A stretch of DNA of 63,960 bases, counting the filler, from Octopus bimaculoides (taxonomy: Eukaryota), in NCBI RefSeq assembly GCF_001194135.2. It is 6 parts of 5 records of this genome, joined end to end, with 100 filler letters (N's around TTAATTAATTAA, not from the genome) between each part and the next. Parts side by side here need not be neighbours in the genome. Positions count along the whole stretch, not along the records: positions 29,643 to 60,638 come from NC_068981.1; 5 more parts are not named here. One strand, 5' to 3'. Shown here piece by piece: positions 1 to 63,960 of the stretch. Position numbers and translations under genes: made by a program. The notes under the pieces are model-generated. The model was not told the DNA's origin, did no database searches, and saw only the letters and a program-made list of their open reading frames with translations. Numbering within the stretch: the first letter of the stretch is position 1; each line of letters starts with the position of its first letter.

Positions 1-272
1 ATATATCTTTTTGTGTGTGTGTGTGTATATATACGTATGAATGTATAAGTATGCGTCTGTGTGTGTGTGTGTGTATTTTAAGAGTGTAATGTTGCGTGTA
101 TATAAATATGTACATGTGTGTATACGTATAAGTAGGATGTATAAATGCATGTATGATTATGTGTGTGAAGCTGTGTGTCTGTGTGTGTGTACACACAGAC
201 ATATACACACACAAACACACACACACATGTATGTGCATGAGTATATATATGTCTGCGTGTTACGCGTGTGAT

Positions 273-323
<51 letters not shown>

Positions 324-479
324 TTATAATTAGTACGGATGAAGAGTCATCGATCTTTCTGTTGTTATTGTAGTTGTGATCAATCACATATTTTTCTAAC
401 CTACCCCCGCCCACCCCCATCCATCCTCCTCATCAATCCACCAACACGTTTATCATCACGATCGTCCTGAACACTGCCA

Positions 480-583
480 TCGACGACACCACCACCACCA
501 CCACCACCACCACGATTACTATCATCATCAATTTGAAACATATCAATTTTTAAAAACAACAACAGCGACCACTGCTGCTGCTG

Positions 584-617
<34 letters not shown>

Positions 618-1180
618 AACCATACCATCACCTCCGTTGTAAACCACTTCACCATGAGAGTACGTGGGATCCTTTTCGCGGAATGACTCACCTATTAGAA
701 ATAACACCGAAATCTACCTCAAATCACAGCCGCCCTCACATTAGAGAATGTAAATTCTAGACATACGTAACGGACGGGATTTTTCGTGACTCGGATGGCT
801 TTGATCAGAGGTCAAACTCAGGGTTTAAATAACATCATCAACGTCTACCAATAATTACTACAACCACACAACTACATACCACCACCACCACCACCACCAC
901 CACACTAGCATCACAAAACTACCACCGAGCACAAGCACCACAACCATCACTACCATCACGACTACTACCATTACCACCCCAAATCATACTTCTACCGCAT
1001 TGAGATACAACTACTACCACCACAACCGCCATAGCTAGCACTACTACTACCACCACCACCAGCACCACCACAATAACAACAGCAACAGCTACTGCTTCCT
1101 CTACTACTACTACCATCACTACTACAGCAACTACCACAACTACAGCCTCTACAACAATCAACAGCAAAACTACCACTCCG
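480..1180. repeat. Compound trinucleotide tract (ACC/ACT/ACA)
   Basis: Visible directly. It explains the poly-V, poly-S and poly-G ORFs at 919-1201. Confidence 0.9.
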
Positions 1181-1501
1181 ACTGAAAATGTAATTCCACA
1201 TTTAAACGAAAATTCTCAATTTTGTAATAAATTGTAATGCGTGTTGAATATTGGGTAGATTTATGGTGCAGATGTAGTGGTGTTGATGCCTGCCCTTGAG
1301 ATGTCAGCCACCAGCAACATTGCATTACACACATCTATTGAATATTGCTAGTGATCATATGTCTAAACGTGTGTGTACACGTGTATTTCTATGTGCGTGT
1401 GTGTGTATGTGTAACTGGTTCTATGCAAATGAGTATCAGTCTATATATGTCTATATACTACACGAAGATGTGTATATATATCTATACACTCATACATACA
1501 T

Positions 1502-1570
<69 letters not shown>

Positions 1571-2376
1571 TCTTTTGTTAGGTTTCTACTACATACACAC
1601 TTGTAGACATGCGTCTGTGGACTATCTTTCACCAGTGTCTGTGTATGTACATGTATCGGTTACATTATATATACTTGCGTATAATAGTATATACGCAGGT
1701 GAGAATGAATGTATCATACACACTCACAGACACACATATATACATACATACATGAATATATGTCGCTTTATGTGAATGTGTATACGTATGTACATAAGCC
1801 TGATCCATTGCTATGGTTGTACTGTCATGGCTGCCTGCCCCGCTTTCTCGTACTCCATTATATTCCATTTCTTTAAGTCTATACCCATCTTGTATATAAA
1901 ACACTCACTGTATACAGAGAATTTAGACAGTTGCATAGCCACTGATACCCAACTGTGATGGAGAAAACATTCTATAAATCATTTTACTTCACCCATTTCT
2001 TTGTTCTTGGCACTGTTCGTCTGTTTCCTGGATAATTTTTCTAATATTATGTTACACATAATATGGACGTGTGTATGTTGGTTATACTGTTATAATATCA
2101 TACATGACCTTAGTAATTGAACTCAGAATATGAATACAACATTGTCTACGATGCTTGTCTCTCACATGTTACATAATATTTAAAATATATCATAAGTAAT
2201 CTCATCTGTAACAATAATATTTAACAATGAATTACAAACGCTCTAGTAACTCATATCTGGGTCCCACTACCTAAGTTGTGACAGCTATATTATTTCGATT
2301 GTTGAAGGATTATCTTTGTACATTGGCAGCATAATTCTTAACTGTAACACAAATATCCATTGTGATCCTAGTACTT

Positions 2377-2610
2377 CAACTGTAAAATGCGTGACTCAAT
2401 TGTAACAAAACGTAACTAAACTGTAGCACGTGTACCTCAACTGTAACGCGTGTATCTAAACGATAACACGTGTAGCTCAATCTAAATAAGTATGCCTCAA
2501 CTGTACTGAGTGAAGCTCAACTGCACCAAGTGTAAGTCAACTGTAGCACGTGTCCTCAATTGTACCCAGTGTAACTCACTGTAACACGTGTAGCTCAACT
2601 GTAACTTGGT
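2377..2610. repeat. 20-bp minisatellite, about 12 degenerate copies
   Basis: Consensus caactgtaacacgtgtagct, read by eye. Confidence 0.85.
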
Positions 2611-2844
2611 GATACAACTTGAGCAAGAGCCACTAAGTGACAATGGTATTCCTTTTGGATACCAAGATACTGTCAATGATCACAGTATCCCAATATTACC
2701 TAAATAGTACAGTAGTAGATCTTCAGTAGTAATTCAATCATACCCGACTTAATTTCTGACCAGAACACCACAGCTCTGACATCTCAGCTTTCTCTTTATA
2801 AAAGACCAATATATTCGCTTCATATAATTGTTTCTAACATAGGT

Positions 2845-3063
2845 ACAAGACCAGAAATTTGGGCTGTGTGTGTGGCTTTCTGTGCGTGTAGTAGAGGAAC
2901 AGGGGTTAATCAATTAAAACGATCCCACTATTTTACCGGTGCTTTATGTTATCGACCTCAAAGAGTTTAGAGGCAATGTTGATCTCGGCAGAACGCAACG
3001 AGCCAGAATACCGCAAGACATTTTGTCCGATTCTCAAACGATCTTCCAGTCCCCCCCACCTTC
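2845..3063 (-). mobile_element. Degenerate Nin/Deu SINE
   Basis: gttatcgacctcaaagagtttagaggcaatgttgatctcggcagaacgcaacg resembles the family consensus. Confidence 0.6.
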
Positions 3064-4929
3064 GTAATATTTGATTGGCCATCTAGGACACTCATTATAA
3101 GCCGACTGTGAAACGAAGCCATACAATGACACATAAGTAATCCCAAACCTAACAGAAATATATACTCATTGATACACTAGTAACCTAGCTAGGACATCAG
3201 TACATACTATCACACACGAGTATTCACGCACAGACACATATAATCCAAACATCAACATTATTTCTATGCTGACAATAGCAGTCCACTTGGAATACGACTG
3301 TTACGTTAGCTGTGACATTACAATACTTGGCTGACACGCAATATTACCTCGAATACAATGAACCTGACCCTATTGTAACCCCTACAGTCACAGAATGTAT
3401 CACGACTATGACATTTGGTAGCCAGTATGACACATGTGCTGTGTCATGACTAAACTGTGTCATCACAACTGTAACACTGGCTTTCATCATAGTTGAGACA
3501 GAAGAATCTCAAAACACTATCAAGTGTGTCCCATTGACAGTTAAATAAAAAAGTCTTCCTCTCCTTGAGCTCATACGCAAAATGTCTCCGAACCATACTC
3601 GGGATTGTACAAGGTCTTAGTGAAACAGAAACAGATATCACACGCACATACTTATATCGCATACACACACACACACATACACACACACACACATACACAC
3701 ACACACACATACATACACATTCCGAAATATGTAGATATACTTAAAATTATATGCAAATATCTAACATTATCTCTCTCTCTCACGCACACACGCATTTCGG
3801 GGTTCAGTGGTGAAAATGGAAGTACGCAGGCATTCTATTTTTCCGTTGATGCGAGTGGTGGTGGTGGTGGTGGCGGCGGCATAGCATCTAAAATACTTCT
3901 TTCCAGCCTGAGCCTCACCGATTTCTGATATTAGCGTGACTCAGTTTCCTAAAACCCAGTACCATCATCGTGCATGTGTGTATATCTCTGCGTGTGTGCA
4001 TGTGCAACACATAACAGACATATAATTCATTTCCTAAGTACATGTGACCGGTCAGAACCTCCCACTAATTCCTTCCTTCCATGTGAAGGAATTAATTAGT
4101 GCAGTTTATCAACCTATGACCGACTATATGATTGACCACCTCACTGATCCATTCGCTGACCCCCTAACCCTAATTGACCAATATTACAACTGGGACAAAT
4201 CCATTCCAAAACAGGCTTACACTCACAACAAAACTGACCAACAACAATCAACCCAACCAACCAACCAGCCAGCCAACCAGCCAGCCAGCCAACCAACCAA
4301 CTATCCCGACTCTATTATTTAGTCCTCACTTTACAATATACTCCCACCGTACCCCAAACAATCCGAACAATTGACTGTCAATGCTCTATAATCAAGTGAT
4401 TGACCTCATACTCTCATGTAAAACATAGTATACCGCTCTATTATACACCCCACGCCCACACATACGTGTACACACACACACACACACACATGTAGCTACC
4501 TGGTCTAACATATATATATATATATTTTCACACGCGACGGATACCCAAATTTAGACTTGGAACTATACCGTAATACTACCGGCTATTCAGTAATTAATTC
4601 TAAGGGTCAACGAGCTCTATTTTGTACTCTGTTACGTTCCTAACGGAATATGCCTTAAATGTATATGTGCGCGTGCGCGCATACAGTATGGCGCTACCTG
4701 GTCTAACATAGAAAATAGGGCCAACCTCTGTATAGGAGTCGAAGCATGAAAGTACACAAGTGGTAGGGTTAGTGTATTGAGGACACACGAAATACACATG
4801 TACGTAGAACTATACACACTTATAAAACACATGTATATATTTCGACTGAAAGATTTCTGTAGACATACGTGAATTTATGCATACACACAAACACAGATGC
4901 GCACACGTGTGTGAGTGGACGCATGTGTG

Positions 4930-4967
<38 letters not shown>

Positions 4968-7377
4968 NNNNNNNNNNNNNNNNNNNNNNNNNNNNNNNNN
5001 NNNNNNNNNNNNNNNNNNNNNNNNNNNNNNNNNNNNNNNNNNNNNNNNNNNNNNNNNNNNNNNNNNNNNNNNNNNNNNNNNNNNNNNNNNNNNNNNNNNN
5101 NNNNNNNNNNNNNNNNNNNNNNNNNNNNNNNNNNNNNNNNNNNNNNNNNNNNNNNNNNNNNNNNNNNNNNNNNNNNNNNNNNNNNNNNNNNNNNNNNNNN
5201 NNNNNNNNNNNNNNNNNNNNNNNNNNNNNNNNNNNNNNNNNNNNNNNNNNNNNNNNNNNNNNNNNNNNNNNNNNNNNNNNNNNNNNNNNNNNNNNNNNNN
5301 NNNNNNNNNNNNNNNNNNTATATATATATATAATATAAAATGGGACAAGAACGCAAAACATCCAGACAGTTAAGTGATACAAGAAAGGGACAACAAAACA
5401 TCCAGATAGACGATACAGAGAAAACAAGGACAGGTCATGTGTGTGTGTCCCTCCATCACCATTTCACAACCTGTGCGGTTCGGCAAAAAGAACCCGACAG
5501 AATGAGTACTAGGTTTGCTGTCTTGCTCTGGGATCGACTTGGTTCAACTAATACCCTTCAAGGCGGTGCTCCTGCATGGCGCAGTCAGTCGAGAGACCGA
5601 AACAAGTAAAAGAGTCAAAGAATGAGAAAATGTATGTTTAACAGCAGCGTCTGTAGAACTATAAACCTCTGGCAATGCTTTGTCTAAGCCTGTTGATGAA
5701 TGTCTTGATGTGTGTATGTAATTTATTTTCATATCGCTGCTAGAAGCATGGATCCACACGCCTTATGAAAATATGGAGTATAAGTACATGTTTATTTTAA
5801 TCTATATCTATTCGTGATTGAATTATCCATATCACACACACTTATGCATGCATACATACATACACGATGCACTCACACGCAAATTTATATGTGTCGGGGT
5901 GAGGTGTGTGATAATCTTAGATATCAGTGAATGCACACCTACAGTGTTAGCGTTTACATACAAATGGTTTGGTAAATGTATGTGATAATACATGTTAGCT
6001 TGAAGTACGCATTTGAGTATGTGTGTGTATGTATGTTCGTATCAATGAAGTATGCATATATATATGTCTGTCTGTCTCTCTGTCTGTCTGTATGTTTGTA
6101 TGTATGTATGCATGTATGCATGTATGTATGTATGTAGCAGTTCTATTTTCTCCACTCCACTCCACTCCGCATCTGTGTCTCAGCACAGTTTACGGTGCAG
6201 CTAGCTTTAATATATTCAATTTAAGGAGATGTTATAATTTATAAAGATAGAAAGAGGGATAAACAGAGGACGACATAGAGCAAGACAGTAAGGCAAATTT
6301 TGGAGAGAGACAGAGAGAGAGAAAGGACACACAAATGCACAATCAACCCCCCCATCCCCCACTCAAACATAAAAATATATAAATATGACATATAATGATA
6401 AATATTTTATTATAAAATGTATAGTACACTCTGTGTATTTCTGTGTGGGGGTATATGTATCTATCTGTCTATATATATATTTATTATAAATATCATTATA
6501 TAATGTGAGAAATATTTGTATGTGCATGAAGTGAAAGAGTGAGAAGCAGACGACATAAAAGAACTTTATATATATATATATATANNNNNNNNNNATGTAT
6601 CTATCTGTCTATATATATATTTATTATAAATATCATTATATAATGTGAGAAATATTTGTATGTGCATGAAGTGAAAGAGTGAGAAGCAGACGACATAAAA
6701 GAACTTTATATATATATATATATACATATATATGTATATATATATATATATATAGGAGAAGAACGAGAAGGAGAGTGTGAAATGGAAAGACAAAAGAGGG
6801 ACAGACAGCAGAAAGACATTAAAATAAGGAAGGAAGCAAAGAAGTAGAAATGCATAGAGCCATCTTTCTGCTCTGCAAAAGCTGACTTCACGGCCATTTG
6901 CTGTCATTTCTCCCTGTGTGTCTGAACGGCAGCTGTCATTGAAAGAGTCGTAGGAAGAGAGATAGATAGATAGTTTCAGAGAAAGTGAGATGATGCTGAA
7001 ATAGTGAGAGAGTAATAAAGAAGAGAAGCGACATTTGCCAAGGTCACAGAAATCGTCTGTGACTGCACATACACACATACACAGCAGTAAAGTCGGGACT
7101 AACACTGGCATGGCTTCCATGACCTTCATACAACAACCACTGATATTTCGATATAGTTATCATGCTCATTATTAAAATTACACTGTATTTATTTGTTCCT
7201 TCAACATTTCAATATTCGTCCTCAATGAAGCCACCCTAGTACATCTATCCCACAATACAATCCCAATCCAACCGTCTACAACTCATTATCTTCCATATTT
7301 CAATCTCATTTCTATCATTAATTCATACATTTTCGTATTAAATTGAATATGTATGGCGGAATGAATATCTATCTTAT

Positions 7378-7391
7378 CTATCCATCTATCC

Positions 7392-7470
<79 letters not shown>

Positions 7471-7481
7471 ATATATATATG

Positions 7482-7530
<49 letters not shown>
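7378..7530. repeat. (ATCT)n plus (TA)n microsatellite, representative of dozens in the window
   Basis: Visible directly. Similar TA, CA, ATAC, ATCT, AAT and AAAG tracts occur throughout. Confidence 0.95.
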
Positions 7531-7534
<4 letters not shown>

Positions 7535-7704
7535 GAAGTATATATAAATATTATATATATATGTATGTATGTATATGCATACACACAATAACCCATACAC
7601 ACCCACACATATATAAACATACGTACATACAAACGCATGCGGATAGAGGGCGCACTATATCTCCCAAGTATTTGTATAATTGTTTATATTCAGTTTATAC
7701 AGCC

Positions 7705-7740
<36 letters not shown>

Positions 7741-7989
7741 ATGTGTGTGTGAGTGAGCGAATATTATATATATCTTAGAATCAATCTTTGTGTGTATATT
7801 TGTTTCAATGCATACATTTGTATCTGCGTGTAAAGTATATGAAATAATTATTATGTATATACATCAGTTTTCCTGTGTTGTTGTATACATATCTATACCT
7901 CTAGAGATTCATATCTGCCGCATATCCACCTTATGTATAGATGGACGCCATGTTGATGACACAAGAAAATGTGTGCGTGAAAGAGTGTG

Positions 7990-8022
<33 letters not shown>

Positions 8023-8358
8023 NNNNNNNNNNNNNNNNNNNNNNNNNNNNNNNNNNNNNNNNNNNNNNNNNNNNNNNNNNNNNNNNNNNNNNNNNNNNNN
8101 NNNNNNNNNNNNNNNNNNNNNNNNNNNNNNNNNNNNNNNNNNNNNNNNNNNNNNNNNNNNNNNNNNNNNNNNNNNNNNNNNNNNNNNNNNNNNNNNNNNN
8201 NNNNNNNNNNNNNNNNNNNNNNNNNNNNNNNNNNNNNNNNNNNNNNNNNNNNNNNNNNNNNNNNNNNNNNNNNNNNNNNNNNNNNNNNNNNNNNNNNNNN
8301 NNNNNNNNNNNNNNNNNNTATATATATATATTTATATATGTGTATATAAGTTTGTAGG

Positions 8359-8395
<37 letters not shown>

Positions 8396-11212
8396 TCTTA
8401 TGTATGCATATGTGTATATGTGGAAGGTGACCATTGAGAATAGAAGCGTGTATATTTGTGTAGAAATGTGTAGATTTGTTCCCAGGTGAGCAGTGAGTCT
8501 AGGAAGACATTTTCAAGATACTATATATATGTGTTTATTTGGTCTCCCTTTATTCCACATTAGACAGTTCCATAGCTACTTGGCTACCATAGTAATGTAT
8601 CTTTGTTCTGTATATATGTGTTTGTGTTTGTATGTGTTTGTGCACTGTTTAGGTTTATATGCACCAATACATTTGTATGTATTTGTACATACATGCATGC
8701 ATGCATACACATGGGCGCACATACACACATACATATATGCATATGTGTGTGTATATATATATATGTGTGTGTTTGTGTGTGTGTGTGTGTGTGCGTGTGT
8801 GCGCGTGTGTGTGTTAGTGTGCCTATATTTTGTATTTATGTATGTGATTTTGCGAACCAAACATAGAAGACTAAGTGAAAGAGGAAAATATATATTGGAG
8901 AGGCAAAGAGTGAGAGATAGAAGGCGATAGAGTGAGCGAGCGAAGAAGAGGGGGAAAGTGAGGGTGAAAATAGAGAGAGAGGGGGAGAAGGAGGAGGAAG
9001 AGGAGGAGGAGACAGGTAAAGAGAGAAAATGTGTGCAAGGAGGAGGAAAATCGGGAGGTGTAGGAAGAGGATATTGAGAGTAGAAACATGTATTTTACCG
9101 TGAGATAACATTCTACACAATTTATGGTGGATATCACAGTGGTATATTTCAGTGGAATATATAAATATAGTCTAGATAGATGGGGTTAGAGTTAGACTAG
9201 TGAATTAAACTATTCCCCTGCAGCTAATATACAAGAAAGGGGTGATGTATAACCCCCAAAATTTACATAAAAAGAAATACGGTGTTTCCTGAATAAGAGA
9301 TTAGCAATATTTGAAGAACTAGAAATAGCATTTAAAATCATATGTAAATCCGTATTTCTAATAATAGAATATATGTCTTGTATCTTTTGTTTTTGTCTCC
9401 ATTGGCCATTTGTTTTAGACTAAAAAAAAAAAACTTTATCTTAACATCGATTACTTCGATGTCATTTGTGGAAAACCATTTACACCGGATTTTAAAAGTC
9501 TTCGTAAATGTGCTTGTTATAATATTAATTGTTATTGTGGTGGGAGATGCTTTTGGTTGTAGGAGAAAGATGGCTGTTGGAAGACTATGTTACAGTCCCA
9601 CACAAACTCCTTTAGTGTGGCAAATTGTTTCGAGATGTGAACACGTGATCAATAGATCCTGTTTCTCACCACCTTCACCACTAACTTCTCGTTGTTTAAG
9701 TTCCTAATCGGTTGTTTTCTTAAACACATTGAATTAGTTTTGATTAAGAAAAGAAATTGTATTGAAATTAAATAGATTAACTGGACTAGTGACACAACAG
9801 TCGTTCTCGAATCTCTCCGGTGTAGACACCAAAACTTTTTAAGGATAAAACTTCATCTAGTGTCATAAGAATTAAGCTTTCTCCCAGGATTTGCGACGTA
9901 ATTCAAGTGGAACTGATATAGATGGGGAATGAAACTGTTCCGCATTATTCCTTCCCCGACATTTTATCAGTATAACACCTCCTACCCATATACACACCTC
10001 AGCATTGTACAAGAGTATTTCGTATGAGAGGCCCAGATATTTTAGGAGACGGGAAACGGAAGTTGTGGTGTTCAAACCCTTACAAATAACAACAGCAATA
10101 TCACTGAAGTGAAATTTAAGTTGGATATCTATTCACATTACATTCCCGTTTCGTTGCTAATTTACTTTCAGACATTGACATGGACTACCAACCCAGAAAT
10201 TGTAGGTTCACGTCTGCTGCTAATGTCTCATTATATTTGGTGAAAAACCATATTATTTTCAACTGTATTACTTCACATATTTGACAAGAATAAATCATTT
10301 ACGAGTGTTGTCTTTCATAGATTCGCGACTAATTCAGGGGAATTTTTACCCCGCATCTGTTTATCCTCTCCCGCTAAGCCCTTGTAAGGCTCATTCTAAT
10401 CAGTGGCCCTTAAAAGTAGGATTCGGAAAGCATCTACTGATATTTGTGTTTACTTGCTTAAATAGACACGAGCAAAAATTTAATTTCTTCGACCTTTCAG
10501 AAGTAAAGGGCGAAGGAAGGCTGAGGAGATGTAATGATGTTCATTCTGATCAAGAATAAAAATTATGTAAGTGCAGGGAAATAGCGCAAACCAAACACCA
10601 GAGTTTATCACGCAAACCCACTTGTCAACAATAACAAAAACAACAATCCCAACACATTCTATATATGTTCACACCTGCTGTATAGCAGTACAGACGCAGA
10701 CATGGTCTCGTGGATAACAAGTTCGGATCGCAATTATTCGGTCCCAGTTTCGATCCTACGACGTACCATTTTAGGAAGATAATATTTTACTATAACCTCA
10801 GGTCAAACCAAACTTTGTTGAATGAAACTGAGTTGAAATAAAAGATGGAGTCTCGTCGATGGATTATACATGTTATTCAGCCTTCTCACATTCTTCGTCA
10901 CTTGATGAAATCTAAGGATTATGTAAAGGGAAGGCATGTCTGCGGAATATTCAGCCGCTTACACTACAAAACAATGAAGATGTTTGTGTGTGTGTGTGTT
11001 ATAGTTAAGGTACATGCGTGTGTGTTGAGTACTAAGTCACTTCCGCTAGTAAACAAGGAACAAGCATTTCTGTTGGTTAAACAACCGGAACACCTATCAT
11101 CGAAAGCGACAGAAGAGCCATTTTACTTCTATTTATGTGTGCATATATTTGTAAATGTATGTGTATGTGATTGAACGTGTTGCTTATGTATGTATATTTT
11201 TTGATGTTTTGG

Positions 11213-11246
<34 letters not shown>

Positions 11247-11249
<3 letters not shown>

Positions 11250-11650
11250 TTTTATTCTTTTACTTGTTTCAGTCATTTGACTGCGGCCATGCTGGAGCAC
11301 CGCCTTTAGTCGAGAAAATCGACCCCAGGACTTATTCTTTGTAAGCCTTATTCTATCGGTCTCTTTTTGCCGAACCGCTAAGTTACGGAGACCTAAGCAC
11401 ACCAGCATCGGTTGTCAAGCGATGTTGGGGGGACAAACACAGATACACAACATATACACACATACACATATATATATACATATATACGACGGGCTTCTTT
11501 CAGTTTCCGTCTACCAAATCCACTCACAAGGCTTTGGTCGGCCCGAGGCTATAGTAGAAGACACTTGCCCAAGGTGCCACGCAGTGGGACTGAACCCGGA
11601 ACCATGTGGTTCGTAAGCAAACTACTTACCACACAGCCACTCCTACGTCT
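11247..11650 (-). mobile_element. tRNA-derived SINE (CORE-like body, internal microsatellite)
   Basis: The minus strand starts with A-box (tggctgtgtgg) and B-box (ggttcagtccc) motifs, then accttgggcaagtgtcttctac. Highly similar to 52664-53065. Confidence 0.88.
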
Positions 11651-12084
11651 ATATATATATATATTGAAGCATTCTTCCACTAGCATATTCTGTTACTAGT
11701 TTCAGTTATTTTGACTGCTGTGAGATTAAAAGGCAGAGACAGTTTGTATATACGATTGGTATTTACTGAATATTGTGACATATTTCACAACAATTGTAGG
11801 GCTGGACTTTTCCACTGACGTTCGCAGTAATATTCAAAAGACGTGGGTACCTGATCGCTATACCACTACTCAACCAACGATCCATTGTTGCCACGAATTC
11901 AAAGACAGCAAAACTCAGAGGATTGCAATTGCTTCATAGTTTTGTTCAAATCATCAACTGAATTCTGTGAAAATACACGTTAATTTTTTTTTTATACAGA
12001 CCTAGGCGAACAACTAAACCACGAATACATACGTATATACCTATATATATTTTTTATGTTGCTGTTTGTGTGTGTGTAGGTATA

Positions 12085-12295
12085 TATATAGTTGGAATTT
12101 ACAAAAGAAAAATAAAACAAACAAAACAAAAGACGAAGACGGGTGTGTAAACAACGAACAGATGTATTAGCTTAACGCTCGGGAAGTGAGAAAGTCTTTT
12201 ACGTTTCGAGCCTACGCTCTTCAACTGAAAGGAACACAGAAATAAGCAGAGAGAGGAAATAAAAAAGGTTTAGTGGCTAGCGACCAACCATGGCG
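12085..12295 (-). mobile_element. Small (TA)n-embedded repeat with a hammerhead-like motif
   Basis: Minus strand ctttcagttgaagagcgtaggctcgaaacgtaaaag. A distantly related piece lies at ~12930-13070 (+). Confidence 0.45.
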
Positions 12296-13066
12296 AATGG
12301 CACATATATATATATATATATATGGGTGGGGGGCGTGATATAAACGGTCAGGTACATTCTAAAGCACAGCTTAAGATAGTAAAGTGTGGATAAAATTGTC
12401 TAAGAGAATAGAATCCTATATCTGTGAAATACCATTCCATCGGGATAACTGTTACACCAAACCTACTGGCCTCTTATACGCAGTCACCCCCCCCCCACAC
12501 ATATATATACACGAATGTATGTATGTGTATGTATACGTTTACAAACATGTATACAGTTAAATACATAAAAAATTACAACACAAGTAGAATGATCACGTAA
12601 ATACATACATACACATATATACATACATAAATACATACATACGTACATACATACATAGACACAAGATATGTATACACACANNNNNNNNNNNNNNNNNNNN
12701 NNNNNNNNNNNNNNNNNNNNNNNNTTAATTAATTAANNNNNNNNNNNNNNNNNNNNNNNNNNNNNNNNNNNNNNNNNNNNTTTCTTGTATGGTCTAGACA
12801 CAATATATTGTGTCTAGCTGTTGATATTAGTTTTATAAATATATGCACACACACACACACACACATGGATCAAAACAGTTTGATTCTAAAACCCATGGTA
12901 CTTAAAGTTTCACAACATGATGCTTGTCGTCAGTCATTGGAAATGTGAATGAGTTGCTCGAAATGTAAAACTACCTTTCCTTTCTTCCCTGAGTGTCTGC
13001 TAATATTTTGTGTGTACCACGTCCTCGTATTGTTTTTTCTTGTGTTCGTTCTTCGTTTTTTTGGAT

Positions 13067-13108
<42 letters not shown>

Positions 13109-13116
13109 AATATTTA

Positions 13117-13310
13117 TGTGACTAGGTGTTAGGAAGTACCTACATTGCTAGAAATAAGGGCTAAACTGCTCTAATGCTGTAGTCAATGCACATGAATGAA
13201 AACATATACACTAACAGGGACTATAATCGTCCAAAGCGTGCCAGTCGAGAATTCTTAATACTGACACATCAGTGTCAACAGTTTCTGTTGCCTCATCAGT
13301 TATGACCACT
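13117..13310 (-). mobile_element. Small repeat with a hammerhead-like motif (putative Penelope-like pLTR), copy A
   Basis: Shares sequence with 18674-18912. The minus strand at 13254-13304 carries CTGATGA-stem-GA(C)A-stem-GTA. Confidence 0.55.
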
Positions 13311-13645
13311 CGATCGTTTGGCTCTTAAATCTTTATTATGATCACTACGGATCGAACATAGATGAGGACAGCACAGGACAAACAATTACACAAAATGAAT
13401 GAGATCGTGCTTATTTACAATTTGATTTTGACTATTATGTACAATTCGATAATTCAAAATAATGAGAACTTGTAATAAAGTTGAGATCTGTCTTTTGTTC
13501 TTATTTTTAAAATTATACAGAATTTACATCCTCCAGCCAAGCAGCCTATATGGCCCAGCAGATCACTTTTTATTTCTTCAATGGTTAATTTGGGCACCTA
13601 GCACCCACCTTTTTCATCACTTCCTTCCATCTTTGCTCATATACT

Positions 13646-16600
13646 CTAGCTGACTGTGTCCTCTTTTCCAGCCCCATCTTGCTTTTCAGATGATATCTGA
13701 AGTATGTCAGCAAACCGGGGCCCGGATATATAGGACCCTGTCACTAAACCTTCCATTCTTGTTCTCCATATGCACTCTTTCAACATTGCTAACGTACAGA
13801 GAAAACAAGCCTCACCTTCCTTCGAGAGTCCAGTTGGCGGTATCATCTTTATTACAGATCCAGCCGACAGCTGTGCTCTTCCCAGATGCGACAACACGTG
13901 TTCGACGTAAATCATCAAGTCTGAAAGCTTCCGACAATGGACAAAAACGTGCTGGACAGTTTCACTGTCCAGCCCACATCTTTGACATGTCGGTAGCACT
14001 GCCTTACCGTGCCTTGATAACTTATCGCGAACAGGTAAAGCGTTCCTGTAACACTGCCAAGCCAGGGATTTTTGGAAGTTATCCAAGTACCCCAGCCTGA
14101 AAGTTTTTTGGAACAGGTCTGTCAGTTGGTTCTCATCGAACCCCAGAGCACTTCTTAAGACGTCGTCATTTTTTCCTGCCACCAGCCCTCTGTAGAATAC
14201 AGAGGTGGTATTCCCGCAGCCAGCCTCGCCCATCTTGTGGATCAGCCAGAGTGCCTGATTGCACTCCTTCTGCCATAAAGTCAGATTACGCCTTTTAATG
14301 AGACCGGGTTTAAAACGTTCCAGCATGGCCGGTCGTGGCAAGAACACCTCTGCCAGCGGACTCCACACCTTATCACCCTCCAGGTGGAACCAGAGATGTC
14401 TCAGCCTCAATGCATGTCTGTGCATCATTAGCCAGGGCATCCCCAGACTACCCTTATGCGGTTCCTGGCAGCACACGGAGTGCCTCACAAGTGGTTTCCG
14501 TCCCTTCTACAAAAATTGGAATAGGAGTCTTTCCAGCTTGCTTAGCCAAGAATTGGGGCAAGGCACAATGGACAGGCGATAGGTGATTACAGATGCTATA
14601 ACACCTGCACCACTTCCACTCTACCCTTCAAGGACAGATACCTTCCGGACCACTTCCATACTATGGCCTCCACCTTGTTCAGCACCTCGCTCCAATTCTT
14701 CTCCGTCTGGGAGTCTGAACCGAACCAGACTCCAAGCAACTTAACAGGACCATCTGTCCAGTGTCCAATGACACTGGACGATAACGGCTTGTTCCTCCAG
14801 GTGCCGAGGTGCAAACCGATGGACTTGTCCTTGTTAACCTTTGCTCCTGCCACCGCTTCATATCTTCGGAGAGCAACTTCTACACAAGGTAGTTGAGCTT
14901 CGTTAGACACGATGAGGGTGACGTCATCTGCATACGCAGAAGTGAACCTACCACATCCGATCTCATTTGGGTTGCCACCTAACTTCTCCAGCCTCTGCAG
15001 TAATGGCTCCAGGGCCAATACATACAGAATCGGAGACAAGGGACACCCTTGACGAACAGGCCACTTGATCGAAAACGGCTCTGTTAGGTAACCGTTTATC
15101 TGGATGGTGGACTTGATGTTGCTATACATAGCAGAGATCCACCCGCAAAAGCCAGGGCCTAGCCCAGCTGCCTCGAGGACAGCTCCCAGGTACTGGTGGT
15201 CTACCCTATCGAACGCTTTACTTTGGTCTAAATGGACCAATGCCCCTCCCTTACTGGCTATTTTCCCTACCCTATCTAAGGTGTAGCAGATAAGGTGAAG
15301 ATTGTCTTGGATCGACCTGCCTGGGATTGCACAAGTCTGTCCCTTCCCAACAAGCTTCCCCACAACAGCCGTCAACCTTTTCGCTAGCACCTTGGCCAAA
15401 ATCTTTAACTCTACGTTAAGTAGAGTTATGGGCCGATAGTTATTAATGCTATCCCCTTGCTTGGGTTTTTCCTGACTAGCGTCACTACTCCCCGGCTTAC
15501 AGAGCTGGGAATACTTCAATTTTGCTGCCAGTTCGCATAGATGCTAGCCAGGACATCCCCAAACAAGTCCGGCATTAAACGGTAAAACTCATAGGGCAGA
15601 CCATCCTGTTCCGGAGACTTTTCTCCAGCGCACTCAGCCAGCACCTCTCTTACCTCTGCAGGGGTGATCGGTCCTTCACAGCCTCCAGCTTTATTCGCCG
15701 AGAGTCGAGGCCCACCCGCTAGAAATTCCCTTAAGGGCTCCCTATGCTCAAGTGTACTGCTCTCCCCGAAAAAATGTGCAAAATGCTGGTGAAAAACCTT
15801 TCGCATCTCCTGTCCATAGATCTTGCAACCCTGCCCGTCAGTTAAAGACTCAATAAAGGACTTTTTGCCCTTCTGACTCTCCACATGACGAGCCCATCTG
15901 GCTACGTTAATACCTTCTCATTTCTCGGCACGTACCTTAGCTCTAACTCGACACCCTTCATGTTTGGCATTGAGGTGACGGTACAGGACCGTTCTCGCAG
16001 CCACCACTCCAGGTGCGGAGCCAGATTCCATTGCCTCATCTAGGTTCTTGACTAAGTCACCCTCTATTCTAGTCCTATCTATATTTAGCTGCTTGCTAAA
16101 TCTAATGGACTCAAGATGGATGGCTCTCTTGAGGGCTAGCCACCATCTATTATTAATGATGGTGCCACATAATGCCCTCTGAACTAACTCCTTAACCCGG
16201 GTACGGAAAGCTTCACAGGTCAAAATAGACTTGTTCATTTTCCAACACCCAAGGCCCTGTCTATGACACTTATCTACCCGTACCTCACACGTCACAAGCT
16301 TGTGATTCGTGTAAGGCACAATGCAAAATTGTGGACAACTAAAACTATTTCTAGTAGACTCTTGAGGCATGGATTCCCTTTTCTATTGGTGGAGCCTACA
16401 CTATCGATGCATGCATCACAGATAGTGTTGAAGTCCCCTAACAAACTATCGTTTTTGACGTCAGTAGAAAGTACTCCAGGTTCCGGAAAAAACCCGACTG
16501 CCCATGCTCATTAGGAGCATAGACAGCTACCAACCTGAAGGACTGCTTACTTTCGTTTGTTACATTGAGGACAACCAGCCTACCTTCTGGGTCCAAAAAG

Positions 16601-16880
16601 GTAGTACTTATCTGTAAGTCCAAGCTCTTCCTGATCAGGACTGCCACGTCTGCACCTCCTCTTCAGCTCGGAGAAATGAATTTCTCGTAACCATTGAGGA
16701 GGGGCAAGAATGCTTCAGGTCCCTTCATCTTGGACTCAGTCACAACAGCCACATCTATTCTATGTAAAATGAGGTCATCCCGGAAACAAGCCTGTTTCCA
16801 TTTTGACCCCATTCCTTGCACATTCAAGCAGCCTAACTTGAGGGAGCATGGTGGTTTAGGCTTGCCTACTCCCCTCATGC
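13646..16880 (-). pseudogene. ORF2 (APE endonuclease + reverse transcriptase) of the Tx1/L1 element, multiply disrupted
   Basis: Six ORF pieces. APE motifs: LKLGCLNVQG, VAVVTESK, RLVAVYAPN, TNHKLV. RT motifs: NYRPITLLNVELKILAKVLAKRL, LDQSKAFDRVDH, VRQGCPLSPILY, AYADDV. C-terminal L1-type motif: CQRCGLDSETVQHVFVHC. Confidence 0.95.
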
Positions 16881-17195
16881 TTTCCGTCTCTGCTGGGCTC
16901 TTTTTGGGAGTTGTCATTGGGCTCTGGGCTGGGGTGACTGCTGGGCTGATTGGCAATTTATTCTCCCAATAGTACATTGTCACATCTATTATTTTATTGT
17001 CTTTACTCTTGCACCAGATTACTGTCCCAGTGCTCTTTGCCTATTTTGCATAACGGTAATTGTCTTTATCGCACTTGAACATTTCTATATATTCACTTCT
17101 TTGAAAGAATGTTACTATTTTTTCGTTGTTACGGTCAACTGCAACAACTTGTCTGTTTTTTTTCAACTTTTTCTTTGCAGGTGGGTTTATTGGCA

Positions 17196-18332
17196 TCATA
17201 AATTCCTTTCCAATAAACGTTGTATGNNNNNNNNNNNNNNNNNGTGGGCGATTTTTTGTTCTTGTGTCTGTGTGTTTGTCTTCTTTTTTATTTGGGGAGG
17301 GGAATCAGGTGTATTTTGTTTTTTTCTCTTATTTGACACTACTGTGAACTCCATATCTGCAGGTTCGCTTCTCTCCATTGTACTTGTCTCTTGGTTTATT
17401 TTTTCTTCTTTAATTCCTTTTTGTGCTTCTTCTTGCTGTTTCTGGTTTGTTTTCTTTTTTTCCTCCTCAATTCTTTTTTTTTCCTTCTCTGCATTTGCCT
17501 TTTTCGTTTCTTTGTTTGCTTTTGAAGGAGGGGCGTCACTCACTTTGCTGTTTGACTTCTTTTTGGAACAGTCAGAACGAATGTGACCCTTTTGTCCACA
17601 TTTGAAACATCTGGGCCGACGTCCTTCTACCGACATGTGAATGGTGTGCCCCTCCCCCACAAACACTCTATCGGGCAGACTTTCGAGGACACTGTTCTTT
17701 CCTTGTATGACCATTTCAATCATTTGCCCCTTTCAGTTTATTACCTCCTTCTTTTTTATACTCAGTATTTTTAATTTTTGCTCGGCATCGAAGAATACCG
17801 CTGCTGCCACCCACATTACATCATACCTGGCCAGTATGTCTTCTTCTGTAATTCTCACGGTTCTGCATCCCATGTAAGTGGGTAGCAGCATGATGGTTTC
17901 ATTTTTTAAGGTTTCAGTTGAAACCTCCTTAGCTACGTCAGCCAAGTCGAAATGTACTTCCACAGTTGCACTTCTTGTGCCTCGACTAACATAGCGAACT
18001 TTCAGCCAAATTGGAGATAAACACCTCTCCACAATGTCCATCTTAACTTCCGCTATCCTTTTTTCTTTTATGTTGTATACTTTATATACAACTGTTTTTG
18101 CCTTTATCTCGTTTAGCATTTCTGGGGGCGGAATTAGTTTGGTTTCTTCGCCCACTTTCTGTATCAGATTTCTATGCTTAAACAGCATGTCCATTGATAC
18201 TTCAATGTCAATTGAGTCTCTGCTCACTGCCTTGGAGAAACTTGGTTTACTTTGTTTGCTTTGAACTTGTTTTTTCTCTCCCACTATAGGGAATTCTATT
18301 TTGGATGTTAAATCCATCACAATGCTTTTCAA
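17196..18332 (-). pseudogene. ORF1 (gag-like nucleic-acid-binding protein) of the Tx1/L1 element, broken
   Basis: Split into ORFs 17733-18332 and 17196-17723. Contains the zinc knuckle RRPRCFKCGQKGHIRSDC (CX2CX4HX4C) followed by a Lys/Glu-rich tail. Confidence 0.85.
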
Positions 18333-18673
18333 AAATTTTACATATACAATACACAGAAATTTTCAGCCCCAAAGGGCAAAAATAATTGTGAAAAACAGTT
18401 CACAGAAAAAAAAAAAACTTTTGTCACTTACAATCACTCGAGCACGACACGAACTCACTCCGGCAGCACCAAAAAACATCGAGACAAAAATCAAAGAGAG
18501 TATCCACAAGAGGCAAAAAAAAGATTGTTCGGCTCTTTCCTGACTCACTTTGCCATTAGTATTTATGTTTTCGTCATCCAAATGATCGAATGATTTAGTG
18601 ATTTGATAATGTGTATATATGAAATTAATATAAACAGCAGTTTACAATATTTCACCAAAGAGGAGAATTACAA

Positions 18674-18912
18674 ATGTGACTAGGGTGTTAGGAAACACCT
18701 ACATTGCTAGAAATAAGAGCTAAACGACTCGAATGCTGTAGTTAACACACATGAATGTAAACATGTACACTAACAGGTGTCTGATGAGGCAACAGAAATT
18801 GCTGAAACTGATGCATCAGCATTAAGAATTCTCAATTGGCACTTTGCAGACAATTATGGGGCCTATTAGGGTATATGTTTTCATTCATGTGCGTTAATTA
18901 CTGCATTAGAGA
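18674..18912. mobile_element. Same family, direct plus inverted composite, copy B
   Basis: 18674-18777 aligns directly to ~13115-13218. 18781-18912 is the reverse complement of ~13168-13299. Confidence 0.65.
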
Positions 18913-19834
18913 TGATATATATATGCATAGTCAATTCTAGGATGTCAGGTCCTCATTACGGATCAAATAATCCAAAATTTCCACTGGTTAATCATTATCA
19001 TATAAAGAGAAAGTCTCGACAATATGTTAGGGATTATTATAGTACATATTAATATTGAAAGAAAGAGAATGAAGAATAATGGATGTCAACTTACAATTTT
19101 CTTTATTCTTAATAAATGTATTATTCTAGCCTTAGATCTTACGTTGATGATAAGCAGGTAGATGAAAAAATTAGAAATGAATTATAATCCTATGACCCTC
19201 ACTGTATTCCATGCCACTCCAAAATTGTAGTTCTTCTCTTAGGTTATTCTTGCTGCAATATTGACAGCATGAAATTCTTTCATCCTCTAGCTCTGATAAA
19301 ATATTTGGGTAAAATTATATTAATATATCTTGTGTGTTGAAAATCAATGTTTATTATAACTGAAGATAGCACTGTATTTGAATTGATGTAATGCTTGCAT
19401 TGTTCAATTGAATAGAGCCACTTGAAATGGTCGTATTGCATTAATATTTGACATCCTGTTATTTATTTTGACTATATATATATATATATATATATATACA
19501 TTTATACATACATGCATACATATATGTATATATGTGTATGTGTATGTATATATTGTATATATTGTACACAAGGGATACAAATGTAATGGAAACATTTTCT
19601 GAATGTTCCTTCGCAAAGAGTTACCTCCCTTGTCCACAGTAGCCACTGTATTCTAGGAATGGAGGTTTTTCTGACCCTAAAGGGTCCATATTACTCCATC
19701 AGTTAAGAATCTAAAGAGTGTAGGACCATCTGCAGAACATTAGGGATGTATGTGCTGAGAGTGAGTGAAATCAGATGAAAAATATTGATTTTAAGGAGAT
19801 GCACGTAAATGGCCTCACACACGCGTGCATACGC

Positions 19835-19877
<43 letters not shown>

Positions 19878-20017
19878 TCTTCCGTCTTACATATTATAGA
19901 TATTCAATTCAAAGAACAGAAAAAAGAAGAAAAGTATATATATTTGTGTGTACATACATATACTATGTGTTGTGCATATTTGTAAGATAAATAGTTATAT
20001 ACACATATGTATATAGC

Positions 20018-20709
20018 TACTTTCGTAAGCTAATTATTTAAATTGACCCGTCAGCATATAACTTCCTAATCTCTCTCTCTCAGCTTTTGTTTCACCTTAA
20101 TTCTTCATGTAATTTTCTAAATGAAATATCTCCTCTCCTCCCTTGTGCTCCTGTTGGCTACATATTTTTATTATTTTTTTTTTGTACCAACTCTCTAAAT
20201 TAACCCTTGCTTGTTTGTGGTGCTTGCTCCCTCTATGTTTCATGTTGGCTAGATATTTTTCGCCACTCACTATGGCTTCTCGTGCTACTCTGTTACTACC
20301 ATTTCTATTGTCTTCAGCACCCTCCATAATGCCCACTTCGGGAAGTAGCACATCTATAAAACTCTTTACTCATATTTTCCTGCCTGATTTGCATGCAATT
20401 CCTTCCAACGCAGACGTTTCTTGGATGCCCAGTTTATGCATTGCTAAGATATTCTCTCATTTTTCTTGCATTCATCTGCCATCACTACTAATACTTAATG
20501 TGTATTATTTACTACTTACTTTTGTAAGCTAATTATCTAAATTGACACTTCAATATATAACATCCTATTCTCTCTCTCTCAGCCTTCGTTTCACCTTAAT
20601 TCTTCATGTATTTTTCTAAATGAAATATCTCTTCCCCTCCTCTGTTCTCATGTTGGCTACATTTTTTTTGTACCAACTCCCTAAATTAACCCTGGCTTGT
20701 TCGTGGTGC
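20018..20709 (+). repeat. ~200-bp direct repeat pair, ~500-bp period
   Basis: 20018-20223 and 20519-20709 share long blocks such as tttcaccttaattcttcatgta and ttgtaccaactc.ctaaattaaccct. Confidence 0.85.
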
Positions 20710-20868
20710 ACCCACCCATTCCAACCCCCACCACCAATACCAGATATCTATCTATCTATCTATCTCTCTCTCTCTCTCTCTTCTCCCACTACCAATACCA
20801 GATATCTCTCTCCCTTCTCCCTCCACCAATACCGGATCTTTCTCTCTCTCTCTCTCTCTCTCCCTCTA

Positions 20869-20899
<31 letters not shown>

Positions 20900-21011
20900 T
20901 CTCCCACCACCAATACTGGATATCTCTCCCTTCTCCCACCACCATTACTGGATCTCTCTCGCTCTCTCTCTTTTCCCACTACCATTACCGGACATCTCTC
21001 TTTTCTCAACA

Positions 21012-21272
21012 GAAACCCCCTCTCTCACTAGTGGTATCCTCTATTCATACCTGCAATCTCCTCCCTCTCTTCCTCCCGTGACAAAAGCAACTAGGTTAGC
21101 TGTCCACCTATTTAATCGGATATCTTTCGTTTTTGACTCGAAGTTTGTCAACAAATTACTCAGTAATTTCCATGGATGTATCGAAGTGGAAAGAGAAAGC
21201 TAATGGGCTGTACATGTGTGTGTGTGTATGCATGCATGCTTGTTCTTGTCTGTGTGCATGCTTGTCTTGTGC

Positions 21273-21336
<64 letters not shown>

Positions 21337-21468
21337 ATGGGCATGCTTGTTCCTCTCACCGGAAACCCTCTCCCACACTGATGGTATCCTCTATCATACC
21401 TGCAATTTCCTCTCCCTCTCTCTCTCCCAGGACAAAAGCAACCAGTTTAGCTGCCCACCTTCTTAATC
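21012..21468 (+). repeat. ~110-bp direct repeat pair, ~350-bp period
   Basis: 21012-21118 and 21362-21468 share tggtatcctctat..catacctgcaat and gacaaaagcaac.ag.ttagctg.ccacct. Confidence 0.82.
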
Positions 21469-21544
21469 TAACATTGGCATATTGATATTCATATTCTCCT
21501 TTATCTGTCTTTATTGGAAGAAGCAGAAGGGTCCAGCTACCTGA

Positions 21545-23165
21545 ATAGATAGCACCCTGGTAGATAAAGCAATTAAGTATATGAAGTCAGGAAAAGTCCC
21601 CAGCTCATCAGGAATCACTGCTGAGATATCTGGTTATGGCCTAGTCACCTGTATTGTAAACCAGGGAGTTCACGAAGTAGTCATACCCAATGACTGGCAT
21701 AGCAGTACTATAGTCAACTGCTACAATGGTAAAGGTTATACTTTAGATAGAAATAACTACAAAGGTATCAAACTGCTGGATCATGTGATGAAGGTCACGG
21801 AGAGGGTCATAGCCCAACTAATTAGGGAGAGAGTTTGCTTAGATGAGAATCAGTTCGGTTTTGTGCCAGGTAGAAGCACCACTGATGCTATATTCCTGGT
21901 TAGGCAGCTGCAGGTGAAATACCTAGCCAAAGATAAACCCTCTATACTTGGCTTTTGTTGACTTGGAGAAAGCCTTTGACAGAGTCCCCCTGTTCCCTTA
22001 TCTGGTGGGTGATGCAGAAACTGGGGATAGACAAGTGGTTAATAAGAGCTGTACACGCCTTGTATAGGGATGTCGTTAGTAAGGTAAGGGTCGGCAATGA
22101 ATATAGTGAAGAATTCCGGGTAGAAGTAGGGGTTCATCAAGGATCAACCCTCAGCCCCCTTTTATTCATCATAGTCCTCCAGGCAATAACAGAGGAATTC
22201 AAGACAGGTTGCCCCTGGGAGCTCCTTTATGCCGATGACCTTGCTCTCATAGCAGAATCACTACCAGAACAAGAGAAGAAATTTCAGGTGTGGAAGCAAG
22301 GTTTAGAATTTAAGGGCCTTAGAGTCAATGTTAAAAAACCAAAGTCCTAGTAAGTAGGAAGGTGAACACATCACAAACCCCTCAGGTAGGTGGCCCTGCT
22401 CGATCTGTCGAAAAGGTGTAGGTAGAAACTCCATAAAATGTACCCAGTGTAAGCTATGGATGCATAAGAGGTACAGCAACATCAAAGGAAGATTAACCTG
22501 GAAGATAGCTTTTGTGTGCAGCAGATGCACAGAGGCAATAAACACCACAAATGCTTAGAAAACTGATTCCATCACATGCCAGGTGGAGAAGTTAGAAGTG
22601 GTTGATAGCTTCTGCTACTTAGGTGACCAAGTTTGTAGTGGGGATGGATGCTTGGAGAGCATTACCACAAGAATAAGAATAGCCTGGGTAAAATTCAGAG
22701 AGCTCCTACCTCTACTGATGACAAAGGGCCTCTCGCTCTGGGTGAAAAGTAGATTGTATGATGCATGTGTGCGAACTTCCATGCAACATGGCAGTGAAAC
22801 ATGGGCCATGACTGCTGAAGACATGCATAGTGTGATCCGCTGGATGGGTAATGTCAGTGTGCACACACGATAGAGTGTAAGTGCCCTGAGAGAAATGTTG
22901 GACATGAGAAGCATCAGATGTGGTGTGCAAGAGGGACGGCTGCACTGGTATGGTCATGTGCTGCATATGAATGAGGAGAGCTGTGTGAAGAAGTGTCACT
23001 CCCTAATGGTGGAAGGAACCCATGGTAGAGGGAGACCCAGGAAGACATGGGATGAGGTGGTGAAGCATGACCTAAAAACGTTGGGCCTCAAAGAGGCAAT
23101 GACGAAAGACCGAGACCTCTGGAGATATGCTGTGATTGAAAAGGCCTGGCAAGTAAAGTGAGATC
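21545..23165 (+). mobile_element. 5'-truncated RTE-clade LINE (RT and C-terminus), frameshifted
   Basis: NYKGIKLLDHVMKV, QFGFVPGRSTTDAIF, (V)DLEKAFDRVP, VGVHQGSTLSPLLF, LLYADDL, LEVVDSFCYLG and the RTE-typical terminus GRGRPRKTWDEVVKHDL. Confidence 0.93.
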
Positions 23166-23319
23166 ACAGCTGTAACCTACACCAGTGTCACATAACCAAC
23201 CCTTTTAAAAAGTACCTTTGAATCATCGGGCAACTTTCCAAACTTGAGGAGACCTATTGAGTCAAGTAAAATCAAAGTCAAATCAAATCACAATCAAATG
23301 GAATTGTAGTTGTGGCTGA

Positions 23320-23730
23320 TGCCAGTGCCGCCTGACTGGCTCCTGTGCTGGTGGCTCACAATAAGCATCATGTAATGGTAGGTCATTGCCTGAGTGGCTC
23401 CCCGTGCTGGTGGCACGTAAAAAGTACCATCCAAACACGGTCAATACAAGCCTCCCCGCCCCGACTGGCTCCTGTACTGATAGCACATGAAATCACCATG
23501 CGAATGTAGCCGATGCCAGTGCCGCCTGACTGACTCCTGTGCTAGTAGCCTGTAAAAAGCACCCACTACACTCTTGGAGTGGTTGGCATTAGGAAGGCAT
23601 CCAGCTGTAGACACACTGCCAGATCAGATTGGTGCCTGATGTGGCCGCCTGGCATGCCAGTCCCCAGTCAAACTGTCCAACCCATGCCAGCATGGAGAAC
23701 GGATGTTAAACGATGCTGATGATGATGAAT
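23320..23730 (+). mobile_element. SINE-like element with 5' tandem units and a (GAT)n tail
   Basis: Repeated gatgccagtgccgcctgactggctcc units, a body containing ggttggcattaggaaggcatccagctgtag, and the tail catgccagcatggag...gatgatgatga. Related pieces lie at 24580-24650 (-) and 25345-25520 (+). Confidence 0.65.
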
Positions 23731-23989
23731 GTGTGTTCATTTACCCTGTTTGTTCATTAGCTATTCTCAGTGGCTTTTCACCACGTGTGCCATCAAAAGT
23801 GAACAATATCAATGTTAAAGGCGTGAAATTGTAAGGATCTTCTGGACATCGACTGATGAGGAATTAGCTATCATTGGATTTGTTTATGACAGATGTACAA
23901 GGGCAGTAAATAATGAAAGCTCATAGAAAATAGACATTCTGTAGTGCCCAGGAGTCTCCCTAGAAGTAGTAAATAATTATGATTTCCGA

Positions 23990-24450
23990 GATGACTTAAT
24001 TAGCAGTGAAGGAGGATGCTCTGAAACTATTACCTCTGTGGGTAACAAAAGACCACTTGCTGAGTGAAAAGTAGATTGTATGATGCCATGTACAAACATC
24101 AATATTACATGGTAGTGATGCATAAGCCCTGAATGCAGATGACATTCAAAAACTAGAGGAATGAAGCTGGTAGCTCTGTTGAATGTGCAATGTCACTGTG
24201 CATGTATGAGAAAGTGCTAAGGCATTGAGAGAAAAATTAGGCATAAGAAGAATCTATTGTAGTATGCAAGAGAGAAAAGTGAACTGAATTTTTCATGTGA
24301 TGCATATAGCTGAGAACAGCTGCATAAAGAAATGCCAGTTGCTTGAAGTGGATGATTAATCTCAAGATGCTGAGCCTCATAGAGGAGATGACAAAGGACA
24401 AAAATGATTAGTGATTTACTGTGCTTGGGAAGACCCATGATCACTGCAAA
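23990..24450 (+). mobile_element. Older degenerate RTE 3' fragment
   Basis: Recognisable similarity to 22700-23050, e.g. the shared gtgaaaagtagattgtatgatgc and gagaaa...ggcataagaag...tgtagt. Confidence 0.7.
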
Positions 24451-26129
24451 AACAATGTCCTAAAATCATTTTGTTTGTTCTTGTACATGCTGTGCCCCTT
24501 CAAGCAGTCTCCGCATCTCATTCCCCTAACACCCTCCCCTCCATCACTAACAAACATACAGGGTAAATGAACACACATCCATCATCATCATCATCGTTGA
24601 ACGTCTGTACTCCGTGCTGGCATGGGTTGTATGGTGTGACTGGGGACTCCTACTCCCAACCCAGAAACCATTTCTTATTCTCCTAATCTTCCCTTCCCAA
24701 TACCTTATATATCTGCTATTATTCTTAATGCACTCTCATATCCACCATCATACCCCACTCACTGCAGCCACCATCATGTACCTTTACATCTCTCTCCCCA
24801 CTGCTCCTACATCTTGCACATCATCCCTCCACTTTCTGGTCTATACTCTTTCCTGAGTCATTTCAATCTCTTTCACTCTACCTCTTCTTCATACTGGTAT
24901 TTTCCAACAATCACACCTCCACCTTTGTTCATCACTCACTACATTCACCTCTACTCCCACCTATAACCATCTGTTACTCTCCCCTTGCAGTTCTAAAAAC
25001 CTACTCCTCTCCCAAATCCACAGTCTGTATGCTCTCTTACGCTCACCTTCTTTTACCTTCAGAATATGCTCTGGCACTTCATCACTACCATCATTATCTT
25101 CTTCCTAGCTACTCCCACCAATCTTTATATTATGTAGTGTAGCCATGTATCTTCTCTGTGGCAAGACACTTGTGCTTGTCCCTCTATTATACTTTAGGTT
25201 CCTCAACACCTTGCATGAAGTCACTTCCACCTCTCAGATACTCCCTCTCTTAGATACTCCAGCCCTCATTGACTCAGTCACTTAGCCAATGGGGGAGAAT
25301 TTCATTGCTTTTCCTTGTTCCTTTTCTGTTTTGCAACCTTGGCAACCTCACTGCTGCTTGTGTCATGCAAAAAAGCACCCAGTATACACTGTAAAGTGGT
25401 TGGCATTGGGAAGGGCATACAGCTGTAGAAACTATGTCAAAGCTGACTTTGTCAAAGCTTTATATCACACTATTCAGTCCATGCCAGCATGCAAAATAGG
25501 TGTTAAATAATGATGTTGATTAAAGACCAGGACCAGACCCCATAAGAAAGGATGTGATTACCTTTCTAGGGTAAAAGCTAGTCTTAAGTAATGCAATGGT
25601 TCAAGCCATTGTAAACAATCATCTAGAGAGGCAGATGGGTTTTTTTCATTTTTTCTTGATTGTGAGGCTTAGCATTACACTCAGCAAGAGTGGAAAGAGA
25701 AGAAAGAATATAAGATTGCCTCTTTGATGTCATATTCACTGAATTTAATTTTAATGGCTTTCTTTGGGTTTGGACACCAACTGACATGTGTATCCACAGC
25801 TTTTGTATTTGCCCCTGATTTAAGATGAGAAATAGTTTCAAATCATTTGAATTGTCTTTTCAGGGAATAAGTAAACCAGCTTCTTTGTTGAATGCATAGA
25901 TAGTAATTAGTAGTAGGAGAAAAAAAACAACTTTTGCCAGTAGGTGAAATTTTTTTACATCTCTTATTCTACTGATGTCGCTTGAAAAGTTATATTTAGC
26001 ACATCTTCCCTTCAACTTGAAAACTTTTGTATCCAGCCAAAAGAAATCTATATTTTCAGTATAGTATCATTGGTATCAGCAAAATCTAATTTTTAAAGTT
26101 TATTGATTCTTATTTTCATTACTTTTCAG

Positions 26130-26375
26130 GTTAACATCACAATGAATGAAACAACTACATTAGCAGATCTTATGTCTTTACATCTACATAACTTCGAAGA
26201 TGAAGTTAAAAACATTGTAGATAAAGCTGGCAAAGAAACTACTATGGAAAAATTTCTTAAAGATATTAATGAAACTTGGTCAGTTCAAGAATTTGAGCAT
26301 GTAAAACATTCTAGAACTGGTCTTACCTTATTGCATACTAGTGAAGAACTAATAGAAATATTGGAAGAAAATCAG
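26130..26375 (+). CDS. DNAH9/11/17-like: Internal exon of an axonemal dynein heavy chain (outer-arm beta type, N-terminal tail/linker region 2)
   Basis: Acceptor ttttcag ends at 26129 and donor CAG|gtagta starts at 26376, giving 246 nt, phase 0-0. Translation VNITMNETTTLADLMSLHLHNFEDEVKNIVDKAGKETTMEKFLKDINETWSVQEFEHVKHSRTGLTLLHTSEELIEILEENQ matches the recalled DNAH9/11/17 motif TTLADL..L.LH..EDEV..IVDKA.KE..MEK.L....TW...EF....H.RTG...L...E.L.E.LE.NQ. The exact paralogue cannot be assigned from one exon. Confidence 0.93.
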
Positions 26376-26849
26376 GTAGTATTTTACTTCTTTTTGTAGC
26401 TTTTTCTCGTGAAAAATATTTTGTAGAAGAATAGTGTTATATTTTCCTGATGACGTATTTAATTTTGCTTAATTTATTTAATTAACTTTACCTTCTTATC
26501 CATGTCTTATCCTTCAGGCAAGTATTAACGAACTGTAGTGTTGGATTTATTTATGTAAACAATATATAAAGAGATTGTAGATCAAAAGAGAAATTTTTTT
26601 TTTTCATTTTCACTATCTTTCATTTCAATTTCATTTACTGGTACATTAATGTTAGCCACCAAACACTCCAATATCACTATTTGGAGAAAATGTGACATGA
26701 TACATAATATTAAAGAAGTTCACTTATCAATCTTTTTTAAGAGAATATTGAATGAAAAGTAACAAATGTTGCATGGTTCCATTGTTTCTGAAAACTAAAA
26801 TCCTCAAATTGTTGTTGTTATTGTTGTGGTGGTGGCGGTGGTCAGGATG

Positions 26850-27780
26850 CTGCTGATGCAAATGACAGCAAGAAGCTTTACCATCTTATGAAGCAAGTTT
26901 ATGGGCCTAAGAGCTCCACATCAGCTCCTTTGCTTTCCAAGGAGTCTACTAAATCAACAGAAATCACAGGTCACTGGATTGAACACTTTTCTGAACTCCT
27001 AAACCATGTGTCAGTTGTGGATGAAATAGTGAGTGATACCAAGCAACAAAGACCTATCATTAGCTCCTTAAATTCCATGCTCTCAATAGATAAAGTAATG
27101 ACATCAATAAGTAAAGTGAATCTTGGTAGGGCACCTGGAAGGGATGGAATTTGTGCTGAGGTCTTGCAATTTGGTGGTGATTACATCATACAGTCCCTTC
27201 ATTAACTTATCAGTGCAGACACATTCTGAATGTTGGTTGGAACTTAAAAACTCCAGACACACAGGTCCTGAGGACAGCTGATATCTTGAGTATTGAGGCG
27301 ATGGTGCACAAGCACTGGTTATGTTGGGCTGGGTACCTTATAAGAATGAAGGATAGCAGGATCCCTAAGCAGATGATATATAGGGAACTTGTAAATAGAC
27401 AGAGACCTCAGTAGAAACCAAGGCTGTGATTTAAGAACTGTGTCAAGTCTCATAAAAGGCCTGTGATATGCAGGAGACCTACTGGGAGAGCAATGTCTGT
27501 CATCGTCACAGATGGAGGAAGCAAGTTAAGGAGGGGGTCGACACTTTTGAGAGAGCACGTATTCTGCATGAAGAACATAAGTGTGCTGCTCAAAAGCGTA
27601 CTGCTTGTGTAATGAATGGGGAAAGCTTGGTTTGCAATGTTTGCAGCCGTGTATGCTTGTCAAGAGCAGGGCTCATTAGCCACCAATGGAGCCACAAATG
27701 CAAAATATAAGTTAATCCTAGAGCGCACAATGTTCCTGAAGGTCAGCAACGGTCTTCCTTGATCACGAGTTGATGGCCAT
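26850..27780 (+). mobile_element. Degenerate, internally deleted RTE/BovB-like LINE of a second subfamily
   Basis: KQVYGPKSS, HWIEHFSELLN, GRAPGRDGICAEV, a region resembling GHL.RM...RIPKQ..YGEL, and a C-terminal zinc finger CNVCSRVCLSRAGLISHQWSH. Confidence 0.82.
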
Positions 27781-27796
27781 CATATATATATATATA

Positions 27797-28187
27797 TACT
27801 AGCAGTATAACCCAACGTTGTCCGGGTGTAACTTATTATGCCATCTACAATAAGTCTTGCTAGCTGAAAATCAACTAAAAAAGAAAGCCTTACAATGAAA
27901 AAACCCTTATGATGTAAATATGTTCATAATTCAAAAGACGATGAAATTAATAGGGAAAGTCTGAAGGCTGTTTTGCGTAAAATTATTAAGCATATGTAAA
28001 TTTCATCCGTGTAATTGGCTATAGAAATGCTTGTGCAAAACAACTTTTTGTGCTGCCCTGATTATACATAGCAGGGTAATCCCTTTTAGCAGGAGCTAGG
28101 ATGGCAATTTCTGATGAAGCAATTGCTGGCGATCTGTTGCTACACAGTTTTGCCAGAATTCTATCAGATTGGGCAGAAGATATTGAT
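27797..28187. mobile_element. Probable Helitron-related fragment
   Basis: Starts tactagcagtataacccaacgttgtccggg beside (TA)n. The minus strand of ~28090-28175 reads RILAKLCSNRSPAIASSEIAIL, loosely like the Helitron/PIF1 helicase segment ILAKVRS..KIALAVASSGIAA. Confidence 0.4.
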
Positions 28188-28287
28188 NNNNNNNNNNNNN
28201 NNNNNNNNNNNNNNNNNNNNNNNNNNNNNNNTTAATTAATTAANNNNNNNNNNNNNNNNNNNNNNNNNNNNNNNNNNNNNNNNNNNN

Positions 28288-29542
28288 GGTACGAATGATC
28301 GATCGAACGAAATAACGAACGGACGTACGCACGTACAAACGATCGAACGAAAGAACGAACTAACGAATGAATGTACGTACTTACGAACGAACGATCGTAC
28401 GCAAGTACGAAAGAACAAACGATCGATCGAACAAACGTAATTACGTACGTACGTACGAACGAACGGTGGAAGGAACGAACGAACGTACGAATGATCGAAC
28501 GAACGAACTAACGAACGAACATACGCACGTACGTAGGTAGGAACGAGCGAACGAATGACCGCAAGATCAAACGAACTTAATTACGTACGTACGAACGAAA
28601 GAATGGATGAACGAACGTACGTACGATCAAACGAATGATCGAACGAACGAACGTTCAAACGATCGAACAAACGAACGAAGGAATGAACGTACGTACTTAC
28701 GAACAAACAAACGAACAAAAGAACGTACTTACGTAGGTATGTACGTATGTACGAACGAACGAAGTCACGTAAGTACGAACGAACGAACGATCGATCGAAC
28801 GAACGTAATTACGTACGTATGTACGAATGAACGAACGTACGTAAGTACGAACGATCGTACGAACGGTGGAAGGAACGAACGAACGTACGTACGAATTAAC
28901 GAACGAAGGAACGAACGATCTAATGAAAGAACGAACATACGCACGTACGTACGTAGGAACGAGCGAACGAATGACCGCAAGATCAAACGAACTTTGCGTA
29001 CGTACGAACGAAAGAATGGATGAACGAACGTACGTACGAACAAACGAATGATCGAAGGAAGGAACTTACGTTCGAATGAACGTACGTACGAGTGATCGAA
29101 CGAACGAACGATGGAACGAACGTACGTACGTACAATCGATCGAACGAACGAAAGAACGAACTAACAAATGAACGTACGTACTTACGAACGATCGAAGGAA
29201 GGAACGTACGTACGAATGATCAATCGAACGAAAGAACGAACTAACGAACGGACGTACGTACAAACGATCGAACGAACGAACNNNNNNNNNNCGTACTTAC
29301 GAACGATCGAAGGAAGGAACGTACGTACGAATGATCAATCGAACGAAAGAACGAACTAACGAACGGACGTACGTACAAACGATCGAACGAACGAACGATC
29401 GTACGTATGAACGAACGAACGTTCAAACGATCGAACAAACGAACGAAGGAATGAACGTACGTACTTACGAACGAACGAACGTACGTACGAACAACGAATG
29501 CACGTACGAACGAACGAAAAAACGAACGATAGAATGAATGAA
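28288..29542. repeat. Complex (ACGA/ACGT)n satellite with higher-order repeats
   Basis: A tetranucleotide grammar. The marker words ggtggaaggaac (28465, 28865) and gaccgcaagatc (28557, 28973) recur about 400-416 bp apart. Confidence 0.9.
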
Positions 29543-29642
29543 NNNNNNNNNNNNNNNNNNNNNNNNNNNNNNNNNNNNNNNNNNNNTTAATTAATTAANN
29601 NNNNNNNNNNNNNNNNNNNNNNNNNNNNNNNNNNNNNNNNNN

Positions 29643-29709
<67 letters not shown>

Positions 29710-31178
29710 ACACGCACGGAAGGCAGAAAATGAACGGCAAATAGCAAAGAGTAATAAGGGAATGCAAAGAAAACCAAAATAAGCCACACCCCTACTTCTT
29801 AGCCCTGACCACCAAAGAATTTCATCATGCAGAATAAACTATTACAAAACATTCCGACTAAATAAAATAAAGGACTCCTTAACACTTGCATAAAAGACAA
29901 CCGAAGAAGTTACTCTGTTTTTACTGAGCTACCTGGAGCATATGAAAGTATGACTATCAGAGATAAGATTAAAGCATTTTTTTCATTTGCTTTTTTTGCG
30001 ATACTATGGGGTGCATAAACAGCACAAAGATAGAGATAATGATACTGGCAATAATACTGTTAATTAGGATGATAATGATGTCCGTAATGAGAAATAAAAT
30101 AGTCTCTAGTGTAAGCATTGTAACTTTCATGGATGATAAATCTGTTAAGAAGACCAGAATATCACGAGAAGTGATGAACCTACCGCATACTGACAAGTGA
30201 CATTTGTAATAAGGATAAATACACCATCCATCTTTCCCCCCCCCCCTCTTCCTGGCTGTACGTACATGTGCGTGCGCACAGAAATATATCGTAACGAACA
30301 CACAGCTATTGGTGCTATAGAAAGTACTAGTGGAGACAGTCGAATTCTTTGTCATCCGAGGAGAGAGAATATGGAATTCATGTCAGTGTGGACGTGGTAT
30401 ACGGGTAACTGAAAGAAAACATTGATGGCTACATTTTTGCAACACGCTAGTATGTATGTATGTATGTATGTATGTATGTATGTATGTATGTATGTATGTA
30501 TATATGCATGTATGTATGTATGTATGTATGTATATGGGTGTGTGCGTGTGTCCGTGCATACATATTTTTATGTTTGTATACATACATTACACACACATAC
30601 ACACACACACACACACACGCACCCACCCATATTAGTATGTATTTCTGTTGAAACCAAACTGACATGAAGCATTGTTATATATAATATCCAGAATCCCGAA
30701 GTATGTGTCTTATTATGTTTAATTATATCCAATCATATTCTAATTTTGCTTATCTCATTCTGAATGTTTGCTGTCATTTTTTCTTACCCCCAGGACATTT
30801 GCATTCTCCTCTAATGATATTTGTCTCGCCTTACTGTCATAAAGCGTTAAATACTAACATTCTCATCGTACCACTCACACTACTTACAATTATTAATAAA
30901 CAAAGCTATACTAATTGACTGCAAACAATTCCCACCAGTATTTCTACTCCTTACTCTTGTTCTGTTTCCCAACATTTTAGTCAGAAATGTTGATAAACAA
31001 CCTTGATCTCTACCATGTAGGAACAGTGGAAGTTCTTTTTTAAGCTAGTCTAAGGAGTAGTAGAAGATGGCGATAATTAGTAGTTTTGCACTCGTACAAT
31101 TGGAGCTGGAGCAGACAGTAAACGTACTGAATTTTTCCATGGCCCAGCTTTCACCACAGTTATCGTAATGTATGTCCT

Positions 31179-31438
31179 GTAAGTTCACCGTCATCAATTC
31201 ACCTCAAAGAAAGTTTACCGTCATTAATTCACCGTTTTTAATCTTTATTTTTCAATAGGATAGTTTTTAACTATTAATGGTGAGATACTATGGATATATT
31301 TTCTCAGTGAACTTTCCTCGCGATGAACTTTCCTCACGGAGAACTTTCTTCACGATGAATGGATGGCGGTGAACTTTCCCTGCGATGAATGGATGGCGGT
31401 GAACTTACCCTGCGGTGAATTGATGGCAGTGAACTTAC
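31179..31438. mobile_element. TIR MITE with subterminal repeat arrays
   Basis: The left end gtaagttcaccgtcatcaattcacc is the reverse complement of the right end ggtgaattgatggcagtgaacttac. Several tandem gtgaact(t/a)cc..cgatgaat units lie inside. Confidence 0.68.
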
Positions 31439-33964
31439 TTGTAATCATCTTAATGAGGTGTAGTAAGTAAGAGGATTACTCAATGATGGTAGAATCCCAC
31501 TTTACAGTAACCAGAAGGTTCTGCAGTAAATCAGGAGCTTGAAAGCCGTGCGATTTGCGTAGGCATGTCTGTGTGGATTACATCACTTCACGATTACGTA
31601 GTTTCTGGTTCAATGCCACTTCTTGCTACATGGATAAGTGTCTTCTGCCATAGTTACTGTTCGGCCAATGCCTTGTAAGTGAATGCAGTAGATGGAAACT
31701 GTGTAAGCCCTTTGATCGTGTGTGTGTGCGTGTGTATATCGATGTGTGCATGTTTATATGTATGTGTGCCTGCGTGTGTATGTATGTGTGTAATTGGGCG
31801 TTTTTGCGTTCGTCTTTCACAAACTGACGACTAGTGTTAGTTTGTTTATGTTCTAGTAACTTAGCGACTAGTGGAATAAAGATCAAAATTAAAATTAGTA
31901 TTTGGAATCGATTTCATTGACTATGCTCTTCAAGGAGTTGCTCAAACTTGGGTGCAATTAAAAAAAAAAAGAGAATAAAAGAAAGTATGAATGTATCCTT
32001 CACCTCTTGTTATGATAGTCATGAAAGGATCGCCATGGTGAATGAATTTCCCTTACTTCTGGATGACTTCGTTTCGATGCTAGGCACTTTGAGGCTTTGT
32101 CTGGGTGAAGGATTTGAAGGGACGTGCATTGGAAAATGATTTCGATCACTTGATTGGTAGTCTTATAAGATTTGGCCGTTGAGAAACAATTATTGTCTGA
32201 TCTGAGGTAGTTGGTGCAGACTTGGATGAGCTCCGACCAGTTAATACCAGATACTGCGGAAAGTGTTGCACGGGTTACTAGTTGTAAGATTTGATACTCA
32301 AGCAGGAATCAAACGCTCTATGTCGGAGAGATATTAATGATTGGGTAACGTTTATAATTGGAGGTCTAAACCAGATTACATTTGGTGTATCGGGAGGTCA
32401 TGAGTACGGGTAAGAATGGATATTAACTTTTGCAAACAAATGAGTGGTAACTGCTGAAATGGAACGTCTACAAGTATTAGGAAGAAGAGGAAAAAGAATT
32501 GTACATATTGTAGTCACAGACAACTCCACAGGCAGGTGAGCGGTGATATATGTTTTCGGTACATAACAGGAAATATTTAACATATGAATGTAACATTTTT
32601 AAAACACACACACACACATAAAGATATGTATATATACATATATATGCATGTATGTAGGCCGACAGGTAAGTAGATAGCTAAGTAGGTAGGTAGATAGATA
32701 GGTAGGTAGGTAGGTAGGTAGGTAGGTATAGTAATACAGGACTCGTCAAAAATGACCGTTGACATTGAACTTGAATAAAGTATGCCATAACAGTTGAAGC
32801 CGCTATTCCACATCCCTTCGTATGATCCATGATGAAGTATTCTCCATATTCTTCTGCCTTTCTACATTCACTGCTATGATATTCTTTTCTTGATTTTCAG
32901 TACAGAATTAATCTCTCAAAAGCATATTTTCGACACATTTAATGACATTATATTATAATAGCCAGGATGTTAATTACCTCAGAAAGATAAAAGAAAAGAT
33001 TTTATTACAAATATTGAGGCTTTTGAGCGCATCCGTTAATGAAGGAAATTTTAATTAGTATCCTGTTGTAACTTGGAGTGGATTCAGGGATAAGTTTGTT
33101 TTATGAACAAATAGGGTTATCGGTTGTAAAACCTGAAGTAAATGTAAACATATTACATCATTTAGCACTAACTTTCAAAAGGAGGTTGCCCCTCCTATGA
33201 TTGAAGTATTTTTTATACTATTAGATAAGGATTTTTCAATCCAGCATAGATACCACAAAATTACTAAGTGGAATGCAATGAGATTATCGAATTCATCAAG
33301 CGACATAAATAATAATAATATCTATAATCTTGGGTAGATTTTCCAACATATTGCAACCCTACTAAAACGAAAACTTGTATCATGGAGAATAATAGTCTAG
33401 TAAAAAAAAAAAAAATCAGTGTATGAGGATTCTGTTAAAGCCCTGAATTCTTTCAAAATAGATATGTATTTAACTGCTCATTAGTTTAAAGGAAGGTACA
33501 AGATTCACAATCTCTTATTTCGTAATGAAACCAGAAATGAGATGACTTCAAAGTCACGTTGATTTCATGGCCACGTTATGTTCGAGAGTTGAAGAGATCC
33601 AGTATCTCTTACGAACCGAATTAAACCATTGTAGCGAAGGCTAAAGTGTAACAAAGGCTAAATCATTGACATCTGTATGATTAGTACACCGTAATGGAGA
33701 TGAGCCAACGATGAACACCTCAACAGAGATTCAAGGAAAGTTGCCTCTTTTGGTGCACGATATTTAAAGCATCCCTTCTCTACTCTCTGTATCTTAAAAG
33801 CTAATTTCAACTTAATATTATTTAAGCTTAATTTATATAAGTTGAAGGAGATACTTACTCTATGGAAAATGAAAGAACAAATATGTAGTTAAAAGTACCA
33901 AACAACACATGAACTGAATATAATGAATGAAAATATAATAGTAATGACAATGATAATAATAATA

Positions 33965-34141
33965 GTCCTTTCTTCTATACGCACAAGACCCGAAATTTTG
34001 GGGAACGGGGCTGGTTGACTGCATCAATCTCGGTACGCAACTGTTACTTTATCGACCCCAAAAGGTAAGGACGACCTTGGCGGAATTTGAACTCAAAGCA
34101 CTTTGTCCGGCGTGCTAACGACTCTGCCAGCTCACTGCCCC
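33965..34141 (-). mobile_element. Nin/Deu SINE
   Basis: ttatcgaccccaaaaggtaaggacgaccttggcggaatttgaactc...ctgccagctcac. Confidence 0.75.
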
Positions 34142-34194
34142 CAATAAAACAAGCTATAAATGAATAAATAAATGAATAAATAAATAAATCGGCC

Positions 34195-34900
34195 CAGGTC
34201 TCACTGTGTGGTAAGAAGTTTACTTTTCAACCACATGGTTCCGTGTTCCGTCCTACTGCGTGGAACCTTGGGTGAATGTCTTCTACTATAGCGTCGGGCC
34301 GACAAAAACCTTGTGAGTGGTTTCGGCTGACGGAAACTGAAAGAAGCCTGTCGCATATATATATATATATATANNNNNNNNNNNNNNNNNNNNNNNNNNN
34401 NNNNNNNNNNNNNNNNNNNNNNNNNNNNNNNNNNNNNNNNNNNNNNNNNNNNNNNNNNNNNNNNNNNNNNNNNNNNNNNNNNNNNNNNATATATAATTTC
34501 TAATTCAATAATAGGATAAAGTCTTTATAAGAATTTATCAAGTAGTTAGCGTGAAAAAACCTCACAAGGGAGGAGTCCCTCTTAGTGTGCGAGGCGTTAT
34601 TGTATAGTAATGTCCTTATATAAATTAAATATATTTATAGGGGAAAATGATGGGTTTTTTAATTTATGAGGTTTTTTTCACGCTAACTACTTGATAAATT
34701 CTTATAAAGACTTTATCCTATTATTAAATTATATATATATATGCGTGTGTGTGTTTGTCCCCCACTATTGCTTCACAACCGGTATTAGTGTGTTTAAGTA
34801 CCCGTAATCAAGCAGTTCGGCAAAACATATCGATAGAAAAAGTACTAGGTTGAAGAAAATAAGTATTGGGTTCAATTCAGTTGACTAAAATTCTTCATGG
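34195..34900 (+). mobile_element. tRNA/CORE-like SINE split by a palindromic element in its internal (TA)n
   Basis: 5' half at 34195-34352 and 3' half at ~34741-34900, separated by (TA)n, an N gap and the 34507-34725 inverted-repeat element. Confidence 0.72.
34507..34725. repeat. Inverted-repeat element (~58-bp arms)
   Basis: Arms 34507-34564 and 34667-34725 are reverse complements except for one extra base in a poly-A/T run. Confidence 0.9.
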
Positions 34901-35201
34901 TCACTGTCTAATGAGTGAAACGAATAAACGAATAGAAGAATAAATAAATGTATCAGAATGGTGTGACCGGGATTAGGAGTGGTGGTAGTGGTAGGAGAAA
35001 TTTGAGTGGACCTCTAGTAAGAGACATAAACTCATCTAGTAAGAGACATAATTGCTCCGATTGTATATAAAATGTGAATTTCATAAATTTGTTCATATTT
35101 AGATATGTCTTAATTGAGGAAATTACTAGCCAGTACCAACTCCATCAACACGGATAACATAACAAGGTAAAATGGTTAGCTCTGTTCGACTGGCTCTACG
35201 A

Positions 35202-35264
<63 letters not shown>

Positions 35265-35680
35265 NNNNNNNNNNNNNNNNNNNNNNNNNNNNNNNNNNNN
35301 NNNNNNNNNNNNNNNNNNNNNNNNNNNNNNNNNNNNNNNNNNNNNNNNNNNNNNNNNNNNNNNNNNNNNNNNNNNNNNNNNNNNNNNNNNNNNNNNNNNN
35401 NNNNNNNNNNNNNNNNNNNNNNNNNNNNNNNNNNNNNNNNNNNNNNNNNNNNNNNNNNNNNNNNNNNNNNNNNNNNNNNNNNNNNNNNNNNNNNNNNNNN
35501 NNNNNNNNNNNNNNNNNNNNNNNNNNNNNNNNNNNNNNNNNNNNNNNNNNNNNNNNNNNNNNNNNNNNNNNNNNNNNNNNNNNNNNNNNNNNNNNNNNNN
35601 NNNNNNNNNNNNNNNNNNNNNNNNNNNNNNNNNNNNNNNNNNNNNNNNNNNNNNNNNNNNNNNNNNNNNNNNNNNNNNNN

Positions 35681-35872
35681 TTATAAGCCATTTAAAAAAA
35701 AAACACACAAAAACCGTTAGATTCACTTCAACATTTAAATTTAATTTGCCAAAATATTTTCGTCGGTTTAAGACAGGTCGCAGTCTCAAAGCGACGAAAA
35801 TATTTTGGCAAACTAAATTTAAATGTAGAAGTGAATCTAACGGTTTTTGTGTGTTTTTTAAATGATTTATAA
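35681..35872. repeat. ~190-bp near-perfect palindrome
   Basis: The arms pair almost to the centre (agac-aggtcgca-gtct, 8-nt loop). Confidence 0.9.
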
Positions 35873-35913
35873 ACACCTTCCACGCTGCAATTGTTATATA
35901 TATATATATGTGC

Positions 35914-35958
<45 letters not shown>

Positions 35959-36522
35959 TTAGAGTGAATAGCGCGTGTGTGTACGTTTTTGTACTGTGGT
36001 AGGGGTCGGTGTTAGTGACATTTACTTACACATGATGCCACTCATAACATTTTCTCTGAGGAAATTCATACTATGTAAATGAATACTCACCTGCCGAACT
36101 CGCCCCAACGTATACAGCTTATCAACTCAGTTATGTAGTTTTAAAAAATTTGCATCTTAGGCCTGTCATATTTTGCGGAACAAAATTGATAAACTCATCA
36201 CGTATCTTAAGCAGTTATTAATTTAGAACAGCATTTATTATCATATTATTTAGCCAACTATTTATTTAGTACAACGCTTGTTATCTTATTATCTAGCAAT
36301 TACACTAGTTAACTTTGCGTCTGTTTATTCAAGGTGACTCCTCCCTATCTTTCACCGCTTCCACACTTTCTGCTCTTTTTTTCATTTTTCAATTTAATGC
36401 TTTCTTTGTATTTAATAGTCCCAGATTTTGTTTAAGCGAATTTTTGTATTGTTCTTTCGTATACATAGACATTTGTACACAGATAATACATGCATACGTG
36501 TGTAAGTACATGTCTATATACA

Positions 36523-36584
<62 letters not shown>

Positions 36585-36649
36585 GCTATCTATCTATCTA
36601 TCTCTCTCTCTATATATATATGTATGTATACACACACACACACACACAC

Positions 36650-36866
36650 ACAAGAGGAAGGTGAAAAGTTCCTGCCTTTAAGGGTGTCGCGGAAGGTCTG
36701 GTTAGAGGCCCAATCGTTCGAGTTCTTTTACAGGGCTTAGGAAAACTGAATGATCGCTACAGCATGTGTGAATCTGAGAAAGGAATATGTTGAACTAAAT
36801 CATAATTAACTGATCCTCCTGTATTTTCTTTTACCCAAAGCCAGGAACTTTTCAGCACATCTCGTA
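36650..36866 (+). mobile_element. Mariner-derived MITE
   Basis: Imperfect TIRs (gaaaagttcctgccttt ... aaagccaggaacttttcagc) ending ctcgta. The interior resembles a mariner C-terminus (GLGKLNDRYS..., EYVE). Confidence 0.75.
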
Positions 36867-36877
36867 TACACACTCAC

Positions 36878-36923
<46 letters not shown>

Positions 36924-37346
36924 GTAACAAGAATATTTGGTTCGCTTCCTAGGAATGAAACCCGAAACACTATGTTCAGATAAGAAATAATTAGATAACA
37001 CTAACAGGATCCTATCAAAGATTGTTTACGACAGTAAAAACTCACCACTCAAATCACCGATAGAAACAGGATCTCATGAATTTTATTGCCTTTTCTTTGA
37101 TAGACATTGGCTAGATATGGTTTGTCTGCAAACTAACCAGTTGTCACAACTCAACCATGACCAACGGCTGCACGAATCTGCCCCGCTCAGTCAGCATCGA
37201 CTTTGAACCATGGCGACGATGAAAGCGCTCACAGCCCAGCCAAAACCAATGGCTTCAAAAAACTTATGTCACTTAATTTACGATCTACATTTGAACAACT
37301 GTTACGGTCAACTGTCATTGCTGATACTCACATTTCACACGAGCTA

Positions 37347-37895
37347 TTAGTTTCAAATTTTGGCATAAGGCCAGCAATTTCGGGTGAGTGGATAAGTCGA
37401 TTATTGATTCTGAAAGAATGAAAGGCAAATTTCATCTCGGTGGAATTTGAACTCAAGACCTAAAGACGGACGAGATGCCACTAAACATTTTGCCTGGCGT
37501 GCTAACGATTCTGCCAGCTCACCGCCTTACGAGCAACTAGTATTAATTATTGACAAGGCGGTGAGCTGATAGAATCGTTAGCACGCCGGATAAAATGCTT
37601 AGTGGCATTTCTTCCGGCTTTAGATTCTACTAGCTCAACGCCTTACGAACAACTAGTATTAATTGCTGACAAGGTGGTCAGCTGGCAGAATCGGATAAAA
37701 TGCAAACTGGATAAAATGCTTAGCGGCATTTCTTCCGGCTTTATGTTCTGAGCTGGAATTCCGTCGAGGGCAACTTTGCCTTTATTCTTCGGGGGTCGAT
37801 AAAATAAGTACCAGTTGAGCCCTGGGGGTTGATGTAATCGACTTACTCCCCGCTCCTCCGAACTTGCTGACCTTGCGCCAAAATTTGAAATTTGA
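37347..37895. mobile_element. Head-to-head Nin/Deu SINE group
   Basis: One minus copy at 37347-37528, a plus 5' fragment at 37554-37625 and a plus copy at 37668-37895. Confidence 0.78.
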
Positions 37896-38675
37896 AGACA
37901 ATATCGATTGCTGGAAAGCATCAATGCTTTATTTTGCAACCATAACATACTGCCAAGTACATTACAGGTTTACAATCAATATTGTGTCTCCCGTATGTTA
38001 GCAGTGTGATATTTTCACTTTAAAGTTTATTTGTATAGATTTTTTATAGAAATCAGAGCCAGCACGGCAAGTTACGTCGTTTCGTATACGAATACGTCTA
38101 TGTAAACAACGTGATCGAAGATAGTAAAAAAAAATAGGTAATGGACGTATACGTATATCTCAATGGTTATTGCCCCTTCATCAGCACTCCATCAATTTTC
38201 TATGAACACATTGCTTTAAATATCCGCTAGGTTTAGAGGCGTAAATATCGCACAGCAAACACGTGGCTCGTAAACCCGTAATGTACATGATAGTATGTCA
38301 TGATTCCGAAACGAAATACTGTCGCCTTGCCAGCAATTAATACACACACGCCCGTGTGCACATATACAATCATACATATACATACATACATGTATATGTA
38401 TCTGCATGACTATATGCATTTACGCATTTTGATGGCCGTTTAAATTCATTTCAACATTTTACAACTAAACAACAGGCTGTGTCCCAAACAGAGTGAAGAA
38501 AACCTTCTGGTAATATCCTGACAACAATGGACTCGTTAGTACAGAACATTTAAGGTTTCAATCGAAGTACTATTGTTAATGGGACATGCATGTATATACT
38601 TATGTATACTTGTAGATATATACACATACACGTATACACACACGTATACACAGCACGAACACGAATATACATACA

Positions 38676-38788
<113 letters not shown>

Positions 38789-38903
38789 ATATATATGTGT
38801 GTATATCTCTGTTTATGTGAGTGGGTGTTTAAACTTTCATATATTCACTTAAGAAAGGAATCAACACTTGTATATATATATATATATATACACGCACACA
38901 CAC

Positions 38904-38939
<36 letters not shown>

Positions 38940-40190
38940 GTACGTATGTGTGCACGAATTCTTTTAATTTTGCTTTTTAATTTTCAGTTATTTAACTCGT
39001 TGGAAAATGGGCTGGTTTCTAAGAAAAGACGCGCCATTATGTAAATTTAGATAACAACAAAAGTATATCTAGTGTTTCAGAAAAGTTTCGCATATTTTCA
39101 TTGTTCCACATGCAAACTGAAGATGCAAAATACAAATTAGCTCTCTTTACTTAAAAACTCAGCTTTTCTAAGAATAAACACATATTGACATTATTCAGCG
39201 CCATAGTAATTACAGGTACGAATAAATTTATAATCAGTGTAAGGAAGAATATTAACTAAACTTGAATGAACATTGCCGCTTGCTTGAAGCATTGTGATGA
39301 CGAAGTATGATAGCAACACAGTGAAAACAAAGAGCTTTTTACTATGCGAAAATGAAAAAGTAGTTTAGTACCTTTTATGCATTTCAGGCACAAATGCCAT
39401 CATCAGAATGAATTTTGTGACCTGAAATATATAAAAGCTATTAAGCTCTTACCTTCTGTCACTGCAAGACGCTGTCTTGCTTCACTATTTTGTTACTATA
39501 CTAATTTTGAATGAACTGTTCACATCCACTGGAGCTGAGTACGCACAACACAGCTTTTATTTTCTCTCAAACAACTATTAGGACAAGTATGAAATTTATA
39601 GTAAGGCGTATGGTAAACTTTGACAGCTGCTCATTTTGCGCCATTATTATATTTTGACAATCCTTATTTTTTGTTAGAAAGCTGACACATTTTCGAGAGA
39701 AAACTGAAAGAAAAGGACTTTATTAATAAATTCAAACCCAAGCTTCATAAACAATGATAAAAAAATAAATCTTATTTAAGGTTTAAAAGTCTTATCCCCA
39801 TATCTAAAAAATAAAAATCTCTAAAAAGTACTGCTATCATCATTTCTAAAAATAAACACTGAAAATTGGTATGGTATCATTTCTAAAAATAATTAAGCAA
39901 CTACTACTTCTATCCACAGGAATGTATATAAAAGGACACAATTTGACCAGTCAACCACAGTTGAAACCAATGAACACAATTGTCACCGCAACCATATGAA
40001 CCTGAAGATTGCATAAATGCAAGAAATTATACTAGTTCAATAAGAATGGACATTTAATATTTCATTTGTTCAATAAGAATAGACAATTAATATTTCATTT
40101 CATTCCTTTTTACTATATTATCTTATATCTTATATTTGTAATAGAAGATTATAAATAAAACATGAAAATCAGAGTTGGAATTCCTTTGAG

Positions 40191-40244
<54 letters not shown>

Positions 40245-40474
40245 AAATATAGATATGTAAAGGTAAGATCCAAGGAACTAGGTGTAGGAACTTAATGAGC
40301 TTTAAGCAATCAGTAGAAAATATAAAAAGCAACTTTCAGGAACAATAGCGGTTTATTGGTGCAGAAGATTGTGAATTTTTCCCGCATCGGTCAGCAAAAG
40401 GAGTTGTCGTATATGCGAATAAACATGTAAAAATTAAGGAATAGAGTAGATACAATCCAGGCAACATATATTTC

Positions 40475-40705
40475 AGAGCTATCGGAATCTCAGAAATAGC
40501 AAATTATCCGAATGAAGAGTAGACAACAAACTACTCTTTAGGTCAAAGATACCTTGATTATATGAAGTTTACATTGTCGTTAGGAGATCCCATGTTAACG
40601 ACAATGAAAACTTCATAAAATCAAGGTATCCTTGGCTTGAAGAGTAGCTTGCGGTCTACCACTCCTTTGGATAATCTATTACACCTGAGGTTCCGCATAC
40701 TCCAT
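40475..40705. repeat. ~230-bp imperfect palindrome
   Basis: The core 40548-40582 pairs with 40596-40630 (35 bp, 2 mismatches, 13-nt loop). Pairing continues outward with increasing mismatches. Confidence 0.85.
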
Positions 40706-40718
40706 TCCCTGATTTTTC

Positions 40719-40795
<77 letters not shown>

Positions 40796-40805
40796 CGTAC
40801 ACACG

Positions 40806-40840
<35 letters not shown>

Positions 40841-41115
40841 ATAAATAATACAAAATGGGACAAGGACGCAAAACATTCAGACAGTTAGGTGATACACGAA
40901 AGGGACAAAACATACAGATGGACAATACAAAGTAAACACGGACAGGTCATTCGGAGTTTTCTCTCTTCAGTCGAGATCCAGATTATCCTTGCAATTTCGG
41001 CTGGTTATTCTCGATATTGCTCCAATCTGGCCAGCCCCAAGGAAAAACTAAGCTACGAGCATTAGATTCCTTGGAAGAAAGCAGCGAATATATACAAAAA
41101 CAAGGACGAAATAAA
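40841..41115. repeat. Dispersed repeat beside a microsatellite; partial copy at 5330-5440
   Basis: aaaatgggacaag.acgcaaaacat.cagacagtta.gtgatac...ggacaggtcat is present at both loci. Confidence 0.75.
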
Positions 41116-44100
41116 AAAACGCACAATGTTATGTAAATACAATAAAAATAATATATAAGTATGTATGTATCTATGTGTGTAATGGGAAAGAAAGAAAGGG
41201 AGAGAAGAGCAATGTTTTAACGCTGATTATGAATGCCAATAACATAGTCGAAGGAGTACGTCTCAGGGTAGCGTACTGCGTGCAAAATACAAGTTACTCT
41301 TGTGTCTTATGAATAATATAGTGAGACAAAAGACTTCAACTAACTGAACCTAAACCTGCAATTATCAGACGACTCCGGAAACGGGTGTTTAAAATCTAAA
41401 AACAATAAGCAAGATATGAATAATTCCTATAAGATCATTTGATCGAAAAGTTTATACAATACTCCTATATACAACACAGAATATATTTGAAATTTCAGTT
41501 TGCTCATCCCTCTTTGATTCAAAGAAATTTCTTTGATAAAGTTGTATGAATAGTAGAGATTTTTTAATACTAAATTGGACTATTTTTTAAAATTTTGTAA
41601 CTTAGAGATTAGAGTGTTACGAAGTAAAAAGCCTAGTCTTTACTTTCTTGAACACTCCTTTCTTAACCGATACACTTGAAAAGTGTGGCTTTTTATTTTT
41701 ATTTTTATCTTCTTTTCGCCATTTGATAATTTGCAATATTCAAAGGTTTTCTCATGAAAATTCGTGTCCTTGGGAATAATGTGCTTAAAACACTTAAGAA
41801 AATTGCTTAAAATTATTTTTAAAATCTACTTCAAGCAATTAGACAACAATTGTCTTACTGTCGATTTTTCGAGAAAGTAACATAGCGTCTCAGTGTTCTG
41901 CATGAATTACGCAATGACGTTATGGGGTAGGAAAGAAAAAAATATCGTTTATTTAGATATTGGGTAGAAGTTCTATTATGCATACAAAATAACTCAGGTT
42001 TAATATGTTATGATAACGTGTAGGTTGATTGGTGCACGTCAGGGTGAATGGGTGCATGATGTAGTCTTGGCTGCTCTAAATTAATACTATTATATAATTA
42101 AAGAGAAAGATTTAATTTATCCCAGTTCGTCCAGGTCACCTAGAATAATGATTTTAGTGTGTACATTAGTGCATCTTTCGAATATCTTTATACCCAAGTA
42201 ATTTTACAGCATTTATGATGATTAATTGTGTCTGGTGCTCCATACATGACATAGATTAAAGTTCCTGCGTTACCTCGACTGTTAGCAACCAACACGAGGG
42301 ACACAGAGCTACTCTGGCGTGCTTTCTAGACTGACGATCAACACCTTTTAGATCTGAAAACAATTGCAACTCTAGAAGGGCAATATCTGTGCTATGTTGC
42401 ATACAGGTTAAATAAAATTGGAATTTCATAGTTTTAGGAAATCGGTATTGATTTATGTGATGCGTATTATGACTAAAGTTGAAGAGTTACTTGGAAAGAA
42501 TCGGAACAGGGATGCGACACAAACTTCCTGAAAGGATAAAGTCTTCTTAGCGAGTTCGTCATCTTGCAACTTAAGTTCAGAAACAACAATAACTTCTTAT
42601 TTTTCTAATATTTTTATGTATAATATTTTGATGATTTTAGATTCTAAAACGCTAGAAGAATGTGCAGAGGTTATGAGCGTTGCAATGTATGAGATTGATA
42701 GAGGTGCAATCAAAATGATCGGTGTCATGGAATTATAGACCGACAATTAGAGATAAATGGGCAAGTGCAACGTATATAGATGGAGCATTTAAAGATGCCT
42801 GTCTATGTATAACAAAAAGGGAGGGAAGGCACTTCTAACCAAGAGGTCACGCAAGTTGATAGCGGCTCCCACAGATTCTGAACGGAAATATCAAAATAAT
42901 GATTACAGATAGTATGTGGTGGTGGTGGTGGTGATGCTGCTGATGATGATGATGATGAGGAGGAGGTGGATTATGATGATGATAATGATGATGATGAAAG
43001 TAGCTGAATTTACGATTTTGGATCTAGAAATCAGCTGCTGACGAAAGCTAGAGGACATTCCAAAGACAGTTTTCTTCGTGTCATCAAACAAAAGCGTTAA
43101 GAAGATTCCTTTGCCAAAAGACATTTTGATAAATTTGAATCAAATCAAACTGTAAAGAAGACAACGCCTTTTTACATACACATACACTTGACTACATAAA
43201 CATATACGTACGCGCGCGCGCGCGCGCACACATACACATACATACATACATAATTCATGCATACATACATACACGAGTGAGAGGAATATGAGGAGAATAA
43301 AAAAAGAGGCGAGGATAAAACTAAATATCTGAGAATTTAATTTGTTTAATTAATTGAACCCGAGGGGTATATTAAGTAAAATACAACACAGATGGCACCT
43401 TTGTGACTCCAAAATGTTGTTGTTCGTAATTTGGAAGTTTTACTTTTGTATCAAAATGTTTGAGGGAATGTCTCTGGTGAATGCGAATAAGGAAGTGTCA
43501 GTATATTCATTAAAACATACACTGAAGCAATTGTCATAAAACGCCCTCTCTTATTATTGTGCAGTATAAGCGGTTTAGATATAAACAAAACAACATGTTT
43601 TAATATCAGATTCAACAATTATTACAACGCAAATAAACACACGTACACACACGCACACACATTTCATAAATGCAATTATAATTATCTCCTAAACTTACAT
43701 GAAAAATGCAATTCGTACGTACATGTCTCGCAGAAGAATAGTGGCGACTTAAGAAAAGATTACATTCTATCAGGTATCGAAGGTGCCACGTAGGCTCAGA
43801 CCTGACTCAGCACATTCTGTTTCCACAATACTATAAGAGAATATTTTCAATTTTGTAAATGAAGTTTATTCTTTGAAAGAAAGATATTGTATTTGATGCA
43901 GAGGAATTGGATCAGAGACTACGAAGTAGCAGCACGAGGAAACGTTTTGACACTTCAAGACAATGCTATTATGTCAAAATGAAAGAATTTTTTATATGGT
44001 CCCTTTGAGTGTAGTTTTTCAATAATTACAGTAAAATAAGCATAGATTTTTACATACTAATGTTCTTTCTTAGCAGATTACTGTGTACCATAGTGGTTTA

Positions 44101-44138
44101 AATTCGTATCGATCTTAGCCTTTTAAAACGAGTTTAAA

Positions 44139-44730
44139 TCAGACCCATATTAGACATTGTATACTATATGAATTCAAAAGGGGCCCTTCAGCAATGGAAG
44201 CAGCGATAGATATTAATTCTTGCAATGAAAATAAATAAAACGTTAACTGTCCAGACATGCCAAACAATGGTTTGGCCATCGATGGTTTTTGCTGAGAGAA
44301 ATTTTTCTCTTGCAAAATCTCCTTGATTTGGACGTCAAGTTCAGTCTATAATAAACATCTGAAAACCGTTTTTGAGGAAAATTCAAAGCCAACAGCACGA
44401 ATATTAACAAGATAGTTCAACTGAAGTCACACTTCGATCATAAAACACATTCGTGAACTAGGAAATGTGTCTAAATTTAGTAAGTCCCTCACATGACTGC
44501 TTCTCAGCTTAATGAAAGAACTGAAAGGTAGACTTGCTACCGAAACTTTCCTCGGTACAGTCATCTCAAGTAGTGACAAGTGGATTTTCTATAATCATAT
44601 CAACAAAAATGACAATGGTTAGCATCCAGGGAAAAAGGAGAATTCATTACCAAATCAGGACTAAATCCGAAAAAATCTATATTCTATGTTTGTTGAATTA
44701 CGAAGGGTTTCATCTTTCATAAAGTGCTTA
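44139..44730 (+). pseudogene. Degenerate mariner (Tc1/mariner) transposase fragment
   Basis: Across frameshifts it reads ILYEFKRGPSAMEAAIDIN, GRQ...HLKTVFEENSKPTAR..., HTSIIKHIRELG, then DKWIFYN... and PKK. These correspond to the mariner HTH and the first catalytic Asp region (VTGDEKWIYY). Confidence 0.75.
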
Positions 44731-44889
44731 ATTAAGACGAAACAGTTAATGCAGAGAAGTAATAAAAATAGCTACAAGAAGAAGAAAGAGAAGAAGAAGA
44801 ACAACAACAACAATAAAAATAATAACGACGACGACGACGATGATGATGATGATGATGATAATAATAATAATAATAACAACAACAATACC

Positions 44890-45417
44890 GACAGAACGGC
44901 TAATCGACCAGGCTTATCGGAAGTGTTATCATGTACATTGTTTTGTCTTGGTATAAAAGATGGACTACAGCAAATATTCTGCTTTATACCACAGATTTGC
45001 TTGTCAGTTGTTTGACCTTAACCAGTTGAGCATGTCCCTTGGTGGCTGATGATATGTGCATCTTTGATCATGAGCAGAGGTAGTGGGGGAGCATCATAGC
45101 CATGTGTTGGGAGGAATAATTTGGGGTTTGAATAATTCACCTTTGGAAATATGAGTGTTTTGCTCGACATCCTTAAACAAACCTTATTCAGGGACCTTTT
45201 GAGCGGGATAGGCTACTCGACCTGAAGAAAATTCTAACTGGACCCCATCTACGAGGTCATGCGTTGTTTATTTTGATGAGATCACCATGTCGCGCACATA
45301 TGGTGGTGATGCATGTGCCTGGTGTACCCTTATCAGATGAGTAGTCATGATGGGTATACTGGGCTTCGTATATTTTACCCCAGTGTCACTTTGATGGCAT
45401 GCACTGCTCTCTCACTC
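44890..45417. mobile_element. ~530-bp non-coding repeat family adjoining (AAT)n, copy 1
   Basis: Strong similarity to 46350-46875 (e.g. ggaagtgttatcatgtacattgtttt, ataccacagatttgcttgtcagt). Ends ctcactcaataataat. Confidence 0.75.
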
Positions 45418-45473
<56 letters not shown>

Positions 45474-45476
<3 letters not shown>

Positions 45477-46290
45477 AAAAGGGTGTTGATCCAAAGTGCC
45501 GATACTGCAACTATTGGATGGAAATAGTCGACCACCTAATCTTTTGATGTAAGCTTTTAGCACCTGTAGAGTACAAATCAAGACATGAGAGTGTTGGCCA
45601 ATATCTACATTGGATAATGTGTCGGCTTTATAAAATCAAAACTACTGACAAATGGTACAAACACCAATCTAAGGCTGTAACTGAGGGAGAAAATGTAACT
45701 ATTCTTTGGGACTTCCAAGTATGTACAGACCGGACCATCAAAGCAAATAAACCAGATATTGTTGTTAAAGACAAAAGCAATAAAGTCTGTTTATTGATTG
45801 ACATACCCTGTGATCATAATATTTCGGTAAAAGAATTTGATAAACTCAGAAAATATAAAGATTTGCTGATCGAAATCGAAAGGATGTGGCATCTCAAGAC
45901 GGTTACAATATCGGTGATTGTAGGAGCACTTGAAATGATCAAAAAAGGAACTGAAAATTATTTAAGAATGGTCCCTGGCTTACCATCCATGCAGGAAGTG
46001 CAAAAGATTGTCTTAACTGGCACGTCACACATATTGAGAAGAGCATTGCAGCTGTGATTTTTTCTTTCCTTTTTTTCCCCACTTTTTTTTTTATATTTGT
46101 TTCCTTATTATTAAAAAAAAATTTTTTCCTTTTCCTCTCTGCCTCCATCTTCTTCTCTATCACATGACTTTGTAAATGAACAATCTGGTGTGTTTATTTT
46201 AATGGACTACCGATGTATACAGTACGTCTCTCTGTCCTAAGTGTCAGGAAGACACTCGGCAAGAAATGTAAACAGAATTGAAAGAAGATG
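45474..46290 (+). mobile_element. 3' fragment of an R4/Dong-like non-LTR element (restriction-like endonuclease)
   Basis: Zinc knuckle KCRYCN...VDHL...CK, then RH..VGQYLHW, ILWDFQV.TDRTIKANKPDIVV (PD..D nuclease motif), KYKDL..EI.RMW and VIVGAL. Bracketed by (AAT)n at 45418-45473 and 46295-46350. Confidence 0.88.
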
Positions 46291-46299
46291 CTAATAATG

Positions 46300-46349
<50 letters not shown>

Positions 46350-46352
<3 letters not shown>

Positions 46353-46875
46353 GCCTTGATGCCGTGCCAATCACTAGCCCTTATGGGTTTTGATTTAAAC
46401 TGACTGGAAGTGTTATCATGTACATTGTTTTATCTTGGTATAAAAGATGGGCTACAACAAATATTCTGCCCAATACCACAGATTTGCTTGTCAGTCGTTT
46501 GACCTTAACCAGTTAAGCATATCCCTTATTTGCTGACGACGTGTGTATCTTTGACCACGAGCAGAAGTAGGTGGAGAGCATCACAGTCATGTATTGAGAG
46601 TAATTCTTTGAGGTTTGAATAATTCACCTCAGGAAACATGGGTGTTTCGTTCATCATCCTTAAACGAACCTTATTCAAGGATCTTTTGAGCGAGATGGGC
46701 TACTTGACCTGAAGACAATTATAACTAGGCTCCACCTGCAAGGTCATGCGCTGTTTATCTTGATATGAGATCACCATGTCCATGTCATGTACATAGAGTT
46801 GTGATATATGTCATGCTGGATATACTGGGTTTCGTATATTTTTCCCCAGTGGTATGCACTAATCTTTCACTCAAT
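46350..46875. mobile_element. ~530-bp non-coding repeat family adjoining (AAT)n, copy 2
   Basis: Same orientation as 44890-45417, more diverged and internally deleted. Ends ttcactcaataa. Confidence 0.72.
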
Positions 46876-46906
46876 AAAGATAAAAATACTAATATTAATA
46901 ACAATT

Positions 46907-47109
46907 ATTTTTACTCTAGGCATAATACCTGAAATTTGCGGGAGTCGATTACATCGACTCCAGTGTTTCACTGGAACTTAATTTATCAACCCCAAAAGGA
47001 TGAAAGGCAAAATCGACCTCGGTGGAATTTGAACTCAGAACGTAGCGACTGGTGAAATATCACTAGGCACTTAACCGGCGTGCTAGCGATTCTGCCAGCT
47101 CACCGTCTT
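46907..47109 (-). mobile_element. Nin/Deu SINE
   Basis: ccccaaaaggatgaaaggcaaaatcgacctcggtggaatttgaactcagaacgt. Confidence 0.78.
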
Positions 47110-48059
47110 AATAATAAAATTACAAATTCGCCACACTCTTTCATTCAATGTGGCTTTTTCGGAGTGATTATAGTACACAGCATAGGTGATGTGCTCCAAC
47201 CATGTCCAATCGGTTGAGAATGTTGCATTGCAATCATGAGGTCTCGACTTCAGTCCCAGTGCTTAGCACGTTGATCAAATGATTTTTATAATGGCCACGA
47301 GTCGAGCCGATCCTTGTATGCGAAAGTGGGTCAACGGAAGTCCGTCGGTTTGATTGTGTACGTAATTCAAAGGACCAGCCTTGTTATACACTGTATCACG
47401 TTGATTATCCCTAAGAATTACATTAAGAGTGCTTACATCTTAGGAATACTCAGCTACTTACATATTAAATTCAATGAACTAGAGGTTTTGTTGATCGAAA
47501 ATTTGGAACAGACATCGTCGATATCGATGAAACACCATTATATTTGGTGGGGGGGAAAAATAAAATATATTTTACATTAGTATTGAGGAAATATTGTGCA
47601 ACAAAGAGATAATCTGCTGCTAAGACGGTAGTTTTGTTGTTGCTTTTGTTGATGGATTCGACTGCGGGAAGATGTGTGTTAAAACAGCACGCATTTGACA
47701 TTTTGTAATATTTGGTTTCGTTAACGCCTGTTAGATTTGTTGTATTCTATTATCATTTCATTATAACAAGGAACACGGAAAGAACTGAACCNNNNNNNNN
47801 NNNNNNNNNNNNNNNNNNNNNNNNNNNNNNNNNNNNNNNNNNNNNNNNNNNNNNNNNNNNNNNNNNNNNNNNNNNNNNNNNNNNNNNNNNNNNNNNNNNN
47901 NNNNNNNNNNNNNNNNNNNNNNNNNNNNNNNNNNNNNNNNNNNNNNNNNNNNNNNNNNNNNNNNNNNNNNNNNNNNNNNNNNNNNNNNNNNNNNNNNNNN
48001 NNNNNNNNNNNNNNNNNNNNNNNNNNNNNNNNNNNNNNNNNNNNNNNNNNNNNNNNNNN

Positions 48060-48096
<37 letters not shown>

Positions 48097-48779
48097 CTTA
48101 TACATATATATAGTGTGTGTGCGTGCGTGTACATATATATGCACACACACACATACACACATACGCACACAAACACACATGAGTAAATTTCTAGTTAGGA
48201 TGGGAATTTTGTCATTTGTATTTCGTTCGGTCCTCACAGTAGGAGTTCGACATAGCTATAGTAGTAGCAGTAGAAGAGGACTCTCATAATAACACTAGTT
48301 AACGTCATCTTTCGGAGGAGGGCAAAGAATATAGAAATCTCTTGTGTATTGGGAACAGTTATAGAAAGAGTATCAACAATTGAAACATTAACTGCAGCAG
48401 CTGCACCAACAACAACATCAACATAAATTATGACAAAACTAAGAAACGTTAGTTTCAATGTAAATAATAGAAAGGGTTCTCTGTGGGTTGTTACGATGAG
48501 TATTCAATCGTTCGAAAACTGAATTACAAGCTTCGTGTATTAATGTATAAAAAAGAGTTTTCTACAGAAACGGGTATCTCTCCCCACTACACGCTTACAT
48601 AATCATTCAGAATTAACATGACGAGTGTATAGCAAGGATGAATCTTCGAAATAAAGGTATAATCTATACAACAATTTCCGTCAATACAATTTCACTTGCT
48701 TGTCTCGAGTTAACTCAAGACAATGATAAAATACGCTTACCCAACATGTCGTGATGTAAGCATGTTGGGTAAGCAATTT

Positions 48780-49690
48780 TGATGGGAAGGGAAACAAATC
48801 AGTACCAACGCCCCTGGTATTTGTCAGTGCTTTATTTTATTGGAGAAAATAAAATGTAATGTCGAACACGGCAGGTTTTAAACTCAGAATGCCAAGAACC
48901 GGAACAAAAGCCCCAAAACTAATAATTCGTTTCTACTCTAGGCACAAGGCCCGAAATTTTCGAGGAATTAGATCGACCCCAGTACGCAATTGGTACTTAA
49001 TTTATCGATCTCGTTTCTGCCAGCTCGCCGCTCTCCTAAAACTAATAATTGTGAAGTGAACTTCGTAATTCTTTCGTCTTGCTATTTCTACAGTTTTAAT
49101 ATATGCATGCGATATCTTTACGTTCTGAGTTCAATTTGCGCAGAGGTCGACTTTGCCATTCATCCTTTCAGGGTCGATAAATAAAGTTATGTACTGAGGT
49201 CGATCTAACCGAATGCCCTCCCAACCCGAAAATTTCGGGGCTTGAGCCTAAAGTATAAAAAAATTAAAAAAAGGTTTTTAAATTAATGTATGCATGTGAT
49301 GTCTTTACGTTCTGAGTTTAAATTCCACCGAGGTCGACTTTGCCTGTTATCCTTTGGGGGTCAATAAATTAAGTACCAGTTGCGTACTGGGGTCGATTTA
49401 ATCTACTGGTCCATTCCCCCAAAATTTCGGGCCTTGTGCCTAGAGTAGAAAAGAATATTTGCATGCGATAAAGCGGCATGCTGGCAGAATCGTTACCGCG
49501 CCGAGCAAAATGGTCAGTTCTGTTTCGTCCGTCCTTACATTTTGAGTTCATATTTCACCGCGGTTGACATCACCTTTCATCCTTTCGGAGTCGATGAAAT
49601 AAGTACCAGTTAAACACTGAGGTCGATGTAATCGATTAAACCTCTCTTCCGAAACTGCTGACTTTGTGTCGAAATTTGAAACTAGCATAC
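48780..49690. mobile_element. Cluster of five Nin/Deu-domain SINE copies or fragments
   Basis: Minus copies at ~48780-48900 and 48925-49035. Plus copies at ~49105-49262, 49290-49455 and 49470-49685, each with gaggtcgactttgcc..tcatcctt...ggtcgataaa-type sequence. Confidence 0.8.
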
Positions 49691-50790
49691 GCATGCGATA
49701 ATGACTAAAACAAGAATGACGCTATTTTAATGAGTGTACATTAGAAAGAAGGAAAGAAAGAGGGAAAGTGAAAGACAGAGAGAGAGAGAGAGAGAGATAC
49801 GGTGTTTGTGTATTCACATGAATGACAGAGTGTGTTTGCGTGTGTTATTTTGGCAATAATACATAGAGATAATACCGAAGTAATGGCTGTGTATTCTAAC
49901 CGCTACGTAATTCATCTTTTGTTGAAGCCTCCAGTTGGACAGCAATTTGAACTTTACAATGCTTTGGTACAGAACAACAGTGGAATAAATTGCTCTCAGT
50001 ACTTAAGTGGTCCTAAGACGATGCAAGGCAAAAAAGCCATTCGATGTGCTGAGAATCATAGTCATAATATTGACTCTATGGGAAGTCATCATTATTGCAG
50101 TATCATAATTATTTCTTTAATAGTTTATGCAGCTTCTGTGTTTCCGTACATACCGGTATTGTTAATGGTAAATTTTCTGTTTTGAAGATCTCGTAACATC
50201 ACAAAATCTGCAAAAGAGCATGATTTTATAATAAAGAGTAAAAAGAAAAAATGCAAAAGACAACTTTACGGGAGTATGCATTCCGGAATCTTTGCACATT
50301 AAACTGTCAATTCTGATATCACGTAAATTAGTTTCGATTCTCTAACTTCCAACAAACAATCGTACTGAATAGTAAATTATAAATATATTTATATGGGTGT
50401 TTTATGATGTGAACTGAATTAAATATGCATGCATAATCATAATAAATTATTTTGTAAATCTATTTGTTGATAGAAATTTACCATGGAATAGTTAATAATA
50501 AATACTTCCATTAATAGACATAGCAAAAATAAACCAGCTGTACTAAAAACAGTGGACTTTGAATCCTCTCTGCCACTGTTTACTAAAACATTCACAAAAT
50601 GAGGTAATTTAGTACAAAAAGCCTTAAACATTATCTGAAACAAGAATTTACTGCCTGGGTGTAAGATGATGATTCATCAAGACAGGCTTATTTGTCATAT
50701 AAAAAACCTACAAAATATTAATGCTTGTACTTAATCTAATTAAATACTAAATAGTGCACGAAATAGCTTACAAAGTTACAATATTTAGCT

Positions 50791-51005
50791 AAGGTAGGGC
50801 GGCGAACTGGGCGAAATGCTTAGTGGTATTTCGTCTGCCGGTACGTTCTGAATTCAAATTCCACCGTGGTCGACTTTGCCTTTCATCCCTTCGGGATCGA
50901 TTAAATATGTACCAGTTACGCACTGGGGTCGATGTAATTGACTTAATACCCTTGTTTGTCCCCTCTATGTTTAGCCTCCTGTGGGCAATAAAGAAATAAA
51001 TATCT
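50791..51005 (+). mobile_element. Nin/Deu SINE
   Basis: ggtcgactttgcctttcatcccttcgggatcgattaaat. Confidence 0.78.
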
Positions 51006-51294
51006 AACTAAGGTTGTATAAATACATACAGAGACTCATAAAAACGTATCTATTTTACGAATTTCTCTACGCAAAACGTAAGGAAAAAAATAGCAAGCGA
51101 ACTGACTTTAATGTCAGCTTTATTTGCTTTCTTCGGAAGCCGTGATCTTTCTGTCCAAAGAGAAAAGCACAAAATGGGCATATGTGTCAACATATTTATT
51201 GAAATACTTCCACACCAACTGTTAAATTTTGCATTCTATAATTGAGTTGTATAGAGCACGATTTAGTATGTGTGTGTATATATATATATATATA

Positions 51295-51518
51295 TACTAG
51301 GGGACTTAAAAGTTCCTAGGTTTGGGTAAAAGAAAATACAGAACCATCAGTTAATTATGATCTCATACAGCATATTCTGCTCTCAGATTCACTTATTGCG
51401 ACGGTCCTTCAGTTTTTCTAAGTCCTCTAAAAGAACTCAGAAGTTTGGTCCTCCAACCAGGCCTGTCGTGATACCCTTAAAGCTAGGAACTTTTCAACTT
51501 TTCAGTAATCCGTCCTAT
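51295..51518 (-). mobile_element. Second copy of the mariner-derived MITE, opposite orientation
   Basis: Reverse-complement similarity to 36650-36866 (gggtaaaagaaaataca...cagttaattatg). Flanked by (TA)n. Confidence 0.72.
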
Positions 51519-51532
51519 ATATATATATATAT

Positions 51533-51923
51533 AAATTCATAAGAGTGGTACAACAAGGCACCGATATTTACTGGACAATAGCAATCGATATAAATACGAC
51601 GCTATTGTATAGCTTCACTGCGTATATACTGGCAAAAATGCGTGTGTGCAACAAACATGAAAAACTTGTCTTACCTTAGGACTAATCAGATTTACGTTGT
51701 GAAACGTATTTGAAGAGTCTGAAACCTGGGTACTGCATTATCCTTAATCTGGGTTGTCCATTTTCGAATGTTCTTCCTAAGGTAAGACAAGTTTTTCATG
51801 TTTGTTGCACACACGCATTTCTACCAGTATATACGCAGTGAAGCTATACAATAGCGTCGTATTTATATCGATTGCTATTGTCCAGTAAATATCGGTGCCT
51901 TGTTGTACCACTCTTATGAATTT
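51533..51923. repeat. Long fold-back element (~149-bp inverted arms, ~93-bp spacer)
   Basis: Arms 51533-51681 and 51775-51923 are reverse complements with only two mismatches seen. (TA)n on both sides. Confidence 0.92.
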
Positions 51924-51963
51924 ATATATATACCCTTATAAGGCTATTTTTTGNNNNNNNNNN

Positions 51964-52029
<66 letters not shown>

Positions 52030-52663
52030 GCGTGCGCGCGTGTGTGTTCATATGCATGTATATATCCATCTATATAATACATTCAATGGATACACACTAT
52101 TGATAGGTCATTTACTGCGGTTTTTCTCTTGAGATAACATCTCTTGAAGACTTGCTGTGTTAAAACACAATATCAGAAAGATACGAAAATTCGCCCCAGC
52201 ATCCGTCAGGAAATGTTTTGAATTTTCCATTTGCAGAAATACCAACAAGTTCACTACATGGAATATTTCTAAGAGACGAATATTTAACTTGTTGCTTGCG
52301 TATCGTTATCCGGTGTATTTATTTCGGTTTCGTTTGGGCAACATATTGTGATTGCACTGTGATCATGTAATGCAGTAAATGAGATCTTTTTGCTTTGATG
52401 TTCATATTTACGTTAATCTTCAGTTCATATGATGGACTCTCCCGGCGAAGACGGCGTATGAGCGTTCAGCTTTTGCCGAAGAACCTGCGCAAATGATTTG
52501 TTTACAGTGATTAAATGTTCGTGCGGCACAAGTAGTTCAGTCTCTCCATCAAATCGGCCTTATCTGGACAGGTGCACGGTGTACGACGTGTCAGGTGTCG
52601 AGGTGATCGCAAAGGAACGTGAGTGCAACACCATAACCACTAAAACATGCACCCTTATATATA

Positions 52664-53065
52664 TACTCTTTTACTATTTTACTTGTTTCAGTCATTTGAG
52701 TGCGGCCATGCTGGAGCACCGCCTTTAGTCGAGCAAATCGACCCCAGGACTTAATCTTTGTAAGCCTAGTACTTATTCTATCGGACTGTTCAGCCGAACC
52801 GCTAAGTTACGGGGACGTAAACACACCAGCATCGGTTGTCAGGCGATGTTGTGGGGACAAACAGACACACAAACATATACACACACATACATATATACAT
52901 ATATACGACGGGCTTCTTTCAGTTTCTGTCTACCAAATCCACTCACAAGGCTTTGGTCGGCCCGAGGCTATAGTAGAAGACACTTGCCCAAGGTTCCACA
53001 CAGTGGGACTGAACTCGGAACCATGTGGTTCGGAAGCAAGCTACTTACTACACAGCCACTCCTGC
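52664..53065 (-). mobile_element. Same tRNA/CORE-like SINE family
   Basis: Near-identical to 11247-11650. Confidence 0.88.
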
Positions 53066-53289
53066 AGCAATTATTTTTAACTAGATTTCTTGAGATTTGA
53101 GACCACCACCTATAAGGTGTATTGTTACTTCTCAACACCTATGTCTACTGGGCCATATACTTTAAAGAATCATTATCCACCAATGTGGTGTTGAGAACTC
53201 ATTCTCATCGTTCGATATTTACGGACACACACACACACACACACACACACATAATATCACTATCACAGTACTGATCAGACAATCGGATA

Positions 53290-53560
53290 ATGCTATACAT
53301 CGTTGGTCACAATGCTCTTCGCATTGTTTTAGCCTTCGGCTGACGCCATTCCGCTGGCCGGGCGGACAGGTCAACCTTCCTTCTAATTGGAAGACTATTC
53401 CGCCGTAGGTTACCCATTTACGACTGAGTGAACTGGAACAACGTGAAATGAAATATTTTCTTCAAGAACACGATGCGACGCGACGCCCTGTTCGGGATTC
53501 GAACACACGATCTAGTAATTGTGAGTGCAACACTCTAACCAGTAGACCACGTGCTTTCAC
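53290..53560 (-). mobile_element. Second tRNA-headed SINE family
   Basis: The minus strand begins gcacgtggtctactggttagagtgttgcactcac...gttcgaatccc, with A- and B-box-like motifs. Confidence 0.6.
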
Positions 53561-53606
53561 ACGCTCACGCGCGCGCACACACGCGTTCACGCGCACATAC
53601 AACTAG

Positions 53607-53637
<31 letters not shown>

Positions 53638-53734
53638 TAAACATCGAAAGCGTTTACACAATACTTCCTTTCCGACAATTTGTGTCATTCTATATTTTTA
53701 ACAGCTTTTTAACATATGTATTTGTATGTATATA

Positions 53735-54115
53735 TTCTTTTATTCTTTTATTCTTTTATTTCTTTTAATTATTTGACCGCGGCCATGCTGGAGCATCGTC
53801 TTTAGTCGAACAAATCGCCCCCAGGACTTATTCTTTGTAAGCCGAGTACTTATTTTATCGGTTCTTTTGCCGTACATCTAAGTTACGGCGACGTAAACAC
53901 ACCAACATCAGTTGTCAAGCGATGTTGGGGGTACAAACACAGGCACACAAACACACACACACATATGTGTATATACGACGGGCTTCTTTCAGTTTCCATC
54001 TACTAAATCCACTCGCAAGGCATTGGTCGACCCGAGGTTATAGAAGAAGATACTTGCCCAAGGTGACACGCAGTGGGACTGAACCTGGAACCACGTGGTT
54101 CGGTAAGCAAGCTAC
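53735..54115 (-). mobile_element. Same tRNA/CORE-like SINE family
   Basis: Same architecture and diagnostic motifs as 11247-11650. Confidence 0.85.
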
Positions 54116-54461
54116 TATACTTCATTCAATTTGCCATCAAGTCATTACATAGAAGTAGTAGCTGCGGGCTGGACAATAACATTAGTGAGATGAATGATGA
54201 AAAAAATGGCATTAATGAGAGAAAGCAGATGACGCCCGCCGATCCCTGCTTTTCTAAAACATTGTTCTTTTACAAAACACACAATTTGAGGTAATAAACC
54301 TCTTGCTAATGTTCCATTGGACACAAGGTCCTTACAATGAGGCACCAAGCCTCTTACCAAAAATAATACAATGTCCTTACAAATGAGACAATAGGCCTCT
54401 TACATTTTCTCTTATGGGTCATATGCCCTTTCAGTATGAGGCACTCAGCCTCTTAATTTTA

Positions 54462-55345
54462 CTATTTTTTGCCCCGCCGGCACCTGACCAACCTCAATGC
54501 GTCACTTAAGCACACCGATAGTGCCATGTCTGGGCGCCTTAATCGAAAGCGGAATACCTCTTCTGGGAAGGACTTTATTACCTTGAAAAAATCCGCGTCT
54601 GAGATGACCTCCACAGCTACCTGCGGAGGCCATCCAGGATCTTTAATGGAGGTTATGTCTCCCCCCCCGGCAAATTTTTTAGTAAACTTCGCCACCGTCT
54701 CTCGCCTGCGGAAGAATACCAAAAATTCCTCCTCCACATGGGTCGAGGCCACAACTTCCACCATNNNNNNNNNNNNNNNNNNNNNNNNNNNNNNNNNNNN
54801 NNNNNNNNNNNNNNNNNNNNNNNNNNNNNNNNNNNNNNNNNNNNNNNNNNNNNNNNNNNNNNNNNNNNNNNNNNNNNNNNNNNNNNNNNNNNNNNNNNNN
54901 NNNNNNNNNNNNNNNNNNNNNNNNNNNNNNNNNNNNNNNNNNNNNNNNNNNNNNNNNGGCAACCATTGTTGCCCATCTTCTTCCTTTTTATCCCCCTTTA
55001 TTTTCGGAGAGGTCTCCACTGCTTCCATCTCTCCCTCCGAAGGAGGAGGTGGGGGTTCTTCCATCACTAACTGTTCCAGGACCTTACTTTGGTCCTAGGG
55101 ACAGTTCTTTTTAATGTGGCCTGGTTCCAGGCACAGGTGACATTTGGGGGGGGGGCGTCCCTGAAGGATCACGGATACCTAGAACCGGCCATTTTAAGAA
55201 AATCTGGAAACACCAAATTCTTGGGTGATTGGGCCCACAGGGTCAAAACGACTTTTGACCCCACCCAATCAGCCGCAGGTAAAATTTTGACAATGAGGAG
55301 CTTGGTTCCGCTGTCACCCAGACCCTCTTATCTAAGCTACAACTG
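54462..55345 (-). mobile_element. Gag/ORF1-like fragment of an L1/Tx1-type element
   Basis: The minus strand at ~55110-55160 encodes CHLCLEPGHIKKNC (CX2CX4HX4C). It is followed by a Pro/Glu/Lys-rich ORF (54462-55067) that crosses an N gap. Cut at its 5' side by a SINE at 55347. Confidence 0.65.
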
Positions 55346-55346
55346 A

Positions 55347-55690
55347 GAGAGTGTGGCTGCGTGGTAAGAAGCTTGCTTCCCAACCATATGGTTCCCGGTT
55401 CAGTCCCATTGCGTGGCATCTTGACTAAAGACCTGTGAGTAGATTTCGTGTGTATATGTATCTCTGTGTATGTTTTTGTGTCTGTGTTTGTCCCCCCACC
55501 ATCGCTTGACAGCCAATGTTGGTGTATTTACGCCCCCATAACCTAGCAGTTCAGCAAAAGCGACCGACAGAATAAGTCCTAGGCTTAGGAAGAATAAGTT
55601 CTAGGGTCGATTTGTTCGACTAAAACACTTTAAAGTGGTGCTCCAGCATGGCCACAGTCAAATGACTGAAACATGCAAAAGAGTAAAAGG
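55347..55690 (+). mobile_element. Same tRNA/CORE-like SINE family
   Basis: Head gtggctgcgtggtaagaagcttgcttcccaaccatatggttcccggttcagtccc; tail catggccacagtcaaatgactgaaac. Confidence 0.82.
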
Positions 55691-56858
55691 ATATATATAT
55701 GGAAGTGCGATGGTTCATCTTTGTTCGCTTAGTATTTGGGTTTATTTTTTGATTTGGTTAAATCTTGGTTGGTTTTTTTTTTTGTTGGTCAGTTATTTTT
55801 AGCGTTTTGATAGAAAAAAGGTCATTCTAAAATAGTTTTTAATGTAAGCGTGCCCAAACAAGTCGAATGCTTACACAGAACAGGTTTTACAGCCACTTCA
55901 TCCAAACAGACCGTATCAAACCGGGCTTAGCTGCTAGTATATATATATATATATATATATATATTCAGTTAGTAGAAGCTAACCCTTCACTCTGCTGTTT
56001 CGCTGAATAGTATTCACATTTGTGTGTGCACATTGAAAATATGTTTATAGATTTGAGATGTGAATTTTCAAACAATTTTCGTGCTTTCACAAAGTATGTA
56101 CAAAAATGTTTATTCGAGGAAAGGCCATATGTATATGCGTCAGCATATGACAGATTGTGATTGTGTGGAGTAATTTTCTGTCTATAAATATACATTCTAT
56201 TTGAAAACAGTTGTGCGGTAGACATAACAGTGCAGATTATTAAAGCGATGTGTGGATATGGCATAGAGGTTTTACGTGGGCATTGATTGTTGCTGCAGTT
56301 TCTCTCGATGCAAACAATCTGCGATTTCATTGAATAACATCGCATGGCATAATTCTGAACGAGCGAGAGAGGCAGGATAGTGAAAGAAGATGAGAGAGAG
56401 GGAGAGAGAGAAAGAGAGAGGGAGAGAGAGCGCGAACGAGAGATGGTGTGTGTGGTATCATATGCATATACACATATATTCACACCTATGTGTGAGTATA
56501 TGTGTAGGTGACAATGGTTAAATTTATTCATATATATATTGATATGTGCGTGTGTTTGTGTTTGTGTTTGCGTGTGTATGTGTAAATAGATAGATATATA
56601 CATACATATAGACTTATATGTATACATATATCTCACTTTAGATATGCATGTATGTACGCACACACGCCTTCATAGAAAAAGAAAGAAGGAAAGAAATAAA
56701 GAAAGAAAGAAAGAAAGAAGGAAGCAAATAAAGAGAAAAACTGGAACCCGATAAACAAAAATGTTGGAGAAACTGTGCATGGTAAGTGATGTAGAAGAAA
56801 AAAGAAGGAACGAAAGAAAATTTATAAGTACAATGGTTTTGGAAAAGGATTATGAAAC

Positions 56859-56922
<64 letters not shown>

Positions 56923-58479
56923 ATAACTAGATAGATATTGGTATGTATATATAATATGTATGCTTTATATGTATGTATGATTTTATTTATGCACATCTGT
57001 AAGTGTACATTTATGAATGTGATTCAATAAAATTCTATCTCATTGTGATTAGAACTGAAAGTATTGAATCAGACAATATACTGACAACAAAAATATATCA
57101 CTTATTAATTAGATAGTTATATTAATTCTTTTCAGTTATGGCATTCCTTATATATGATTAGAAAAGTATGACATGAAACACAATATATCGTATGAACACA
57201 TACAATAATAGATAATATTATAAAAGAAAAATATGTTGATTAGTATAATTGTATCATACTTAAAGCAAATACATCATTGTCTGATAAACTGCGTTATCAT
57301 CTCGAGATAATATCACTTATAGGCAAATGGAGTAAAAGAAACCATAGAAGAATGTCTGTAGAAGGCGAAAATCGTGCAGGAGTGTTAGTGCCGTTGCTAA
57401 AAACGTATTTCTGCCTTTTGGGTTTCGCTAGTAGAAAATATTGACTGGCAACTACATGATAAAACGAAATCAGCCTCTCTTATATAGTAAAACAGTGACT
57501 GAAAAGTCACCGATGCAGAGAAACTGAATAAGAATTCGTCAAGAGCGACAGAAGCAATATTAGTTCAGTGGATTAGTTATATCTTTACGCTCAAAGGGGA
57601 AATAACTCAAATTTTCTTTCTTTTCTTTTTCCGTTCTCTTCACAAAAAACAAAGACAAAACAAAACCAAGAAAAGAAATGTTAGATCAAAATGTGTGAAG
57701 TTAAAAACGTGAGAGTAAGGCGAAAAATTGACCTTGAATCAAAATATCTAGGCTATTTTAAAAGAAAAGTATATATTAATTGAATTTAAAAGAGTGTGTT
57801 CTTTCAGAAGAATCTTTAGGTGAAAACCGCGTTAAAAAGTAATAGCCAGAAGAAAAGTTGTGTGAAGAAAAGTGACGAAAAAGTGGTAAGTAACCTCCCC
57901 GCCACCAAATCGACATTGAATCGAAATATCTCAGCTAATATTGAAGAAAACTATACAACAGTTGTGTTCAAATGAAAGAGTTATATGAGATGAATCTTAT
58001 GGTAAAAGCCTCATCAAAAAATATTAGCTGCAAAAAAGTGGTGGGGCTTTAAGTGACAAAAAAGGTGACCATTTTAACAAATTAAAATATTTTTGTCATT
58101 TTAAGATATTTAACATTATAAAAAACGGCATCTGATATGATATGTCGCTTAGCTTGATTGCAGTTTGGGAGGTACGGTTTCGATCCTTTGTAGTAGTGTG
58201 TTGGACATTTTCCCCGTTTTCTAAGGGTATTGCGAAAACCTTTACTTCTAAATCTTGTCAAAAAATATTTTTTTAAATGGTGATAATTTTAAGAAATCAA
58301 AATATTTTTGTCATTTTAAGAGAAAAATAATATTTGAATTTAAATGAAAGCGTTCATCCACAAGAATATTTTGGAGAAAACCTTGTTTAAAAATATTAAG
58401 CATAAATACAGTCATGACTTGTTGCGATTTCATATTAATTTTTATTATTTTGTTTACTCTTAAAAAATATTATTGATTA

Positions 58480-58709
58480 TACTGTAATCCCTCGACTATC
58501 GCGGGTATTACGTTCCAAACCCCGCCCGCGATAGGTGAAAATCCGCCAAGTAGAAACAGTACTGTACTGTATATTTTTAAAAATTATTTTTATAATCTAT
58601 ATATATATTTATTTTATTATAGATACAAAATGACACCACGGAGGAATCGACATAAGCTTAAATAATAAACCGCGATAGGTGAACCGGGATATGACAAGGG
58701 ATCACTGTA
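58480..58709. mobile_element. pogo/Tigger-type MITE
   Basis: Termini ta-ctgtaatccctcgactatcgcgg ... gggatcactg-ta with a TA target site. Internal repeat ccgcgataggtgaa occurs twice. Confidence 0.72.
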
Positions 58710-60075
58710 TATTGGAGTATACCATTATTTTATAATAATTTAACAAATATATATTTATTTGTAACAGATATGTTGTTGTTAACCCTTTGTTACTTATATG
58801 CGCAAACAAAATTTCTGAGTTTGGACAAAACCTATAATCAAAAAAATATAGAGAATGTTTGAGGATTGAGCGTCCGCAATTTTCATTCTAGAACAAAACA
58901 ATTACCAGCATTATCAGCTCTACGAAGAAGAGGAGCTCCTTCGTGGTAACTTGGCCTGCATGAAATAACAACCAAATTACTTCAAATCATATATCTCACC
59001 ATTTTAAAACTGAAAAGGCAATTAAATAACAAAACCCTCCACATACCTAACACAGCGAGGCGGTCACGGCTGGACTGCTTATTATTATAGATTTTCTCGA
59101 TCAGAATTAAGTAAGAGCTAAATTGCAACACATTTATCTACTACACATCACATCATGTTGCAGAATAAACGCTTCAGTTATGCCCTACTAACTTCAGTCA
59201 AATAGGTTCTTTTCTTTTTCTTTTTCAAATCAGTCAAATTCACAGACAACAGGCGGATGCAAGACAACAAGCAGATGCAAGATACGTACCTTTTACCTAA
59301 GCCGTAATTTGGAACCTTTCCACTGGATATGAGAAGTGCAATAGGGACATAAACATCCGGGGAAGAAAAAAAAACCGTTGGAAAACCGATTGTAGCAGTG
59401 ACTCGATCAATCCCCAGGGATATCTGAAGAAGGAATTTTTATATTCCGAAATATTATATCAGACTATGGATGATTAAATTACATCAGTTATTGTAGTCCA
59501 TTGCTGTGCCATTCAAAACACATTATTATTATTTATTATTTTTTACAAACAATACACAATGCTTCAAGCNNNNNNNNNNNNNNNNNNNNNNNNNNNNNNN
59601 NNNNNNNNNNNNNNNNNNNNNNNNNNNNNNNNNNNNNNNNNNNNNNNNNNNNNNNNNNNNNNNNNNNNNNNNNNNNNNNNNNNNNNNNNNNNNNNNNNNN
59701 NNNNNNNNNNNNNNNNNNNNNNNNNNNNNNNNNNNNNNNNNNNNNNNNNNNNNNNNNNNNNNNNNNNNNNNNNNNNNNNNNNNNNNNNNNNNNNNNNNNN
59801 NNNNNNNNNNNNNNNNNNNNNNNNNNNNNNNNNNNNNNNNNNNNNNNNNNNNNNNNNNNNNNNNNNNNNNNNNNNNNNNNNNNNNNNNNNNNNNNNNNNN
59901 NNNNNNNNNNNNNNNNNNNNNNNNNNNNNNNNNNNNNNNNNNNNNNNNNNNNNNNNNNNNNNNNNNNNNNNNNNNNNNNNNNNNNNNNNNNNNNNNNNNN
60001 NNNNNNNNNNNNNNNNNNNNNNNNNNNNNNNNNNNNNNNNNNNNNNNNNNNNNNNNNNNNNNNNNTATATATATG

Positions 60076-60120
<45 letters not shown>

Positions 60121-60125
60121 ATGTT

Positions 60126-60158
<33 letters not shown>

Positions 60159-60591
60159 ATGTATATTCAGTGGCCGTTCATACTAAGCTGGGTACCGTCT
60201 AATCCGACCACAGAAGCGCCTTTTCAATAAAGTAATGTTGATAGCATATGAGTTCAAACAAAAGCCCATTTGATATATTTTGATATATTTAACTGGAGAA
60301 GAGGTAAGATGCGTGGTATGTCTGCTGATAGAAGTAGAGATAATGATATTCAAGAGTTTAAATTTAGATATACGAACCTAATGTTAGCTTGCTGCTAATG
60401 TAACGGTCAGAACTTAAGAGCCAGCAGCATTTCTCACATCGAGATGTCCTTTGAACAATAAAAAGCGGTGTGGCAAAAAATCCGATGGCATAACAGTGGG
60501 TCACAGTTATCACAATTGAATGATTCAAGTACGTACCTTATGTATGTCTAAAGCTTTAAATAATAAAGGAAATTATATATGTATATGCAAG

Positions 60592-60638
<47 letters not shown>

Positions 60639-60789
60639 NNNNNNNNNNNNNNNNNNNNNNNNNNNNNNNNNNNNNNNNNNNNTTAATTAATTAANNNNNN
60701 NNNNNNNNNNNNNNNNNNNNNNNNNNNNNNNNNNNNNNATATATATATATATATATATAGTGGTTTCTGGTTGAGCATCCCTATGGTCA

Positions 60790-61300
60790 AAGATGTTGCA
60801 GTTTTGAGGATCCTGCTATTTCAGTTACATGCCACCACTGTCATCAAGGATCTCTGCTATCGAAAGTACATTCTTAACATCGCTAGGACCGTCACCCAGA
60901 CTTACAGTCCTCTTCAAGGTCAGAAAATGTGTCACCCCAACAATTGTTAATTCTATAAGGCTCATGTGAGACTGATGATAGAGTACTGCATCCACATCTG
61001 GGATGGAGATGGTTCCATTCACACAGACATTCTAGGCCATGTCCAGAGAAAAGCTAGTCGACTGATCAGTATTAAATCACCAACAGATACGTTGTAGCTC
61101 ACCGACGTACTTTTTACCTCGAATATAATGTTGAGTGTTCTTCAGAACTGGTTGATCCTGTATCTTTTCCACTTAGCCAGTCTTGGCTCACTCATCTAGC
61201 ACCACTTCTCATCACACTTGTTGCATCCAAACCAACTCGGCATCGCACTATCACACTACTCAGTTCATAATCCCTGAAATATCAGCCCTCAACAATCTTC
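60790..61300 (+). mobile_element. Degenerate APE-type LINE 3' fragment (RT C-terminus; L2/Jockey-like group)
   Basis: Reads QLLILYKAHVRLMIEYCIHIWDG...GHVQRKASRLI, the common post-RT motif LY...VRP.LEY...VW...QR.A.R.I. Confidence 0.68.
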
Positions 61301-62185
61301 GACCTCCTCGTGTATTTTCTGCTGGTGTTGGCCTGCACAATTTAAACGGCACATTAACAACATCAGGTTTACCTGCGTCTCAGGCCTGGCGAAGATCATG
61401 TGCAATGTCTTTTCTTTCACATTCATCAAGTATAAGTATATAGTCCAATTTGAACAGCATAATACAATATGTCCTTCTGTAATGTAGAAATTTCTGCAGA
61501 CGACCACATAAAGGATCACTGTATTCATCTAGTTGTGAACCTACACAGCCCAGTTTGTATACAAGTTACCTTTAATAGCTCAGAGCGTGTACAACGTCAA
61601 TTTCCAAGAGTTGCCAAATAAAAAAAAAAACCGTATTTTATAGAATTTTTTAAATATTGAAAATATTTTTGAAGTTCTTTATACATAAACACGTTTTTTT
61701 TTATGCTTTAGTATACTTCTTATACTTTCATCAAATGATGAATTTTTGTTTTGGTGAATAGAATTTTTCAAAAGATAAGCACTATATTAAATGAGAATAT
61801 TTATAAAATAAAATGAAATAAAATATAGAAAACTAGAGCGAGAGCCAGGTAGCCTTTCAACATATATATTCAGATAAACAAATGCGCAAATTGAAGAAGT
61901 ATATCTATGCACGTAAGTGTATGTGTGTTTATATATGTGCAGAGAAAGGGAGAGTGAGGGAGGGAGAGTGGGAGGGAGAGAGATGAACACCAACATGTAA
62001 ATGCTTGCACAAATAATTATATAGATGTTCCATTCACTCGTATAGACGGAGAGAAAGCGAAAGTAAAAGAACAGATAAGCGTGAGTGTGAGTGCATGTAT
62101 GTAAGTATGTACGAATGTATGTATGTATGTATGCCTGTATTTATGTATGTATATATAGATAGATAAACAGACAGATAGACAGACG

Positions 62186-62247
<62 letters not shown>

Positions 62248-62332
62248 CAGGCAGATAGATATGTAAAGATAGACATGTAAGTGAATGTTTATATTTATAA
62301 GTGTATATATAAGTGTTTCCTTTTATGTGTAT

Positions 62333-62372
<40 letters not shown>

Positions 62373-62386
62373 AAGANNNNNNNNNN

Positions 62387-62427
<41 letters not shown>

Positions 62428-62479
62428 AAGACAGGCAGATAGACAGAGGGAGAGAGAGAAAGGTTGATAGATACATAGC

Positions 62480-62512
<33 letters not shown>

Positions 62513-62699
62513 AATATAAACATATGTATACATGTGTATGCATATANNNNNNNNNNNNNNNNNNNNNNNNNNNNNNNNNNNNNNNNNNNNTTAATTAATT
62601 AANNNNNNNNNNNNNNNNNNNNNNNNNNNNNNNNNNNNNNNNNNNNCAACATGTGTCTCCTTGCAATAATGTAATCTTTAAATCTAATCAAGATATCTT

Positions 62700-63830
62700 T
62701 GGCCTGAAGAGTAGCTGGCAGGATACACCTCACATTTTTACCAACACTGGGGAGAATTGAGATTGTCTGCTCCTGACAAGGTGGAGGACTGTTGGAGTCA
62801 GAGAGCTTGGGGAAACATAATTTCGAAGGTCAACTTCGACTCCCTCTTCATTCAGTCGATCCAGTTTTCAAGGGGCCGCTTACTGTCTGCTAGCGCCAAA
62901 TACTCAGGTGACTGGATTGATGCCATCCCTATGGCTAATGTTGGTGGCCTACTCAGCTTGGACGAACTTTGTGTCTCCATTGCCCTCAGAGTGGGAGCTG
63001 ATGTATGCACGTGTTTGATCTGTCGTTGTGGAAGGCTCCTCAACTCCACAGGTCTCCATGGCCTTTCTTATTTCTTTATTGCCCACAAGGGGCTAAACAT
63101 AGAGGGGACAAACAGATCAAGTCGATTACATCGAACCCCAGTGCGAAACTGGTACTTAATTTATCGACCCCGAAAGGATGAAAGGCAAAGTCGACCCCAG
63201 CGGAATTTGAACTCAGAACGCAACGGCTGACGAAATACCGTTAAGCATTTCGCCCGGCGTGCTAACGATTCTGCCAGCTCACCTTTCTTGCCGCCTGAAT
63301 GCTGGTTGCTCCAGCATGTCATACAGAGATGAACCTGATACTCAAGAAGAACTTGGCCCAGGCAAACATCCCCTCCATCTTGGAACAAGCTGGATTGTCC
63401 AGATGTGATGGGAAGAGACCCGACAGCCTCACCCTGTGCCCCTGGTCACAAGGCAGATGCTTTGTCTGGGATGTCACAGTTAACGACTCCTTTGCTTCTT
63501 CTCACATCCTGGATGCTGCGGTCAGGTGGGGGGAATCCACAGCTTCTGCAGCCGAGCGGAACAAAATCCTGAAATACTGCAATCTGTCGCAGCCAACTAC
63601 GTTTTCTATCTTGTGGCATTCGAGTCGTTTGGTGGGGGTCGAACCACTGACTGTGAGATTTCTGTCTTCACTGGCAACTTGCCTTGCAGTGGTAACTGGT
63701 GAGGCTCGTGAGGGCGCTTGGCTGTTCAAGCGCATCAGCCTCGCCATCATCCACAGCAACACTGCAATCATATTGGCATGTCTCAATAGTTATTAGAGAG
63801 ATCTCCCAGCATTTCAACCCAAAGTGGTGA
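62700..63830 (+). mobile_element. 3' fragment of a CRE-clade non-LTR element (restriction-like endonuclease), interrupted by a SINE
   Basis: RLLSASAKYSGDWIDAIP, SIALRVG...CRCG...GLHGLS(C), then GLSRCDGKRPDSLTLCPW..G...VWDVT, AERNKILKY and RISLAII..N. Confidence 0.87.
63070..63281 (-). mobile_element. Nin/Deu-domain SINE inserted in the CRE fragment
   Basis: Contains ttatcgaccccgaaaggatgaaaggcaaagtcgacc (the Nin/Deu-type central domain, reverse complement). Flanked by the direct repeat cctttctt. Confidence 0.85.
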
Positions 63831-63835
63831 ATTAC

Positions 63836-63910
63836 TCTTTTACTTGTTTCAGTCATTTGACTGCGGCCATGCTGGAGCACCGCCTTTTAGTCGAGCAAAT
63901 CGACCCCAGG
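63836..63910 (-). mobile_element. 3' end fragment of the tRNA/CORE-like SINE
   Basis: tactcttttacttgtttcagtcatttgactgcggccatgctggagcaccgcc matches the 11247 copy almost exactly. Confidence 0.8.
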
Positions 63911-63960
63911 TGGGAGAACACACGTGGAGGCATACCACACACACACACACACACACACAC

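What the first reader, a model, noticed from the sequence alone, without database searches (positions are those of the whole stretch)
54288..54452. Array of four spaced hairpins with compensatory changes, right after a gag-like stop codon
Seen: four 15-nt units start at 54288, 54339, 54385 and 54438 (spacing 51, 46, 53 nt), with differing sequence between them. On the minus (ORF sense) strand they read GAGGC-tgagt-GCCTC, GAGGC-ctatt-GTCTC, GAGGC-ttggt-GCCTC and GAGGT-ttatt-ACCTC. Loops vary while stems hold. One unit swaps C-G for T-A. Another has a change that is a G-U wobble only on the minus strand. Three units are followed by an at..tg(t/a)aagg(a/g)c motif, and a second hairpin GGAC-cttgt-GTCC lies in one spacer. 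The array begins ~10 nt downstream of the stop at 54462. Inference: a structured 3' UTR RNA element (protein-binding, packaging or stability signal). The layout resembles CRISPR repeat-spacer arrays only superficially; nothing suggests CRISPR function.
Basis: partly seen in the sequence, partly recalled or inferred. Interest (0 to 1): 0.72.

Follow-up and report, generated by a model that had tools for sequence, protein, structure and literature searches.

The report
Four short hairpin repeats, octopus DNA
Four copies of a small hairpin-forming motif, about 50 bases apart, really do sit just after a reading frame in a decayed, unclassifiable fragment of an octopus-type genome, but whether they ever acted as an RNA signal cannot be settled from this one copy.

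Summary
Four units sit at 54287-54304, 54338-54355, 54384-54401 and 54437-54454. Each forms a 5-bp stem with a 5-nt loop on the minus strand. The array starts 9 nt after a stop codon. The window holds no other unit.

It is a degenerate four-unit tandem repeat with a 46-53 nt period. Its 18-nt core differs in 3 of 52 cells, against 41 of 152 for loops and spacers (p = 0.0008, chosen post hoc). Decay is therefore not uniform.

The covariation evidence is thin: one compensatory pair and one G-U wobble. That is not significant by shuffling (113/500) and only marginal by simulation (2.6-10%).

"Gag-like" is not supported:
- The reading frame crosses a 193-N assembly gap.
- The CCHC knuckle scores below Pfam's cut-off and lies in a frame with six stops.
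- The 100-codon tail has no homologue among 1.8 billion representative proteins.

No Rfam family matches. The host is an Octopus-like genome, and the roughly 1.2-kb fragment lies between two SINE copies. No family copies could be retrieved, so the decisive covariation test remains undone.

Best reading (about 0.38): a fossil RNA hairpin platform in the 3' tail of a dead retroelement-like unit. A neutral minisatellite is nearly as likely. Interest is low to moderate.

The parts
54270..54460 (-). Whole array: four degenerate tandem units with a 46-53 nt period. Each unit has a conserved 18-nt hairpin core followed by a partly conserved tail.
   Evidence: Mean column identity is 66%. A covariance model built from the units finds only these four in 31 kb.
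54437..54454 (-). Unit A core: stem 54448-54452 / 54438-54442, loop TGAGT.
   Evidence: Folds at -9.1 kcal/mol on the minus strand.
54384..54401 (-). Unit B core, loop CTATT. One pair is a G-U wobble on the minus strand and an A-C mismatch on the plus strand.
   Evidence: Folds at -5.1 kcal/mol on the minus strand and -0.9 on the plus strand.
54338..54355 (-). Unit C core, loop TTGGT.
   Evidence: Folds at -9.1 kcal/mol.
54287..54304 (-). Unit D core, loop TTATT. The innermost pair is U-A where the other units have C-G. This is the only compensatory change.
   Evidence: Folds at -6.7 kcal/mol.
54319..54331 (-). Second small hairpin, GGAC-CTTGT-GTCC, in the spacer of unit C. Unit A has a looser counterpart; units B and D have none.
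   Evidence: RNAalifold does not keep it in the consensus structure.
54462..55346 (-). Decayed reading-frame relic upstream of the array, treated as one broken gene. The frame carrying the CCHC knuckle has six in-frame stops upstream of a 193-N assembly gap. The last 100 codons (54465-54764) are open and end at TAG 54462-54464.
   Evidence: No Pfam family in any of the six frames apart from sub-threshold zf-CCHC. No homologues. Codon-position composition is coding-like, with 39% G at position 1, and the antisense frame is also open.
55101..55142 (-). CX2CX4HX4C zinc-knuckle motif.
   Evidence: Pfam zf-CCHC, E = 0.0011, 19.4 bits, below the 20.8-bit cut-off (E = 0.0039).
54765..54957 (.). Assembly gap of 193 N. 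Frame continuity across it is meaningless.
53741..54120 (-). Flanking tRNA-type SINE copy whose head abuts the fragment. It bounds the fragment on the array side.
   Evidence: It is 81% identical to a SINE copy on an Octopus sinensis contig.
55347..55693 (+). Flanking SINE copy in the opposite orientation, with its head abutting the fragment. It bounds the fragment on the upstream side.
   Evidence: (I1-I6).

Best explanation
The array is a four-unit, degenerate tandem repeat of about 50 nt. It lies in the untranslated tail directly after the last reading frame of a dead, unclassified, probably retroelement-like fragment (about 54121-55346, minus strand) in an Octopus-type genome.

Shown: each unit keeps an 18-nt core that forms a 5-bp, 5-nt-loop hairpin in ORF-sense RNA, and the core is conserved while the loops and spacers drift.

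Inferred: while the source element or gene was alive, the transcript's tail displayed four equivalent hairpins as a multivalent platform. A protein would have read stem shape plus the invariant unpaired flanks (AA before the stem, A after it) rather than the loop sequence. The most plausible partner is the unit's own nucleic-acid-binding protein, serving RNP assembly or 3'-end recognition. The copy in the window is a fossil cut off by SINE insertions, and nothing suggests it acts now.
For: - Four exact matches to the 18-nt pattern against 0.12 expected by chance.
- All 20 stem cells pair on the minus strand. The plus strand loses one pair.
- The minus strand is also the strand of the only coding-like frame, and the array starts 9 nt after its stop.
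- Stems plus flanks differ in 3 of 52 cells, against 41 of 152 for loops plus spacers (Fisher p = 0.0008). At the background rate, 3 or fewer changes in 40 stem cells has p = 0.002. The units therefore diverged under unequal constraint rather than by uniform decay.
- One double change keeps a pair, and the one single change is a wobble. Three random substitutions give this outcome in 2.6% of simulations.
- Tandem repeats in the 3' untranslated parts of retroelements are a known source of arrays (PMC9659126).
- Shape-read hairpins that act additively in 3' UTRs are known (PMC6294493).
Against: - The covariation is a single event. The tool's shuffle control reaches it in 113 of 500 trials.
- The core was picked after looking, and the A/T-rich spacers align poorly, which inflates the contrast.
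- The whole-array fold is not exceptional (z = -1.9). Inter-unit pairings compete with the local hairpins.
- Five-bp stems are short.
- There is no Rfam match and no evidence of transcription or a poly(A) signal.
- The upstream protein has no relatives, so a retroelement origin is unproven.
- No second copy was found anywhere: in the piece, in 41 kb of mollusc DNA including Octopus sinensis, or in the metagenome, viral and prokaryote collections.
Confidence: 0.38

Rival explanations
1. A neutral relic. A roughly 50-nt minisatellite happened to have a short palindrome in its unit, expanded to four copies by slippage, and has decayed. The G+C-rich core looks conserved only because the A/T-rich spacers mutate and slip faster and align badly. 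It has no function at RNA or DNA level.
For: - The layout is tandem with a variable period of 46-53 nt.
- The surroundings are a patchwork of SINEs, microsatellites and gaps.
- The upstream frame is broken.
- Covariation is not significant by shuffling.
- Stem against loop alone gives p = 0.10.
- The finding was picked by eye from much sequence, so multiple testing is heavy.
Against: Core against the rest gives p = 0.0008, and p = 0.002 at the background rate. All four units keep full pairing despite about 27% divergence elsewhere. The three non-palindromic flank positions are invariant in all four units (0 of 12 cells changed).
Confidence: 0.32
2. A DNA-level element. The units would be four palindromic binding sites for a dimeric DNA-binding protein. 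They could be tandem enhancer-type repeats at the start of a 3' LTR, an insulator-like site array as in the gypsy untranslated region, or subterminal transposase-binding repeats.
For: - The half-sites are inverted 5-mers spaced one helical turn apart, centre to centre.
- The flanks are invariant.
- The repeats have a roughly 50-bp period and lie directly after the last reading frame, where an LTR U3 region would begin in an LTR element (established knowledge, not tested).
- Three of the four units are equally palindromic on both strands.
Against: - A symmetric double change, as in unit D, is not expected for independent half-sites.
- Spacings of 51, 46 and 53 bp are not in helical phase.
- There is no second array (a would-be 5' LTR) within the 6 kb upstream that the piece holds.
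- There are no terminal inverted repeats.
- No transposase, integrase or RT domain appears in the fragment.
Confidence: 0.15
3. A regulatory hairpin cluster in the 3' UTR of an unannotated host gene, working like tandem Roquin/Regnase or Smaug sites to set mRNA decay or translation.
For: The hairpins are read on the ORF strand just after a stop. Tandem shape-recognised hairpins act additively in known 3' UTRs (PMC6294493).
Against: - The loops are pentaloops of varying sequence. Turning a CDE triloop into a pentaloop abolishes its activity (PMC6294493).
- None of the loops has the CNGG start of Smaug sites (my own knowledge of that motif).
- The protein has no relative in any annotated proteome, including Octopus.
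- The upstream frame carries six stops.
Confidence: 0.08

Closest known systems
Tandem repeats in the 3' untranslated regions of retroelements (Ogre hypervariable 3' UTR, HeT-A 3' region, L1/CR1 3' UTR arrays; PMC9659126)
   Same: A short array of degenerate head-to-tail units lies directly after the last reading frame of a repeat-like fragment. The period is variable, there are only a few copies, and no function is established.
   Different: Here each unit carries a conserved palindromic hairpin core. The element itself cannot be classified: no RT, integrase or gag domain was found.
3' stem-loops of stringent-type LINEs and their partner SINEs (UnaL2, ZfL2, SART1, R2; PMC5135761)
   Same: An RNA hairpin in the 3' tail could be read by the element's own protein. 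A TGTAA string, the repeat unit of the UnaL2 tail according to that paper, follows the hairpin in two units and recurs late in the tail of unit D.
   Different: Those are single stem-loops of 8-10 bp with a bulge at the very 3' end, shared with a SINE and preceded by an RT reading frame. Here there are four 5-bp stems without a bulge, no RT, and the SINEs in the window lack the motif.
Tandem Roquin decay elements (CDE/ADE) in 3' UTRs (PMC6294493)
   Same: Several small hairpins in one 3' UTR are recognised mainly by shape and tolerate stem changes that keep pairing.
   Different: CDEs need a YRN triloop (ADEs a U-rich hexaloop), and pentaloop mutants are inactive. The loops here are 5 nt long and variable.
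CRISPR repeat-spacer arrays
   Same: Short, partly palindromic repeats at regular spacing.
   Different: This is a eukaryotic (octopod) genome. The conserved core is only 18 nt. The "spacers" are homologous to each other, and there are no cas genes.

Membership tests
Tandem repeat / minisatellite | Head-to-tail units of 10-100 bp that are homologous over the whole unit | tested here: met
   There are four units of 46-53 nt. Homology extends beyond the hairpin into the tail. Mean column identity is 66%, below TRF's detection level.
   The core differs in 3 of 52 cells, against 41 of 152 for the loops and spacers, p = 0.0008. Caveats: the core was chosen post hoc and the spacers align poorly.
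Structured RNA element supported by covariation | A statistically significant excess of pair-preserving double changes | tested here: inconclusive
   There is one compensatory pair and one wobble in four paralogous units. Shuffling reaches this in 113 of 500 trials. The simulation gives 2.6% (with the kept double change) to 9.6% (all pairs kept on either strand). No family copies were available.
Any Rfam family | A score at or above the family's gathering threshold | tested here: not met
   No matches in the piece at gathering thresholds. Only chance-level matches (E of 0.67 or more) in 54100-54520.
Retroviral/retrotransposon Gag | A capsid-type gag domain and a CCHC knuckle within one reading frame | tested here: not met
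   No gag family appears in any frame. zf-CCHC scores 19.4 bits, below the 20.8 cut-off. The knuckle's frame has six in-frame stops and is cut by an N gap.
Retroviral/retrotransposon Gag | A recoding signal and a pol frame downstream of the gag stop | tested here: not met
   Three in-frame stops fall within four codons at the ORF end. No other frame stays open and no domain lies downstream.
Stringent-type LINE 3' stem-loop | A single 8-10 bp bulged stem-loop at the 3' end, after an RT reading frame, shared with a partner SINE | tested here: not met
   The stems are 5 bp with no bulge. No RVT domain was found. The motif is absent from the SINE copies and from the LINE 3' UTR in the window.
Roquin CDE/ADE | A YRN triloop or a U-rich hexaloop | tested here: not met
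   The loops are TGAGT, CTATT, TTGGT and TTATT, all 5 nt. The definition comes from PMC6294493.
CRISPR array | A prokaryotic locus with near-identical repeats, unrelated spacers and cas genes | tested here: not met
   The window shares SINE and LINE repeats at 80-92% identity with Octopus sinensis. The spacers share a motif with each other.
LTR (U3 tandem enhancer repeats) | The same sequence repeated as a 5' LTR, TG...CA ends and target-site duplication | not testable with these tools
   No second array lies within the 6 kb upstream that the piece holds. The downstream end is cut by a SINE. Full copies are needed.

The most novel reading that the evidence does not exclude
The fragment is a relic of an undescribed cephalopod mobile-element family. 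Its transcript would carry an array of pentaloop hairpins, read by shape and flank, as the docking platform for the element's own orphan protein. That would be a multi-hairpin cis signal unlike the single 3' stem-loops known from LINEs.
Probability: 0.15. Interest if true: 0.5.

Novelty: new member of a known kind. Interest (0 to 1): 0.25.

Why it matters
If family copies confirmed pairing constraint, this would add a multi-hairpin 3'-tail signal and an orphan protein to the poorly catalogued repeat content of octopus genomes. Mobile elements and 3' UTR regulation are of special interest in those genomes. As it stands, this is one decayed copy with suggestive but statistically weak evidence. 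Its main value is as a concrete query for a family search in octopod assemblies.

Tried and rejected
**Searches for relatives, all empty**
- Protein searches with the 100-codon tail gave no usable hit. The single hit is a repetitive, unrelated protein.
- A protein search with the knuckle segment found nothing.
- PDB sequence search found nothing.
- Exact-product look-up found nothing.
- Protein-guided scans of metagenome and viral contigs found nothing.
- Hairpin-pattern scans of viral, metagenome and prokaryote contigs found no relatives. The 40 metagenome pattern hits are unrelated repeats, with no BLAST similarity.
- Self-BLAST of the piece found no other copy.
- The covariance model found only the four known units in the piece and nothing credible in 41 kb of mollusc DNA. 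Its one marginal hit, at 43954-43995, is a different sequence.

**Structure prediction**
- Single-sequence structure prediction of the tail gave pLDDT 41, which is unusable, so no fold search was run.

**Ideas rejected**
- Recoding (frameshift or readthrough) stimulator after a gag stop: three stops fall within four codons and no downstream frame stays open.
- CRISPR: the genome is eukaryotic and the spacers are homologous to each other.
- miRNA or snoRNA: only chance-level Rfam scores, and the stems are far too short.
- A likeness of the stem arm to the pentanucleotide bound by polyomavirus large T antigen, recalled from memory: no helicase, Rep or T-antigen domain appears in any frame, and the site arrangement differs.
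- A conserved two-hairpin unit: the second hairpin occurs in only two units.
- An imperfect 14-nt direct repeat bracketing the array as a target-site duplication: 11 of 14 matches, reached by 6.5% of shuffles.

Full report
**1. The observation**

Read on the minus strand, the region holds four units:
- GAGGC-TGAGT-GCCTC at 54438-54452
- GAGGC-CTATT-GTCTC at 54385-54399
- GAGGC-TTGGT-GCCTC at 54339-54353
- GAGGT-TTATT-ACCTC at 54288-54302

Each is preceded by AA and followed by A. All four match one 18-nt search pattern exactly. Nothing else in the window matches it even with one mismatch. The chance expectation is 0.12, and 0 of 100 shuffles reach four matches.

The reading frame ends with TAG at 54462-54464, and two more in-frame stops follow within the next three codons. 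The first stem starts 9 nt after the TAG.

**2. What kind of repeat it is**

The units are homologous beyond the hairpin, so this is a degenerate tandem repeat with a period of 46-53 nt. Tandem Repeats Finder misses it because mean column identity is only 66%.

Divergence is not uniform:

| Part of the unit | Cells differing from the column majority |
|---|---|
| Stem | 3 of 40 |
| Invariant flanks | 0 of 12 |
| Loops | 5 of 20 |
| Ungapped spacer columns | 36 of 132 |

- Core against the rest gives Fisher p = 0.0008.
- At the background rate, 3 or fewer changes in 40 stem cells has p = 0.002.

Two caveats apply. The core was defined after looking, and the A/T-rich spacers align poorly.

**3. 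Pairing evidence**

All 20 stem cells form standard pairs on the minus strand.
- Three pairs never vary.
- One pair varies on one side, as a G-U wobble.
- One pair changes on both sides, from C-G to U-A.

The tool's shuffle control reaches this in 113 of 500 trials, which is not significant. In a simulation that drops three substitutions into the 40 stem cells:
- 9.6% of runs keep all pairs on at least one strand.
- 2.6% do so with a retained double change.

Each unit alone folds as the hairpin on the minus strand, at -5.1 to -9.1 kcal/mol. On the plus strand only three of four fold this way. The whole array is not exceptionally stable (z = -1.9), and the minimum-energy fold pairs units with each other. 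The second hairpin exists only in units A and C.

The evidence for an RNA-level constraint is therefore suggestive but marginal.

**4. The "gag-like" frame**

The 201-aa reading frame crosses a 193-N assembly gap at 54765-54957.

Downstream of the gap, 100 codons are open.
- Their codon-position composition looks coding, with 39% G at position 1.
- The antisense frame is also open. Two open frames occur in 10 of 5000 shuffles.
- This tail has no Pfam family.
- It has no relative in the 5.8-billion-protein word search.
- Among 1.84 billion representative proteins it has one hit, which is spurious and repetitive.
- It has no PDB relative.
- Its structure model is unusable (pLDDT 41).

Upstream of the gap lies a CX2CX4HX4C knuckle at 55101-55142.
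- It scores 19.4 bits against Pfam's cut-off of 20.8.
- Its frame holds six in-frame stops in 131 codons.
- It has no homologues.
- No other frame of the fragment hits any Pfam family.

"Gag-like" is therefore a weak guess. No pol frame or recoding signal follows the stop.

**5. Context**

A LINE-type reading-frame fragment at 45617-46057 has its named relative in Octopus sinensis, at 72% identity. SINE and other repeats in the window match an O. sinensis contig at 80-92%. The piece therefore comes from an Octopus-like genome.

The fragment that holds the finding, about 54121-55346, is bounded by two copies of a tRNA-type SINE in opposite orientations, with their heads abutting the fragment. 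The piece is a patchwork of SINEs, microsatellites and six N gaps.

**6. Search for relatives**

None was found in any of these:
- the piece itself
- 41 kb of mollusc DNA, including O. sinensis
- metagenome, viral and prokaryote contig collections, by protein or by hairpin pattern
- Rfam

The collections at hand hold almost no octopus genomic DNA. The decisive family-level covariation test could therefore not be run.

**7. Interpretation**

My estimates for the competing readings are:

| Reading | Estimate |
|---|---|
| Fossil RNA hairpin array in the 3' tail of a dead, probably retroelement-like transcription unit. It would once have served as a multivalent platform read by stem shape plus the invariant flanks. 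| 0.38 |
| Neutral minisatellite with a palindromic core | 0.32 |
| DNA-level palindromic binding sites, for example enhancer-type repeats at the start of an LTR | 0.15 |
| Host-gene 3' UTR regulatory hairpins | 0.08 |

- In favour of the RNA reading are the orientation with the reading frame, the strand asymmetry of the wobble, the compensatory pair and the non-uniform conservation.
- The neutral reading is nearly as likely because there are few events and the selection was post hoc.
- Against the DNA reading are the symmetric double change, the unphased spacing and the lack of a second array in the 6 kb upstream.
- Against the host-gene reading are the pentaloops, which fit neither Roquin nor Smaug site definitions (the Smaug definition is from my own knowledge), and the absence of any annotated relative.

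**8. Comparison with known systems**

It is closest to the tandem repeats known in retroelement 3' untranslated regions (PMC9659126). By mode of action it is closest to the 3' stem-loops of stringent-type LINEs (PMC5135761) and to tandem shape-read decay hairpins (PMC6294493). It fails the defining features of each of the latter two families, as it does those of CRISPR.

**9. Verdict**

This is a real, non-random sequence feature. Its functional meaning is unresolved and rests on one decayed copy. Interest is low to moderate.

Noticed in passing
window 52711-53065 (-), 53741-54120 (-), 55347-55693 (+): There are three copies of one tRNA-type SINE, 79-88% alike. They match a SINE on an Octopus sinensis contig at 81-88%. 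Two of them flank the fragment head-to-head in opposite orientation.
   Followed up: partly
window 44927-46350 (+): A LINE-type 3' fragment ends in an (AAT)n tail. It contains a 146-aa open frame at 45617-46057. It is 81-92% identical in DNA to an O. sinensis locus, but the segments lie in a different order there. The protein is 72% identical to an uncharacterised O. sinensis protein. No Pfam domain was found.
   Followed up: partly
window 54235-54248 and 54473-54486: An imperfect 14-nt direct repeat (11 of 14 matches) brackets the array, one copy inside the end of the reading frame and one after the last unit. A match this good arises in 6.5% of shuffles, so it is probably chance.
   Followed up: partly
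window 55240-55261: A near-perfect 22-nt palindrome (8-bp arms around a 4-nt centre plus G/C ends) lies in the upstream part of the fragment.
   Followed up: no
window 54465-54764: Both the minus-strand frame and one plus-strand frame are free of stops over the same 300 nt. That happens in 10 of 5000 shuffles. Only the minus frame has coding-like codon-position composition.
   Followed up: partly
window 53300-53560 (-): By eye, a second and different tRNA-like repeat follows a (GT)n run, with a stretch resembling a T-arm. ARAGORN calls no tRNA anywhere in the piece.
   Followed up: no
window 34374-34488, 35265-35680, 47792-48059, 51954-51963, 54765-54957, 59570-60065: The 31-kb piece holds six assembly gaps (runs of N). 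Several listed ORFs are artefacts that run through them.
   Followed up: yes
window 55141-55160: A run of ten C lies directly upstream of the zinc-knuckle codons. Such homopolymers are prone to length errors in draft assemblies, so the frame relations around it are uncertain.
   Followed up: no
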